The notes beneath the pieces are model-generated. The model was not told the origin of the DNA, ran no database searches, and saw only the letters and a list, made by a program, of their open reading frames with translations. From Candidatus Latescibacterota bacterium (lineage in GTDB: Bacteria > Latescibacterota > UBA2968 > UBA8231), in the NCBI GenBank assembly GCA_965248265.1, contig CBDFJF010000001.1, positions 2,496,001-2,560,000 of the forward strand: DNA of 64,000 nucleotides, in the 5' to 3' direction. Made by a program: the position numbers and the translations under genes. How positions within the stretch are numbered: position 1 is the stretch's first letter; each line of letters begins with the position of its first letter. Positions 1 through 64,000 of the stretch are shown here, one piece after another.

Positions 1-1
1 A

Positions 2-1312
2 AAACTTAGCCCCACCACGGCCACGGGACGCAGCGCCAACGCCGTCAAACTTGCGCAAGCCTCCCGGCCGTTTGGCCAGTTCGAGGAGACGGCTTCGACA
101 GCCGACCGCGTAGAAGATGCCATCGCCGGAGACTCGACGCCGTCTGTAGTAGGCCCTCAGGGTGACGAAGATCTCGAGCTGATCAGCAGTCTTCCACGTC
201 GTCGCTACACACCCGAACTCGAGTTCGACGGCATGGCCGTCCAGATGGGGTACTACAACGGCTTCCTGTCAGGTATCGCTCAGTTGAGCATGAGCGATCT
301 GCTGGGCAACCACTCCCTGTCCATGTTCACCGACTACATCGGATCCAACGAGGTCAACAACGACCTCACCTTCGCCGCCGCCTACACCTACTACGGCCAG
401 CGACCGACCTACAACGTGATGCTGTTCAACTGGAACCAGTACTTCAATGACCCGGAGGACCGGATCTTCCGCTACCGGGATCAGCTCACTCGTGGCCTGG
501 TGCGCAGCCGTCAAGCTGGCTTGCTCTTCGATGTCGGTTACCCTCTCGATGTATATCGCCGTATCGAGTTGAGCTACAGCTTCGTGGACGAACAACGAGA
601 GGTGGCCTGGCCGGAGGTGTTGCCGATGGAGAGCTTCACTACCCACCTCTTCAAAGCCGCCTACGTTCACGACTCGTTGAGCAATGGCCTGCTTGGCGCG
701 ACCGCCGGAAGGCGCTACTACCTTTCCGTGGGCCGCACGGCCGTGTTCAACGACAGTGACCGCTCGCTGTCCCACCTGGAGGCGGACTATCGCCACTACT
801 TCCGCCTGGGGCGATGGTCCGTGTTCGGCCTGCGCACCGTTGGGATCGGTTCGCTTGGACGAGACGGGTTGGAATACAACCTTGGTGGACCCGCATGGTT
901 CATTCCGTTTTCGCCGGGATTCAACCTCAACGTGGGACCACTGCGGGGGTTTGAGTTCTCCGAATTTTCCGGTTCGCGACTTCTACTCGTGAACAGCGAG
1001 ATCAGGGTACCGTTCATCCGCAATATCGTCTTCGGCTGGCCAGGGACCTTCGCCATTCCGGCAGTGGATGGCAGTTTCTTTTTGGATGTTGGGACGGCCT
1101 GGAATGAGGGCGACGAACTCGACCTGTCGTTTCACAACCCACGCTACGGATTCAGTCCAAAAGATAAGACGAAGAGACTGCATGCCGGCTTCGGCTTCGG
1201 CATGCTGGTCTATTTCCTCGCGCCGCTGAACTTTGAGTTTGCCCGCCAGACCGACTTCCAGGGCAATTCCTCCGATTGGAACATGCACTTCAGCTTCGGT
1301 AAGAGCTTCTGA
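2..1312 (+). CDS. Omp85/BamA-like outer-membrane beta-barrel protein, C-terminal part (5'-truncated by window edge)
   Basis: Frame is open from position 2. Contains LRGF motif ('GPLRGFEF'), 'FFLDVGTAW', 'GFGFG' and a C-terminal Phe ('FSFGKSF'). Confidence 0.8.
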   Translation, partial: KLSPTTATGRSANAVKLAQASRPFGQFEETASTADRVEDAIAGDSTPSVVGPQGDEDLELISSLPRRRYTPELEFDGMAVQMGYYNGFLSGIAQLSMSDLLGNHSLSMFTDYIGSNEVNNDLTFAAAYTYYGQRPTYNVMLFNWNQYFNDPEDRIFRYRDQLTRGLVRSRQAGLLFDVGYPLDVYRRIELSYSFVDEQREVAWPEVLPMESFTTHLFKAAYVHDSLSNGLLGATAGRRYYLSVGRTAVFNDSDRSLSHLEADYRHYFRLGRWSVFGLRTVGIGSLGRDGLEYNLGGPAWFIPFSPGFNLNVGPLRGFEFSEFSGSRLLLVNSEIRVPFIRNIVFGWPGTFAIPAVDGSFFLDVGTAWNEGDELDLSFHNPRYGFSPKDKTKRLHAGFGFGMLVYFLAPLNFEFARQTDFQGNSSDWNMHFSFGKSF

Positions 1313-1313
1313 G

Positions 1314-2060
1314 GTGGTCACCGCGATCACCCTGAGCCGCGATCGCTGGGCTCATCCGGTTCGACCTTTGGTTCTGGCCCTGGGTATTCTGGTCGGAAGC
1401 TACGGGTGTGGGGGGCCAGGAGTTTCGGGAGACTTCAAACTGGTGCATTTTGAGGCGCCGTCCAATCCCGACGCCAAACTCAGAGAAATACTGGACTCGG
1501 TGGAGACGATTGGCGTTGTCTCGGCGACGAACGTGGAGCCCCTGCAGGGACTGGATACAGAGAAGGTGATGGGGCGCTTGACGGACGCCACCGCCAGCAG
1601 CCTGCGCCAATTGCCCGATCGCCGTATCGTCACCAACGACGAAATCCGCTGGCATTTCAGGGGAGTCGTATTCGATTCGGCCTCCGTCCACTCACCTGAA
1701 ACACGAGCGGCCCTGCGGCAGGAAATGGATATCGATGCCGTGGTCCTGGTAACCTTGAAGAGCTTCGAGGCTCAGATGACCACGGTGACGCCAACCCAGT
1801 ACGGACTGACTCCGGCTGCGGGAATGAACATTTCCGTTGATCTCAAGCTGAGCCTGATCAACCTCGTCACCGGGTTGTCGTGGAGTCACACCGGTCGCCA
1901 GCGGGAATGGAAGCCGATGCAGGGGCAGCTGGTGGGTGGGTCCAATCGCATGGAACAGCAGCTGTTGACGGCGTTGGGGCAGCCGTTGAGGCACTTCCTG
2001 TCACGGGTTGCCCCACCTCCCAGCGTCGAGGATCGCCATTTTGATCTAAGCGGCGAGTGA
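1314..2060 (+). CDS. putative lipoprotein, hypothetical
   Basis: GTG at 1314 lies directly after the upstream stop. A hydrophobic stretch ends in lipobox-like 'GSYGC'. Confidence 0.6.
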   Translation: MVTAITLSRDRWAHPVRPLVLALGILVGSYGCGGPGVSGDFKLVHFEAPSNPDAKLREILDSVETIGVVSATNVEPLQGLDTEKVMGRLTDATASSLRQLPDRRIVTNDEIRWHFRGVVFDSASVHSPETRAALRQEMDIDAVVLVTLKSFEAQMTTVTPTQYGLTPAAGMNISVDLKLSLINLVTGLSWSHTGRQREWKPMQGQLVGGSNRMEQQLLTALGQPLRHFLSRVAPPPSVEDRHFDLSGE

Positions 2061-2173
2061 GGGGCGAGGATCGCCATTTTGATCTAAGCGGCGAGTGAGG
2101 GGCGAGGATCGCCATTTTGATCTAGCGGCGAATGAGGGGCGAGGATCGCCATTTCGATCTGAGCGGGGAATAA
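2028..2173 (+). repeat. tandem repeat, about 4 copies of a 37-38 bp unit made from the 3' end of the upstream gene
   Basis: Unit GAGGATCGCCATTTTGATCTAAGCGGCGAGTGAGGGGC starts at 2028, 2066, 2104 (1-bp deletion) and 2141 (diverged). Confidence 0.95.
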
Positions 2174-2207
2174 AAAAGGATGGCGTCGATCGAATCGACT
2201 ACCATCC
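2172..2207 (-). terminator. intrinsic terminator between convergent genes
   Basis: GGATGG-C-GTCGAT/ATCGAC-TA-CCATCC hairpin preceded by A6 on the + strand (U-tract on the - strand). Confidence 0.6.
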
Positions 2208-2253
2208 AGTTGTGATCATCCACTTACTTGGTGGAGTGCAGCGTCCGATGTAC

Positions 2254-2973
2254 TCAGCGCCGCTGCTTTTTCGGTGTCACACTCTTCTTCTTTTCTTTGC
2301 TGGAATCGTCACTCGACGAGCTCTTTTCGGCCGTGGTGCTGGTGGGCCGTCGCGTAGTCGTGGGTGCCTGCGTGCTTCTCTGAACAGAGGTTGAGGGTCG
2401 TCGGGTTACTGCTGGCGCGGCCCGCTGGCGACTCTCCTGACGCTGTTGCCAAACTTCCTGCTCTACCCGTTCCTGCTCCTGCTGCAGCACCGGATCAGGT
2501 GGTTCGTATTGGGTGGCTGGAGTATTATTGAGCCTGGCTGCGGCGCGCAGGTGGTCAATCTCATCGCGCGTTACAAGTTCATACCCGGGGGGTACATAGG
2601 TGCCATACGCTCCCGAGTAGTAGGGATCGTATCCGTACCCGACGGGTCCGGCTCCCGGATAGTAGCCACCGTATCCATAATTGCCAAAGAGCCCACTGCG
2701 CGAATCGAAGCCAAAAATCGGCGTGCCGTAGCCGCCATAGGCGCCCCCGTACGGTGCGACACCGGAATAACCGCGGTAAGGATCATCGTAGGGATCGTCA
2801 AACCTCCCGACGCTGGGAGCCAGGATCTCGTCCGAGTCGGCGTATGTGGCGTACTGAGGCTCGGAATAGAACTTTGAAGCAGTCACCGGTCCCTTCAGTG
2901 CGGTGTAGCAACCGCCGCCCAGCATTGCGGGCAGGATCGCGACCAAGCACAACTGCCGATGCTTGATTTTCAT
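2254..2973 (-). CDS. Gly/Tyr/Pro-rich lipoprotein, hypothetical
   Basis: MKIKHRQLCLVAILPAMLGGG-CYT lipoprotein signal, a low-complexity body and a Ser/Thr/Arg-rich tail. ATG 2973 chosen over the upstream GTG. Confidence 0.7.
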   Translation of the reverse strand: MKIKHRQLCLVAILPAMLGGGCYTALKGPVTASKFYSEPQYATYADSDEILAPSVGRFDDPYDDPYRGYSGVAPYGGAYGGYGTPIFGFDSRSGLFGNYGYGGYYPGAGPVGYGYDPYYSGAYGTYVPPGYELVTRDEIDHLRAAARLNNTPATQYEPPDPVLQQEQERVEQEVWQQRQESRQRAAPAVTRRPSTSVQRSTQAPTTTRRPTSTTAEKSSSSDDSSKEKKKSVTPKKQRR

Positions 2974-3107
2974 CACACACAACCTCCACTGATTCAATGA
3001 CTTACACCGGACGCACACGATCTACAGTTGCATCCCTGGTACTTACCATACGAACTGATGGTGCTCCCAGCAAGCTCCCCTGATCCAGACCCGTAAACGA
3101 GTTTTCA

Positions 3108-4472
3108 TCAAAAACTATAGGTGAGACCGAAGAAGGCCCTGGTCACCGTTGTACTTTCCTCTAGCAGACCCTCCTTTACTTCGAAGGTTCCGCGGATCAA
3201 GGCAACGTCCGCCCGGACTGCCTCCTCGAGCAACAAGCCGGCGCCCATCGTAAAGAAACGACGATCCTGTTTGGCGACGATGAGCGGATTGCTGACCGGG
3301 TCCATCGCCAGGTCCGGGTCCCTGGGTCCGACGAACGGGAGGGGATCGGTGTAGAACCCGGCCCGCAGATCGAGTGCTACCGTGGGAACCTGATACTCCA
3401 CGCCGAAATGGTAGCGAGTTACGTCACGGTACTGATTCTCGAACGAAGCATTGGCTCGCAGGTCGTTTTCATCCTCCCCCTGGTATTCACTCTGCGACCA
3501 CTCGCTGAAATGGACGCTGGCGGCCACCAACACATCGTCCGTCGCCCTCACGGACCCGCCGGCGCCGAATTCGAGCGGCAGCGAGACCTTGTAGTTGTTC
3601 CGTATCGTTTCCACCTCAACGGAGGTGCAACTGCCGTCGTCTTCGATGACGACGTCCCTGCACACCGTGCCGTCGTCGTACTCTACCAGATTGTACCCGT
3701 TCGCCGCAGGAATGCCTTTGAAGCGATAGGCGATGGTGTGTGTCGGTCCGGTTGCCAAGGTGAACCCGAAGCGAAATTGAGGATCATCGCGAGGGGTGCG
3801 CACCAGCAGGCCCAACTTGGCGTTGAACGCCGCCTCGTACTCGTCATTGAAGGTCTCTCGCGCGGTCCATCGTTTTTGAAAAGCCAAATCCTCGACATCG
3901 TTGAAGATGAACTCCTGAAAATTCTCGTTCTCACCGCTGATGAGGTTCAGGGCAAGCCCGAGCGACACGGAGGGCGCCACGTCGATGGCGGCTGCCAGCG
4001 TGGTCATGGTGAGTTCACCCTCGTTGGTGAAGGTGTTATCGGTCCCCAGGCTGTCAGCGACACTAAAACCACCAATGCGAAGGGTGGAATCGAAGTCCTT
4101 GACCGGATTGAACCCCGCGGCAAGAACCAGGCTGCCGCGGTAAACGGGGTATGGGTAGACGAATCCGAGCGAACCGAATCGTGTGTTGCTCAAGTCGCTC
4201 TTGGCGGTGATGCCGCTCTGGTTCGCCTCATTGTCGTAGCTGTTTCGATGGAAGGTTACATAAACCTCCCTCTGGGTCATCTGCGCCAAACCGGCCGGAT
4301 TCCAGTGGACGGCAGTGAAATCGTCCGCGACACCGAGGTAAGCACCTCCCATGCCCATGGCCCGCACTCCGACTCCGGAAAAATGATCGATGGCGCGTTC
4401 CTCCTGAGCCGAAATCCGCACGGCGAGCAGGAACAGGCCTGCAGTGACTAGGGTGGCAGAGACGATGCGCAT
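3108..4472 (-). CDS. OmpP1/FadL-family outer-membrane transport protein
   Basis: Signal peptide, 'GVRAMGMGGAYLGVADDFTAVHWNPAGL' hatch motif and C-terminal 'GLTYSF'. ATG 4472 overlaps the upstream TGA. Confidence 0.8.
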   Translation of the reverse strand: MRIVSATLVTAGLFLLAVRISAQEERAIDHFSGVGVRAMGMGGAYLGVADDFTAVHWNPAGLAQMTQREVYVTFHRNSYDNEANQSGITAKSDLSNTRFGSLGFVYPYPVYRGSLVLAAGFNPVKDFDSTLRIGGFSVADSLGTDNTFTNEGELTMTTLAAAIDVAPSVSLGLALNLISGENENFQEFIFNDVEDLAFQKRWTARETFNDEYEAAFNAKLGLLVRTPRDDPQFRFGFTLATGPTHTIAYRFKGIPAANGYNLVEYDDGTVCRDVVIEDDGSCTSVEVETIRNNYKVSLPLEFGAGGSVRATDDVLVAASVHFSEWSQSEYQGEDENDLRANASFENQYRDVTRYHFGVEYQVPTVALDLRAGFYTDPLPFVGPRDPDLAMDPVSNPLIVAKQDRRFFTMGAGLLLEEAVRADVALIRGTFEVKEGLLEESTTVTRAFFGLTYSF

Positions 4473-5284
4473 CAGAACTCCTCCGAATACCTTACCGAGA
4501 GCTCCCGGCTCATATCGGGATCCGGACCGCTGCCATCGGAGTTGCCGTTGCCGAGAACATTCTTGAACACGAATCCGACGCTGATGTTGGGCACGGCCGA
4601 CCAGTAGGCGCCAGCGTTGAGGTAGCCTTTGCCGGAACCTATGGACGTAGCGTCGTTGTCGTTGAAGGCAAAGTCGTACTCGCCTATCACGGCGAGTTCC
4701 TCGTTGATCGTCTTGTCGACTCCTACCCAACCCGACAGGTCTTCGTCGCCATCCTCCCGTTCGCGACTCCAGTTCACGCCGCCGTGCACCCCGAATTGTC
4801 CGAATCCTGAGATATAGTTCTTGCTGCCGGCGATGAAGAAGCCCTTAGATTTTACCTCGTAGCGAACGCCGCCCTCGTAGGGCCCGTACCCCTGAGTCTC
4901 GTAGCCTGCCGTGATCGCGGGAAGCCCGGTGCTCTCCTCGATGACGCGGTAGCGGGCTGTCACCTCAACTCGAGGATGCCAGTCTATGACGTCGTCTCCG
5001 ACCACGTTCACTCCACCGTAGGACAGGCCAATGCTCAGCCGCCGCATGACACCGGCATTGAGCTGCGTCAGCACTCCGCCATCCGGGAAGAGTCGCAGGT
5101 CGATGGCGAAACGTCCCTTGTCTATCAGTCCGGCGGTAGGGCTGTCCACGAGGCGGGTAGGCTCGAGAGCACCCTGGGCCTTGGCCGCGCAACAGGTGAG
5201 CACCGTGAACACGATGCCGCCCAGGCACAGCAAGAGACGGTGCCCCCGAGCGCGAGTGAGACCTCGTCTTCGTCGAACTGCCAT
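4472..5284 (-). CDS. YjbH-like outer-membrane beta-barrel protein
   Basis: Signal peptide ending 'AAKA', 'LVDSPTAG' motif, alternating beta strands and a C-terminal Phe. Start is uncertain. Confidence 0.55.
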   Translation of the reverse strand: MAVRRRRGLTRARGHRLLLCLGGIVFTVLTCCAAKAQGALEPTRLVDSPTAGLIDKGRFAIDLRLFPDGGVLTQLNAGVMRRLSIGLSYGGVNVVGDDVIDWHPRVEVTARYRVIEESTGLPAITAGYETQGYGPYEGGVRYEVKSKGFFIAGSKNYISGFGQFGVHGGVNWSREREDGDEDLSGWVGVDKTINEELAVIGEYDFAFNDNDATSIGSGKGYLNAGAYWSAVPNISVGFVFKNVLGNGNSDGSGPDPDMSRELSVRYSEEF

Positions 5285-5360
5285 CAGGTGCGCCTCCTCT
5301 GCGTGCATGCTTCCATTCCCGAACATCCAGTGTTCGTTCGGTATTCGTTCAATAGTTGCC

Positions 5361-5822
5361 TCATGGTCCATAAGCCCACGAGATCCGGCGCTCGTCATCG
5401 GCGATCTGTTCGAGCTCGATATCCCAGCGCGGCTGGGGTAGCAAGTCGGCACCACGCTCAGCCCATTCGAAGAGACTTATGCCCCCAGCTCCTATATAGT
5501 CTTCCAGGCCAAGGTCGACCAGTTCCGCCGCATCCGCGAGTCGGTACAGATCAAAGTGGTACACCGGTATCTGTGTGGCTGCGATTCTGCCGTAGTACTC
5601 GTTGACGAGGATGAAGGTGGGACTGTTGACCACATCCTCGACGTGAAGGCCCTGGCAGATGCCCTGTATCAGGCAGGTCTTGCCGGCTCCGAGATCACCC
5701 TGCAGGGCCAACACGTCGCCGGGCTGCAACAACGAAGCCAGCTCCGCACCCAGTGCCCGTGTTTGTTGCGCAGACCTCGTGATCACAGATCGGCTCATCT
5801 GTGATCGTGTGACTATCTCCAT
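5361..5822 (-). CDS. tsaE: tRNA threonylcarbamoyladenosine biosynthesis ATPase TsaE
   Basis: 'GDLGAGKT', 'VNSPTF', 'HFDLYRL' and 'EWAE' motifs. Confidence 0.95.
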   Translation of the reverse strand: MEIVTRSQMSRSVITRSAQQTRALGAELASLLQPGDVLALQGDLGAGKTCLIQGICQGLHVEDVVNSPTFILVNEYYGRIAATQIPVYHFDLYRLADAAELVDLGLEDYIGAGGISLFEWAERGADLLPQPRWDIELEQIADDERRISWAYGP

Positions 5823-5832
5823 GTTGCCGTCT

Positions 5833-7401
5833 CTACCGGGGTTCCATGGTTACGACGGGAAGAATCACTTCGTCCAGGGAGATGCCCCCGTGTTGAAAAC
5901 TGTCCTTGTACTGGCGTTGGTACTCGTTGAAATTGGTGGGATACACGAAATAGAAGTCTTCCTTGGCGATAATATAGTTCGATCCCAAGCCGCTCGCGGG
6001 CAAACCAAAGTCCCCAGGGTTCGTGATCATTATTGCCTCCTTGGTGTCACAACGCAGGTTCTTGCCGTGCTTGTAGCGCAGACTCGTCGAGGTCTGGCGA
6101 TCACCGCGCACCATGGATGCCCGTGTTCCCTTTATCGCACCGTGATCCGTCGTCAGCACCACGACGGCGTCCGATCGGTGGATTTTCTTCAGGGTCTCGA
6201 ACAGGGCTGAATTCTCGAACCATGAGTGGACCAGAGAGCGGAAGCCCTTCTCGTCGGGCGCAATTTCACGCAGCAGATTCGAATGCGAGCGACCGTGGAC
6301 GAGCATGTCCAGGAAGTTATAGACGATCGAGACCAGCGGCACCGACCGCAGGGAATCGATCTTGCGCGCCAAATTCTGTCCATCAGCGGCAGTAACCACC
6401 TTCATGTACTGGGATTCCCCTTTGAGCTCGATTCCCATGTCGGCGATCTGGTCATCGATGAACAAATGCTCATGCTGGTTCAGACTGTGCTCGTCTTCCT
6501 TGCCACCGGTTGACCACTTGTCCTTGTACTTGGCGGCAATCTCCGCAGGGAACAATCCACTGAAAATGGCATTGCGCGAGTATGGTGTAGCCGTCGGCAG
6601 CACCGAGTAGTGGTAGGAGCGCTTGACGTTGAAGTATTCGGAGGCCAGGGACTCTATCATCATCCAGTGGTCCAACCTGAGACAGTCGACGACGATGAAG
6701 AACACCTGGCGTCCCTGCTCCAGATGGGGAGCCACACTCTCAGACACCACATCCACGGACAGAGGGGGCGAATCCTGCTCCTCTTTAACCCAGTTGGGAT
6801 AGTTCTGTTGGATGAAACGACCGAACTCCAGATTACATTCCCGTTTCTGGTCTTCGATCATCTGGTGTAATCCCTGATCACCGAGTTGGCTGATCTCGAT
6901 GTCCCACTCGCACAACACTCGATGGATGTCGATCCAGGTCTGCCAGTTAGAATCCGCGCCGTGGAGCCACTCCCGTATCTGGCTCGCTTTGGACACGTAG
7001 GCCGGACCGGCCTGACTTTGCCTGATCTGGCGTCCGTCCAGGATTCTCTTGCACGCCATGAATATCTGGCTCGGATTGACTGGCTTGGTCAGATAGTCGT
7101 CGATGCGCTTGCCGATGGCCTCGTCCATCAGGTGCTCTTCTTCACTCTTCGTGATCATGATAACGGGGACATTCGGATCGGCCTCTTTCAGCTGCTCCAG
7201 AGTCGCCAGTCCATCCAGACCGGGCATCATCTCGTCCAGCAGCACGATGTCGAAGTTCTCCTTCTGGGCCAGGGCGATGGCATCCTCCCCGTTGTTGACA
7301 GGGGTTACATCGTACCCCCGCTCACTCAGGTACATGTGGTGAGAGCGCAGGAGATCGATCTCGTCGTCGGCCCACAGTACTCGTTTGTTATGCGATTCCA
7401 T
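5833..7401 (-). CDS. PorX-like response regulator with PglZ/alkaline-phosphatase domain
   Basis: Receiver domain ('LWADDE', 'LDEMMPG', 'TKSEEE', 'KPVNP') plus PglZ motifs 'VDCLRLD', 'LPTATPYSRNA', 'TTDHG' and 'QHGGISL'. Confidence 0.9.
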   Translation of the reverse strand: MESHNKRVLWADDEIDLLRSHHMYLSERGYDVTPVNNGEDAIALAQKENFDIVLLDEMMPGLDGLATLEQLKEADPNVPVIMITKSEEEHLMDEAIGKRIDDYLTKPVNPSQIFMACKRILDGRQIRQSQAGPAYVSKASQIREWLHGADSNWQTWIDIHRVLCEWDIEISQLGDQGLHQMIEDQKRECNLEFGRFIQQNYPNWVKEEQDSPPLSVDVVSESVAPHLEQGRQVFFIVVDCLRLDHWMMIESLASEYFNVKRSYHYSVLPTATPYSRNAIFSGLFPAEIAAKYKDKWSTGGKEDEHSLNQHEHLFIDDQIADMGIELKGESQYMKVVTAADGQNLARKIDSLRSVPLVSIVYNFLDMLVHGRSHSNLLREIAPDEKGFRSLVHSWFENSALFETLKKIHRSDAVVVLTTDHGAIKGTRASMVRGDRQTSTSLRYKHGKNLRCDTKEAIMITNPGDFGLPASGLGSNYIIAKEDFYFVYPTNFNEYQRQYKDSFQHGGISLDEVILPVVTMEPR

Positions 7402-7429
7402 GCGTGTGCGTCATTCCTCTCTGTCGGTT

Positions 7430-9262
7430 TCAACCGACCTGCATAGGCAGGACGATCTCGAAACTCGTACCTTTGTCCTCCGCGCTTTCCACCACCTGAA
7501 TGCGCCCGCTGTGATAGTCCTCGACGATCCGCTTGACGAAAGCCAGACCGAGACCCCAGCCTCGTTTCTTGGTGCTGAACCCGGGCTCGAAAACTCGGGT
7601 CTGATGTTCGGGCCGAATACCTCGTCCATTATCCGTGATCGTGATCTTGATCGTTTCCTTTGTTTCGGCTACGCCCAAATCCACCACGATCAGACCCTCC
7701 TTACGTCCGATGGCATCGATCGCATTTTTGAACAGATTCTCGAAAGCCCAACCCATCAATTCGCTGTTCAGCGGTATTTCGGCGACATCAGCAGCGTGGA
7801 AATCGATGCGGTGTTGGCCGAATTGTGGACCCCTGCTCTTGAAATAGCTGATCGTCTCTTCGAGGAGAGCCCGGACGTCCGTGCTCTTGAGCTCCGGTAC
7901 GGAGCCGATCTGGCTGAACCGGGAGGCGATCTGATTCAGACGACCCAGATCCTGTTGCATTTCGCGCGCGATAGAGCCGACGTCCATGCTTTCATCTTGC
8001 TTGGCATCTTCCGGTTGCGCTTGCTTGGACGCCATCAGCTCCAGCCATCCCGAAAGAGAGGATAGCGGCGTTCCCAGCTGATGGGCTGTTTCCTTGGCCA
8101 TGCCAACCCAGATTGAACGTTGCTCACTGCGGCGAATGTTGCGAAACCCTATGTATCCGATGACGGAGAACAGGGACAACACGCCCAAGGTGACGAAGGG
8201 CGCAAACTCGATTCCCTTGATCAGGTCGGAATCGCCGTAGTGGTAGAGTTTTTCGGTCTGAATCCTGAAAAATGAAGGCTCTGAATCGACGGCCATACGC
8301 CGCATGGTACGGATGGCGTCCCGCTGGTTGCTGTCCTCCGTGAACCCCGGCCCGCCCCATTCGAGTGGCCGGCCGACGCGATCGGTGATGACGAAGTCCA
8401 ATCCCTCCCAGTAGAAACGGATGCTGTCCGCGACGGGAACTCTGATTGAGTCTTGAACTCCAATCACTTCCAGCCGTTGGCGGACAACGTTGAGGGCCGC
8501 GGCACTGGTATCTCCCCTCGACGGCAACGAGGGGCCCTCCCAGGTGACGATTTCTCCACCGCTGCTGGAAATCACCATGTCGCCGCCGGCCAGCGACACC
8601 AACCCCAGCGCCCGATCGGCTGCGAAGAACAGGATCGGCTCACGTTCGGCGTCCATCCTGCCCATCACCTCCCGCACGACCTGGTAGGCCACCTGCGAAC
8701 TGTCGTCCGGGTCGGGCAGACCGGGACCGAACCAGCGCTCGATATCGCCTCGATGATTGGTGACGATGACCGGAAGTCTCTCCTTGGGATGGAGGACCAC
8801 GTCCATGAGGACCAACTGTTCCAGCTGCTCTGGCAGGCTTGTCGATGTGACCAGAGAAGCCAGGTGCGCATTGATCTCGGCTCGGTCACGCTCCCGATCC
8901 CTGAGTTCGTCAATGACATGCTCACTGTATATGAGAAAGGCCATCACCAGGACGATGGCGCCCAGGAAGAACAGGACTCGGTAGGTTGGCGACGGACCCC
9001 ATGAGGAGAGAAATCGCTGTACCCACCGTCGCGGCAGATGAAGCAAGCCTCGACCCTGTCTGCGCACGCCAGCGTGGTCCCCTACCACATCCTCCGAGTC
9101 CAGCTGGCGATCAGGTATTCCAGGATCAAGCGACCCTCTTCGCCTCCGACGCCTCGCCGGCTCCGGTGTGACCGATTGCTGGGAGTCGGGCTGAGCCCGT
9201 TCGTGCTCCAAGGGTCCCTTGGATGTGGTGTCAGCGTCCGAAATGTTGGCGTTTTCGGTCAT
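7430..9262 (-). CDS. membrane sensor histidine kinase
   Basis: Two TM segments, H-box 'ETAHQLGTPLSS', N-box 'NLFKNAIDA', and G-boxes 'DNGRGI' and 'GWGLGL'. Confidence 0.92.
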   Translation of the reverse strand: MTENANISDADTTSKGPLEHERAQPDSQQSVTPEPARRRRRRGSLDPGIPDRQLDSEDVVGDHAGVRRQGRGLLHLPRRWVQRFLSSWGPSPTYRVLFFLGAIVLVMAFLIYSEHVIDELRDRERDRAEINAHLASLVTSTSLPEQLEQLVLMDVVLHPKERLPVIVTNHRGDIERWFGPGLPDPDDSSQVAYQVVREVMGRMDAEREPILFFAADRALGLVSLAGGDMVISSSGGEIVTWEGPSLPSRGDTSAAALNVVRQRLEVIGVQDSIRVPVADSIRFYWEGLDFVITDRVGRPLEWGGPGFTEDSNQRDAIRTMRRMAVDSEPSFFRIQTEKLYHYGDSDLIKGIEFAPFVTLGVLSLFSVIGYIGFRNIRRSEQRSIWVGMAKETAHQLGTPLSSLSGWLELMASKQAQPEDAKQDESMDVGSIAREMQQDLGRLNQIASRFSQIGSVPELKSTDVRALLEETISYFKSRGPQFGQHRIDFHAADVAEIPLNSELMGWAFENLFKNAIDAIGRKEGLIVVDLGVAETKETIKITITDNGRGIRPEHQTRVFEPGFSTKKRGWGLGLAFVKRIVEDYHSGRIQVVESAEDKGTSFEIVLPMQVG

Positions 9263-9382
9263 CGTAGGCGCTCAAACCGTGTTTTGTATTCGTCGGTACC
9301 CTTTGTAAATTAAACCAGTTACAAAGGTAACACCGCCATCAATCGTCCGCTTGCGCCAACCTCACAATCAACAGGACCTCAT

Positions 9383-10402
9383 TTGACACTTTCAGTTCCT
9401 GTATCGGACCATGCCATGGCCGGGAAGATGGTCGTATGGGCTCTGGTCCTGGCAGTTGTGGGTTCTTCTTCCCCCGGCACGTTTGCCGATCCGGGTGGAG
9501 CTGATGTGGCCGAGACGGATCGAGCGCTGGTTGAGCCCCCCGACCTGGAAGCGCAGCCTGAAGGCCTTGACTACAGCCGGCTGGCTTTGACCGGTGGGAG
9601 TGCCGTCGTCGTCCACCACATCGGTTTCGAATATTTCGATCGTGCTTGGTACCAGGGGCAAAAACAGGACCGTATTCGCTGGCTGAACGACTGGGCCGGT
9701 GACACCTATGTCAACATGGACAAGGGCGGCCACTTCATGGGCGGCCTGTTCCTGTCGCGATCCCTCATCACCACCTACTCCTGGACAGGCTTCAAACCCC
9801 GAACGGCGGCAGCCCTGGGTACCTTCACCAGTTGGGTCGCCTTGCTCGAGATCGAAATGCGGGATGCCTATTTCGATCAGTGGGGTTTCAGCGTGCCGGA
9901 CTTCGCGGCCAACACCCTGGGCGCCTCGGTACCGCTGCTGCATGCGTTTGTGCCGGCGACCCGAGTCGTCAATTTCAAGTTCGGTTATTGGCCATCATCC
10001 CTGTACACGAACAGTAAGGAGCGTGACCTCGCCAATCGGCCCCATACCGACTACATCATCGACGACTACGAGGGCATGACGTTCTGGATGACCCTCGCTC
10101 TCGACGACGTCCTCTCCGGCAGGGCCGAAGAAGTGTGGCCGGATTTCCTCGGAATCGCTCTGGGCTACGGCGCACAAGGGTTGCACGGGAGCAACGTCAA
10201 AAGCAGGGGACGCGAAAGAGCCTTTAAGGACCTCCCCGATGCCCAACCGGAGCTACTGCTAGCGCTGGACTACGACGCACGTTATCTACCGGGAAAAGGT
10301 TTTCTGTGGAATCACTTCAAGACCCAGTTGAACTGGATCCACTTCCCCGCTCCTGCGATTCGCTTCTACCCTGATCTTCGCTTCTACTTGCTGTACCTGT
10401 AG
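9383..10402 (+). CDS. DUF2279/YfiM-like protein
   Basis: 'DKGGH', 'EMRD...WGFSVPDFAANTLG', 'DYEGMTFW' and 'IHFPAPAI' motifs; signal-like N-terminus. Start is uncertain. Confidence 0.7.
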   Translation: MTLSVPVSDHAMAGKMVVWALVLAVVGSSSPGTFADPGGADVAETDRALVEPPDLEAQPEGLDYSRLALTGGSAVVVHHIGFEYFDRAWYQGQKQDRIRWLNDWAGDTYVNMDKGGHFMGGLFLSRSLITTYSWTGFKPRTAAALGTFTSWVALLEIEMRDAYFDQWGFSVPDFAANTLGASVPLLHAFVPATRVVNFKFGYWPSSLYTNSKERDLANRPHTDYIIDDYEGMTFWMTLALDDVLSGRAEEVWPDFLGIALGYGAQGLHGSNVKSRGRERAFKDLPDAQPELLLALDYDARYLPGKGFLWNHFKTQLNWIHFPAPAIRFYPDLRFYLLYL

Positions 10403-10439
10403 CGAATGAGGACTCTTCTCCCCCGAGCCGATGGCTCGT

Positions 10440-11603
10440 CTACCGCAGCAGACTGAGGATCTGGTCGATGTCGGCATCAGCCGACACGGCGATGCTCGTC
10501 GCCGCCTCAGCCAGAATCTGCGAATGGGTCATCGCCGTAATCCCCCTGGCGATGTCGACCTCGCGAATGTTTGCCTCGGTTGCCTGCATCCGTTCCATCA
10601 CGGCCTCACCGGTGTTCAGACTCAGCTGCAATCGGTTTTGGAACGCGCCGATGCGATTGCGTTCGTCGATCAGCGCACTTTGAGCCTGGCGCAACGCGGG
10701 GAGCGCGTTTTGGGCATCCTCTAGAGTCTGGATTGAGATGCTCTCGAGGTTGAGTCCTGGGCCGCTGGATCCCATGTCGGCGATGCTGATGGTGGTGACA
10801 TCGTTGCTCGTCTCTGCCGGGCCGACCTGGAAGGTCAACCCCGTGATCCCCTCGACAACCAGGGTCTTGCCCGCCAGCTCTCCGTCGATGTACTGCTGCC
10901 GGCCGCTGTCGTCACGCCCACCTCCCAGTGTGACCTCGATGCCAAGATTGTCGAAACCCAGCACGACGGCATCATCGATAGCAAGAGCGCCGTCTTCCCC
11001 AAGATTGGGTACGTTCACGGTTTGGGTCAGCACGCCGTTGCCCAGGGTCAGGGTGCCGTCTTCGGGATCGTCCAGGAAAACGTAGGTACCCGGTATCGCC
11101 TCTGTGAGTCTGACACGCGCTACTCCGGTATCTTCGACATCCGCCACCGCGCTGGAGGCAATCCGGTCCACCCGGGCGACGAAACCGTTGAGCAGTTCCT
11201 TGCCGTTGTAGGTCGTGGCTCCCGCGATCCGATCGATCTCTTGCTTGAGGTCTTCGAATTCCGAGTTGATGCTGAGCCGGTCACTGTCGTTAAAAACTGA
11301 CGAAGCCCCCTGCATCGACAGATCCAACATGCGGTTGATCATGCCGCCGATGGCGTCGAGCGATCCGTCTGCTACCTGCAGCAGGGAAAAGGTCTGCTGG
11401 ATATTGCGCTGGCCCTCAACGATGGCTCGAACTTCCGAGTTGATCCCGTCGGCGAGCGCGAGACTGGCCGGATCGTCACTCGAGCGGTTGACTCGGCGAC
11501 CGCTGGACAATTGCCCTATCTGCTTGGAAACATCCGCCTGGTGAACGGCGAGCTGCCGATGGACCTGTCGCAGGTGGACGTTGTGATTGATGCGTGCTGG
11601 CAT
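10440..11603 (-). CDS. flagellin-family protein
   Basis: N-terminal 'LSSGRRVNRSSDDPASLA', 'EIDRIAGATTYNGKELLNG'; C-terminal 'RNRIGAFQNRL', 'NIREVDIA', 'ILSLLR'. Confidence 0.9.
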   Translation of the reverse strand: MPARINHNVHLRQVHRQLAVHQADVSKQIGQLSSGRRVNRSSDDPASLALADGINSEVRAIVEGQRNIQQTFSLLQVADGSLDAIGGMINRMLDLSMQGASSVFNDSDRLSINSEFEDLKQEIDRIAGATTYNGKELLNGFVARVDRIASSAVADVEDTGVARVRLTEAIPGTYVFLDDPEDGTLTLGNGVLTQTVNVPNLGEDGALAIDDAVVLGFDNLGIEVTLGGGRDDSGRQQYIDGELAGKTLVVEGITGLTFQVGPAETSNDVTTISIADMGSSGPGLNLESISIQTLEDAQNALPALRQAQSALIDERNRIGAFQNRLQLSLNTGEAVMERMQATEANIREVDIARGITAMTHSQILAEAATSIAVSADADIDQILSLLR

Positions 11604-11647
11604 GGTCTTTACCCCGGGTTCAATTAACTAATAGACATGAACCGTCA

Positions 11648-11663
11648 AGCAAAGCGCATACCA
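11648..11663 (-). promoter_or_regulatory. sigma54 (-24/-12) promoter of the flagellin gene
   Basis: Minus strand TGGTATGCGCTTTGCT (GG-N10-GC), 45 bp upstream of the ATG. Confidence 0.7.
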
Positions 11664-11849
11664 TTTACCGGGAGCTCCGGGAGAAACTCCTGACACCCAG
11701 CTTAACTTGCTGTTAATTTGGAGCTTACAAAAAAATCAGGCTGGGTAACTTGAGTTGTTGCGTGTGGCTGAATGTAGGAAGAATTGGCTGGTTCGTATTG
11801 CGCCCGGAACGGAAACCTGACCTATCCGGATCCGGGCACTGCTGGCGGA

Positions 11850-12347
11850 TCAGCTTCTGGCGAGTTGACCCTCGGGCCGCGATGAATCAACCACCGCGGT
11901 TCCGGAAAGCGTCTCCGCATCCTGGCGTTTGCGTTGATCCATGGGAACGACGTTGGCAGCTTCGGTGAGCTCTTGCGGTTTGTTGACTTCGTCAGCTGCT
12001 TCCATGGCGCAGCTGCCATGAAAGACGGCTCCCTCTGAAACGGACAAGGCGCCTGTGTAAACATCGCCGATAAAACGTGCCTGGTTGTCCAGGCGGACCT
12101 TTTCGGCCCGCACCGTACCTCGGACGACTCCGTTGACGTAGATGTCTTTGCCTTCGAGGTGGGCATACGCCTCACCTGACTGGCTGATCGTCAAGGCACC
12201 TGAACAGGACAACTCCCCTTTGAAAACGCCGTCGATGCGGACACTGTTGTCCACCTTCATGACCCCTTCGAAGACCGTCCCTCTGCCAATTATCGTGTTG
12301 AGCGTCTGCCCGCCAGCGACGGCGCCGTTTTCTCGTTTACCCAGCAT
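11850..12347 (-). CDS. bactofilin (polymer-forming cytoskeletal protein)
   Basis: 'TIIGRGTVFEG...VRIDG...GDVYTGALSVSEGAVFHGSCAM'. An alternative TTG start lies at 12380. Confidence 0.9.
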   Translation of the reverse strand: MLGKRENGAVAGGQTLNTIIGRGTVFEGVMKVDNSVRIDGVFKGELSCSGALTISQSGEAYAHLEGKDIYVNGVVRGTVRAEKVRLDNQARFIGDVYTGALSVSEGAVFHGSCAMEAADEVNKPQELTEAANVVPMDQRKRQDAETLSGTAVVDSSRPEGQLARS

Positions 12348-12494
12348 GATCAACTCTCGCGCCCTGTTAAAAAACGCCAAGAACGTGCCTTACAGGCACT
12401 TTCGACGGCGTGTTAATTGCCTGTTAATCCAGTATTTACGAAGACTTATGAATATAGCTCTCAGACGGGTTGAATGCAATAAGAAAATCCGCTG

Positions 12495-13706
12495 TCAACC
12501 TTTCCCCTTCTTCTTCCTTTTGCCTCGATTTTTTAGCCGTTTGCTAAATGGTGCGGACTCCAACGCCTTCTTGACTTCCTCACGATCCTGAAGCCGCTCG
12601 ACCACCACCATGACGGCAGAACTGGTGAGGTCCTCAACCGTAGTGGTGTCGATGACGGGGATGTCATCCAGCGTCGTGTTCTCCAGGATGTAGTCCTGGA
12701 TTTTCAGTATGTGTGTCATGTGAGACAGGTACTTTTCAGAGGATCGCTCCGGCGCCTCGGCCGCGCGTTGCTGGAAGCGTTCCTCAAAAACCTCCTCCTC
12801 GGATATAGACAGACACAGCGGTGCCAGGAACGCTCGGTCTTCGAATTCTGACAGATCCAGAATCCCGGGAAGCAGGTGTACCCCGTCTATGATGACGCTA
12901 GTGTTTTCCTCCATGGCGCGACTCAGTATCGCGCGCACACCAACTGCCACGGTGCGCGCCTGCTCGCGGAAACCAGCGATAACGGGATCCATCGAGGGAT
13001 CGTGCGAGTTGGTGACCTCTGAAGCTTGATACGACGAGACGTGGATAGCCGGCATGAGTTCCGGCGCCAGCGTCAAGCGCATGATCTGGCGGATGTCGTC
13101 GGTGGCGACCATGTGCGGAATATCGAGGACGTTGGCCAGACTGACTGCCAGGGTGGTCTTGCCGACACCGCTGGTGCCGCCGATGAGGATGACGAGCGGT
13201 TTGTCCAGATCCTTGAGCGCCCGCACGATGAAGTAGCGCTCGGCGTAGCTGAGGCCATGGCGCTCAGTCAGCGCCGTGGCCGCGGCCTCCTGGAGTTCGG
13301 TATGCGTGATCCGGCTGCAGCGTTGATCGATGAGTCCTGACTCGATCTCGCGGGCGATGTCGTAGGCGTCGTCGGGGGCCAGACCTGATGCCTGCAACGA
13401 TCGCGACAGCGTCTCCTTCGAGAATGGACGCGGACCCTTGCGGCGATCCACCGTTATCGTCGTCGGTCGCGATTCCCAGAACACGAGGTCGCCGATCGGA
13501 CGCTCTGGGTAGTGCTCCTGCAACATCTCGGCGATGAGCTTGAGCATGTCCTTCTTGTCGACCTCGCCCAACTCGCGTACCACCTGGCGAACTGAATCGG
13601 CGACGTCGTACGCCTCATCGTGATCGAAGCCGCGCTGGATCAGATGGTGCACCAGCATGCCGCGCATGAAAGGGATGCGCTTTTTCCCGTCGACGATGGT
13701 AGCCAA
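12495..13706 (-). CDS. 2-phosphoglycerate kinase-like protein with N-terminal ATP-cone-like domains
   Basis: 'PFMRGML' and 'PFSKETLSRSL' cone-like repeats; 'ILIGGTSGVGKT', 'TDDIRQIMR', 'IHVSSY' and 'IIDGVHLLPG' motifs. Confidence 0.8.
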   Translation of the reverse strand: MATIVDGKKRIPFMRGMLVHHLIQRGFDHDEAYDVADSVRQVVRELGEVDKKDMLKLIAEMLQEHYPERPIGDLVFWESRPTTITVDRRKGPRPFSKETLSRSLQASGLAPDDAYDIAREIESGLIDQRCSRITHTELQEAAATALTERHGLSYAERYFIVRALKDLDKPLVILIGGTSGVGKTTLAVSLANVLDIPHMVATDDIRQIMRLTLAPELMPAIHVSSYQASEVTNSHDPSMDPVIAGFREQARTVAVGVRAILSRAMEENTSVIIDGVHLLPGILDLSEFEDRAFLAPLCLSISEEEVFEERFQQRAAEAPERSSEKYLSHMTHILKIQDYILENTTLDDIPVIDTTTVEDLTSSAVMVVVERLQDREEVKKALESAPFSKRLKNRGKRKKKGKG

Positions 13707-13909
13707 TTCAACCTCTTCTCACGCCTGCGGAACTTCGTTTCCGGCGGATTGGGATGTCAGCCCAATATACCCCGCCCGTGATCCGGGCGGCAAGGTGGAA
13801 GATTGCTCAGCACCTCTTCAATGGAGATATTATCTCGATTGCATCGGCAACAACCGCACTCCGAGAGACATTGAATAGCTTCGGACAACATTCAGGAGTC
13901 CCAGAAACC

Positions 13910-15052
13910 ATGTCGAACCCACTATTGGAATTGCAGACCTTAGGGCAGAGCGTTTGGTACGACAACATTGAACGCGGCATGATAATCTCGGGCCAGCTTC
14001 AGCGTCTGATCGCCGAGGATGGCTTGCGTGGCATGACCTCGAATCCCGCCATTTTCGAGAAAGCGATTTCTGGCTCGCGTGAGTACGCTGGTGCGCTTCG
14101 CCAATTCGCTGGCGCAGAGCGCTCGGCACAGGAGATCTACGAGGTGATCGCTATCCAGGATATTCAGTGGGCTGCAGACGTGCTGTTGCCCGTGTACGAG
14201 GATACCGAAGGACGGGACGGTTACATTTCATTGGAAGTCTCTCCGCATCTGGCAAATGACACCGAGGCCACGGTCGAAGAAGCCTTGCGCCTTGCCAACG
14301 ATGTCGGCCGTCGCAATTTGATGATCAAGGTCCCTGGAACCAGGGCCGGGGTACCCGCCATCCAGCGTCTCATCGCGGAAGGCTTAAATATCAATGTCAC
14401 CCTGCTGTTTTCCGTCGACAGCTACGTTGACGTGGCCGAGGCCTACATCAGCGGACTGGAAACCCTGCAGACGCGGGGAGGCGACCCCGCCGGGATCGCC
14501 AGCGTTGCCAGTTTCTTCGTCAGTCGGATCGATGCGGTCGTCGACGACCGCATCGAAACCATGCTGCGTGCCGGAGTGGAGCGAGCAAGCGACCGGGTCA
14601 CGCTGCGCAGCCTGTTTGGCAAGGTGGCGATAGCCAACGCAAAAGTGGCCTACCTGCGCTACGAGGAATTAATTGCCGAACCCAGATGGCAGGCCCTGGC
14701 CTCGCAGGGCGCTCGCAGCCAACGGCTGCTATGGGCGAGCACCAGCGTTAAGAATCCGGCTTATCGGGACGTTCTCTACGTCGAAGAGCTGATTGGCCCT
14801 GATACGGTGAACACGCTTCCCGAGGCGACTCTGAACAGCTTTCGCGACCATGGAGAGGTTCGCGCCAGCCTGCAGGAAAACCCGGAGGAAGCCGTCGACA
14901 TGATGGCGGCACTGGAAGAATCGGGGATCTCGATCGATGCGATAACCGATCAGCTGCAGACCGATGCCGTCCGTCTTTTCGTCGAGCCGTTCGACAAACT
15001 CCTCGCCTCGATAGAGTCTCAGCGCGCCGCCGCGCAACCCAAGAGGGCGTAG
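13910..15052 (+). CDS. tal: transaldolase (long, actinobacterial/cyanobacterial type)
   Basis: 'GQSVWYD', 'GMTSNPAIF', 'MIKVPGT', 'NVTLLFS', 'SFFVSRID' and 'LWASTSVKNP'. AGGAG RBS precedes ATG 13910. Confidence 0.93.
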   Translation: MSNPLLELQTLGQSVWYDNIERGMIISGQLQRLIAEDGLRGMTSNPAIFEKAISGSREYAGALRQFAGAERSAQEIYEVIAIQDIQWAADVLLPVYEDTEGRDGYISLEVSPHLANDTEATVEEALRLANDVGRRNLMIKVPGTRAGVPAIQRLIAEGLNINVTLLFSVDSYVDVAEAYISGLETLQTRGGDPAGIASVASFFVSRIDAVVDDRIETMLRAGVERASDRVTLRSLFGKVAIANAKVAYLRYEELIAEPRWQALASQGARSQRLLWASTSVKNPAYRDVLYVEELIGPDTVNTLPEATLNSFRDHGEVRASLQENPEEAVDMMAALEESGISIDAITDQLQTDAVRLFVEPFDKLLASIESQRAAAQPKRA

Positions 15053-15074
15053 GCGAGCGAGACGAACACCAGTC

Positions 15075-16595
15075 GTGACGAATTCCTTCCTCAGCGCTCG
15101 CGACCGCATTCCCGATCCCTGCGCCCTGATCATCCTCGGAGCCACCGGCGATCTGACCCGTCGCAAGCTGGTTCCAGCTGTGTGGCAACTGTTCCGCCAG
15201 GATCGCCTGGCAGATGGGTTCGTGCTGGTGGGAGTGGCCCGTTCCGGGCGGACCTCGGAGCAGTTCCGTGATGACATGAAGGCTTCCGTGCTGGAATTTA
15301 CCGGTGTTGGGGTGGGTGAGGACGTTGAACGCGTGGATCGGTTTCTCAGTTGCCTCCACTATGTTCAAGGCGAGCTTGACGACGCCGACACCTATCGCCG
15401 GCTGGGCAAGTTTCTGCATCAGAGCGAGGTCGAGAGCGGCACACGGGGTAACCACTGCTTCTACTGCTCTGTGCCGCCGCAGGTCTATCGCAACATCGTC
15501 GACCAACTCGGTGCCGCGGGACTCAACCGGGAAGGCGAGAGCGGAAATGGGTGGGTCCGCATCATCGTTGAGAAACCCTTCGGTCACGACCTGGCCTCGG
15601 CGTGCGAGCTCAATCAGCATATTCACAAGGTCTTCGATGAACGCCAGATCTATCGGATCGACCACTACCTCGGCAAGGAGACGGTACAGAACATCCTCGT
15701 CTTCAGGCTGGCAAATTCGATGTTCGAGCCGCTGTGGAACCGGCGTTACGTCGACCACGTTCAGATCACTGCCGCGGAGACCGTCGGCGTAGAGCATCGG
15801 GCCGGGTACTACGATCGCTCTGGGGCTCTGCGTGACATGATCCAGAATCACTTGCTGCAGGTGTTGAGCGTCATTGCCATGGAGCCACCGTCGGCGTTCG
15901 ATTCAGAATCGGTGCGCATCGAAAAATTGAAGGTACTGAAGGCGATAAGGCCTATCAGCATTGGCGAGGTCGATGGGGTCGCAGTGAGGGCACAGTACAC
16001 GGCGGGGGAAGTCGATGGGGAATCACGCATCGGCTACCTTGAAGAGGAGGGCGTCGCCGCGGGTTCGCGGACCGAGACCTTCGCGGCTCTCGAGTTCACC
16101 ATCGACAACTGGCGTTGGCAGGGGGTTCCCTTCTACGTGCGCACGGGAAAGCGACTGGCCACAAGAGCGAGCGCAGTTACGCTGCAATTCAAACAACCCC
16201 CGCATCTGATCTTCCAGGACAGCGAAAATGTGAGTCCCAGCAGGCTGACCGTTCGCCTGCAGCCGGAAGAGGGCATCGCACTCTCCTTCAGTGGCAAGAT
16301 TCCGGGGCAGGATGTTGAATTGGGTACGGTGGAGATGGACTTCTGTTACGCAGATACCTTCGGCGGCCGTCATCCGGAAGCCTACGAAACGCTCTTGCTG
16401 GACTGCCTCCAGGGCGACGCCACCCTGTTTGCTTCCGCCGACTGGATCGAGAAATCCTGGGAACTGCTCATGCCGGTGCTGGAAGCCTGGGGCGCGTCAG
16501 CGTCCAGGGTGCCATCCTATCCGGCCGGCAGCTGGGGCCCCCCGCAGGCCGATCAGTTGTTCGACCGTGCCTGGAGACAGTGGGCAACCCCGTGA
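15075..16595 (+). CDS. zwf: glucose-6-phosphate 1-dehydrogenase
   Basis: 'GATGDL', 'EKPFG', 'RIDHYLGKE' and 'DMIQNH' motifs. Confidence 0.97.
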   Translation: MTNSFLSARDRIPDPCALIILGATGDLTRRKLVPAVWQLFRQDRLADGFVLVGVARSGRTSEQFRDDMKASVLEFTGVGVGEDVERVDRFLSCLHYVQGELDDADTYRRLGKFLHQSEVESGTRGNHCFYCSVPPQVYRNIVDQLGAAGLNREGESGNGWVRIIVEKPFGHDLASACELNQHIHKVFDERQIYRIDHYLGKETVQNILVFRLANSMFEPLWNRRYVDHVQITAAETVGVEHRAGYYDRSGALRDMIQNHLLQVLSVIAMEPPSAFDSESVRIEKLKVLKAIRPISIGEVDGVAVRAQYTAGEVDGESRIGYLEEEGVAAGSRTETFAALEFTIDNWRWQGVPFYVRTGKRLATRASAVTLQFKQPPHLIFQDSENVSPSRLTVRLQPEEGIALSFSGKIPGQDVELGTVEMDFCYADTFGGRHPEAYETLLLDCLQGDATLFASADWIEKSWELLMPVLEAWGASASRVPSYPAGSWGPPQADQLFDRAWRQWATP

Positions 16596-16629
16596 CAACC
16601 GTATTCACGACAACCGTATTGGTGATAAC

Positions 16630-17172
16630 ATGGACTCTAATGTGCGTGAAAAGGCGGCCGCCATTCGGCTGCTGTTGATGGATGTCGATGGCGTTTGGAC
16701 GGACGGCACGATCTTCTACGTCCCGGGACCCGATGGCGAGATGGTGGAGATCAAGACTTCCCACTCTCAAGACGGTATGGCACTGAGGTGGGCGCATGCC
16801 GCCGGCATTGCCTCTGGCTTGATCAGCGGCCGCGACTCGCCCGTCGTCACCCATCGGGCGACCATGCTGGGCGTCACCTACATCTATCAGGGTTACCTGG
16901 AGAAGATCCCGCTGTTCGAGGAAATATGTGACAAAGCCGGAGTCTCAGCTGATCAGGTCGCCTTTATCGGGGATGACCTCACCGACCTGCCACTCATCAC
17001 CCGCGCCGGCTTGGGCGTCGCCGTGGCCAACGGCCGTGATGAGGTGAAGCGGAAAGCCGATTTCGTTACTCAGGCGCCAGGCGGTTACGGCGCCATCCGC
17101 GAAACCGTAGAGCTGATCATGTCAGCGCAGGGAACGTGGCAGCAGGTACTCGAAAAGTACGGCGCAGACTGA
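16630..17172 (+). CDS. kdsC: KdsC-family HAD phosphatase (KDO 8-phosphate phosphatase)
   Basis: 'DVDGVWTDG', 'ISGR', 'IGDDLTD' and 'GGYGAIRE' motifs. Confidence 0.85.
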   Translation: MDSNVREKAAAIRLLLMDVDGVWTDGTIFYVPGPDGEMVEIKTSHSQDGMALRWAHAAGIASGLISGRDSPVVTHRATMLGVTYIYQGYLEKIPLFEEICDKAGVSADQVAFIGDDLTDLPLITRAGLGVAVANGRDEVKRKADFVTQAPGGYGAIRETVELIMSAQGTWQQVLEKYGAD

Positions 17173-17179
17173 GCGGAGC

Positions 17180-18454
17180 TTACGACGCTTTCCCCACTCC
17201 GGGCGCTGGAAAACGATCACACAACGCGCGCACTTGCCCGGCAATCGCGCGATAGGCTCGCCGTCGATCCTCCAGGGTCAGATCCGCATCGCCACGCACC
17301 GCAGCAACGCGCTCCACCCATTGTGCAATCTGCGTCATTTCATCAGACCCGAATCCCCTGCTCGTCACGGCCGGGGTACCCAAACGCACGCCGGAAGGTC
17401 GCATCGCCGATCCCTTGTCATTGGGTATCAGGTTGCGGTTGCAGACGATACCTGAGGCATCCATCGCTCTGGCAAGTTGGTGACCCGTTATGCCTTTGCT
17501 GGTGGCGTCAACGAGGATGAGATGGTTATCGGAGCCACCCGTCACCAATCGAAATCCCCGCTCGACGAGCGCTTCCGCCAGGCTCTTCGAGTTGGCGCAG
17601 ATGCGTGCGGCGTACTGAGCGAACTCTTCCGTCTCCGCTTCCTTCAGGGCCACGGCGATGGCAGCCGTGGTGTGATTGTGAGGACCTCCCTGCAGTCCCG
17701 GAAACACCGCTTTGTCCAGTGCCTCTGCGAACTCCTGCCGGCACATGATCATGCCGCCACGCGGGCCGCGTAACGACTTGTGCGTCGTCGTCGTCACCAC
17801 GTCGACATACGGAATCGGAGTGGGATGCACCCCGGCGGCGACCAGTCCACTGATATGGGCGATGTCGGCGACGACGATCGCCCCGGCCCGGTGACCGATG
17901 TCCGCGAAACGCTCGAAGTCGATTTGCCGGGGATAGGCCGTGGCACCACAGAACAACAGCTTGGGGCGGCATCGTTGCGCCAGTTCGTCAATCGCGTCGT
18001 AGTCGAGACACTCCGACTCGGGATCGACGCCGTACTGTACCGCTTCGTAGTGCAATCCCGAGACGCTCACTGCCGCCCCGTGCGTCAAGTGACCGCCGTG
18101 GGCGAGGGACATGCCCATCACCGCGTCGCCCGGTTTTGCCAGCCCCAGATAGACTGCCTGGTTGGCTGGAGAGCCTGAATACGGTTGGACGTTGACGTGC
18201 TCGGCACCGAACAGTGCTCGCGCGCGGTCGATGCAGAGCGCCTCCACCTGATCGATATGCTGCTGGCCCTCGTAGTAGCGCCCGCCCGTGTAACCTTCGG
18301 AGTATTTGTTGGTCAGCACTGACCCCGTCGCCTCCAACACCGCATGGCTGACGTAGTTCTCTGAGGGTATTAACCGGATTTTGTGATGCTGGCGACGGGA
18401 TTCGGCCGCGATGATGTCGGCAATCTCAGGATCTACGGCGTGCAGCGCTCCCAT
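17180..18454 (-). CDS. glyA: serine hydroxymethyltransferase
   Basis: 'LIPSENY', 'NKYSEGY', 'HGGHLTHG' and 'TTTHKSLRGPRGG'. The start may lie slightly further upstream. Confidence 0.96.
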   Translation of the reverse strand: MGALHAVDPEIADIIAAESRRQHHKIRLIPSENYVSHAVLEATGSVLTNKYSEGYTGGRYYEGQQHIDQVEALCIDRARALFGAEHVNVQPYSGSPANQAVYLGLAKPGDAVMGMSLAHGGHLTHGAAVSVSGLHYEAVQYGVDPESECLDYDAIDELAQRCRPKLLFCGATAYPRQIDFERFADIGHRAGAIVVADIAHISGLVAAGVHPTPIPYVDVVTTTTHKSLRGPRGGMIMCRQEFAEALDKAVFPGLQGGPHNHTTAAIAVALKEAETEEFAQYAARICANSKSLAEALVERGFRLVTGGSDNHLILVDATSKGITGHQLARAMDASGIVCNRNLIPNDKGSAMRPSGVRLGTPAVTSRGFGSDEMTQIAQWVERVAAVRGDADLTLEDRRRAYRAIAGQVRALCDRFPAPGVGKAS

Positions 18455-18563
18455 CGTGGTTTCGACGACCTCCGACTTTGCTTGTTGTCGTACAACCGGG
18501 TTTATTAGGCGGGACACAGGCGCCAATCAGCGCTGCTGCCGCAACATAATGAAGGGTTTTGGC

Positions 18564-20135
18564 ATGGGCAAATATCTTGGTATCGACGCCAGCACCCAGT
18601 CAATGACGGGCCTCGTCATTGATTGGAATAGTGGCGAGATCTGTCTGGAATTATCCGTCAACTTCGATGATCATTTCGCTGCGGAGTACGGCGTCGAGAA
18701 CGGCGTCGTGGACCTGGGTGAGGGTCAGGTCCATAGCTCACCGCTTATGTGGGCGCAGGCCCTCGACCTGCTTTTCGAGCGTCTCGGAGAGCAGTGTGAT
18801 CTGTCGGAGCTCGACGCCGTATCCGGCAGTGGTCAGCAGCACGGCACGGTCTATCTCAATGAAGCCGCGGCCGGGTGCTTTGCCGGCCTCGATGCCAACC
18901 TTCCTCTCGCGTCACAGCTGTCTGGTGTGTTGTCACGAGCTACCGCGCCGATCTGGATGGACACCTCGACGACGACCCAGTGCCGGCAGATCGAGGATCA
19001 GGTCGGTGGCAGTATGGAAATGCTCAATCTGACAGGCAACACCGCATTCGAACGTTTCAGCGGTCCTCAGATCCGCAAGTTCTGGCAGCAGGATCCAGCC
19101 GGGTACGCGCAGACCGACTGCATCGCTCTTGTCAGTTCCTACATGGCGAGCCTGCTTGCGGGACGCCTCGTCGGTGTGGACGCGGGTGACGGCAGCGGTA
19201 CCAATTTGATGGACATCCGCGAACGCCGCTGGAGCGCACGTGCGTTGGCGGCTACCGCCCCGGAATTGGATGAGAAGCTGTTGCCGATTCCCCCCGCGGA
19301 TGCAGTCGCGGGAGCAATCAGTCCGTATTTTGTGTCGCGGTATGGTCTTTCACCTGCCTGCCAGGTGACCCCGTTTTCGGGAGACAACCCCAGCTCTCTT
19401 ATCGGCCTCGGTCTGGTGACCCCGGGCCGGGTTGCACTCAGCCTCGGTACGTCCGATACCCTGTTCGCGTGTATGGATCAGGCGCGAGCGTCGACGACAG
19501 GAGAGGGCGCTTTGTTCGCATCGCCCGATGGCGACCACTACATGGCGTTGATCTGTTTCTTGAATGGCAGCCTGGCGCGCGAGGCGGTGCGCGACCAGTT
19601 CAACCTGGATTGGCAAGACTTCACCCAGCTGCTGTCGCAGACGCCACCGGGCAATGACGGTGCCCTGATGCTGCCCTATTTCTCGGCAGAGATTGTCCCT
19701 CACATCCCGCAACCCGGTGTGGTTCGAGATCCCTCCCTCGACCTCGTCGATGCCGGCGCCAACGTGCGGGCCGTAATCGAGGCCCAGGCGCTGTCATCCC
19801 GCCTGCACTCGGAATGGATGGAGATCCCCGTAACCTCGCTGTCGGTGACCGGTGGGGCCTCGGCCAATCCGCAGATCCTGAAAATCTTCGCCGACGTCCA
19901 CGGTTGCCCCGTGCATCGTTTCCAGACCACGAACTCCGCCGCTCTCGGGGGCGCCCTGCGCGCCGGACACGCCCACATGAAGATCTCGGGGAATCCCATC
20001 AGCTGGACTGATGTGGTCGCTCCCTTCACGCAGCCGGATGCGGGTTCGACCATAGCCCCGGATCCTGGTACACGTGCGGTGTATGATCAAGCCCTGGAGC
20101 GTTATCGCGATCTCGAACAGAGACATACATCCTGA
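18564..20135 (+). CDS. FGGY-family xylulokinase, eukaryote-like subtype
   Basis: 'LGIDASTQS', 'SGSGQQHG', 'PIWMDTST', 'ERFSGPQIRK', 'GDNPSS', 'SLGTSDT' and 'TGGASAN' motifs. Confidence 0.82.
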   Translation: MGKYLGIDASTQSMTGLVIDWNSGEICLELSVNFDDHFAAEYGVENGVVDLGEGQVHSSPLMWAQALDLLFERLGEQCDLSELDAVSGSGQQHGTVYLNEAAAGCFAGLDANLPLASQLSGVLSRATAPIWMDTSTTTQCRQIEDQVGGSMEMLNLTGNTAFERFSGPQIRKFWQQDPAGYAQTDCIALVSSYMASLLAGRLVGVDAGDGSGTNLMDIRERRWSARALAATAPELDEKLLPIPPADAVAGAISPYFVSRYGLSPACQVTPFSGDNPSSLIGLGLVTPGRVALSLGTSDTLFACMDQARASTTGEGALFASPDGDHYMALICFLNGSLAREAVRDQFNLDWQDFTQLLSQTPPGNDGALMLPYFSAEIVPHIPQPGVVRDPSLDLVDAGANVRAVIEAQALSSRLHSEWMEIPVTSLSVTGGASANPQILKIFADVHGCPVHRFQTTNSAALGGALRAGHAHMKISGNPISWTDVVAPFTQPDAGSTIAPDPGTRAVYDQALERYRDLEQRHTS

Positions 20136-20214
20136 CCGAACTGCACCACCCCGGTATCGGGAATCATGCATTGAGGGGATCGCTGTACCGTGGATGGGAG
20201 AAGTTGTTTGCTAT

Positions 20215-20742
20215 CTACGTGCTCTGTCCGAGAATCGCCTGATAGGCCACCAGAGCGGCTGCCACGTGAACATTCATGGATGGGCCCTTGCCGTACATAG
20301 GCACGAACACGGCACCATCGCATTGCTGAAGGGTGGCGGGGTACACCCCCCGGCTTTCGTTGCCGAGCACCAGGCAGGTCTTTGAGGTGTACGGGTAATC
20401 GAGGTAGCAACGTGCGCCGCGTGCCGTCTCCAGGGCCACCAGGTGATAACCCTCCTCCCTCATGGCGATGGCAGCGGCATCCATTTCGGCGATGCGTCGC
20501 CATGGGATGCGGCGGTCGTGACCTCGCGAGGTCCGGTCGATTTCTTCGTGGGGAGGCGTCAGCGTCTTGCCGCTCATGACGATTTCGCGAGCGCCGCAGG
20601 CGTCGGCTATGCGGAATATGGACCCGACGTTGCGCGGATCTTCCATGCTCTGCAGCAGAAAGGCAATTTCGGCCTGCGGTGGATAGTCGTCGGCGGCCTG
20701 CTGGAACAGCCGCTTGATCTCCACCTTGCGCAGCGGCAACAT
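20215..20742 (-). CDS. TrmH/SpoU-family RNA methyltransferase
   Basis: 'DPRNVGSIFR', 'VLGNESRG' and 'VPMYG..PSMNV' motifs. Confidence 0.9.
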   Translation of the reverse strand: MLPLRKVEIKRLFQQAADDYPPQAEIAFLLQSMEDPRNVGSIFRIADACGAREIVMSGKTLTPPHEEIDRTSRGHDRRIPWRRIAEMDAAAIAMREEGYHLVALETARGARCYLDYPYTSKTCLVLGNESRGVYPATLQQCDGAVFVPMYGKGPSMNVHVAAALVAYQAILGQST

Positions 20743-20762
20743 GGCTTTTGGTTTCGGGTCAG

Positions 20763-21590
20763 TCAGAAGCTGATCTTCTTGAAGCGGCGCATGTTCTCGA
20801 CGATGGCAGTCTCCACCGGCAACCGCTCCATGCTCGAGGCGCCGTAGAACCCGTCCAGCCCGTCCGTGTTGCGCAGTACGAACTCGGCGTCATCCGGCTC
20901 GGAAATCGGCCCACCGTGACAGAGCGTAATCACCTCCGGGTTGACCTCCCGGGCCGCGTCGGCGATCGCCTGTACCTTCTCCGGTGCCTCTTCCAACGTC
21001 ACCGCCGTGGTCGCGCCGATCGACCCCTTCGTCGTCAGTCCCATGTGCGCGACGACGATATCAGCACCCGCCTCCGCCATCTGCTCACCCTCTTCGGGCG
21101 TGAACGCGTACGGTGTCGTCAGCAGTCCCAGCTCAGAAGCGATGCGGATCATCTCGACTTCGAGACCGAAGCCCATGCCGGTCTCTTCGAGGTTGGTGCG
21201 AATCAAACCGTCGAACAGACCTACCGTCGGAAAATTCTGCACGCCGGAGAAACCGATGTCCTCGACTTGCTTCAGGAACAAGTGCATCTGGCGAAATGGA
21301 TCGGTGCCGCAGACCCCGGCCAGCACAGGCGTGTCGTCGACGATGGTCAGGACTTCACCGGCCATGTCCATGACGATGGCGTTGGCATCGCCGTAGGGCA
21401 TGCAACCTGCCAGCGAGCCCCGGCCAGCCATGCGATAGCGCCCCGAATTGTATATGACGATCAGATCGACGCCACCCTCCTCTTCGAACTTGGCGCTGAT
21501 ACCGGTGCCGGCGCCGGCGCCGATGATGGGTACTCCGGAGTTGATCTGCTCGCGCAGCCGAGTAAGCACCTCATCTCTCGTGAAGGCCAT
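20763..21590 (-). CDS. PEP-hydrolase-like TIM-barrel protein (Tm-1 C-terminal-domain family)
   Basis: '[13 protein letters not shown]', '[17 protein letters not shown]', 'GVQNFPTVG', 'LCHGGPI' and '[12 protein letters not shown]' motifs. Confidence 0.9.
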
Positions 21591-21608
21591 GGCCTGTCCT
21601 TTCCGCCT

Positions 21609-22028
21609 CTATGCGGTCGTCTGTGGGGGCTCGATTGTGACACCCTCCAACTTACGCAGCTCAGCTTCGGGACCGAAGGGTGCGTATATGGCGATCAATT
21701 GCATGACTTCGTCGCCCGTATTCACGGTTGAGTGATAGACAGCCGTCGGAATGTGCACGAGCGTTCCCGGACCGATCTCACGTTCGACCTCTCCTTCGGG
21801 CAGGTCCACCATCTGCAGACCACGACCGCGAATCACATAGAGAATCTCTTCGCTGTACGGATGATTATGCCGGTCGTGTCCCTTGCCGGATTCTAGGTTG
21901 ACGATGCCGGCGCTGAAGCGTTCGGCCGCCGTGACGTTGGGCTCCGACAACCATGATAACCGGCCCCAATCAAAGACCTGGGTCTCGACATCCTCCGCGT
22001 TGACGAAGGTTTTCTTTTGCTGTGTCAT
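21609..22028 (-). CDS. cupin-domain protein
   Basis: 'GHDRHNHPYSEEILYVIRG' and 'IPTAVYHSTVN' cupin motifs. Confidence 0.88.
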   Translation of the reverse strand: MTQQKKTFVNAEDVETQVFDWGRLSWLSEPNVTAAERFSAGIVNLESGKGHDRHNHPYSEEILYVIRGRGLQMVDLPEGEVEREIGPGTLVHIPTAVYHSTVNTGDEVMQLIAIYAPFGPEAELRKLEGVTIEPPQTTA

Positions 22029-22059
22029 ACTGCCTGCCCTCCGTTGGTTGGTTTGCTCC

Positions 22060-23290
22060 TCACACGTTGTCAGTCGAGATCAACTCCAGCATCAATTCCA
22101 CCGCACGCACGGAGAACGCTGGATCGTTGATGTTGGCGTCGATTTCGTAAACGGGAATCCCCTTCCTCAGCCTGTCTTTCAAGGCGGCGAACATGGCCGC
22201 ATCAGCTTCCCGGTCGCAGAACTGCTCTCCGTCTCCATCCAGGATGGAGACTCCCTTGAGCGGCAACAGAAAGGCGACGGGGCCTGAGGACTCATTGGCC
22301 TTGCGCGCGAAGATCTCTCCCAGGCGCTGATTCTCCTCGACGTTCGTCCGCATAAGGGTAACCGCGGGATTCCAATCATAAAACTGACGGCCGGCATCGC
22401 GATAGCGTTCGGGTACGCCCTCCGGACCGTTGTAATTGGCCATGTCCACGCATCCGGGCACGATGAGGTGGGGCAGGCCCCGGCGCCCAGGGGCGCTGAG
22501 TCGATCCGTCCCGGCGCTGAAGACGCCTTCGCAGATTTCATCCGCCCATTCAGTGGTAGTGATGTCCAGGACGGCGTCAACGAGCCCTTCGTCTACGAGA
22601 GCTTCCATCGTGCGACCGCCGGCCCCAGTGGCGTGAAAGACCAGTACCTCGTAGCCACCTTCGCCGAGCGCCTGCGCACAGGCATCGACGCATTGGGTCG
22701 TGTTGCCGAACATGGAGGCGGCGATAGTCGGACGGGCCTGCACCTCCGCCTCTATCTCCTCCTCGACCATACCACAGATCGCGCCGGCCGCCCGCGCATA
22801 GATGATGCTGGACACCCGGTTAACCCCGGCCACGTCGACGATGGATGGAATCAGGGTGACATCCTTCAGGCCGACGTAGGGTGAGGTATCTCCGGATGCT
22901 ACGGTGGAGACGCAGACCTTGGGCACTCCAACTGGCAGTGCTTGCATGGCCGCTGTGATGACACTGCTGCCACCCGAGCCACCCATCCCGATGACGCCGT
23001 CGAATTGACCCTTATCGAAAAGTCTGCGCAGCACCTTGGGCGCGCCTGAACTCATCGCTTTCATGGCCTCTGCACGGTCCTGTGCGCTACGCAGAGATTG
23101 CAGATCGGCGGCACTGGCCTCGGCCACCTCTGCCGCTTCAATGTCCACGGGGAATAGATCGGTGGTACCCAGAACCCCGGTGTTCACGGTGAGGACTCGG
23201 TGTCCTCGCCGCAGTATCCGGTCCCGCAGGAACGCGTAGTCGACGTCCTTCGTATCGAAGGCGGCCGATGAGAAGGATGGTCTTGACCAT
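22060..23290 (-). pseudogene. Tm-1-like ATP-binding domain (UPF0261) protein with a +1 frameshift near codon 10
   Basis: ATG 23290 reads MVKTILLIG. Removing one base at about 23263 continues as AFDTKDVDYAFLRDRI...VNTGV into the 375-aa ORF ('GGSGGS', 'SMFGNTT', 'FHATGAGG'). Confidence 0.8.
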
Positions 23291-23367
23291 GGCTCTGTCG
23301 TGTATGTGTGCTTCAGGGGTCACTGTGGTACGATGATGCTTTGTCAGGCGGCGGTCAAGCGAGGAGG

Positions 23368-24201
23368 TCAGTCCAGCTGGCGGCGCTTCACCCACAGAAT
23401 GAGAAGGTTGACGGCGATGAAAACCCAGATGGAGGCAACGGCCATTTGACGTTGCTCGCCGACCACCTCGTGCTCGTCGACAAGCTCCTGTGCTGCCACG
23501 AGCTCGCTCGCGATCGAGGCAAGGCTCCGGTCAGTTACTTCGACGGACATGGCGTGGGTGCCTGCTCCCGCGTCGGTAAGTGCCGTGCGGGCGGCCGCCA
23601 CCAGCGGCTGCGCCCTGCGCAGACTGCGATCCATCGTCGCCAGGCTGTCGACGATCGTCGACATCGCCACGAGTTGCGCGGCGGCCTGGCGCAAGTCATT
23701 CCGTATCGCCAGGCCAGTGGCCAGCTCTGACGATCCTGTTTCGTGACAGGGCGAGCAAGTCGTGTCCATCATGGCCGGCTCGGCTCCGCGCACGTCGTGA
23801 TTGCTGTGGCAGCTTATGCAGGTCGGATTCTTTGAATCGTTCCAGTCAGCGTGAGGCCCTTGGGCGAAGAACCTGACGGAAGCCACATGACAGGTGCCGC
23901 AGACGCGTACTATGTCCTGCCGCTGTGGGCGGCCGATGAAGCCGGTCCCCGGCGCCTTGGCAAGATCGTTGTCGGCCTCAAAGGGCAAACCCCCATGGCA
24001 GTCGTTGCACAGCAGCAGACCGGAGTGGAAATGGATGCTCTGGGCGAACGCCTCACCCTGTTCATAGTGACACAGGGCGCATGCAACGTCATCGAGATCG
24101 ACCTCGGGGGCGGCTATGGCAGCAGTCACGCCGAGCGCGAAACAGGCCGGGCTCAGCCAACGCAGCAACTGATCTGACCGGTTCCGCCTGCTCGCACTCA
24201 T
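23368..24201 (-). CDS. membrane-anchored pentaheme cytochrome c
   Basis: Five CxxCH motifs (CALCH, CNDCH, CGTCH, CISCH, CSPCH), a signal peptide, a helical region and a C-terminal TM helix. ATG overlaps the cytochrome b TGA. Confidence 0.88.
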   Translation of the reverse strand: MSASRRNRSDQLLRWLSPACFALGVTAAIAAPEVDLDDVACALCHYEQGEAFAQSIHFHSGLLLCNDCHGGLPFEADNDLAKAPGTGFIGRPQRQDIVRVCGTCHVASVRFFAQGPHADWNDSKNPTCISCHSNHDVRGAEPAMMDTTCSPCHETGSSELATGLAIRNDLRQAAAQLVAMSTIVDSLATMDRSLRRAQPLVAAARTALTDAGAGTHAMSVEVTDRSLASIASELVAAQELVDEHEVVGEQRQMAVASIWVFIAVNLLILWVKRRQLD

Positions 24202-25445
24202 GGGCCGGTTTGTTCGGAGGCTGATTCGTCGACGAGATGCGGTATCCCACGCATGTCGAAGTGGTAGGCCTTGCCCATGACGGTCCTCGTCGTCTCTGAC
24301 AAATGCCCGAGCACCCCCAACACCACAACCACGGCTGCGACCACCGTCATCCCGAGAATAACTCGCGGCCTCCGGCGCGGGTGGCGCTCGGGGGAGATGT
24401 CGATGACCAGGGGCAGCGCTACCAGGAGGAGGAGGAGGAGCGGCGGAACATGCACGCCGACGGCCTCGGGAACGTACTTGAGCAACTGGTACGCCGGCAG
24501 GAAGTACCACTCGGGCTTGATTCCCAGGGGGGTGACCAGGGGGTCAGCACGGTCTCCAAGATGGGGAGGCAGCAGCAGGGCGAGGGTCAGCAGCACCCCC
24601 GTCACCAGATAAACCGTCGTCAGATCTTTCAGCGTGTGATTCGGGTAGAACGGCTCCCCGCCAGCCTGGGAAACATCATGGGCGGGCGGTTCCGTTTCGT
24701 CCGTCCGGGTCAATGGCGAAATGCCCTGATAGCGGACCAGGACCAAGTGCAGGGACACCATGCCCAGCAGCGCCAACGGCAGCACGAATACGTGAATGAC
24801 GAAGAAACGGCCCAGGGTCGAATCGGCCACTTCGGTACCGCCGATCATGAACTGCTGAATCGCGGGTCCCAGAACCGGTATCGATGCCGGCGCTTCGGTC
24901 GCGACGACGGTGCCCCAATAGGCGACCTGGTCCCAGGGCAGCAGGTACCCGGTAAATCCAAAAATGAGGATGATCGCGAGCAGAGCCACGCCGATGATCC
25001 ACGTAACCTCTCGCGGGCGTTTGTAGCCGCCATAGGCGAACACCCTGGCCATATGCAGGAGAGCGACGATGATGATGAGGTGGGAACCCCAGCTGTGCAT
25101 GGAGCGCATCAGCCAGCCCAACGGAATGTCGGTTATGATACGCTCGACGCTGGCGTAGGCTTCGCGCGCGCTCGGCTTGTAGTACACCATCAGCAGGGCG
25201 CCGGTCAGCAGTTGGATACTCAGCAGAGCCATCAGGGCCGAGCCCAGAGTGAACGTCCAGTTGACGTGGGCGGGGACCGGCTTGGTGAGGTTGGCGCCGA
25301 GTCGTTGCGCCAGGTGACTCGCCGGAAAGCGATCGTCCAGCCACTGCCACAAGGGAACGAGCACTCGAGCCCACACTAGCTGTCTCAATGTACTACCGAC
25401 GGATCGCGACTCATGAGATGGGCTTGGCCCGGAGGCCCGCCTCAT
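24198..25445 (-). CDS. cytochrome b subunit of a Rieske/cytochrome b complex (unsplit)
   Basis: Four heme His ('RSMHSW', 'LHMARV', 'VIHVF', 'SLHLV'), 'GYLLPWDQ' and 'KPEWY'. The true start is probably TTG 25389 or GTG 25377. Confidence 0.92.
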
Positions 25446-25860
25446 CGACGACGATTTCTACGCGACTCAAAGGGTCTCTGGCGGGACCGCGCAGCACTTC
25501 ACCCAGCAAGTTATAGCGGGCTCCGTGGCATGGGCACTCGACCTGCTCAACCTCCGAGTTCCACGCTACCGTGCAGCCCAGATGCGTGCAGGTGGCCTGA
25601 ATGCCGATGAACTCGCCGTTCGGGCGGCGCAGAACCAGGATCTTGCCCAGATCATTGCGGGCTACCACGCCCTGGTTGGCGGCTAGCGCGTCCGGGGACA
25701 ATGGCTCGCCTTCGCTCCCGCGCAGCAGGTCCGAAGTGGCAGCACCACTGCGCAACGGCCACAGATAGGCCAGGATAGTACCCAGAAAGCCACTGAGGCT
25801 TCCCAGCATGCCTACGCCGAGAAGGAGATTCACGACGCGGCGTGTGAGGGATGGTTTCAA
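25411..25860 (-). CDS. Rieske [2Fe-2S] protein
   Basis: 'CTHLGC' and 'CPCHG' boxes; N-terminal 'TRR' followed by a TM helix. Confidence 0.93.
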
Positions 25861-25885
25861 ATCAGGCCACGGGAACGCATCACCG

Positions 25886-25913
25886 GGCTCGCGGGCGCGA
25901 TCGCCCGCGAGCC
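25886..25913. other. perfect 12-bp GC-rich stem-loop within the operon
   Basis: GGCTCGCGGGCG-CGAT-CGCCCGCGAGCC. Confidence 0.75.
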
Positions 25914-25959
25914 ACAGTTTAGCTATCGCCCGATAATCTCAGAGAGAGGTCGGCGCCGA

Positions 25960-26400
25960 TCAGCGCAGGAGCTTGCTGATCACGGATTTTACCGAAGCCC
26001 ACGTCGATTCTTCGACGGCGGTCGATACCATTTCGGGCGGATGACTGTCGGCATCGCCGGGAAAGTAGACTTCGTCCATTTCTGGATTGTCATCCCCGAT
26101 TGCCCAGGTGCCCTCTGGATCCCCCAGCTCTTCGCCGTTGGTGTAGCCGTCGCCATCCGAATCGATGGCAGCCAGTTCAGCCCCCCACACGACATCGAAC
26201 CCCGACAGAAAGTTCTCCTCGATTTCCAGGCCGAAAGAATTGCGCGCATCGCCTCCAGAAGCACTCATGTGGCAATTCAGGCAGTTGTTCACGGTGCCGT
26301 TCGGGATCTGTCCCGGCCTGTGAGCTCGACCGTCCACCTGCGAGGGCAGAGTGAGTGCGACCAGACCCAGGACCAACGTGCAGGAAATAATGCGTTTCAA
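25960..26400 (-). CDS. small secreted protein with one CxxCH motif, temptin-like core and a C-terminal 'STWASVK' tail
   Basis: Signal peptide; 'IPNG...CLNCH...GGDARNSFG...DSDGDGYTNGEELGDP...W'. TTG start with AGGAG RBS. Confidence 0.75.
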   Translation of the reverse strand: MKRIISCTLVLGLVALTLPSQVDGRAHRPGQIPNGTVNNCLNCHMSASGGDARNSFGLEIEENFLSGFDVVWGAELAAIDSDGDGYTNGEELGDPEGTWAIGDDNPEMDEVYFPGDADSHPPEMVSTAVEESTWASVKSVISKLLR

Positions 26401-26711
26401 AAAAAGTTCTCCTATTAATCAATTGCGCACCGTTTGCTGAACAGCCATAAAGATAACGAAGAGGTGGTCTTTGAGGCAAAAGTGTTACGAGGGTAGGATC
26501 CGATGGAGAAGTGATCGTCGACGTGAGCACATCAACCCAGTCTCCTCATACGCCATTCCTGCGAAGATGCAGCGCATCGGTGTTGACTCCTGAGTTGGGG
26601 TGCGACTGTCCGGGGGTCGCGCAACTGATATATTTGCGAAGGCACAGGGTTTTTGTTGATCAAGCACTATCAAACAGAGGCAGTGGTGACAAACCTCGAG
26701 CTTGAGCGGCC

Positions 26712-27755
26712 ATGACGCCGTCTTCGCCAGCTCCCAGCAGTCCCCATGAGCACAGGGAAGTTATCGGTGTTCTGTTGGCACAACTAGGAACCCCGGCGGC
26801 ACCTACAGCTTCTGCATTGCGACCCTATCTGCGGCAGTTCTTGTCCGACCCGCGGGTCGTCGATCTGCATCCATTGAGGTGGTGGCCGATTCTATATGGC
26901 ATCGTCCTGACCTTGCGCCCCGCTCGCTCGGCTCGTCGGTACCGCAACATCTGGCAGAAGGATGGGTCGCCGTTGATGATCTACTCACAGCAACAGACGG
27001 CCCTCTTGCAGCAGCAATTGGGCGATTCCTTCAGAGTCGTCCTCGGCATGCGCTATGGCCAACCCAGCATCGACGTGGCCGTTCGTGAGCTGCTGTCGCA
27101 GGGCATCGATCGCATCCTCCTGTTCCCGATGTTCCCCCAGTTCTCATGTGCGACCACCGGGTCGGTCTACGACGCCGTCTACGACGCCCTTCAGGGACGC
27201 AACGGGCCCTGGAGTTTCGAACGCCGCCGGTCGATGCCGGCTCTTCGTATCGTTCCGCCCTACTACGACCACCCCGCCTACATCGACAGTCTCAAGGGTA
27301 CGATAGAGGAGACGGTGACGTCCGCGATGCACCCGCCCGAGCGCTATCTGTTCACCTTCCATGGGATTCCGCGTCGGTATGTCGAAGAAGGCGATCCCTA
27401 CCGCTGGCAGTGCGAAGAGACGGCCCGCCTACTGGCGGCGAGTCTTGAGTTGGACTCAGATAGTTGGCTGGTGGGTTTTCAATCCCGCTTCGGCAAGGAG
27501 CCGTGGCTGGAGCCCTACACCGAGGAGGAGCTGGTTCGTCTAGGACGCGACGGTGTGCGCCGCCTGATCGCCGCCTGTCCGGGGTTCACGGCGGACTGTC
27601 TCGAAACTTTGGACGAAATCGGCAGGGAGGGGGCCGAGCAGTTCGCCGAGGGTGGTGGACGGGAACTCACCCTGGTGCCATGCCTCAACACCCATCCGAC
27701 TTGGATCGAGGCGATGGCGCAGATCACCCGCGAGAACAGCAACGGTTGGGCCTGA
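26712..27755 (+). CDS. hemH: ferrochelatase
   Basis: 'LAQLGTP', 'FLSDPRV', 'MRYGQP', 'FHGIP', 'FQSRFG..PWLEP' and 'DCLETLDEI' motifs. Confidence 0.95.
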   Translation: MTPSSPAPSSPHEHREVIGVLLAQLGTPAAPTASALRPYLRQFLSDPRVVDLHPLRWWPILYGIVLTLRPARSARRYRNIWQKDGSPLMIYSQQQTALLQQQLGDSFRVVLGMRYGQPSIDVAVRELLSQGIDRILLFPMFPQFSCATTGSVYDAVYDALQGRNGPWSFERRRSMPALRIVPPYYDHPAYIDSLKGTIEETVTSAMHPPERYLFTFHGIPRRYVEEGDPYRWQCEETARLLAASLELDSDSWLVGFQSRFGKEPWLEPYTEEELVRLGRDGVRRLIAACPGFTADCLETLDEIGREGAEQFAEGGGRELTLVPCLNTHPTWIEAMAQITRENSNGWA

Positions 27756-27788
27756 ACGCATCTTGACTTGCAGACTTGCGGGTGGCAA

Positions 27789-29198
27789 TCACGTCTGTGC
27801 GGCGGCGGCCTGTTCCTTTTCTGAGAATACCCGCCCTGCGTAGCGGGCAGCCACTATCCACACCAGCAGAATCGCAACGGTCGCCAACGACAGCCAGCGC
27901 ACATTCTCGAAGCCGGCGAACCATGTAGCGATCACCAGATTGATGCCCACGGCCACAGCCTTGGCAAAGCGCTGGATGAACATGTCGATGAAGGCCTTAG
28001 CCTTGTATTTCTCATCCCGTGTCGTAGGCACGTACAACACTTCCTTGGCCGACTGGTTGATCGAATAGCTGAAACCGTTGTCGGTCGTGTTCAGAAAGCT
28101 GCCCAGCAGTAGGCCGGGAACGATCAGAAAACCGGCCGAGCCCAGACAGGCGGCGACCGGCAGGAAGAGCAGCGCCACGCCCACACCAAATCGAACCATC
28201 ACGAAGCTGGTCAAGAAAAGCTGCACGACTAGAGCGACTCCGTTGGTGAAGGAGTACACCCTTGGCCAGTGCGTGTAGTGATCATCTCCCAGATAATGGA
28301 ACACCGTGTCCGTGAACTGAAAATCCATGATGGTCGAAACCATTTCGTACAACCCGACGATGGCCATGATCGACAGCAAATAGGGCGATCGGAAAACCAG
28401 CCGCGCCCCCTCCAATGCCGAACTGCCCTCCGGCTTTGCCTCTTCCTGATTGGTCGGCGCTGCTTCGGGAGGTGGATTGCGTTGCACCAACCGGCCAGCC
28501 ACCATGGCAATGAGGGCAATCAGCACCGCGATTCCCAGACAGATCCAGAGCCAAACCGAAGGACTCATCGACGATTTAACGTTGACGGCAACCACTGAGC
28601 TGCCGAAAAATCCTCCTACGACACCGCCCAACCCGATCAGTCCATACAGCCGCTTGGCGACGTCAGGTGTCACGCTGTCGTTCAGAAAAGCGAAGAACGT
28701 CACCACCATCAAGGTGCTGAAGAGGTCACCAAAGAGATAGAACGACCATGCCGTCCCGCCTCCGGGACTGTCCAGGACGAAACCGTAGAGTACGTAGGCG
28801 ACAATGAAGAACCCACAGAAGATATAGGTGAGTTGTTGGCGCCGGAGAGACCGGGCCAGAAAGGCAAAGGCCGCTGCTGCCGCGAAAGCCACGACCATGT
28901 TCATGACCTTCGCGACCTGCTCAGCCCCTGACGGCTGCAGTTGCCAACCCCACCAGTCGAAACCGGACTCGGCGATATAGCCGATGAAGACTCCCTTCTT
29001 GATCGGCTTCAGGATCCAGAAGCTGGTGATGACCAGGAAGAAATAGAGGAACATCAGCAGGGCCATCAGTCTCTCTTCGGGACGGAAGCCTGTGATCTGC
29101 TTTACGATAAAGGCGATAAAGATGGCGCCCAGGAGCCACCACCAATTCGCGAGAATGTCTGCGAATGCCTGGAAGAAAGTGAATCCGAATGATTCCAT
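27789..29198 (-). CDS. TLC/Npt (ATP:ADP translocase-like) MFS nucleotide transporter
   Basis: About 12 TM segments; 'FWILKPIK', 'AKRLYGLIGLG', 'MDFQF' and 'YSINQSAKEVLYVPTTRDEKYKAKAFID' motifs. Confidence 0.85.
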   Translation of the reverse strand: MESFGFTFFQAFADILANWWWLLGAIFIAFIVKQITGFRPEERLMALLMFLYFFLVITSFWILKPIKKGVFIGYIAESGFDWWGWQLQPSGAEQVAKVMNMVVAFAAAAAFAFLARSLRRQQLTYIFCGFFIVAYVLYGFVLDSPGGGTAWSFYLFGDLFSTLMVVTFFAFLNDSVTPDVAKRLYGLIGLGGVVGGFFGSSVVAVNVKSSMSPSVWLWICLGIAVLIALIAMVAGRLVQRNPPPEAAPTNQEEAKPEGSSALEGARLVFRSPYLLSIMAIVGLYEMVSTIMDFQFTDTVFHYLGDDHYTHWPRVYSFTNGVALVVQLFLTSFVMVRFGVGVALLFLPVAACLGSAGFLIVPGLLLGSFLNTTDNGFSYSINQSAKEVLYVPTTRDEKYKAKAFIDMFIQRFAKAVAVGINLVIATWFAGFENVRWLSLATVAILLVWIVAARYAGRVFSEKEQAAAAQT

Positions 29199-29273
29199 TT
29201 GCGCTCCAGTCTGTAGCGCTTCAGTTAGTAATTTTGACGACTATGCTACTGGACGTAGCCAGCAGCCACGCAC

Positions 29274-30959
29274 TCAGCTGTCGCGCTCGATTCGCACTAT
29301 GCGACTGCGCCCGTCGTCCCAGTTGTGGAAGTAGACTCGAATGGCCTTGCCCCAGTCGTCATCTCCACGACGGGTGCGGATTTCGTAGCCGTGAAAACCC
29401 GTGCGTAACCCTGGAGCTATGATGATGGCCGTCGGGATCACCGACCCCTGGCGCTCACCTGCCTCGCTTACCGCTTTTCCGGTGTCGTCGAGGAGGCGGT
29501 ACTGGTAACGCGTCTGATCCGCCGACTCCAGCCCGCCGCTGACGGCCAGATCCTCAAAGCGCAACTCGCCGTCAATCAGCTCGAAGTGATCCAGGGGATT
29601 GACCCTGGCATACCAGAAGCGACCGATCATGTCCCGCCTTTCGATGATGAGTCGGGCCAGTTCTTCGGCGGCGTCCGGGTTGGATAACAACCCTGTGCCG
29701 ACGATAGCGCGAATCTCCTCATCGGTGAAGGCCATGACGATTTTGGCACCCCAATATGCGTCACGGTTGGTGCAACGCTCGAAGGCCGGATTCGGATAGG
29801 TCGGCACCCAGCGCGCGGGTCGGAAGGTCGCATTCTCGAAATAACCGATCGAGGGGTACTGGATTGGCTGGGGTTCCTCCCAGCCTTTGCGGTAGAATCC
29901 AAGGGACACGATAGAAAGACCGATGGTGCGCGGGTCCCACACGTACTCGTTGCCGTACTTGGGCGGATGCGGCATCAGGTTGTTGCTACCGAAAGCCGAG
30001 CCCATGTCGATGAGGTAGTGGCGCACGTAGCGACGTGCGCCGTCCTCTTCGCTCACGTACATGTCAAGGGTGTTGGCGGCACGCCGATCGGCGTCGTTCA
30101 TCCACGAGCCGATCACCCTCAGACCCCGCAGCTCACGCCGGTGCTCGTGGTCGACCCGATCGTTGGAATCATCCTTACGGCGGCCGTGGTAGTCGAAAAT
30201 ACCAACAGGTTTGCCGGACAAAAACTTGCTTGCCACGCAACGCAGGCGACCATCCGCCTGGGGGATGATGTTGTCGAGGATCGCCTGCATGTCGCGCTCT
30301 TCCATCTTGCGCTTGCCGCCGCCTCGTTTTGGCACCTTGGCTTTGGGGCCGATCACGAGCCGCGATGGATCGAAGTAGACGACCGAATTTCGCGGTACGT
30401 TGTAGCCGGCCGCGTGCAGGAACTTGGTGGCGATTATCTCCGCCGAAGATCCCATCTCGTTGTTGCCTTCGGAATCGAATTTCAGCAGGTAGTACTGGCC
30501 AGACGCGTCCTTGATCGTGAAGCCGGCGGTGCCACCCTCGAACTTGCCCGCGACGATCTCCAACGGTCCAGAGTCATCCGGATGTGCCCATCCAGGTCCC
30601 ACCTCCAGCTCTTCGATCGACATCGGTTTCAGAAAATGGCGGTTCGTGTACCACGAAGAGCCGGGCACCTCGTCCAGAACATTGACGTTGTCCGCTTCAC
30701 GGGGCGGTGCAACCCGCAGGATGTTGCCGATGCGCCTGGTCGTCCACCCCAGGTCCAGCAATTTTCCCACCTGGAAAAAGAGGGTGTGATCGGCAATATC
30801 CCAGACCTGATTTTCCCTGATTTCAAGTGGCTCTGGCATGCTCTTGTTATCCGCGTCGAACCATTTGACTGGAGCGGTGGACAGATCCGGTTCTGCGCTT
30901 GCGGACCCCGCGAACGCCAGCGTACTCACCACAAGAGTTGTGGACCGCAGAACCCTCAA
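29274..30959 (-). CDS. exported protein with atypical (HipA/PI3K-like) kinase motifs
   Basis: Signal peptide ending 'AGSASA'; 'GGTAGF..YLLKFD', 'SAE', 'DADRRAAN' and 'LIDMG'. TTG overlaps the upstream TGA. Confidence 0.65.
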   Translation of the reverse strand: MRVLRSTTLVVSTLAFAGSASAEPDLSTAPVKWFDADNKSMPEPLEIRENQVWDIADHTLFFQVGKLLDLGWTTRRIGNILRVAPPREADNVNVLDEVPGSSWYTNRHFLKPMSIEELEVGPGWAHPDDSGPLEIVAGKFEGGTAGFTIKDASGQYYLLKFDSEGNNEMGSSAEIIATKFLHAAGYNVPRNSVVYFDPSRLVIGPKAKVPKRGGGKRKMEERDMQAILDNIIPQADGRLRCVASKFLSGKPVGIFDYHGRRKDDSNDRVDHEHRRELRGLRVIGSWMNDADRRAANTLDMYVSEEDGARRYVRHYLIDMGSAFGSNNLMPHPPKYGNEYVWDPRTIGLSIVSLGFYRKGWEEPQPIQYPSIGYFENATFRPARWVPTYPNPAFERCTNRDAYWGAKIVMAFTDEEIRAIVGTGLLSNPDAAEELARLIIERRDMIGRFWYARVNPLDHFELIDGELRFEDLAVSGGLESADQTRYQYRLLDDTGKAVSEAGERQGSVIPTAIIIAPGLRTGFHGYEIRTRRGDDDWGKAIRVYFHNWDDGRSRIVRIERDS

Positions 30960-32158
30960 AACTCCTGCTCCAATGAAAATCCCGTGAGCAGGCTCTCTTC
31001 CGCGCTGTGGGCGAGGCGCAATCCGAGAAGCAATCCGGTCTGCGAGCGCAGACTCATCCCGCCTCCGGTCGACGACACGAAGTTGCCGGTTTCGATATCG
31101 CCGTATTCATCGAACACCTGGCCCTCTTCGTGGAAGAGGAACGCGTTCCACGTATCCCAGACCGGCCATCGGTACTCAACCGCCAGCAGCAGCGAGCCCT
31201 GGCCACGCAGAGCACCACGCTCATACCCGCGCAGGCGCTGGCTGCCGCCCAGATGGGGCAGATCGGGGAATGGCACGAGGCCATCGTCGATGTCATGGAC
31301 TCTGTCCAGGCGCACTCGTCCGGCCAGGATGCGGTTGCGCCAGAACAGGGTTTGAAAACGCTGGGCCTCGGCGGCGAGGCGGACGAAGCGCGCCTCATCC
31401 GACCCGGTGACGTAATCGACCCCGGCCATCAACAGGTTGCCGCTTTCGGGGTAGAAGGTATCGCGAAATGAATGGTAGACGTCCTGGTGGTGGATCAACA
31501 TGCGCCCGGGGAAGTGGTAGTTTAACGGGTGCGACAGCGATCGCACCGGCTCCTCGAAGTCGCGGTCGTCGTATTCGATGGTGGCGCCCACCGTGAGAAG
31601 GGAGATCGACTTGCCCAATCCACCAAGCTGGCTCGCGGCGGGGGTGAGGCCGAAGGTACCGACTACAGGTGGTGTCGTCGGCACCTGTGTCGAGAAGTCC
31701 CTACGACCCCAGCCGAGGCGGCCCTCCACTGAAAAACCCTTGCTATACAGATGCAGGGGGCCGTCGTTCGAACGCCATCCCACCGTGGCCAGGATATCGG
31801 CACGCTCCACGGCGAACAGGGCTCCCAATCGGTCCTCGACGCTGCCGTTGGCAGTGGAGCCCTCGTCGTTCGTCTTGAGGTAATCAACTTCGACGTCCCA
31901 GTAGGTAGTTGCCCCTGCGAAGTCAGTGTATTGCAGCCACCCGCTGTGACGGTCGGCATCCCTGACCGTGTAGGCCGCGTTCAGTACGTGACTGCGACCG
32001 AAGAGGAACAGCTGAGCCCCGCCAGCCGTACTGGTCTCTCCGCCCAGCTGCACCTGCGGAAAGATCCCGAACGTCTGATCTTCGTTCATGAACCACTCAC
32101 GCACCTTTTTTGGCAGCTTCTCGTGCTCGGCGTAGATGGTCGCCTGGCCGAACGCTCC
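30956..32158 (-). pseudogene. Omp85/BamA-TamA-type barrel lacking its N-terminus (probable deletion junction)
   Basis: 'LGGSQRLRGY', 'EYRWPVW' and C-terminal 'EQEF'. There is no signal peptide, and the frame stays open upstream of GTG 32104 into the tail of the kinase ORF. Confidence 0.65.
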
Positions 32159-33435
32159 ATGTAGGCGGCCGCAGACGGATCGGAAAACTCACCGGCCGAA
32201 ACCGCCGCCGCGATCTGCTCATCGCTGAATGAGGTGACGATCTTGGCACCCCAGAAAGCGTCTCTCGCGGTCAGGTTCTCGAACGCGGGCACGGGGTACA
32301 TCGGTTTCCACTTGTCTGGCTTGAACAGGTCCGTCTCCAGGTAGCCGACGGAAGGGAAACGAACCGTCGCGGGCGCTTTTTCATACCCATGAACGTACAG
32401 TCCCAACGTTGCCAGGCGCATCAAGGAATCTTTCAGGTCGAAGCTGTTGGCCTGACCGCGTCTGGGGTTGCTCGGTTGGGTGCTGTTGCTGCCCATCGCA
32501 GCCCCGAAGTCGATCAGATAGTGTTTGAGGATGCGCGCTTCGGGGTCATAGGCATCGAGGGTATTCTCCTCCTTCATGTCAGCATGGTTAATCCAGGAGG
32601 CGATGACGTACAACCCGCGGATCTCCCGCCGATGTTCGTGCGGGAAGAGATCGTTGGGGTCGTCCTTTCGAACTCCAGTATAACGCCAGGGGCCAACGGG
32701 AACCCCGGGCAGGAAGAGGCTCGCCAGCGCCCGCACACTGCCCTGTCCCGGATTGACCCTGTCGAGGATGGCCGTGAGATCAGCCTGCGTCATGGTGCGT
32801 TCCTCGATCGGGTCACGTTTGTCCTCGGTGGCGACCTTGAGCACGGCTGCTGGATCGAGTTCCAGGCGCTTGGGATCCAGTTGGACGATGTAGTTTTCCG
32901 GCACGTTGTAACCGGCGGCGTAGAGCAGTCTGGAGGCGACGCACTCCGTGCCGCTGGACAGCTCGCGAAAATTGGGAGGATCGAACTTGATGATGTAGCG
33001 ACGCCCCGTGCGATCAACGATCGTTATCCCGGGAGTTACGCCCTCGGACTTCACCGACACCACGCGCCAGCGACCCGCTGCCGGTGGCCCAGTCACGTTT
33101 GGCCCTATCCTGATCTCTTCGATAGAAAGGGACTGACGAGCGTTGCGGTTGGTGAACCAGGAGTTATCGGGCACCTCGTCGAAGCGGTCGACATTGCGTG
33201 CCTGATAGGGACGGCCAACAAGCTTTCGCGTCAACCGCGGGGTATCGAAAACCTGCCACAGCTGGAGGCCGAAAGTCATCTCCAGTATTTCGTTTGCCAG
33301 CGACGGGTGACGGACCCTCGGCTTTGCCGGCAAAGGGCGGTCGTCACGCGGAATATTGCCGCTGGGCGGCGCCAACGCAGGCGCACAACCCACGCCAAAC
33401 AGCAACCCGATCATTCCCAGTGACGCAACGCGCAT
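32086..33435 (-). CDS. lipoprotein paralog of the atypical kinase-fold protein, C-terminally truncated
   Basis: Lipobox 'LFGVGC'; 'GVTPGI..YIIKFD', 'GTE', 'HADMKEEN' and 'LIDFG'. Similarity to 29274..30959 stops at about 32160. Confidence 0.65.
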   Translation of the reverse strand: MRVASLGMIGLLFGVGCAPALAPPSGNIPRDDRPLPAKPRVRHPSLANEILEMTFGLQLWQVFDTPRLTRKLVGRPYQARNVDRFDEVPDNSWFTNRNARQSLSIEEIRIGPNVTGPPAAGRWRVVSVKSEGVTPGITIVDRTGRRYIIKFDPPNFRELSSGTECVASRLLYAAGYNVPENYIVQLDPKRLELDPAAVLKVATEDKRDPIEERTMTQADLTAILDRVNPGQGSVRALASLFLPGVPVGPWRYTGVRKDDPNDLFPHEHRREIRGLYVIASWINHADMKEENTLDAYDPEARILKHYLIDFGAAMGSNSTQPSNPRRGQANSFDLKDSLMRLATLGLYVHGYEKAPATVRFPSVGYLETDLFKPDKWKPMYPVPAFENLTARDAFWGAKIVTSFSDEQIAAAVSAGEFSDPSAAAYMERSARRPSTPSTRSCQKRCVSGS

Positions 33436-33445
33436 GGCCTACCCG

Positions 33446-34687
33446 TCAGAACGTGGTGTTGAAGTTGAAGAGCATCCGCGTCAACTCGACACTGCGAGCG
33501 ACGGTGAACTCGAACACGACTCCTTCTGGCACCCACACCCGCACGCCGCCGCCGTACGAACGCTCCCAGTCGGCAAGGGTGATGTCGGCGAGTGTGTGGA
33601 ACGACCGTCCCGCCTCGTAGAAAACCGTGCCTTCGATCAAACGCCAGACCGGGAACTTGTAGCGTCCGATGGCGTACGTGAGACCGCGGTCGCGGAATCT
33701 CCCTCTCTTGAAGCCTCTCAGTGCCTCCGTTCCCCCAAGTGAAGCCAGGTCATAGAACGGGACTTCATTGCCGAATGGGGCGTAACGCCAATCGCTGCCC
33801 AACTCCAGCGCCAGCGTCCGTCTGTAGAACAACTCCAGGAACTGCTCCGTGAGGAACCCCGCCTTGATGTGCGAAAAATCGTCCTCGTCGACTGACTGGC
33901 TGTAGGCCAGCTTGAGTCGTGTCCGGTTACCCCTCGTCGGGCTGCCCGGGACATCGACGAATACGCCCTTCACCTGCACGCCGGCCTGCACGAAATGGGC
34001 CCGATTGTCCAACCCTGGCAGTTCAGTCGCATGCCTAACGATGGTGGAAGGATAGAGGTCGTTCTCACCTCGACCGACATCCCTGGTGTGATAATCCGCT
34101 TCCCAACTGAACTTGATGCGACCGCGCGTTTGTTGTGCCTGGGAAACCTGCAAGTGAAAATCCCGCTGCCGGAAGACGGTCCGGTCTGCATCGTCCGTGG
34201 CCTGACCAATGCCGTGGAAACTCTCATTCGGCTCACTGGCGTAGCGGATACTCACCATTGTGCCTGTGGGAACTGCCAATGTGAGGAGATGGTGTTGACG
34301 GTTCTTGGATGATGCTCCCAGGCTGGAGGTGATCTCAGCGTCGGCGCCGCCCACCAGGTCGTTGTAGAACACGCGCGCGCCACCACCCCGCAAGGTGCTT
34401 GCCATCGGTCTTACCCCGACCCGGCCGTCAGCGAACGTCAGGTAGGCTTTCACACGGTCCAGCAAGCGCTGTTCCCACACGGCTGTAGCCAACCTGCGAG
34501 CTCCATACCCGGTAATCTGAAACGGCAGGTAGACGATGCGCCCCGGTATTGTCGTCGCCTCTTCGAGTCGCGATCGATGCAGCACGCGAGGCGGAAAGGC
34601 TGACGTCGAATCGACGACGGCCTCGATGTCAGCGTCCAGCTGCGTCGCCAGGCCCAGCACGATCAACACGAGTGCGCAACGTTTCAT
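33446..34687 (-). CDS. Omp85/BamA-TamA-type outer-membrane barrel with no obvious POTRA domains
   Basis: Signal peptide, 'LGGTEALRGF..GRFRD', 'FYEAG', 'SYGGGVR' and a C-terminal Phe. ATGA overlap with the upstream gene. Confidence 0.8.
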   Translation of the reverse strand: MKRCALVLIVLGLATQLDADIEAVVDSTSAFPPRVLHRSRLEEATTIPGRIVYLPFQITGYGARRLATAVWEQRLLDRVKAYLTFADGRVGVRPMASTLRGGGARVFYNDLVGGADAEITSSLGASSKNRQHHLLTLAVPTGTMVSIRYASEPNESFHGIGQATDDADRTVFRQRDFHLQVSQAQQTRGRIKFSWEADYHTRDVGRGENDLYPSTIVRHATELPGLDNRAHFVQAGVQVKGVFVDVPGSPTRGNRTRLKLAYSQSVDEDDFSHIKAGFLTEQFLELFYRRTLALELGSDWRYAPFGNEVPFYDLASLGGTEALRGFKRGRFRDRGLTYAIGRYKFPVWRLIEGTVFYEAGRSFHTLADITLADWERSYGGGVRVWVPEGVVFEFTVARSVELTRMLFNFNTTF

Positions 34688-35370
34688 GGAGTCCCGCCGC
34701 CCTTCTGGCTTCCGTCGACGGCAGTCGCCACCCACTCCACCACGTCGCGCAGGCATTCCTGGTTGATTTCGTGACCCATGGAGTATTCGTGGTACTTCAG
34801 CCGGACTGGCGTCTGCGCCACCACGTCGCGGGCGGCATGACTCTGCTGGATGGAGATGACCGGATCGTGACTGCCGTGGGTCATGATGATGGATGTGGCT
34901 TGCAGTACCCGCAGAACATCCGGATCGGCCGGTGTCATCTCAGGAGCAAACACGCCGCTGAGTGCTATCACGTTTGTCGTCGTGTCCGGAGCACGGTAAG
35001 CGACCGCCAGAGCCATGGCCGCGCCCTGGCTGAATCCCAGCAGGAGTGTGTTGGACGCATCGTTGCCGTGAAAAACTTGCTGACTGCGGACAACCTCGAT
35101 GAGGTCCTCGCGCGCCTGCTCCACATCCTCCCGCTCGATCTTCACCCCCGCCTCCGTGAACTCCAGTGGAAACCAGGCATGGCCGCCCTGGGGCAGATCG
35201 ACTGGCGCTCGGATGCTTACGACACGTAAGCGTGGGTCGAAGTACGCTCCCAACGCCATCAGGTCTCGCTCGTCCGCGCCGTACCCGTGCAGGATTATCA
35301 AGAGGGGATTGACGCCATCCGATACGGATGATCGCGGCTCTTCGGTTACGTAGTATGGATTGCCGTTCAA
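34684..35370 (-). CDS. phospholipase/carboxylesterase (alpha/beta hydrolase)
   Basis: 'LHGYG', 'GFSQG', 'HGSHDPVI' and 'MGHEI' motifs. Confidence 0.9.
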   Translation of the reverse strand: MNGNPYYVTEEPRSSVSDGVNPLLIILHGYGADERDLMALGAYFDPRLRVVSIRAPVDLPQGGHAWFPLEFTEAGVKIEREDVEQAREDLIEVVRSQQVFHGNDASNTLLLGFSQGAAMALAVAYRAPDTTTNVIALSGVFAPEMTPADPDVLRVLQATSIIMTHGSHDPVISIQQSHAARDVVAQTPVRLKYHEYSMGHEINQECLRDVVEWVATAVDGSQKGGGTP

Positions 35371-35375
35371 GGGAG

Positions 35376-37589
35376 TCAGCTCAAATGCGCGGCGAATGAT
35401 TGAGTTCCGGAAACCGTCAAGACGATACGCTCGAACTCAGCGTCGATTTCGTGCACCCACGGGTTGGGCATCACCTTGTCGTTGCGCCACACCGTTTCGT
35501 CGTTGACGGTGATTTCCGGGAAACGGATGCCCAACCTTGGCATGCACAGCTGTACCCTCGTATCACGCGGTGTCCTGACCTCGATCCTGCAGGTCGGCTG
35601 CGACTCCGGTCGCCACCACTCGACGTGCATGGAACCATGCCGGGTGGGCAAATCGGCGGCCATATGGGATATCCCAATGGAAGGTGGCTCAATTTCTATG
35701 CAGTCGTTTCCGATAGTGGCAGGGCGCACCCCCATCACCCGTGAAGCCAGAAAATGATCCGGACCTGGTGCCGCGCCAGCCACCGCCACACCACGGCTTT
35801 GTTTGTCAAACCAGGTCAGACCTTCCCGGTCCAGCAACCGGCCCCAGTAGGTCTGCAAACATTGCATGGCCCGCTGGTACGCCTTCACCTCCCATAGACC
35901 CGCCACCAGATAAAAGGCCTCGTCCAGTCCGCGAACGGTTTCGATTCCGGGGCCGCGCATGGCGGCGAGAATCTGTTGTTGCCTGGCCTCATCCGCCAAC
36001 CCGAAGTAGAGGACGAGGGCATTAGTCAGTTGAGTGTACGCCGATTCGTCGCCTCCTTCGTCGTACAGTTGTGCTTCTTGACACCAGCATGATTGTGTGG
36101 AGGCCAACATCGAGTCGTAGCACTCCCGCGCGGTTCGACTCTCCATCGTGAGTGAAAACAACTCGAATAATCTCAGGGCTGCGCGCGCGGCGCCCGCGGC
36201 AACGATGGTGGAGCGCACAGCCGACCACGGCCTCTGAGCCGGCAACAGACCCGAGGGCAGTTGTTTTTCTTTGATCAGCTTCAACACCTCAGTCACGGTT
36301 TCAAGACCATCGGAGACCGTGTCGCGATCTCCCGAGTACTGCAGGTACGCCTCGAGGAACAGCGGGTACCCGAGCCAATGCCTCCAATCAGAGGCGCTTC
36401 CCTGGGGCGGACCGGTCGAAGCCAGCATGGCGCGGCCTTCAGTCGGATCGCCGCGATGACTGCAATCGTTGAGAAATAGCGGCAGCGCCGAGAGCCAGTC
36501 ATACGGATCGGGATAGGCATCCAGCCAATAGACCTGTTGCCTGCTGGCGTTGCTGCTGTGAACGCCCACGTCCCACAGTGCCTCCAGTTGCTCATCTCCG
36601 TCGATCGCGCCGCCCTCCGCGCGCGGCTCCTCCGCCGCACTCTCTGCTCGACGGACACGAACGCCCAGTTGCTCGACCACGCAGTCACTGTCAGCGAAGC
36701 CGCTGAATCGCGCCAGGAGAAAGCGGAAGGAGTGAGAAATCAAACCAGTCCATCGCTGTCGTCCGACGCAGCAAATGTAGCGGATCGCGGAGCGGAGTGC
36801 GGAATCGAATCGGTCTGTGCTGCTGGCGAAAAAGAGGTCAACGACACCGCCTCCCGCATCCGTCTGCACCGAGAGGAAGGGTGTTCCATGGAACTGCCGG
36901 CCAAAATCAAGCACGAGACAGACACCGGTTCCCGCTTCACTTGTGCGGATGGTCGTACGTTGCCCGTGGCCCTGCAACAGCCCGTCCGGGTGCACGCACT
37001 TGCAACTCCTCAGCGGGGCGAGATCGCGAACCGATGAGGGAATCTGTTGTGCGCTTGATTCGCCCGTGGCAACCAACTCGCGCGCTGCCAGGTCGATGAT
37101 CCTGATGGAAGTTGGCGGCAACTCGACCGGTGCCTGCGCCTCGACCGGCGTACAGGGCCTCCATGCAAGCGGTTCCGCATCACCGTGCAGCGGCTCGAGG
37201 ACGGCGGAGTACTTCTCGCTGAAGGCAGATTCCGAGTCGGGGGCTGTACCGACGAGGCTGGACCAGGAGGAATCCGTGATCACGGATATGCCCGAGATCT
37301 GCCCCTCACAGATGAACCAGGCGGCATGGGGTCCGGCCGCTGCCCGCACCATCAGGACGGATGTGGCGCTCTCAGCTTCGGCGTTGATTTCGAAGCGATC
37401 CCAGCCGGGAACCTGGGTCAGTTCGCCTCCGGGTCCGGCACCAACCTGCTCGCCATCCAAGAAGATCTGGAAAGGTCCGCCGCATGCACATCGCAGCCAA
37501 CCCTTTCTGTGCGGCCCTGAGAACTGCAGCGGGGCCTTCAGGTACACGAAGGCATCAGGATCGACATGCCATACAGGCTGGGGATTCAT
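35376..37589 (-). CDS. divergent alpha-L-rhamnosidase (GH78)-like protein
   Basis: 'VLDFGRQFHG', 'FRFL', 'YLQYSGD', 'TQLTNAL', 'VMGVRP' and 'LPTRHGSMHVEW' match GH78 architecture; the catalytic motifs are degenerate. Confidence 0.6.
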   Translation of the reverse strand: MNPQPVWHVDPDAFVYLKAPLQFSGPHRKGWLRCACGGPFQIFLDGEQVGAGPGGELTQVPGWDRFEINAEAESATSVLMVRAAAGPHAAWFICEGQISGISVITDSSWSSLVGTAPDSESAFSEKYSAVLEPLHGDAEPLAWRPCTPVEAQAPVELPPTSIRIIDLAARELVATGESSAQQIPSSVRDLAPLRSCKCVHPDGLLQGHGQRTTIRTSEAGTGVCLVLDFGRQFHGTPFLSVQTDAGGGVVDLFFASSTDRFDSALRSAIRYICCVGRQRWTGLISHSFRFLLARFSGFADSDCVVEQLGVRVRRAESAAEEPRAEGGAIDGDEQLEALWDVGVHSSNASRQQVYWLDAYPDPYDWLSALPLFLNDCSHRGDPTEGRAMLASTGPPQGSASDWRHWLGYPLFLEAYLQYSGDRDTVSDGLETVTEVLKLIKEKQLPSGLLPAQRPWSAVRSTIVAAGAARAALRLFELFSLTMESRTARECYDSMLASTQSCWCQEAQLYDEGGDESAYTQLTNALVLYFGLADEARQQQILAAMRGPGIETVRGLDEAFYLVAGLWEVKAYQRAMQCLQTYWGRLLDREGLTWFDKQSRGVAVAGAAPGPDHFLASRVMGVRPATIGNDCIEIEPPSIGISHMAADLPTRHGSMHVEWWRPESQPTCRIEVRTPRDTRVQLCMPRLGIRFPEITVNDETVWRNDKVMPNPWVHEIDAEFERIVLTVSGTQSFAAHLS

Positions 37590-37702
37590 TTGGCTGACCC
37601 TGTGGGCGAGGGGTGACGGCGATAGCGGAAGAGGCTTCCAAGACGCCACTCTCCAGCCCAAAGGGTACGCAAACTTGGCTCCGCGGAGGAGCCCGATGGG
37701 TC

Positions 37703-39133
37703 TTACGGAATTCTCAGCGGCCTGAAGAACGTTTGCGACCGGCGTCTGAGCTCGAATAGAACAGCCTTGCCCGACTCGATTCCATCGACCGCGCCCTCGA
37801 AATCGTCCCTGGACGTTATCTCACGGTAGTTGATCCTGACGATGAGGTCACCGCGAGACAGCCCGGTGCGAGCTGCCTGGCTGCCTGGTTGTACCCTGGA
37901 AATGAGCACTCCCGTCTGCCCTTCGTATCCGAGTTTCTCGGCGATCTCTGGCGTCAAATCTTGTAATCGCAAACCCAATGTTCCGGTAGCCTCTGACTCT
38001 GTTTCCTCGGAGGGCGGAGAAATGGCAACCGATTCGGTAAGTTCGCCCAACTCAGCCTCGATTTCCCTTTCCTCCCCTCGTCGCAGGACCAGCAGTCTTA
38101 CCTTCGTACCTGGGGCGGTTGCGCCGATCAGACTTCTGAATTGGGTCGCCGTGCGCATTCGAGTGCCATCCAATTCCAGTACGACATCACTCGCTTCAAG
38201 ACCCGCCTCCTCCGCGGCGGCGCCTGGTTTCACCTCCTCCACGAAGACACCTTGTGTGTTCTCCAGGCCCAGGGCTTCGGCCAAATCCGGATCGAGTGGA
38301 CGAATGCCAGCACCCAGATAGCCCCTGCGCACCTCGCCATGAGCGACTATCTGCCCAAGCACATCGAGGGCTAGATCAACCGGAATCGCGAAGCCGATGC
38401 CCTTGCTGCCCGGATCGCGTGGATTGGTGATAATTGAGGTGTTGATGCCGACAAGCTCACCCTTGAGGTTGATCAACGCCCCACCGCTGTTGCCCGGGTT
38501 GATAGCGGCATCCGTTTGGATGAAGGAGCCATAATCTGCTATCTCGAGTTCTCTGCGACGACGATCGCGGTCCCTGCCCAGGGCGCTGATGATACCCTGG
38601 CTGACACTGTGCTCGAGCCCGAAGGGATTACCGATGGCCAGGACCCACTCTCCCTCCCGCAGGGTTGCTGATTGGCCCCACGGGACGGCCGGTAGATCGT
38701 CCTGGTCGATTTCCAGGACCGCCAGGTCGCTTAGCGTGTCGGTACCGACAATCTCCGCGTTGAAATGGCGTGCATCCGCGAGATCGACTCTGATGCTGAC
38801 CGCATCCTTGACAACGTGATTGTTCGTCAAGATAAAGTGCTCACCCTCGTGCTCGACGATGACCCCGGATCCGGAACCGGGCTGGAGTTCTTGACTCTGG
38901 GGTTGGTTGAACCGGGGACCTCCCCAGGGAGCACCGGTAAACGGATTATTTCTGCGTACCACCACTCGCTCCGTCTTGATGGCGACGACACCCGGTTTGG
39001 TCTGAGCAACGAGGTCGGCGAAGCCATCACTCAGATCTTGAATCAAGGCCAAGCTCGACTTGCCGTACACCAGACCCGGCTGTCCGATCACCGCGCTGCA
39101 CAGCAAGACAAGGACTGCGATGTTCGTCTTCAT
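37703..39133 (-). CDS. degP: DegP/DegQ (Do family) serine endoprotease with two PDZ domains
   Basis: 'GSGSGVI', 'TNNHV', 'DLAVL' and 'QTDAAINPGNSGG' motifs. Confidence 0.92.
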   Translation of the reverse strand: MKTNIAVLVLLCSAVIGQPGLVYGKSSLALIQDLSDGFADLVAQTKPGVVAIKTERVVVRRNNPFTGAPWGGPRFNQPQSQELQPGSGSGVIVEHEGEHFILTNNHVVKDAVSIRVDLADARHFNAEIVGTDTLSDLAVLEIDQDDLPAVPWGQSATLREGEWVLAIGNPFGLEHSVSQGIISALGRDRDRRRRELEIADYGSFIQTDAAINPGNSGGALINLKGELVGINTSIITNPRDPGSKGIGFAIPVDLALDVLGQIVAHGEVRRGYLGAGIRPLDPDLAEALGLENTQGVFVEEVKPGAAAEEAGLEASDVVLELDGTRMRTATQFRSLIGATAPGTKVRLLVLRRGEEREIEAELGELTESVAISPPSEETESEATGTLGLRLQDLTPEIAEKLGYEGQTGVLISRVQPGSQAARTGLSRGDLIVRINYREITSRDDFEGAVDGIESGKAVLFELRRRSQTFFRPLRIP

Positions 39134-39252
39134 GTTCCTCCACCTGAAATGTTGTAGTCCGTCATGACCGCGGTGGGCATCATGCCACTGGACTGGTGCC
39201 CTCCAGCACTCGGTGCGGCCACGCTTGGTTCCGCTTTTGGATCACCAAAACA

Positions 39253-39278
39253 AGACGAAGAGCCTCGCCTTGAGTTCC
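39253..39278 (-). promoter_or_regulatory. ECF sigma (sigmaE-type) promoter upstream of degP
   Basis: Minus strand GGAACT-N16-GTCT. Confidence 0.6.
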
Positions 39279-39287
39279 CGCTAACTG

Positions 39288-41474
39288 TTACGCCGCCCGA
39301 TCCGCAGTCTGCTCGCCCCCCCGGGCGAAATCCTGACGTACGACCAGCTCACCGCCCTCAACGTCGATGGTGACGTGCGTGCCGTCTGCAATATCGCCGG
39401 CCACCAGAGCGCGACCGATGCGGGTTTCCAGCTCATGTTGCAGGAACCGCTTCAAGGGCCGGGCGCCGTACACGGGATCATAGCCGTTGCGGGCGATGAA
39501 GTCGCGGGCCTGTGGCGTGCTTCTCAGATCGATATTGCGGTCAGCCAGGCGACCACGCAACTCACCCAGCATGAGCTCGACGATCTTGCCGATATCACCT
39601 ATGGTCAGCGGCTTGAAGACCACGATATCATCGATCCGATTGAGGAACTCCGGTCGAAACCGGTGCCTCAGTTGTGCCATCATTTCGTCCTCGACATCCG
39701 GCCTGATCTCGCCGTCACCGGCTGCGGCCCCTTCAACCAGGTACTCGGAGCCGATGTTCGAGGTCATGATGACGACCGTGTTCTTGAAGTCGACGGTGCG
39801 CCCCTGCGAATCGGTCAGTCTGCCGTCGTCAAGCAGTTGCAGCAGGACATTGAAGACATCCGGATGCGCCTTTTCGATTTCATCGAAGAGGATGACGGAA
39901 TACGGCGCGCGGCGTATGGCTTCCGTGAGTTGACCGCCCTCTTCGTGGCCGACGTAACCGGGAGGCGCGCCGATGAGTCTGGAGACCGCATGCTTTTCCA
40001 TGTACTCGCTCATGTCGACGCGAACCACCTGGTCCTCCGAGTCGAACAAGGTAGCAGCCAGCGATTTCGCCAGCTCCGTCTTGCCGACCCCCGTCGGCCC
40101 CAGGAAGATGAAGCTGCCACTGGGCCGCTTCGGATCGCTTATGCCGGCACGTGCACGAATGACGGCATCCGTCACTCGCCGTACCGCCTCATCCTGACCA
40201 ATGACACGCTGGTGCAGCAGCTGGTCCAATCTTAGTAACTTCTCGCGCTCGCCTTCTACAAGACGGGTTACGGGCACCCCGGTCCAGCGCGAGACGATGT
40301 CGGCGATCTCCTCTTCTCCGACATCCTCATGGAGTAGTCTCGTCCGCGAATCGTCTCTATAGCGGTCGCCCAGATCGCGATATCGTTGCTCCGCTTCTGG
40401 CAGCTTGCCGTACTTGAGCTCGGCTGCTCGATTGAGGTCGGCACGTCGTTCGGCCTCTTCAATCTGCCTGCGGATGTCTTCTATCTGCTTTTGCAGATCC
40501 CGTGAAGCGGCAATCTCAGCCCTTTCTTCCTCCCACTGCTGCCGCATCGCCTCCGCCTGCGATTTGAGCTGTGTGAGTTCGTCGCGAAGTGCTCCAAGAC
40601 GGGTCTTGCTGCCCTCGTCCTTCTCCTTCTTGAGGGCGGCCTCCTCTATCTCCAGCTGCATCACACGCCGCGTGACTTCATCCAGTTGAGCTGGCATGGA
40701 ATCGATTTCAGTCCGAATGGTCGCGCACGCTTCGTCGACCAGGTCGATGGCCTTGTCCGGCAAAAAGCGATCCGACACGTAGCGGTTGGACATGACCGCT
40801 GCCGCCACCAGGGCGCTGTCCTGGATCTGGACCCCGTGATGGAGCTGGTAACGCTCACGCAGTCCACGCAGAATCGATATCGTGTCCTCGACGGTTGGGG
40901 GCTCCACCGTTACCGGTTGAAAGCGTCTTTCGAGCGCGGCGTCCTTTTCGATATACGTACGGTACTCGTCCAATGTCGTGGCCCCTACACAATGCAGCTC
41001 CCCTCGCGCCAGCATCGGCTTGAGCAGGTTGCCCGCATCAGTCGATCCTTCCGTGCGCCCGGCGCCGACTATGTTGTGAAGCTCGTCAATGAAGAGGATG
41101 ATCCGCCCCTCGCTTTCGACGATCTCGTTGAGGACGGAGTTCAGGCGTTCCTCGAACTCGCCACGGTACTTGGCCCCTGAAATGAGCGCACCCATGTCGA
41201 GGGAGAACACGCTGCGGTCCTTCATCCATTCCGGCACATCCCCCCTCACGATGCGCTGGGCAAGCCCTTCGACGATCGCCGTCTTGCCCACCCCTGGCTC
41301 GCCAATCAATACCGGGTTGTTTTTCGTCTTGCGCGACAGAATGCGAATCACCCTGCGAATCTCGGCATCCCGCCCGATCACCGGATCCAGGGCGCCGTCT
41401 TTAGCCCGTGCCACCAGATCGGTACCGTACCTTTCCAGTCCCCCTTCGGTTGACGCATTGTCCTGTGTGTTCAT
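39288..41474 (-). CDS. clpB: ClpB disaggregase lacking the N-terminal Clp-repeat domain
   Basis: Two AAA modules ('GEPGVGKT', 'GPTGVGKT'), M-domain 'AAELKYG' and 'GARPLKR'. Only 728 aa. Confidence 0.92.
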
Positions 41475-41557
41475 TTGAGTATCAGATCCATTGTGATTTG
41501 ACTTATGGCCAAAGGAACGGCCGCTGGAGATTTATAATGACTATCAGTTCGCAAATT

Positions 41558-41573
41558 CGCAAAAGCCGTGCCT
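41558..41573 (-). promoter_or_regulatory. sigma54 promoter of clpB
   Basis: Minus strand AGGCACGGCTTTTGCG, a near-consensus -24/-12 site 84 bp upstream of the ATG. Confidence 0.78.
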
Positions 41574-41682
41574 GTGACCCACTTTGGTCAGTAAGTATGG
41601 GTAAAATAATCAGTTATGGATTTTATCCGAGAGCGTGAACGACGTCGGACAGCTTTACTCACAGGTGATTGCCTGATAGAAA

Positions 41683-41697
41683 GTGCCAAAATGGCAC
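41683..41697. promoter_or_regulatory. palindromic candidate upstream activator site for the clpB sigma54 promoter
   Basis: GTGCCA-AAA-TGGCAC, about 110 bp upstream of the -24 box. Confidence 0.5.
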
Positions 41698-41710
41698 ACC
41701 GTGATCGTAC

Positions 41711-41744
41711 AAAAAAAAGCCCCTCCGAATGAGGGGCCTTTTTT
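41711..41744. terminator. bidirectional intrinsic terminator
   Basis: A8-GCCCCTC-CGAAT-GAGGGGC-C-T6. Confidence 0.85.
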
Positions 41745-41903
41745 CATCTTCAGCGGTAGGCGATGCCGCTGAAAAACATCCTTGTTTGTGAAGCTGACGC
41801 GCCAGCATCAGCACCTGTCAGTACTTGGAATTTGCCCGTCCGCCGGGGTGCCCGCCTGTATTTCGCGGTTGAGACCTCGTGAAAGAAAGAGATTTCTCTT
41901 TCT
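41711..41903 (-). ncRNA. candidate structured sRNA or long 3' UTR
   Basis: Five hairpins in series ending in a terminator; two have GGA in the loop on the minus strand. Confidence 0.4.
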
Positions 41904-41987
41904 CGGCTTCAAACGCTAGCAAGGGGCAATCTTGGGGCGTTACATACTCGGGACCACCCCGGGGACGGAACAAAAACAGTCATTCTG

Positions 41988-42569
41988 CTACGTCACCAGG
42001 AGATTGTCTTCCGGTTGTTCATCAGGTGATGCGAGCTCTTCAAGCCCTGAATGCTGCTCTTCCGCGAACTCATCGATTCCGCTCATCACCAGGTTGAAGG
42101 TAGCGTCGATGTTACTGGCGGTGTCGGGAGAGATGTCTCCGATCCCTTCAAGAATGTCGCGGGCCTCGGCAAATCCCTGTTCGACAGCCCCCTTGATCAT
42201 CTCCGTGAACCCGTCGATCTGGTCTGCGGGCCCGTCCTCCTGATGATTGGCCTTGAATGAGCCGAAAAAGCCGACGGCGAAACTCACAATCCGGTTGGCA
42301 GTCGCCTCCGGAGAAAAGTCCAGCCCTCTGCCGAGTAGCGATTCGACAGTGCTGTCCATTCCAGCTTCTTGAAACGCGGCGTTGAATCTGTCTGCAAGTG
42401 AATCGTTCAGCACCCGCTGGGCGTAGACGGTGTCGACTTGCTTGCTGATCGACAACAGCACCGAGGTGGTGGTGTCACCCTCGGGTGAGGTAAGCCTCGC
42501 GGCCTTCAACTGTGTCGTCGTAGTTACTGCTGCTAACAGGCTCTGACTCTGAGCAGACCCTACTTCCAT
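41988..42569 (-). CDS. DUF5610-like protein
   Basis: 'DFSPEATANRIVSFA' and 'GAVEQGFAEARDIL' motifs; AAGGAGG RBS. Confidence 0.7.
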   Translation of the reverse strand: MEVGSAQSQSLLAAVTTTTQLKAARLTSPEGDTTTSVLLSISKQVDTVYAQRVLNDSLADRFNAAFQEAGMDSTVESLLGRGLDFSPEATANRIVSFAVGFFGSFKANHQEDGPADQIDGFTEMIKGAVEQGFAEARDILEGIGDISPDTASNIDATFNLVMSGIDEFAEEQHSGLEELASPDEQPEDNLLVT

Positions 42570-42611
42570 GAGAATCCTCCTTGGGGATTAGTTGGTACTC
42601 GCCTAATCATT

Positions 42612-42638
42612 TTATCGGTAGGGGTCTGAAATTCCTGC
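42612..42638 (-). promoter_or_regulatory. putative sigma28 (FliA) promoter
   Basis: Minus strand GCAGG-N14-ACCGATAA; the -10 is good and the -35 is weak. Confidence 0.5.
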
Positions 42639-42651
42639 AGCGGTTTTTTAC

Positions 42652-42688
42652 AAAAAAGAGCGGGCCGGGGCATTTGCCCCGACCCGCT
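42652..42688 (-). terminator. intrinsic terminator
   Basis: AGCGGGCCGGGGCA/TGCCCCGACCCGCT stem with A6 on the + strand, downstream of the stop at 42713. Confidence 0.8.
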
Positions 42689-42712
42689 AAACTGCCGGTT
42701 GTGCGTGTTCTG

Positions 42713-44098
42713 CTATACCAGATTGAACCTGAAGAACATGACCGAAACAGCTGAGCCCTTGGCGATCCCGGGAAAAAACCCTCCCCGGGTCACGAGCGCC
42801 GTTTCAAGCAACTCAAGCTGCATGTGGTAGACGCTGAAGGGACCGAACGCGAAGCCTATTGAGGAGCCGCTACTGCGACCTCCAGCTGATATCCCTGCTC
42901 TGGCAGGAAACCAGGGTACCAGGCGATACTCGGCACCAGCCGAGAGGCGGGGCGTGGTGGTGATACCGAAACCCTCGCTGAAAGCCTGGTCGTAGTTGCC
43001 GACCAGGGTCAACCGGGGCATCAGGCGATGGGCAGCGCCCAGCCGGATCATCGCCGGCACCGAACGGTCGAAGCTGTCTTCGCTGACTTTCTGGTAGAAA
43101 TCAGTGTCCCCATCGCCATCGACATCCGGGTTGTCGAGGATGTCCTCGACCCCGACGACATCCTCATCCAAGGCACGGGTCGCTCGCAGATTACTGGCAG
43201 AGGCGAAAACCGAGTCCCGCCTCGAATCGATGCTCCAGGACATGACGTCGAGGAGGTTGAGGACCCCCAGGCTGACCGTCGTCTTGCCGTCCTTGGTCAC
43301 GCCGGCCGCGCCGAAATCGAGTCCGAAGCCGACGCCTCCTGCGTTCTGTGACACAACGAATACGTCGAGGTCGGCGCCTTGCAACTCGGACGAAAATCCG
43401 GTGCCACCGGATTGCACAACTTCACCGTAAGCACCACCCGTGATCTTCAGCGTGCCACCGAGAGAGAATTCACGCAGGTAGGGCTTGAATTGCGCTGGCA
43501 ACCACGGCTTGGCGGCGGCGAAATTGAAGCCGACCAGCCCCCACCCGGAACCGTCCCAGTCGGAGATGTCGTAGGTCTGGCCGAACTCGTTGCCCTTCAG
43601 GAACAGGGTGAACATGTCCTTTGGGACCTCTCCCTCCAAACCAACTTCGAGGCTGGTCGTGACGGCTGATTTCAGACCCCACGGAAGAGGGAATGCGACC
43701 CCCCCATTGATGGGCACACCGAGTGCACCCATTACTCCTATGTCCGTGTTGAACTTCAACCCCTCGGCATCGATATCGCCCAGTAGCTTGTCCTTCTCAG
43801 CATCCCCGATGACGTGGGTGTCACTGGTGAAGTTATCGTTGTAGTCCTGCACCGAGAAGCTGTTGTTCTCGGCGACCAGGGCGAATCCAAACCCGAGCAG
43901 ATTCCACGTGAAGCCCGGGCTGCTTTTCAGGCCAAGGTTGGCCGGGTTCCAGGCGACTGCCTCCGGTCCACGGGCCAGTGCGGTATACGATTGTCCCAGT
44001 GCCATCGCTCTGGGACTGAGGTCGTTCAGGCCGTATGCGTTCCCGGCGAAGATCGCTATTAATGCCAGTGAAATGGCGATTCGTTTAAAAGTGCCCAT
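42713..44098 (-). CDS. DUF5723-like outer-membrane beta-barrel protein
   Basis: Signal peptide, 'PRAMALG...WNPANLG', 'GFGLDFG' and 'GAEYR' motifs. Confidence 0.65.
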   Translation of the reverse strand: MGTFKRIAISLALIAIFAGNAYGLNDLSPRAMALGQSYTALARGPEAVAWNPANLGLKSSPGFTWNLLGFGFALVAENNSFSVQDYNDNFTSDTHVIGDAEKDKLLGDIDAEGLKFNTDIGVMGALGVPINGGVAFPLPWGLKSAVTTSLEVGLEGEVPKDMFTLFLKGNEFGQTYDISDWDGSGWGLVGFNFAAAKPWLPAQFKPYLREFSLGGTLKITGGAYGEVVQSGGTGFSSELQGADLDVFVVSQNAGGVGFGLDFGAAGVTKDGKTTVSLGVLNLLDVMSWSIDSRRDSVFASASNLRATRALDEDVVGVEDILDNPDVDGDGDTDFYQKVSEDSFDRSVPAMIRLGAAHRLMPRLTLVGNYDQAFSEGFGITTTPRLSAGAEYRLVPWFPARAGISAGGRSSGSSIGFAFGPFSVYHMQLELLETALVTRGGFFPGIAKGSAVSVMFFRFNLV

Positions 44099-44157
44099 TC
44101 GATTGCTGCCCTCCATCGCGACGCGAGCCATCCCCTCGCCGCGCAGTTTAGATCCTC

Positions 44158-46332
44158 TTATTTCACCAGAGACTCGTTGATTTCTATCTCGATCCCCGCG
44201 CCGGCAACGACCGTTATGAAGTCGTCACCCCTCAACTCAACGGGACCTCCCGTGCCTTCCAACTGGACCAAGACACCAGTGTACACCCCGCCTTCTTCGA
44301 GGAAAAACAACGCCTCGTCTTTCGTCACGCTTACGGTGTCCAGGAAGGCCACCACCTGATCGTCGAGCACGAGTCCGTCAGCGTCCACCGGCGCTGCCTG
44401 CACGGCGAAGGGATCGTCGTTGCGCGGAATAACGAGCACGGAGTCGAGATCAACCGCCCCCCCGCGATCGATGAGGTCGTCGTTGTAGACATCCTCCAGT
44501 CGTCGCGCCGCCCGTAGACTGACGCTCACTCCGAGTGGCAAGTGGTTGTTGATCTCAGTGAGGACTTGACCCCTTATCAGATTATTGCTGATCCGCTCAC
44601 GTGCTTCCTCATCAGCAAGCTCACGGAAGTCGGGATCTGGCTGAATTTGCGTGTCACTTTCGATAATGAACCGGGCGGGCGCCAGAAAGTTGACACTGTC
44701 GATACGAACCCAGTGATCGGGCTCGATGAAATCCTCGTTGACGCCGTCACCGATACGGACTGTGGGAGTGACGGTGATGTCGGTCGGCAGCGAGTTGAGG
44801 AACGGAGTCAGATCGTCGGACGGAACGCTCAACTCGATTCGCTGTTCATCGCCGGGGCTGGCCGCTGAAAACGTCTGTGTGATGCGGAGATCGGGACTGG
44901 GTTCACCGAAGGAATTGACACCCTCGATGAGCAGATCCATGAAGCTGGTGACGCCCACAGCCGATGTCAGGATCACGCTCAAGAAGGTCTCATCCAGACT
45001 GAGGTTGTCGAGACCCTCGGGAAAGGCAACCGATTTCTGCACCGGATCGATCGGCAGGGTCAGGTTGTCCAGAATTCCGGTGACATTACTGAACGCCAGC
45101 CGCTGTGGTTGAGCCTCAATGCCAATCTGGCCGTTCGAGCGGATGGTCACCTCTGTATCTGATGGAAAGGTGCTGGCAGAATAAATGATCTGGATCGAAT
45201 CCCTTTCGGTCGGGTTCGGGCTGAAAACATGACCGTTCAGGTTGAATTCAGCTCTGGTCGGCTCATCCTGCGCGAGGCGGGGGAGCGCGAGCGTTGCAGG
45301 TTCACCGTCCGGCCCCCGCAGATCGGGCAGAGTCAGACTCACCGCCATGATCACGGGAATCTCGTTGGTGACAACCAGGACGAGCGATCCCTCACTGATA
45401 TCGGCGTTGGTAACAAGAATGCGCGTGTCCGGAAACCCCAACTTCTGTGAATCCGAAAATTCCTGCTGGGGAATGATGGCATTTGCTTCGGACACGGTCA
45501 GCGTCAGCAGGTCGGCGTCGATTGACAGCACGGCATCTGGATCGAGCTCGGGATCGGTGGTTTCGGCCGTCGTGCCGACTACGCTGAGAGAGAGCTCACC
45601 GGACACGGTGGTTCCATCGGGGTTGGCGTCTCGGCCTGCTGAGTTGAACTCGAGCGTTTGCGGGTCTGCAGCGGCACCCGGTCCGACATTGGTGAAAACG
45701 ACCTGGTCGATATCTCGGTTATTACCCTCGTCGCGCAGGCTGATCTCCAGCAGCGCCAATCCGACCGGGAGTCCATTGGTGATCCCGATGCTCAGACCAC
45801 CCTCGAGCACCGTCAGGGACGTCACGTTCGGCAGTTCCAACGGAATCGCGGATATTTCGATGTCCTGTGCCGGCAGCTCGAACGACTGGCCGAGATCAGC
45901 GGCGACGGCAGCAGCGTCGAACACCTCCTCCGGCAGTATGTCGCCCAATCGCACGTCGTTAGGCGGCAGATCCTGTCCCTCAATGGTGATATCACCCAAC
46001 TCGGTGAAGAACTCCGCGGGACTGGGCTCCACGGCCAACCGATCCTCACCCACTTCCTGCCGGCTGCTCTCACCGAACTCGGCACTGAAGTTCAGCGCCA
46101 GGCTCTCGTCGTCGCCAATCTGAAGGAAGTCGGAGCGGTCGCTGGCGACCTCCCTGATTGTCGTCGTGTCGTTGGCTACTGATATGAAAAAGGGAATCGT
46201 GATCCTGGGCACCTGCGGCGGGTCCACGGCGCATCCCCCAGCGATTAACCCCGCCATCAATCCCGCGCCGATAACGAACACTCGGCGCTGACGTGTTACC
46301 CTCCTGCCGGACAACCGATTGCATACCGGCAT
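44158..46332 (-). CDS. large acidic beta-rich lipoprotein, hypothetical
   Basis: Lipobox 'IAGGC'; recurring 'TNGLPV/TNEIPV/NNHLPL' modules; AGAGGAG RBS. Confidence 0.65.
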   Translation of the reverse strand: MPVCNRLSGRRVTRQRRVFVIGAGLMAGLIAGGCAVDPPQVPRITIPFFISVANDTTTIREVASDRSDFLQIGDDESLALNFSAEFGESSRQEVGEDRLAVEPSPAEFFTELGDITIEGQDLPPNDVRLGDILPEEVFDAAAVAADLGQSFELPAQDIEISAIPLELPNVTSLTVLEGGLSIGITNGLPVGLALLEISLRDEGNNRDIDQVVFTNVGPGAAADPQTLEFNSAGRDANPDGTTVSGELSLSVVGTTAETTDPELDPDAVLSIDADLLTLTVSEANAIIPQQEFSDSQKLGFPDTRILVTNADISEGSLVLVVTNEIPVIMAVSLTLPDLRGPDGEPATLALPRLAQDEPTRAEFNLNGHVFSPNPTERDSIQIIYSASTFPSDTEVTIRSNGQIGIEAQPQRLAFSNVTGILDNLTLPIDPVQKSVAFPEGLDNLSLDETFLSVILTSAVGVTSFMDLLIEGVNSFGEPSPDLRITQTFSAASPGDEQRIELSVPSDDLTPFLNSLPTDITVTPTVRIGDGVNEDFIEPDHWVRIDSVNFLAPARFIIESDTQIQPDPDFRELADEEARERISNNLIRGQVLTEINNHLPLGVSVSLRAARRLEDVYNDDLIDRGGAVDLDSVLVIPRNDDPFAVQAAPVDADGLVLDDQVVAFLDTVSVTKDEALFFLEEGGVYTGVLVQLEGTGGPVELRGDDFITVVAGAGIEIEINESLVK

Positions 46333-46448
46333 TGCCTTGTCTCCTCTTGACTTACCTGATGTTGGTATGGTGTTGCCAATTTGACGTTGCTGTAATCAAT
46401 TTTTCGAGCGCGGCCAGTAATATACCACAAACGACCTGAGCTACAACA

Positions 46449-47621
46449 TCACTTTTTCTTGACGCCCGCCGCCCGTCTCAAGGCATTCGCCTTGTCCGTC
46501 TTCTCCCAGGTAAAATCGGCGCCGCTGCGGCCGAAATGGCCGTAGGCGGCGGTCTGCAGGTAGATCGGCCGCCTGAGTTTCAACTGTTGAATGATCGCCT
46601 TGGGTGTCAACGTAAACACCTGCTGGACGACCGCCCCTATGTCGGCGTCGTCGATGACTCCGGTGCCGTAGGTCTCCACCAGCACGGACACGGGCTCAGC
46701 CACGCCGATGGCGTAGGCCAGCTGCAACTGACAACGCTCGGCCAGTTTCGCCGCCACCACGTTCTTGGCGACATAGCGTGCCATGTAGTGCGCGCTGCGA
46801 TCGACCTTGCTGGGGTCCTTTCCAGAGAAGGCGCCGCCACCATGGGGGCAACTGCCGCCGTAGGTGTCGACGATGATCTTGCGCCCGGTGAGCCCGCAAT
46901 CGCCGTGCGGTCCACCGATGACGAAGCGACCGGTCGGATTGATATGGAAGATCGTGTTGCGATCCAGCAGCCGCGCCGGGATCACCTTCTTAACGGCCGC
47001 GATCATGTCCCGTCTGATGCGTGCATGGCTGGCGCCGGGATCGTGCTGCGTCGAGACGACGACCGTGTGAACGCGCTTGGGTTTGTTGCCGACGTATTCG
47101 ACGGTGACCTGAGACTTGGAGTCCGGGCGCAGGTACTTCAGGCGGCCGCGCTTGCGCAGCACGCTCAGGTGCTCGAGAATCCGGTGCGACAGCATGATCG
47201 GCAGCGGCATCAGCTGGGGTGTCTCGCGGCAGGCGTAACCGAACATCATCCCCTGATCGCCGGCCCCCATCTCATCGTGTAACCCCTGTTTTTCACTGAC
47301 GCCTTGCGAGATGTCCGGTGATTGCCTGTCCAGAGCCACCAGGATCCCGCAGGACCGCGAGTCGAAGCCGTACTCGGGATCGGTGTAGCCGATATCTTCG
47401 ATCGTCTCCCTGACCAGTTTCTGGATATCGACCTGCGCCTTGGTGGTCACTTCGCCGGCGACGACGACCTGTCCCGTCGTCACCATGGTCTCACAGGCAA
47501 CGCGGGACATGGGATCCTGTGCCAGCATGCTGTCCAGCACGGCGTCCGATATCTGGTCGGCGACCTTGTCGGGATGTCCTTCGGAAACAGATTCTGATGT
47601 AAACAGATACGACTCACTCAC
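46449..47621 (-). CDS. metK: S-adenosylmethionine synthase
   Basis: '[13 protein letters not shown]', 'GAGDQG' and 'GGGAFSGKD' motifs. Confidence 0.98.
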
Positions 47622-47639
47622 GCCTTCATCTCCTGTGTT

Positions 47640-49406
47640 CTATTCGCCGCGGCCATGGCTTATCCGGGCCGCACGCTCTGCGGGTAGGTAGCGGCGCGTG
47701 GTCTCTTCAACGTGAGCCCGCACGCGCCGTCCGGACTCCATCGCTAAACATTCATTGGCCAGCTGCTCGGCGTCTTCCCGCCGGATGGCCCGGACAACCT
47801 CCTTGACCTCGGGGATCAGTCCGGGGCTCATGCTCAGATGGTCCAGACCAAGTCCCACCAGCAGCATCGTGGCCATTGGATCTCCGGCCAACTCGCCGCA
47901 TATGCTGGTCGGTATGTCGTGAGCCTGTCCGCTGGCCGTAACGCCCTTGATCAACCTCAGCACAGCCGGATCAAAAGGATCGTAGAGATCAGCCACCCGC
48001 GCCATGCCCCGGTCGACGGCGAGGGTGTACTGGATCAGATCGTTCGTCCCCAGGCTGAAAAAATCGATTTCGGGGGCGAAGCTGTCGGCCATGATCGCGG
48101 TCGAAGGCACCTCAACCATGATACCGAGCTTGCATTCGGCCTGAAACGGCTGACCCTTCTTCTCCAGTTCGGCTCGGGTCTCATCCAGAATCTTCCTGGC
48201 GGTCCTGACCTGCTCCACCGTGGACACCATGGGCAGAAGCAGGTGCACCTCGCCTGCAACCCCGGCTCGCAAGGCGGCTCGCAGTTGCGTCTTGAACAAC
48301 TCGGGTTCATCCAGGCACATGCGGATGCCGCGCCAGCCCAGAAACGGATTGGTCTCGGGTATCGTCTCAACCACATGGCTCAGCTTGTCTCCCCCTAGAT
48401 CCAGGGTCCTGATGACGACCGGCATCGGCGCCATGGCCGCAACCACCTCGCGATATGAGGCCGCCTGTTCCTCCTCGGTAGGCAACCGGTAGCCCATGAA
48501 GAGGTATTCCGAGCGCAGCATGCCGACACCGTGTGCGCCATTCACCATGGCCAGTTCAGTTTCCTGCGGCAAATCGATATTGGCCTGCAACTGGATCTCG
48601 ACGCCGTCGGTCGTGAGTGCTGGCAGATCCCTGTGCTCTCTAAGAGATCGCTCGCGCCGGATTTGGCGCCGCCGTTCGGTCTGGTAATACCGCTCCGTCT
48701 CCGGTTTGGGACGGATTTGCACGACGCCGGCGTCACCGTCGACGATGATGGCATCGCCGGATGAGATGGCGGTCGTCGCCTCCATGGTGCCGACGACCGC
48801 TGGCAGTCCAAGCGAGCGAGCGATGATGCTGGCATGCGACGTCGCACCACCCAGATCCGTGACCAGGCCCTTGACCAGCCGGCGCCCTAACTGGATAGCC
48901 TCTGAGGGAAGCAGGTCGTGGGCGATGACGATGGTGTTGGAACGAACGGATTCCAGGCCCCGCAGTTCCCCACCTGCAAGGCGGGCCATCACCTGGTGCT
49001 CGATATCGGTGATGTCGCCGACACGAGCTCGCAGGTACTCGTTCTCGATGTGGCCGAACATCTCCTTGAGCCGTTCCATCGTCTTCGAAAACGCTTGCTC
49101 GGCGGTCACTAGATCCGAGCTGATGTTCTTCACTGTCTGGCCCTTGACCTGATCGTCCTGCAACATCGCCAGTTGAGCCTCGAATATTTGGGCCAGTTCG
49201 GTGCCGTGCTCCAGTTCGACGATCCTGCGGGTGCGGCGAATCTCTTCCCCGACCAGAACAAGGCAGTTGAGAAAGCGCTCCGTTTCTGCTTCGACTTTGA
49301 TGCGCGGTATGCGGCGACGTGAGATCTGTGGGCGCTCAATGCGATGCACGAAGGCACGGCCGATGCCGATCCCGGAGCTGACTGGAATGCCGACGAGTTT
49401 ATCCAT
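47640..49406 (-). CDS. ptsI: PTS enzyme I (PEP-protein phosphotransferase)
   Basis: 'GGATSHASIIAR', 'RTLDLGGDK', 'SLGTNDLIQY' and 'CGELAGD' motifs. Confidence 0.95.
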   Translation of the reverse strand: MDKLVGIPVSSGIGIGRAFVHRIERPQISRRRIPRIKVEAETERFLNCLVLVGEEIRRTRRIVELEHGTELAQIFEAQLAMLQDDQVKGQTVKNISSDLVTAEQAFSKTMERLKEMFGHIENEYLRARVGDITDIEHQVMARLAGGELRGLESVRSNTIVIAHDLLPSEAIQLGRRLVKGLVTDLGGATSHASIIARSLGLPAVVGTMEATTAISSGDAIIVDGDAGVVQIRPKPETERYYQTERRRQIRRERSLREHRDLPALTTDGVEIQLQANIDLPQETELAMVNGAHGVGMLRSEYLFMGYRLPTEEEQAASYREVVAAMAPMPVVIRTLDLGGDKLSHVVETIPETNPFLGWRGIRMCLDEPELFKTQLRAALRAGVAGEVHLLLPMVSTVEQVRTARKILDETRAELEKKGQPFQAECKLGIMVEVPSTAIMADSFAPEIDFFSLGTNDLIQYTLAVDRGMARVADLYDPFDPAVLRLIKGVTASGQAHDIPTSICGELAGDPMATMLLVGLGLDHLSMSPGLIPEVKEVVRAIRREDAEQLANECLAMESGRRVRAHVEETTRRYLPAERAARISHGRGE

Positions 49407-49417
49407 GGACTCCCTGA

Positions 49418-49690
49418 TCAGGGCTTCTCCTCGAAATCGCTTTCCAGCAAAGCCGCCACCGCCTCTATTGCCTCATCGGCGTCACCGCCCTCAGCTTCGA
49501 TCAGTAACTCAGCGCCATGCTCAGCGGCCAGCATCATGATCCCCATAATACTCTTGCCGTTGATGCGACGAACCTCTCCCTTGGAGAGAAAGATCTCGGC
49601 TTGGAACTTCGCCGCGGCCTGCACCAGAAGGGTTGCCGGACGCGCGTGGATGCCGAGGCGGTTCTTGATGACCACTCGCTTCTCAACCAT
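49418..49690 (-). CDS. ptsH: phosphocarrier protein HPr
   Basis: 'GIHARPA' (His15) and 'GKSIMGIM' (Ser46). Confidence 0.95.
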   Translation of the reverse strand: MVEKRVVIKNRLGIHARPATLLVQAAAKFQAEIFLSKGEVRRINGKSIMGIMMLAAEHGAELLIEAEGGDADEAIEAVAALLESDFEEKP

Positions 49691-49711
49691 CTGTCAATCG
49701 CCTCAACCAGC

Positions 49712-50548
49712 TCACGCCTTGCCCGAGAACACCCGACTGATCCGTTTCCACGTCGACGTCGAGGAAGATTCAGGGGTAACTGCCGTGGCGGCTCCACCCT
49801 CCGACCTGGCAACAACAGGCTCTCCCTTGACCACTTTTTCCGGGTTGGCACAAAACAAACGGTGCGCCTCCAGCGGACCACACGCCTCCGCCACGAGACG
49901 CCGTGCATTCTGCAGCGATACCGGACGCCTCTCCAGGTCATGGCCGTCGCTGCCGACGAATTCAATGACGCCCATCCGTAAAAACATCTCGGCCGTGGCT
50001 CTGGCCCGATTGCCGAAACGTCCGGTGAAGCTGCCGGCATCTACCTGAAACAGCAGATCCTGATGCCGCAGCCGATCTACCTGTTCCGGCGATGTCGCCA
50101 GTTCCCGATGGCGCTCCGGATGAGCCAGAATCGGCTTGTAGCCGGCCGCCCTAAGCTCGAAAAAGCCCTGCTCTATCCCGGTCGGCAACGGACCCAGCGG
50201 CAGGTCTACGAGCACGTAGGGGCCGTCCGCCAGCGCCGCCGTCGGCCAGCGCGCGACCTCGGCAAGGCCAAAGCGGAAGGCCAGTTCCGCGCCCAGAAAC
50301 AGCTCGATTGCGATGCCAGCCTCAGTCGCTGCGGATTGCAACTCATCGAAGCGCCGGGCGTGAAGGGCATCCCGGTCCTCCTCGTCATGGGAGCGGATGT
50401 GCGGCGTCATCACCATCGCTCCTACCCCCTCGGACTCGGCACGTCTCAGCATGTCCAGGGCCATCTGCATCGATGCGGCGCCGTCGTCGACCTCGGGAAG
50501 CACATGGCAATGGATATCCACCAAAGCGGATTCAGCATGCTCTGTCAT
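49712..50548 (-). CDS. CpsB/CapC-family PHP tyrosine-protein phosphatase
   Basis: 'DIHCHVLPEVDDG', 'TPH', 'LAHPER' and 'GSDGH' motifs. Confidence 0.88.
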   Translation of the reverse strand: MTEHAESALVDIHCHVLPEVDDGAASMQMALDMLRRAESEGVGAMVMTPHIRSHDEEDRDALHARRFDELQSAATEAGIAIELFLGAELAFRFGLAEVARWPTAALADGPYVLVDLPLGPLPTGIEQGFFELRAAGYKPILAHPERHRELATSPEQVDRLRHQDLLFQVDAGSFTGRFGNRARATAEMFLRMGVIEFVGSDGHDLERRPVSLQNARRLVAEACGPLEAHRLFCANPEKVVKGEPVVARSEGGAATAVTPESSSTSTWKRISRVFSGKA

Positions 50549-50552
50549 GCGC

Positions 50553-51338
50553 TCAGTCCCTGATATGGACTGCCCGGCTCAACTCCTGTAGCCGGGCCGG
50601 GTCTGCTTCCACTGCCGTGCCGGTTACGACGAAGCTGGCCCCGGCTTCAACCTTGGCTCTAGCGCTCTCGCCATCACGAATTCCGCCTCCCACGATGACG
50701 GGAGAGCCGACGTAATCGACGACTGCGCGAATCAGTGTCTCCGGAACGCTCTTGCCGGCCCCGCTGCCCGTCTCCAAGTACACCAGCTTCATGCCCAGGT
50801 ACTCGGCCGCCAGGGCGTGCGCCATGGCAATGTCGGCCTTTTCCCTCGGTATCGGTTTCGTCGAGCTCATGTATTCGGTCGAGGTTAGACTGCCCGACTC
50901 GATCAACATGTAGGCGGTCGGAATCACCTCGATGCCGTACTCCTTGATCAACGGCGCCGCGCGAACGTGTTGGCCGATCAGCAACTCCGGGTTGCGGCCG
51001 CTGACCATGGACAGGAACAGGATCGCATCCGCCTTCGACACGACCTGCCCCGCGTCACCGGGGAAACTGATCACCGGCACACCCACTCGTTCGCGCAGAC
51101 TCTCAAACACATTCGCGTTCTTCGTCATCGACAACATCAGGCTGGTGCCGACGAGGATGGCGTCTGCCCCAGCTTCCGCACAGCGCTCGGTACGCTCTTC
51201 GAGTTCAGCGAGGGTCAAGCGGTCCGGATCGAGCAGCGTCAGGTAACCGGCCCCGCGTCGACGGCGGACCTCCAGCAGGTACTCGAGTGTGCTCCCCGTT
51301 CCCCGTTCCCAGGGGACCGCATTGCCGGTTGCCGACAC
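50553..51338 (-). CDS. geranylgeranylglyceryl phosphate synthase family protein (group II-like)
   Basis: 'LLDPDR', 'ISFPGD', 'LSMVSGRNPELLIG', 'YLETGSGA', 'VGGGIR' and 'VVTGT' motifs. Confidence 0.88.
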   Translation of the reverse strand: MSATGNAVPWERGTGSTLEYLLEVRRRRGAGYLTLLDPDRLTLAELEERTERCAEAGADAILVGTSLMLSMTKNANVFESLRERVGVPVISFPGDAGQVVSKADAILFLSMVSGRNPELLIGQHVRAAPLIKEYGIEVIPTAYMLIESGSLTSTEYMSSTKPIPREKADIAMAHALAAEYLGMKLVYLETGSGAGKSVPETLIRAVVDYVGSPVIVGGGIRDGESARAKVEAGASFVVTGTAVEADPARLQELSRAVHIRD

Positions 51339-51358
51339 CTTCGTCGTCTCCTTGAGCC

Positions 51359-53979
<2,621 letters not shown>

Positions 53980-53980
<1 letters not shown>

Positions 53981-54468
53981 TACTCCTCTTCCGTCTCCTT
54001 CCAGATCGTCTCCACCGCGCCTGAAGCGGTCTCGGGATCGAAACCACGCCGGGCCAGCAACCCCATCATGCGCCGTCTTGCCCGGTCCCTATCAAGACTC
54101 AGGTAGCGGGCACTCTGCCGGCGCAGCAGATCCACGGCGGAAGCCTCAGACCCGGTCTGGTCGGCGTACTCCTCCAGCACGCGCTCGATCAGCTCCTTCT
54201 CGACGCCCCGACGTGCTAGCTCCGAGCGCAACCAGGGAGCGCCCGCCGGTTTGCGGTCGAGCTGCAATCCGACCCAACGCCGCGCCATGGCCTCATCGTC
54301 CAACAAACCGACCCGCAGTAGATCGGCCGTGACCTGATCGATTAGACCCGGCTCCCAGCCTTTGTGGCTGAGCCGTTGAGCAATCTCATGCACGGAACGG
54401 TCGCAGCTTTTGAGAAAACGCAGCGCCGCATTGCGGGCATCGTCGAAATCGGTGCTCCCTGCCTCCAT
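53980..54468 (-). CDS. recX: regulatory protein RecX
   Basis: 'RSVHEI..RL', 'LLDD', 'ELARRGV' and 'LARRGF'; lies directly downstream of recA. Confidence 0.88.
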
Positions 54469-55526
54469 TAAGTCTTCCCGTTCAACCCCAGTTCTTCGCG
54501 CAACCGACTCTCTATCGTCAATGCCGTCTCCGGGTGCTCACTCAAGAACAGACGCGCGTTCTCACGACCCTGTCCGAGCCGTTGCTCGCCATACGAAAAC
54601 CATGTTCCCGACTTCTCGATCACCCCCCGCTCCACGCCGATGTCGAGCAGATCGCCCTCGCGCGAAAGGCCAATGCTTTCCCCCTGGAAGAGGATGTCGA
54701 ACTCAGCCTGACGGTAGGGTGGAGCGAGCTTGTTCTTGACGACCTTTATTCGGGTACGGCTGCCAATCTCCTCTTCGCCGTCCTTGATACGGGCGATCCG
54801 GCGTATGTCCAGGCGCATTGATGCATAGAACCCCAGGGCTCGACCGCCAGTCGTCGTTTCCGGACTGCCGAACATGACCCCGATCTTCATGCGCAATTGA
54901 TTGATGAACACGACGCACGTCTGACTGCGATTGATCGAGCCTGTGAGTTTGCGCAGCGCCTGCGACATCAAGCGGGCGTGCAGACCCATGTGGGAGTCAC
55001 CCATGTCCCCGGCGAGTTCGGCCTGGGGCACTAATGCAGCCACTGAATCCAGCACGACAATGTCAAATGCGTTACTGCGCACCAGGGTGTCGATGATCTC
55101 CAACGCCTGCTCGCCACTGTCGGGTTGCGAGATGATGAGATCATCGATGTCGACGCCGATACGGCGGGCAAAGTTGACGTCCAGCGCATGCTCCGCATCG
55201 ATGAAGGCGGCGACTCCTCCCTTTTTTTGGGCTTCGCGCACGGCGTGAAGGGAAACCATCGTCTTTCCAGCACCCTCAGGACCGTAGATTTCGATGATGC
55301 GTCCCTTCGGGAAACCACCGATGCCAAGGGCGGCATCCAGTGCCAGTGAACCACTGCTGACGACTTCGACTTCGACCAGTTCGGGCTTGTCACCCAAACG
55401 CATGATCGCACCCTTGCCGTGCTGCTTCTCGATCTGGGACATCGCCAGTTCGAGGGCATTGTCGTCGGCCTTGTCGTCTTTCTTCGCGCCTTTTTTCCTA
55501 TTAGCTCCGTTGTCTCGATCTGCCAT
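54468..55526 (-). CDS. recA: recombinase RecA
   Basis: 'FIDAEHALD', '[11 protein letters not shown]', '[10 protein letters not shown]' and 'KNKLAPP' motifs. Confidence 0.97.
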
Positions 55527-55571
55527 CAATTTGCTCTCAGTTACCGAGGTTATGTGTGCCTCTTTTGTGGC

Positions 55572-56102
55572 CTATTGGTGCGAAACCACCATCATGGCTC
55601 CGCCGAATTTGGTGAAGGCGATCAGCAGGCGCAGGATCAGCTGACCATAGACGCCTGCCGCCACATCATCGAGAACGATACCCCATCCGCCGGGAAGCTT
55701 CTCCAGCCACCGGCAGGGAGGCGGTTTGACGATATCCAGCAAGCGGAAGAGAAAAAAGCCGGCTATCGCGGTCCAGAATCCGTGGGGCAAAAACGCCACC
55801 GTCACCAGATAGCCGATGGCCTCGTCGATGACGACGACTCCCGGATCCTTCGCTTCCTCTGCACCCCTCTGCCGGCCAACGACCCTCGCCATGGATCCCG
55901 CAGTGTAGACGGCGATGCCGAAGATGACTGGCAGTAGCAGCCCCCAAGCCTCTGCTCCGAGCGCGGCACCAAACAGATAGTAGGCGAGGGCAATCACGGC
56001 CGTCCCCGCAGTCCCTGGGGCTATCGGGGAATAGCCGGAAAACAGGACGGTGGCCACGACCGTGCGTAGAAATCCGGCCCCTGATCTTAGAAAGCGCCCC
56101 AA
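55572..56102 (-). CDS. pgpA: phosphatidylglycerophosphatase A
   Basis: 'APGTAGT', 'DPGVVVIDE', 'FRLLDIVKP' and 'GIVLDDVAAG' motifs. Confidence 0.93.
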   Translation of the reverse strand: MGRFLRSGAGFLRTVVATVLFSGYSPIAPGTAGTAVIALAYYLFGAALGAEAWGLLLPVIFGIAVYTAGSMARVVGRQRGAEEAKDPGVVVIDEAIGYLVTVAFLPHGFWTAIAGFFLFRLLDIVKPPPCRWLEKLPGGWGIVLDDVAAGVYGQLILRLLIAFTKFGGAMMVVSHQ

Positions 56103-56163
56103 ACTATTGGAGGATATGCAGTTTGGTTGAGAGAGGTAACGGCGGCTCGGCCACCGCTGAGCC

Positions 56164-56793
56164 CTATCGGGGCTCGTTGTACGAGAATCCGCTACGCAGA
56201 AAATAATGCAAACCGGACAACAGCGTAAGGAAGAGGACGACCGCCATCAGCCCATTGGTAAACAGCGGCATCCAGGTGGCGTCCACGGGCAGGGGTATCA
56301 CCCAGTCGAAGCGTTGGACAATTTCCTGTAAGCCGATTAATAACAGTATGATGACGACGGTCAGCAGTTGAACCGTCGTCTTCCACTTGGCGAGCCTCGA
56401 GGTTTCCATTTGGCGGCCGTGATAAGCACCGCGCATCCGCATGCCCGTGATCAAGATGTCACGGACGATGATGGGGACGACCAACCAGAAGTGCACGATT
56501 CGGCCGACTACCAGCGCGATGAGAGCGGATGTCACCAGGATCTTATCCGCCAGGGGATCCATGAAACGCCCGAACTCGGTGACCGAATTCCGCGTTCTGG
56601 CGATTCGGCCATCGTAGAGATCCGTCAGCGAGGCGATGGAGAACACGACGACAGCCAGACTTCTGAGGTACCAGTCCTCTTCGAACAGGAGAACCAGGAA
56701 TACCGGCGTCAGGCAGATCCGCGAGATCGTCAGCGCGTTGGGGAGATTGAGTATGTCTCTTGTGACCAATGGCGTGCGCTCCGGCGATTCCAT
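56164..56793 (-). CDS. pgsA: CDP-diacylglycerol--glycerol-3-phosphate 3-phosphatidyltransferase
   Basis: 'NLPNALTISR', 'DLYDGRIAR..FGRFMDPLADK' and 'KWKT' motifs. Confidence 0.92.
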   Translation of the reverse strand: MESPERTPLVTRDILNLPNALTISRICLTPVFLVLLFEEDWYLRSLAVVVFSIASLTDLYDGRIARTRNSVTEFGRFMDPLADKILVTSALIALVVGRIVHFWLVVPIIVRDILITGMRMRGAYHGRQMETSRLAKWKTTVQLLTVVIILLLIGLQEIVQRFDWVIPLPVDATWMPLFTNGLMAVVLFLTLLSGLHYFLRSGFSYNEPR

Positions 56794-57396
56794 TCAGAAG
56801 GACTGGCGGCCTTCCAAAGCATGGGCAAGAGTGACTTTGTCCGCCAGATCGAGGTCCGATCCCATTGGCAGTCCCCGAGCCAGGCGCGTCACCTTGGTCG
56901 TGTCTCCCAGTTTCTGGAATATGTACTCGGCCGTGGCTTCACCCTCGGCCGAAGCGTTGAGAGCGAGAATGACCTCGCCTACCTGTTCCCTGCTCACGCG
57001 CTCGAGTAGCCGTGGAATGCGTAGATCGTCCGGACCCACACCATCCAACGGAGAGAGCGCGCCACCGAGAACATGGTAAGTCCCCCGAACCAGCTGGCTA
57101 CGCTCCAGCACCAGGACATCGCTGGCCTCCTCCACAACGCAAATCACCTGCCTGTCACGTTGTGGATCTCGGCACACGTGACACAGATCCTGGCTCTTGT
57201 CGGCGAAATTGTAGCACTGCGCGCAGTAGTGAATCTCATCACGGGCACGCACAATCGATGAGGCCAGGGCGTCAGCCTCGCCGCGGGGTGATTTGATGAC
57301 GAAAAATGCCAGGCGCTGAGCCGTCTTGCGGCCGATCCCCGGCAGTCGTGCAAACGCCGTCACCAGATCCTCGAGAGCGGTAGGTCCAATATTCAA
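56794..57396 (-). CDS. recR: recombination mediator RecR
   Basis: 'LPGIGRKTAQRLA', C4 zinc finger, 'ICVVE' and 'EGEAT' motifs. Confidence 0.96.
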   Translation of the reverse strand: MNIGPTALEDLVTAFARLPGIGRKTAQRLAFFVIKSPRGEADALASSIVRARDEIHYCAQCYNFADKSQDLCHVCRDPQRDRQVICVVEEASDVLVLERSQLVRGTYHVLGGALSPLDGVGPDDLRIPRLLERVSREQVGEVILALNASAEGEATAEYIFQKLGDTTKVTRLARGLPMGSDLDLADKVTLAHALEGRQSF

Positions 57397-59105
57397 ACCA
57401 GTTCCCCATCGAAGGTGTCCAGAACCGACTTCACCGTGGGGTCGACCTGCGAATCACTCTTGGCCGGGACCCCGCTTGGTTCGCCACCAGGTTTCTTATC
57501 GTTTGCACTGTGGGCTGCTTCTTCTGAGGAGCCGACCGAACATTGGACCCGTAACCTTGCCCCCAGAACCTGCTCGCACACCTCCTCGACAACGGTGCGA
57601 TTCTTCTCCACTTGACTCATGTTGAAGCGATCGGTCTCCTCGAACAGGATCCGTAAAACGGAACCCTCCACCGGCCCCGGTTGGCCCTCTTGTAGAAAAG
57701 AGCCGAGCGATCGTTGTTCCTGCCTCACACCCTCCACGATCCGTCCCCATGCATTCTTCACGGCCTGCCCGTCGATGGAGCCGGACTGCACCGGCGAGTC
57801 CGCTTCCGAAGCATCGGACGTGGCTGCGGCTGGGGGCACCGCCGGGGGCTGCTGGTCGACGACAGGCGGCTCCGACTGGCTCGCACGCTGTTGTGGGGGC
57901 GAAGCTGGCAGTGGATTCGGCTTTGAAGTATGCCGGGCTGTCGCTGGCGTGCGCGTTTGGGGTGGTTGTGCAGGCATAGCCTCCAACCTTCTCAACAGGG
58001 TAGCCACGTCGATGGCGCGACCCATCCGCGCCGCCCGCACCAGGGCGATCTCCACCCTGAACCGCGGCTGCGCCGATCGCCTCAGATCCGCTTCCAGGTC
58101 GAGTAGCATCTGCAGAATCCTCAGCAAATCTTCCTCGGCGAAGGTCTCTGCCGCCTCCACCAGGCGCTCCCGCTCGGCATCGGCCACCTCCAACTGTGCT
58201 CCCCCATCACCCTGAACCTTCACGGATAACAGATGCCGGCAATGTTCAGTGAATCCCCTGACGAACTCCTCGATATCGCCGCCCCCCTCCACAACTTGGG
58301 AGACAACCTCGAGCACCCGTGCCGATTCTCCTTCGGACAAGGCCTGACTCAGTTCGAAGAACGTGCGGCCGTCAACCAGACCCAGGACCTGCCTCACCCC
58401 GGGTTCGGATATGCGATCATGCTCGAAGGAAACGACCTGGTCCATCAGGCTCTCGGCATCCCGCAGGGCCCCATCGGCTCGTTGCGCCAACAGGTACAAG
58501 GCCTCCTCTTCCGCCTCGATGCCCTCGGCCTGTGCTATCGTTGATAGATGAGCGGCGATCGCGCTGGTTGGGATGCGCCGGAAATTGAAACGCTGACAGC
58601 GGGACAGAATGGTCTGCGGAACCTCCTGCACTTCCGTTGTCGCGAACACGAACACGACCCGCTCGGGAGGCTCTTCCAGTGTCTTCAGCAGCGCATTGAA
58701 TGCCGCCGTCGACAGCATATGCACTTCGTCAATGATGTAGATCTTGTGAGCTCCGCCAGTCGGGACATAGCGAACGACCTCACGCAACTCACGGACATCG
58801 TCGACGCTGTTGTTGGATGCCCCGTCGATCTCCAGAACATCCATGCTTGTACCTTCGGCTATACTCGTGCACGAAGGACACGCGTCACATGGATCCACTC
58901 CAGTCAGCTGTGAGCAGTTGAGCATCTTGGCCAGGATTCGCGCGGTCGTGGTCTTACCGGTACCACGCGGTCCGCAGAACAGGTAGCAGTGGGCGATGCG
59001 TCCTGTGGACACAGCATTGGACAACGTCGTCGTGATGTGGTCCTGCCCGACCACCTCCTTGAAGCGGCGTGGACGCCATTTACGTGCAGTTACCTGATAG
59101 TTCAC
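57393..59105 (-). CDS. dnaX: DNA polymerase III subunit gamma/tau
   Basis: GTG start 'NYQVTARKWRP'; 'GPRGTGKTT', 'IIDEVHML' and 'SRCQ' motifs. Confidence 0.96.
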   Translation of the reverse strand: MNYQVTARKWRPRRFKEVVGQDHITTTLSNAVSTGRIAHCYLFCGPRGTGKTTTARILAKMLNCSQLTGVDPCDACPSCTSIAEGTSMDVLEIDGASNNSVDDVRELREVVRYVPTGGAHKIYIIDEVHMLSTAAFNALLKTLEEPPERVVFVFATTEVQEVPQTILSRCQRFNFRRIPTSAIAAHLSTIAQAEGIEAEEEALYLLAQRADGALRDAESLMDQVVSFEHDRISEPGVRQVLGLVDGRTFFELSQALSEGESARVLEVVSQVVEGGGDIEEFVRGFTEHCRHLLSVKVQGDGGAQLEVADAERERLVEAAETFAEEDLLRILQMLLDLEADLRRSAQPRFRVEIALVRAARMGRAIDVATLLRRLEAMPAQPPQTRTPATARHTSKPNPLPASPPQQRASQSEPPVVDQQPPAVPPAAATSDASEADSPVQSGSIDGQAVKNAWGRIVEGVRQEQRSLGSFLQEGQPGPVEGSVLRILFEETDRFNMSQVEKNRTVVEEVCEQVLGARLRVQCSVGSSEEAAHSANDKKPGGEPSGVPAKSDSQVDPTVKSVLDTFDGELV

Positions 59106-59121
59106 GTTGTCTCGATTGCTG

Positions 59122-59206
59122 AATGGGCCGCCCACATCCGCTCTAAGGCTTTATTGATAAATGGGCCGCCCACATCCGCTCTAGGGCTACGATTGTGAAT
59201 GGGCCG
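59122..59206. repeat. 38-bp-period direct repeat at the 3' end of the SRP RNA gene
   Basis: AATGGGCCGCCCACATCCGCTCTA(A/G)GGCT at 59122 and 59160; partial AATGGGCCG at 59198. Confidence 0.85.
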
Positions 59207-59472
59207 TGCACCCATCTTCGATCCGCTGTCCATCCTCGCCCGGTGCCAGTTAGCTCCAGCCAGAAATCTCTGCGGCACACGCGATAGCTTTCCTACCGCT
59301 GCTACCTTCCGGTCCTGACGGAGTTCAGAAGCTTAACGTTGCGCAGAATCCAACCTTCAACACCACTTGACACTTTTTGAAGCTGGGCCAACTGGACCTA
59401 GGATGGGAATTCGATCCCGCTATAGCGGATTGCGGGTGCAGGGAACCGCTATCTCCCCATCTAGCACGACCC
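59201..59472 (-). ncRNA. ffs: signal recognition particle RNA, large (Alu-domain) bacterial type
   Basis: Domain IV TCAGGACCGGAAGGTAGCAGC; the 5' end GTCGTGCTAGATGGGGAGATAGCGGTTCCCTG resembles Bacillus scRNA; ends are complementary; lies upstream of dnaX. Confidence 0.93.
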
Positions 59473-59561
59473 GAAGTCGTAATTCACGGCTCTATCGTAA
59501 CAGTCTACGATGCTGTATCTGACATGGCCGAAAAAAACGGCTGGAAAGCAGTAAGTATAAA

Positions 59562-59637
59562 TGGTGGAGCAGATGGGAATCGAACCCACGACCTCCAGAT
59601 TGCGAACCTAGCGCTCTCCCAACTGAGCTACTGCCCC
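59562..59637 (-). tRNA. tRNA-Ala(CGC)
   Basis: 76-nt cloverleaf, anticodon loop TTCGCAA, G3:U70 pair and encoded CCA. Confidence 0.96.
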
Positions 59638-59713
59638 ACCAGTCCTTACTGCCACGCCGACTTGCTCTTGTGATACCTAGAATTTGGCTGTCGGCAGCCA
59701 CCAACACAACTAC

Positions 59714-59804
59714 TGGCGGAGAGAGAGGGATTCGAACCCTCGGTAGCGGGTTACGCTACACACGATTTCCAGTCGTGCACCTTCGGCCACTCGGTCATCT
59801 CTCC
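59714..59804 (-). tRNA. tRNA-Ser(GGA)
   Basis: Long variable arm, loop CTGGAAA and 3' GCCA. Confidence 0.96.
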
Positions 59805-59843
59805 ATTGATCCTGGACCCTACAGTTGAACTTGAGATAATTGT

Positions 59844-59933
<90 letters not shown>

Positions 59934-60006
59934 CCAAATGCTCACTCATCTCTTCTGCAATACGACCGCTTGCGGTCGTCGGCCGCTTGCGGTTAACGAC
60001 TGCTTG

Positions 60007-60522
60007 TCAGTCGCCCGACTGCTTGTGAGTCGTCCTTCTCAAGTCGGAGAAGAACCCCCGCAAGAGCTCCCCGCATTCCTGTTCCATGACGCCCGCCGCC
60101 ACTTCGCAGCTATGGTTCAACCTGGGATCCTGCACAAGATTGCGGAGGGAGCCGCAGGCGCCTGTTTTTGGATCGAAAGCTCCGAATACCAGACGCGACA
60201 ATCTGGCAAGTACGATCGCCCCGGCGCACATGGCACAGGGTTCGAGCGTCACGTAGAGTGTAGCGCCGGTCAAATGGCGTGAACCTGTCCGGGTTGCGGC
60301 CTGTCGAATCGCCACCATCTCGGCGTGGGCGGTAGGGTCTTGCGACATCTCCGTCGCGTTCGAACCAGATCCCACGACGATCCCATCCTGGACTACGACT
60401 GCGCCTACTGGCACCTCGCGGGCTGTCTCCGCTGCCCTCGCCTCGGCCAGCGCCAGTCGCATGCCGTGGAGCTCGCTGGTGACCGCTTCGACTGCCTCGA
60501 CGTCAGCGGATGCCTCTACCGT
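60007..60522 (-). CDS. tadA: tRNA adenosine(34) deaminase
   Basis: 'EVPVGAVVV', 'AHAEM', 'TLEPCAMCAGA' and 'DPKTGA' motifs. Start is uncertain, probably downstream of the ORF-track TTG at 60621. Confidence 0.92.
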   Translation of the reverse strand, partial: TVEASADVEAVEAVTSELHGMRLALAEARAAETAREVPVGAVVVQDGIVVGSGSNATEMSQDPTAHAEMVAIRQAATRTGSRHLTGATLYVTLEPCAMCAGAIVLARLSRLVFGAFDPKTGACGSLRNLVQDPRLNHSCEVAAGVMEQECGELLRGFFSDLRRTTHKQSGD

Positions 60523-60592
60523 GTCGGTACGGGTGCTACTCCTGTGTACAGGGGAGTCCAATCCGCTCGATCTTCCCTTCAAAAGTGGTCTA

Positions 60593-60621
60593 AATATAAC
60601 GGGCTGTGATAGTACGAACAA
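60593..60621 (-). promoter_or_regulatory. putative sigma70-type promoter for tadA/tRNA cluster
   Basis: Minus strand TTGTTC-N17-TATATT. Confidence 0.4.
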
Positions 60622-60635
60622 GACGGATCAAGCGC

Positions 60636-61064
60636 TCAGAACTGCCGCTCGAAGTGCTCATTGGGCAACAGCGGTGTCTCCCGGCGAATCCAGTATGATT
60701 CCGATGAATTCGAGGCGTTTCGAGATTCGCGTTCGAGTGGATCACGCCGAAAGAGGCGCATGACCAGACCGATTGGAGTGAAAACCACGTAGAACACGAG
60801 GGCCAAAAGCAGGTGACTGTTGACGAAGCCCAGGAATCCGCCAATGACCATCCAGACTTTGTAGAACGGCAGCAGAGCGCGCTTCCAGGTGAGGGCTGCG
60901 AGGCTGAAAACGGCTGCTGCCGAGATCAGCCGCAGCGCCAGATCTTGAGAGCCCTTGTACCATGCAAGCCCTGCCAGCAGCGTCGCTGCCACGGCCATGA
61001 TCAAGCCGAATTTACTTAGCTCGCCGTCCGTGGGCGATGCGACCAACCAGAATCTGGCGTTCAC
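60636..61064 (-). CDS. SxtJ-family membrane protein
   Basis: 'LSKFG', 'WM..G..LG.VNS', 'FTPIGLVMR..RDPL', 'SYWI' and 'FERQF' motifs. Confidence 0.85.
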   Translation of the reverse strand: MNARFWLVASPTDGELSKFGLIMAVAATLLAGLAWYKGSQDLALRLISAAAVFSLAALTWKRALLPFYKVWMVIGGFLGFVNSHLLLALVFYVVFTPIGLVMRLFRRDPLERESRNASNSSESYWIRRETPLLPNEHFERQF

Positions 61065-61092
61065 GGCTGCCGTTCCACGAATGGGGGAGGGC

Positions 61093-62922
61093 TTAGTCCA
61101 GCTCGAACTCTTCCTGCCATTTTCCGTCTTCCTCCCAGCTGGGCTGGTCCTGCTTGTTCAACAGGAAGTTCCCCAATACGAGGCAGTCCATCTCGGTGCG
61201 CATGAAGCAACGATAGGCGTCCTCGAGGGTGTTGACGATCGGCTCCCCCCGGACGTTGAAAGAAGTGTTGACGACGAGGGGACAGCCGGTGAGGCTGTTG
61301 AAGGCCTGAATCAGGTCGTAGTACATAGGGTTGTCCTGCCGCGAAACCGTCTGGATTCGAGCCGAGTAGTCGACGTGGGTGACGGCCGGAATGCTCGACC
61401 GCGGAACGTTCAGCTTGTCGATGCCAAAAAGGGCGTTCTCGGTCTCACTCATGGCAACCTGATGGTTCTCGTTGACCTGGGCAACCTGCAGCATGTAAGG
61501 AGAGTCGTCGTCGAGCTCGAAGTACTCACGCACGTGCTCGCGCAGAACGCTGGGGGCGAACGGACGGAAGCTCTCCCGGAACTTGATTTTCAAGTTCATC
61601 TGTGACTGCATCTGGGACGAGCGCGGATCCCCAAGTATGCTGCGCCCACCCAGCGCCCGCGGCCCGAATTCCATGCGGCCGTGAAACCAACCCAACACCT
61701 TGCCCTCACTCAGGGCCTGCGCCGCCTGCAAGGGCAGTTGCTCGTCACTCAACGCCTCGCCCACGGCTCCCGTCTGATCGAGGTACTCACGGATCTCGAC
61801 CTCTCCGTATTCGGGTCCCAGCAGTGCCGCACTCATTGCATCCCGGCTATCCTCTTCTGCGACGATCCTCTCGTTGCCGTGATAGCGGTACCAGACCGAC
61901 AGGGCAGCCCCGACCGCGCCACCGGCGTCGCCAGCGGCCGGTTGGATCCACATGCGTTCGAATGGCCCGTCCCGCAGTATGCGGCCGTTGCCGACGCAAT
62001 TGAGAGCCACACCCCCCGCCATGCACAGATTGCGGTACCCAGTCTCCGCGTGGACGGTGCGGGCCATACGCAGCATGGCTTCTTCCGTTACCCACTGACA
62101 GGATCGTGCGATGTCCATCTCACGTTGCGTCAACGGTGTTTCCGGTTTCCGAGCCGGACCGTCCAGGAGCTCCGCCATGTGACGGGAGGTCATCGTCAAC
62201 CCGGACAGGTAATTGAAGTACTTCATATTGAGACGGAACGAGCCGTCCTCTTTGAGATCTACAACCTCCTCAAGAATGCGATCCACGTACTTGGGCTCGC
62301 CGTAGGGTGCCAGCCCCATGACCTTGTATTCGCCCGAGTTGGGCTTGAAGCCGGTGAAATAGGTGAAGGCGGTGTAGAGCAGGCCCAGCGAATGAGGAAA
62401 CTTGATCTCGGCCAGTGTGTGAATATCGGCGCCAGATCCATAGCCAAAACTCGTCGTCGTCCACTCGCCGACCCCGTCCAACGTCAGAATCGCCGCTTCC
62501 CGGAAAGGGGACGGATAGAACGCGCTGGCGGCATGTGATTCGTGGTGCTCGCCGAACAAGACCTGCACGTCTTCGCCGAGCTCTTTTTGGATCAGCTGCG
62601 GGATCCACAGCTTTTTCTTCAGCCACACCGCCATCGATTTCCAGAACAAGCGCAGACCGAGAGGAGCCGTGGACAGGTGCGTTTCGAGCAAGCGCTCGAA
62701 GGTGAGCAAGGGCTTGTCGTAGAACGCGACGCATGTCAGATCCTTTGCACCGATGCCGGCCTGTTGCATGCAGAATTGCACTGCGTTCGCCGGAAACGCG
62801 GGATCGTGCTTTATGCGGGTGAAGCGTTCTTCCTGTGCGGCGGCTACGATTTCGCCATCGCGAACCAGGCACGCAGCGCTGTCGTGGTAGAATGCGGAAA
62901 TACCGAGGATGTAGGTGGCCAT
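61093..62922 (-). CDS. NodU/CmcH-family carbamoyltransferase
   Basis: 'ILGISAFYHDSAA', 'EERFTRIKH', 'HHESHAASAF', 'GGVALN', 'EFGPRALG' and 'NTSFNVRGEP'. ATG at 62922. Confidence 0.93.
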   Translation of the reverse strand: MATYILGISAFYHDSAACLVRDGEIVAAAQEERFTRIKHDPAFPANAVQFCMQQAGIGAKDLTCVAFYDKPLLTFERLLETHLSTAPLGLRLFWKSMAVWLKKKLWIPQLIQKELGEDVQVLFGEHHESHAASAFYPSPFREAAILTLDGVGEWTTTSFGYGSGADIHTLAEIKFPHSLGLLYTAFTYFTGFKPNSGEYKVMGLAPYGEPKYVDRILEEVVDLKEDGSFRLNMKYFNYLSGLTMTSRHMAELLDGPARKPETPLTQREMDIARSCQWVTEEAMLRMARTVHAETGYRNLCMAGGVALNCVGNGRILRDGPFERMWIQPAAGDAGGAVGAALSVWYRYHGNERIVAEEDSRDAMSAALLGPEYGEVEIREYLDQTGAVGEALSDEQLPLQAAQALSEGKVLGWFHGRMEFGPRALGGRSILGDPRSSQMQSQMNLKIKFRESFRPFAPSVLREHVREYFELDDDSPYMLQVAQVNENHQVAMSETENALFGIDKLNVPRSSIPAVTHVDYSARIQTVSRQDNPMYYDLIQAFNSLTGCPLVVNTSFNVRGEPIVNTLEDAYRCFMRTEMDCLVLGNFLLNKQDQPSWEEDGKWQEEFELD

Positions 62923-63027
62923 CGTGCTTGCGTCGTCCCACTCTTGACGATGTGCGGCGCACCCGTCATACTTTTTTCGTTCGAAGAAACGATCAATGCC
63001 GAATAAAAATAACACCATACGGCGATA

Positions 63028-64000
63028 ATGACTATACCCGCAGATTCGGCCCTGGGTACCCTCACGACCGGCCAGATCCTGACCGTTCAGGATCAGTTCG
63101 GGACCCCCGCCTTCGTCTACGATCAGCTCACGCTGGAGCGACGAGCGCATGATGTTCTGGGTTTCCCCAACCCATTCGGGCTAACCGTTCGCTACGCCAT
63201 GAAGGCGTGTCCAAATGCCGCTGTCATCCGCGTCCTCACCAACGCCGGACTGCAGATCGATGCCAGCAGTGCTTTTGAAGCCCGCCGGGCCATTGCCGCT
63301 GGGGTCGATCCTTCACACATCCTGCTGACGGCGCAGGAGCTGGCACCCGACTTTTCGACCCTCGTTAGTCAGGGCGTACGCTTCAACGCCTGTTCACTGG
63401 GACAGTTGCGCGCCTTCGGCGAGGCATTCCCCGGGCGTGAAGTGGGCGTCCGCTTCAACCCGGGCCTTGGTTCGGGACACAGCCGCCGCACCAATGTCGG
63501 CGGACCGTCGGCAAGTTTCGGGATCTGGCATGACCATCTTGAGCGTGTGATCGATCTGCAGCGGAAGTATGATATCCAGATCACCTTGCTACACAGTCAC
63601 ATTGGTTCTGGTAGCGATCCGGCCGTGTGGCAACGCTGTGCCGGCCTCACCCTGGCAATCGTCGAGCGCTTCCCATCGGTGACGACGGTCAATCTAGGCG
63701 GCGGTTACAAAGTCGCCCGGGTTGCTGGAGAAGAGGCGACGGACCTGACCCTTGCGGGAGCGCCTGTCGCCGCTGCCCTCGAGGAATTCGATCGACGGTG
63801 CGGTCGTCAGCTGAGGCTCGAGATCGAACCGGGGACATTTCTGGTTGCCAACGCGGGCACCATCGTATCCACGGTCACGGACGTCGTCGACACGGGAAAA
63901 GAGGGGTTCTCCTTCATCAAGGTCGATGCAGGCATGACGGAGATCCTGCGACCCAGCATGTATGGCGCCCAGCACCCGATCGCGGTGGTTCCACGCATCG
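63028..64000 (+). CDS. lysA: diaminopimelate decarboxylase (3'-truncated by window edge; absent from the ORF track)
   Basis: Manual translation gives 'FGTPAFVYD', 'YAMKACPN', 'DASS', 'SFGI', 'HSHIGSG', 'NLGGG' and 'EPGTFLV'. Confidence 0.9.
   Translation, partial: MTIPADSALGTLTTGQILTVQDQFGTPAFVYDQLTLERRAHDVLGFPNPFGLTVRYAMKACPNAAVIRVLTNAGLQIDASSAFEARRAIAAGVDPSHILLTAQELAPDFSTLVSQGVRFNACSLGQLRAFGEAFPGREVGVRFNPGLGSGHSRRTNVGGPSASFGIWHDHLERVIDLQRKYDIQITLLHSHIGSGSDPAVWQRCAGLTLAIVERFPSVTTVNLGGGYKVARVAGEEATDLTLAGAPVAAALEEFDRRCGRQLRLEIEPGTFLVANAGTIVSTVTDVVDTGKEGFSFIKVDAGMTEILRPSMYGAQHPIAVVPRI

Follow-up and report, generated by a model that had tools for sequence, protein, structure and literature searches.

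A rearranged Latescibacterota locus encoding Omp85-type barrels, exported, probably HipA-like proteins and a nucleotide-carrier homologue

The periplasm is taught as being free of ATP, and the phosphoryl transfers known to take place there use lipid-linked donors. In eukaryotes, Fam20C and FJX1 are kinases of the secretory pathway that are fed by a lumenal ATP carrier. In lipid A phosphate metabolism, represented by LpxT, LpxE and PAP2 enzymes, the phosphate donor of LpxT is undecaprenyl pyrophosphate, not ATP (PMC2229476). Nucleotide carriers of the NTT family that have been characterised all come from parasites or organelles and all import nucleotides, according to passages of Major et al. 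2017 (PMC5381601), where an operon combining an NTT-HEAT protein with a cNBD protein is reported from free-living bacteria. Those passages give no function for the NTTs of free-living bacteria, and the main text of the paper does not contain the word 'periplasm'. A precedent comes from a passage of PMC7969357 on an NTT for which outward delivery of ATP has been proposed.

The locus described here encodes two members of a large unnamed protein family, K1 (3704 clusters). K1 proteins appear to share with HipA and HipA_2 (PF07804 and PF20613, PI3K/PI4K-like fold) the order and spacing of a Gly-rich loop, a Lys, a helix-C Glu, a DxxxxN motif and a metal-binding Asp. Unlike HipA, they appear to be exported, to judge by the signal peptide or lipobox that most of them carry. 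They also score below the Pfam cut-offs, possess a conserved N-terminal region of ~120 residues and a C-terminal domain, and carry an insert of ~70 residues with an invariant DDxND..H..RxxR motif. Moreover, whereas the cytoplasmic HipA toxin is paired with the HipB antitoxin, the neighbours of K1 are a barrel and a carrier, with no HipB-like partner. As in TpsB/TpsA and LptD/LptE, a 16-strand-type Omp85 barrel is encoded beside its presumed partner, but in contrast to BamA, TamA and TpsB-type Omp85 proteins the barrels have no detected POTRA domain, and K1 has no TPS domain. The locus would share with the Fam20C/FJX1 system the logic that a kinase outside the cytosol needs a membrane ATP carrier, although the carrier family differs. 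Behind the carrier, many related loci have the gene arrangement of the NTT-HEAT plus cNBD operon described in PMC5381601, and a K1-PAP2 fusion and nearby PAP2-like genes recall lipid A phosphate metabolism. These observations are best explained if the locus is a copy, altered by rearrangement, of an envelope module that is widespread but undescribed. At its core, an Omp85-type barrel gene precedes the gene of an exported K1 protein with a HipA/PI3K-like kinase core, and the carrier TLC1 very often comes next. As for function, the reading that we prefer, at somewhat less than even confidence, is that the carrier supplies ATP to the periplasm for K1.

Gene content and the rearrangement joint

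The window is the whole analysed stretch of 64,000 nucleotides (contig CBDFJF010000001.1, positions 2,496,001 to 2,560,000). Six minus-strand ORFs lie at 27789-35370, exactly where the sequence-only reading had placed them, and Pfam agrees with its family assignment for four: the esterase, two POTRA-less Omp85 barrels and one TLC/NTT carrier. The two proteins that it had left as paralogous unknowns are indeed paralogues (42% identity, 6e-106). The features are as follows.

34684..35370, minus strand: Abhydrolase_2 esterase, 228 aa (ORF; PF02230, 1.6e-27)
33446..34687 (ORF to 34756), minus strand: barrel A, Omp85-family outer-membrane barrel (PF01103, 1e-07)
32152..33435 (ORF from 32086), minus strand: kinase A, a K1 protein of which residues 1-428 are native (paralogy; HipA_C, 0.031)
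32086..32151, minus strand: rearrangement joint (32151) and out-of-frame 21-codon tail of kinase A (orthologue and contig comparison)
30956..32151 (ORF 30956-32104), minus strand: barrel B, Omp85 family, 5'-truncated (PF01103, 1.9e-09)
29274..30959, minus strand: kinase B, a full-length K1 protein of 561 aa (ORF; family alignment; HipA profile comparison)
27789..29198, minus strand: TLC1, 12-helix carrier of the NTT/TLC family, 469 aa (PF03219, 1.1e-22)

The two barrel-kinase pairs adjoin through a rearrangement at 32151 and not through operon coupling. The last 21 residues of kinase A result from out-of-frame reading of barrel B DNA: shifted back by one base, into the -1 frame, the same 32086-32151 segment encodes the beginning of the surviving part of barrel B. 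Kinase A is also missing the C-terminal domain of ~110 residues found in the K1 family. The first in-frame start of barrel B is a GTG at 32104 without a signal peptide, and homology to orthologues reaches upstream of this codon into the 3' end of kinase A. Compared with those orthologues, 60-90 N-terminal residues and the signal peptide are missing, and barrel B is probably not exported. Contigs of a near relative, coming from another study, match each side of 32151 and diverge exactly there, while contigs from the probable source sample cross the joint with 0 differences. Of the tight coupling proposed for the whole run, the coordinates bear out an ATGA overlap, between the end of the esterase and the likely start of barrel A, and a TTGA overlap between barrel B and kinase B, but the contact between kinase A and barrel B is the joint. 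The idea of a dedicated barrel for each kinase likewise fails in this window, barrel B being truncated. The esterase, which had been counted as part of the coupled run, has no counterpart in 79 related loci (singleton cluster among the 80 loci clustered) and no signal peptide that could be seen by eye; judged by this clustering, it is outside the conserved module. In this genome, the genes that appear intact are those of barrel A, kinase B and TLC1 alone.

Both barrels exceed the PF01103 cut-off of 24 bits (32.3 for barrel A, 37.9 for barrel B), and an orthologue in a related locus, L063, reaches 90.7 bits. Barrel A probably starts at Met24 of its 436-aa ORF (position 34687), and the residues after this Met resemble a signal peptide. 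No POTRA family was matched in barrel A or B at E<=1, or in the L063 barrel at E<=0.01, and the barrels fall far under the cut-offs of the BamA and TamA models.

Kinase A has a lipobox-like signal (LFGVGC), a Gly-rich loop at residues 128-137, K150, D286-N291 and D309. Kinase B has a signal peptide without the Cys, the conserved N-terminal region, a HipA-like core at ~120-345 (GKFEGGTAGF at 138-147, K160, D291-N296 and D318) and a C-terminal domain of ~110 aa. The kinase landmarks listed in the sequence-only reading are thus present, and they are conserved: K160, D291, N296 and D318 (kinase B numbering) are nearly invariant in 72 diverse K1 relatives and, together with the helix-C Glu, invariant in a set of 35. 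An N-terminal hydrophobic stretch occurs in 225 of 236 full-length K1 members, and our own pattern finds a lipobox in 89 of the 236. K1 is best explained as an exported, usually lipid-anchored protein.

Linkage of barrel, K1 and carrier across genomes

Linkage of barrel and kinase in other loci, as expected from the sequence-only reading, is clear: a barrel is found no more than 500 bp upstream of the K1 gene in 61 of 71 cases. Linkage with the carrier is substantial, a TLC-like gene lying downstream of K1 within 600 bp in 26 and within 5 kb in 38 of 72 cases; the other 34 K1 genes have none within 5 kb. The present genome has only 3 TLC-family genes in 7.3 Mb. In many related loci, an NTT-HEAT fusion and then a cNMP-binding protein are encoded behind TLC1. 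Among 151 genomes of the phylum, which as related genomes are not independent counts, K1 is present in 34 and TLC1 in 22. All 22 TLC1 genomes have K1, with the two genes adjacent in 18, and TLC1 occurs in none of the 117 genomes without K1. Twelve of the 34 K1 genomes have no TLC1, and K1 is broken in only 4 of those 12. The linkage of barrel, K1 and carrier is therefore real. The reciprocal sample, 41 metagenome TLC1 loci with at least 1.2 kb of upstream sequence, places TLC1 behind K1 in 9 cases, behind another family, K2, in 15 and behind neither in 17. K2 is a second, apparently exported and kinase-like lipoprotein family of at least 556 clusters with KWK, HxDxKxxN and IDNG motifs; PI3_PI4_kinase matched 16 of 50 members (best 7.6e-04) and Fam20C weakly 4 of 50 (best 0.021). 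No barrel was detected in K2 loci, though the carrier is present.

It is conceivable, if unlikely, that barrel and K1 constitute a surface-display or secretion pair, in which the Omp85 barrel exports K1 or anchors it at the surface, as in pairs of a TpsB/LptD-type barrel and its partner, and K1 acts on outside substrates or only binds them, the TLC genes being a separate signalling or transport unit that travels along. The barrel is the tightest neighbour of K1 (61/71 versus 26-38/72 for TLC), and K1 genomes without TLC1 as well as K2 loci with a carrier and no barrel would fit this picture. So would the separability of the unit of TLC-HEAT, cNMP-binding protein and response regulator, which in the present genome is found at a distance of 1.9 Mb, where it stands behind an operon for RND efflux. 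However, the phylum sample has TLC1 only alongside K1, TLC1 also stands behind K2, an unrelated exported kinase-like family, and near-invariant Lys, Asp, Asn and Asp of catalytic type would be needless in a mere binding protein. Under the preferred reading, ATP supply by the carrier, K1 may likewise be in contact with its barrel.

The fold of K1

Profile comparisons indicate that K1 is probably HipA-like and make a kinase fold quite likely. When 72 K1 members were compared with 24736 Pfam models, 24 families were listed, with HipA_2 matching 12 members, HipA_C 11, APH and PI3_PI4_kinase one each, and each of the remaining 20 families a single member. The first four, all of which we assign to the protein-kinase clan, contribute 25 of the 45 member-hits. 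All kinase matches of K1 in Pfam are under the gathering score, the best being HipA_2 with 22.6 bits (7.4e-05) against 27; kinase A reaches 14.3 bits with HipA_C against 30.5 (0.031, residues 132-187), and kinase B itself has no Pfam match. The HipA_2 matches are colinear, profile positions 4-92 falling on K1 residues ~121-213 and positions 105-155 on residues 260-310, the latter matched by one member at 7.4e-05. In addition, hhalign matched K1 residues 120-200 to an alignment of 30 HipA_C proteins, including E. coli HipA, with a probability of 84.6% (E 6.8e-06); in this alignment K160 coincides with HipA K181, and the Gly-rich loop is opposite VAGAQEK of HipA. The Lys-Asp and Asp-Asp spacings are 131 and 27 in K1 versus 128 and 23 in HipA. 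The kinase fold proposed in the sequence-only reading is supported by these below-cut-off matches and by the N-lobe, but not by full-length K1, for which hhalign gave a non-significant probability of 0.28% against the HipA_2 alignment; the C-lobe alone gave no match, and no solved structure in the PDB matched K1 by sequence. Neither Fam20C nor CotH was matched by Pfam in the 72 members. As a lead only, the nearest named Atlas clusters for two K1 homologues are all atypical kinases, Fam20C and FJX1 among them (scores 0.78-0.81).

That K1 is an enzyme or structural protein of some other fold, its motif order and weak HipA matches being convergent or fortuitous, would agree with the sub-threshold profile scores, the full-length comparison and the PDB search, but we consider it improbable given the share of protein-kinase-clan families among the member-hits, the colinearity of the HipA matches over both lobes and the N-lobe match with the Lys on HipA K181. 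K1 may be an active kinase.

A proposed ATP supply and its implications

TLC1 passes the Pfam TLC model (PF03219) with 80.9 bits against 21, and with 76 bits is far under the 387.2 cut-off of the NCBIfam NTP/NDP-exchanger model TIGR00769. Between loci bearing the labels of different phyla, its orthologues share 58-71% identity, and it carries AKRLYG and KYKAKAFID motifs, presumably similar to NTT signatures. ATP may be its cargo and outward the direction of transport. In the preferred reading, TLC1 in the inner membrane would exchange cytoplasmic ATP for periplasmic ADP, and K1, retained at the outer membrane by its barrel or together with it, would phosphorylate a substrate in the envelope. 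This may be a lipid or glycolipid, and exported phosphatases encoded beside K1 in other genomes could reverse the modification.

Such phosphatases, of three superfamilies, occur near K1 or K2 in a minority of loci. Metallophos lipoproteins adjoin K1 in 10 of 79 loci and PAP2-like genes are near it in 6 of 79; the PAP2 domain of the one natural K1-PAP2 fusion matches LpxE (6ebu, 2.1e-04). Y_phosphatase3 lipoproteins are encoded in 4 of 8 long K2 loci. In two of these the gene directly follows TLC1 and shares its strand; in the other two it has the opposite orientation and lies 1 to 7 kb downstream. Because K2 and exported phosphatases stand beside the same carrier, the suggestion that TLC1 supplies ATP gains support. 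Periplasmic ATP would be expected to leak through porins, which counts against it, as do the low exchanger-model score of TLC1, the parasite or organelle origin of all characterised NTTs, the TLC1 loci with neither kinase upstream, and the K1 genomes and K1 loci that lack the carrier.

Improbable too, in our view, is that the module scavenges nucleotides, the barrel admitting them or other phosphorylated compounds, phosphatases and K1 processing or binding them, and TLC1 importing nucleotides. Import is what the characterised NTTs covered in PMC5381601 do, and the exported phosphatases of the neighbourhood (Metallophos, PAP2, Y_phosphatase3) could serve in nutrient acquisition. However, these phosphatases are found in a minority of loci only, no recurring nuclease or phosphate-uptake gene is present among the neighbour clusters, an importer of general use would be expected in genomes without K1 as well, and scavenging gives no role to the conserved phosphotransferase active site. 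The ATP-supply reading may, more tentatively, be extended: in several phyla an NTT would export ATP in exchange for ADP and feed at least two unrelated lipoprotein kinase families, K1 with an Omp85 barrel and K2 without, for reversible phosphorylation of envelope lipids, glycans or proteins, with Metallophos, PAP2 and Y_phosphatase3 enzymes as erasers.

The idea put forward by the sequence-only reading, that a carrier supplies ATP to extracytoplasmic kinases paired with barrels, is partly supported and has survived those refutation tests that were run. Taken together, the pairing of an Omp85-type barrel with a kinase-like exported protein and a homologue of nucleotide carriers, in a widespread and undescribed gene module, suggests ATP-driven phosphorylation outside the cytoplasm. 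If this is true, the view of an ATP-free periplasm would be overturned across much of the FCB group and its neighbours, and two large protein families hitherto without a name, K1 and K2, would receive one. It would provide a first function for the NTT carriers of free-living bacteria, a question open since 2017 (PMC5381601), and the module, in the extended reading, would parallel in bacteria the kinase system of the eukaryotic secretory pathway.

Window genes and the joint at position 32151

An ORF check recovered all six head-to-tail genes of the minus-strand run, and four of the proteins, described from sequence alone as an esterase, two Omp85 barrels and a TLC carrier, belong to families named by Pfam and NCBIfam. 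In Pfam, the esterase matched Abhydrolase_2 (1.6e-27), barrels A and B matched Omp85 (1e-07 and 1.9e-09, both over the cut-off) and the carrier, TLC1, matched TLC/NTT (1.1e-22); against the NCBIfam NTP/NDP-exchanger model TLC1 scored only 76 bits, the cut-off being 387. No POTRA family was detected in either barrel at E <= 1, in agreement with their description as POTRA-less. The remaining two proteins, kinase A and kinase B, are indeed paralogues (42% identity, 6e-106). They are the sole two copies of their family, here K1, in the 7.3-Mb, two-contig genome, and their nearest relatives carry Latescibacterota labels. The esterase has no conserved counterpart at other loci.

Genes in and next to the run (window positions)
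23368-26400, minus strand: multihaem cytochrome, cytochrome b-like, Rieske-type and small cytochrome c genes, just downstream of the carrier (by eye)
26712-27755, plus strand: ferrochelatase-like ORF, between the cytochrome-type genes and the carrier (by eye)
27789-35370, minus strand, 5' to 3': esterase, barrel A, kinase A, barrel B, kinase B, TLC1 (27789-29198)

The two barrel-kinase pairs of the sequence-only reading do not form a tidy tandem, as a rearrangement joint lies at 32151. Kinase A ends 110-odd residues before the ends of its relatives, barrel B starts with GTG and has no signal peptide, and homology to orthologues in the barrel B frame reaches upstream beyond the GTG and overlaps the 3' end of kinase A before it stops. 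Contigs of public sequencing runs were compared over window 31400-32900. The probable source sample is represented by two runs, whose contigs cross the whole interval with 0 differences. Another study contributed two runs (X4 and X5), in which one contig corresponds to 31400-32151 (4-5 differences) and another to 32151-32900 (30 differences), and the contigs of both sides diverge into unlike sequence exactly at 32151. When translated by eye, the 30-letter loose end on the kinase side continues with the conserved ..LIERRDMIG.. motif of the family, and in that on the barrel side ..WLVYPI-GQ.. precedes, as in orthologues. Taken together, the contig breaks, the short kinase A and the unsignalled barrel B indicate that a rearrangement fused kinase A to a truncated barrel B. 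Native residues of kinase A are 1-428, its last 21 codons being barrel DNA read out of frame, and barrel B is missing 60-90 N-terminal residues. Intact-looking genes in the window are barrel A, kinase B and TLC1 only.

Barrel B lies in frame -1 relative to kinase A, and a run of six A (32108-32113) sits between the out-of-frame tail of kinase A and the GTG of barrel B. A frameshift at this run fusing the two genes was considered and rejected as unsupported, because barrel B homology, in the other frame, is already present upstream of the six A, which places the joint itself out of frame; no evidence of ribosomal shifting at 32108-32113 was found. Identity of the X4/X5 relative to the window is ~99.4% across the barrel B part (4-5 differences over 752 bases) but only ~96% across the kinase A part (30 differences over 750). 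Each side of the joint may have its own history.

The gene order in a relative (locus L016) differs from that in the window. At L016, an A-type barrel-kinase pair is located on the opposite strand. In the window genome, TLC-HEAT (a TLC-HEAT fusion) and the later genes lie directly behind the efflux pump, 1.9 Mb from the window. This arrangement, set beside that of L016, is consistent with barrel B, kinase B and TLC1 having been transferred as a block. The corresponding locus, L089, represents that part of the extended operon which the window lacks.

Gene orders at the two loci
L016, relative: efflux pump, barrel, K1, TLC1, TLC-HEAT, cNMP-binding protein, response regulator, histidine kinase
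L089, window genome, G000:C1:~633,000-645,700: outer-membrane efflux protein, HlyD-type adaptor, AcrB-type pump, TLC-HEAT fusion (914 aa), cNMP-binding protein, two response regulators, PAS histidine kinase

The K1 family and its kinase-like features

K1 has more than 1724 relatives, none of which has a Pfam domain or a name among the 120 listed, and comprises 3704 clusters (50% identity, E <= 0.001). Record labels include Latescibacterota, Gemmatimonadota, Calditrichota, KSB1, Ignavibacteria, Marinimicrobia and Poribacteria, as well as Rhodothermales and other Bacteroidota. An N-terminal hydrophobic stretch is present in 225 of 236 full-length members; a lipobox was found in 89 of the 236 with our own pattern and is visible by eye in most of 55 paired K1 genes. 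Across 72 diverse members, K160, D291, N296 and D318 (kinase B numbering) are nearly invariant, and D264, D267, H271, R275 and R278 are invariant.

A Pfam scan of the 72 members at E <= 10 retrieved HipA_2 in 12 with a best E of 7.4e-05, HipA_C in 11 with a best E of 0.0073, APH and PI3_PI4_kinase in one each, and 20 further listed families in one member each; every kinase match was under its cut-off, and kinase B itself had no Pfam match. The HipA_2 matches are colinear, with profile positions 4-92 corresponding to residues ~121-213 and 105-155 to residues 260-310. The K1 N-lobe matched an alignment of E. coli HipA and 29 HipA_C proteins from genomes of the phylum (84.6% probability, E = 6.8e-06), pairing the Gly-rich loop with HipA VAGAQEK, K160 with K181 and AGYNVP with LGLNVP. 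Spacing is likewise similar: Lys-to-Asp and Asp-to-Asp distances are 131 and 27 in K1 versus 128 and 23 in HipA. In the Atlas, the nearest named clusters of two K1 homologues were Fam20C, HipA_2, PI3_PI4_kinase, LepB_N and FJX1, with scores of 0.78-0.81 that serve as a lead only.

Other comparisons were negative. The full-length K1 query A2 reached 0.28% probability against a narrow HipA_2 alignment in hhalign and had no profile match with single HipA or HipA_2 sequences, the C-lobe alone matched nothing in hhalign, and a purpose-built HipA_2 HMM gave a best E of 0.017 among 271 K1-family proteins. A PDB sequence search returned no match for kinase B, for another K1-family query (A1) or for K2, a second exported kinase-like lipoprotein family; the C-terminal domain of A2 had only a weak match, to an Ig-like chain (0.012). 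Judged from sequence, K1 quite probably has a kinase-like fold.

Two relatives have unusual architectures. In P0252 (782 aa), a C-terminal PAP2 domain, matching the lipid A 1-phosphatase LpxE (6ebu, 2.1e-04), replaces the usual C-terminal domain. P0256 (955 aa) was considered as a barrel-kinase fusion and rejected: by eye, its N-terminal half is glycosyltransferase-like, with no barrel, and is followed by a lipobox-like stretch and then K1. It may represent two genes called as one.

Linkage of K1, barrels, TLC1 and K2

The six proteins of the window run served as tblastn queries against 79 loci, taken from contigs representing one genome per species. The barrel-kinase linkage anticipated for other genomes is conserved, a barrel lying <500 bp upstream on the same strand in 61 of the 71 K1 genes with >=1 kb upstream; in three of the 10 exceptions the barrel is ~1.1 kb off, in two of them with a Metallophos gene in between. 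Among the 72 K1 genes with >=1.5 kb downstream, a TLC-like gene follows within 600 bp in 26 and within 5 kb in 38. The window genome carries three genes of the TLC family over its 7.3 Mb, so that chance K1-TLC adjacency would be well under 1%. The third of these (G000:C1:105314-106366, 416-aa frame) shows 23% identity to the TLC-HEAT query.

Clustering of ORFs revealed an order recurring across several phylum labels: barrel and K1, optionally a Metallophos lipoprotein (10/79 loci), then TLC1 and a TLC-HEAT fusion (900-1000 aa), and finally genes for a cNMP-binding protein and a response regulator. Only a weak relative of the Metallophos neighbour is encoded in the window genome. PAP2-like genes occur near K1 in 6/79 loci. 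The TLC-HEAT and cNBD pair was noted as an operon, with no function given, in the accessible part of Major et al. 2017, where the word 'periplasm' is absent from the main text (PMC5381601).

A survey of 151 genomes in the phylum recovered K1 in 34 (at E <= 1e-30) and TLC1 in 22 (at E <= 1e-80); only counts are given because related genomes are not independent. By our reading of the two result tables, all 22 TLC1 genomes encode K1 and none of the 117 genomes without K1 encodes TLC1. The two genes are adjacent in 18 of the 22. TLC1 is missing in 12 K1 genomes, four of which have a broken K1.

On the carrier side, TLC1 orthologues from the K1 loci share 58-71% identity. Of 80 metagenomic TLC1 loci, the 41 with >=1.2 kb upstream were counted: K1 lies just upstream in nine, K2 in 15 and neither in 17. 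The 39 shorter loci include two with a partial K1 and seven with a partial K2. K2 proteins are ~350 aa long and have at least 556 relatives, all of them devoid of Pfam domains. A lipobox, a pair of invariant Cys and the motifs KWK, HxDxKxxN and IDNG are shared by 8/8 aligned members. Of 50 members, PI3_PI4_kinase matched 16, the best at 7.6e-04, and Fam20C four; one member's match covers residues 200-250, by position the catalytic-loop and IDNG motifs. Profile comparison of K2 with the HipA sets gave no match, and with K1 the alignment was confined to the lipobox. A search for K2 in the window genome found none; lacking a positive control, it shows little. Y_phosphatase3 lipoproteins are encoded in 4/8 long K2 loci, in two on the same strand just downstream of TLC1 and in two on the opposite strand, 1 to 7 kb downstream.

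Other neighbours were also observed. In L133, L166, L174 and L176, which lack a kinase upstream of TLC1, genes for a PPDK_N / PEP-utilizers protein (~970 aa) and a beta-lactamase-like protein adjoin the carrier gene, divergently in three of the four loci; in three, TLC1 is followed by a pseudouridine synthase. A sodium:dicarboxylate symporter fused to a family-3 solute-binding domain (~740 aa) occurs in L146, L148, L160, L169, L177 and L185, five of which have K2-TLC1 pairs and one of which (L177) has TLC1 with no kinase upstream.

A possible phosphorylation system in the envelope

We tentatively favour a scenario in which TLC1 supplies ATP for phosphorylation in the envelope by K1, reversed by phosphatases. 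Alternatively, K1 and its barrel might form a surface-display pair with no more than a regulatory tie to TLC, which appears unlikely given that TLC1 occurs only where K1 or K2 is present (K1 in 22/22 phylum genomes; neither is upstream in 17/41 metagenome loci) and that catalytic-type residues are conserved. The same two observations disfavour scavenging of nucleotides or organophosphates, which we regard as rather improbable. That K1 is not a kinase is likewise doubtful, a reading kept alive by the sub-threshold statistics.

The component superfamilies are known, and we rate the system as a whole as having no described bacterial counterpart, its mechanism being only proposed. Literature searches retrieved no account of K1, K2 or the module, and a 2026 preprint on new kinase-like families deals, in its accessible part, with other families (10.64898/2026.09.18.752743). 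As a precedent, outward ATP delivery by an NTT has been proposed in a ciliate endosymbiont, according to the accessible part of that report (PMC7969357).

In the envelope phosphorylation scenario, TLC1 would carry ATP into the periplasm in exchange for ADP, and K1, at the outer membrane with its barrel, would phosphorylate an envelope substrate, which the phosphatases would then dephosphorylate. A lipid or glycolipid might be the substrate, as hinted by the PI3K/HipA-like folds and the connection to PAP2. The presence of exported phosphatases of three superfamilies and two exported kinase-like families beside one carrier points to a putative reversible phosphate mark outside the cytoplasm.
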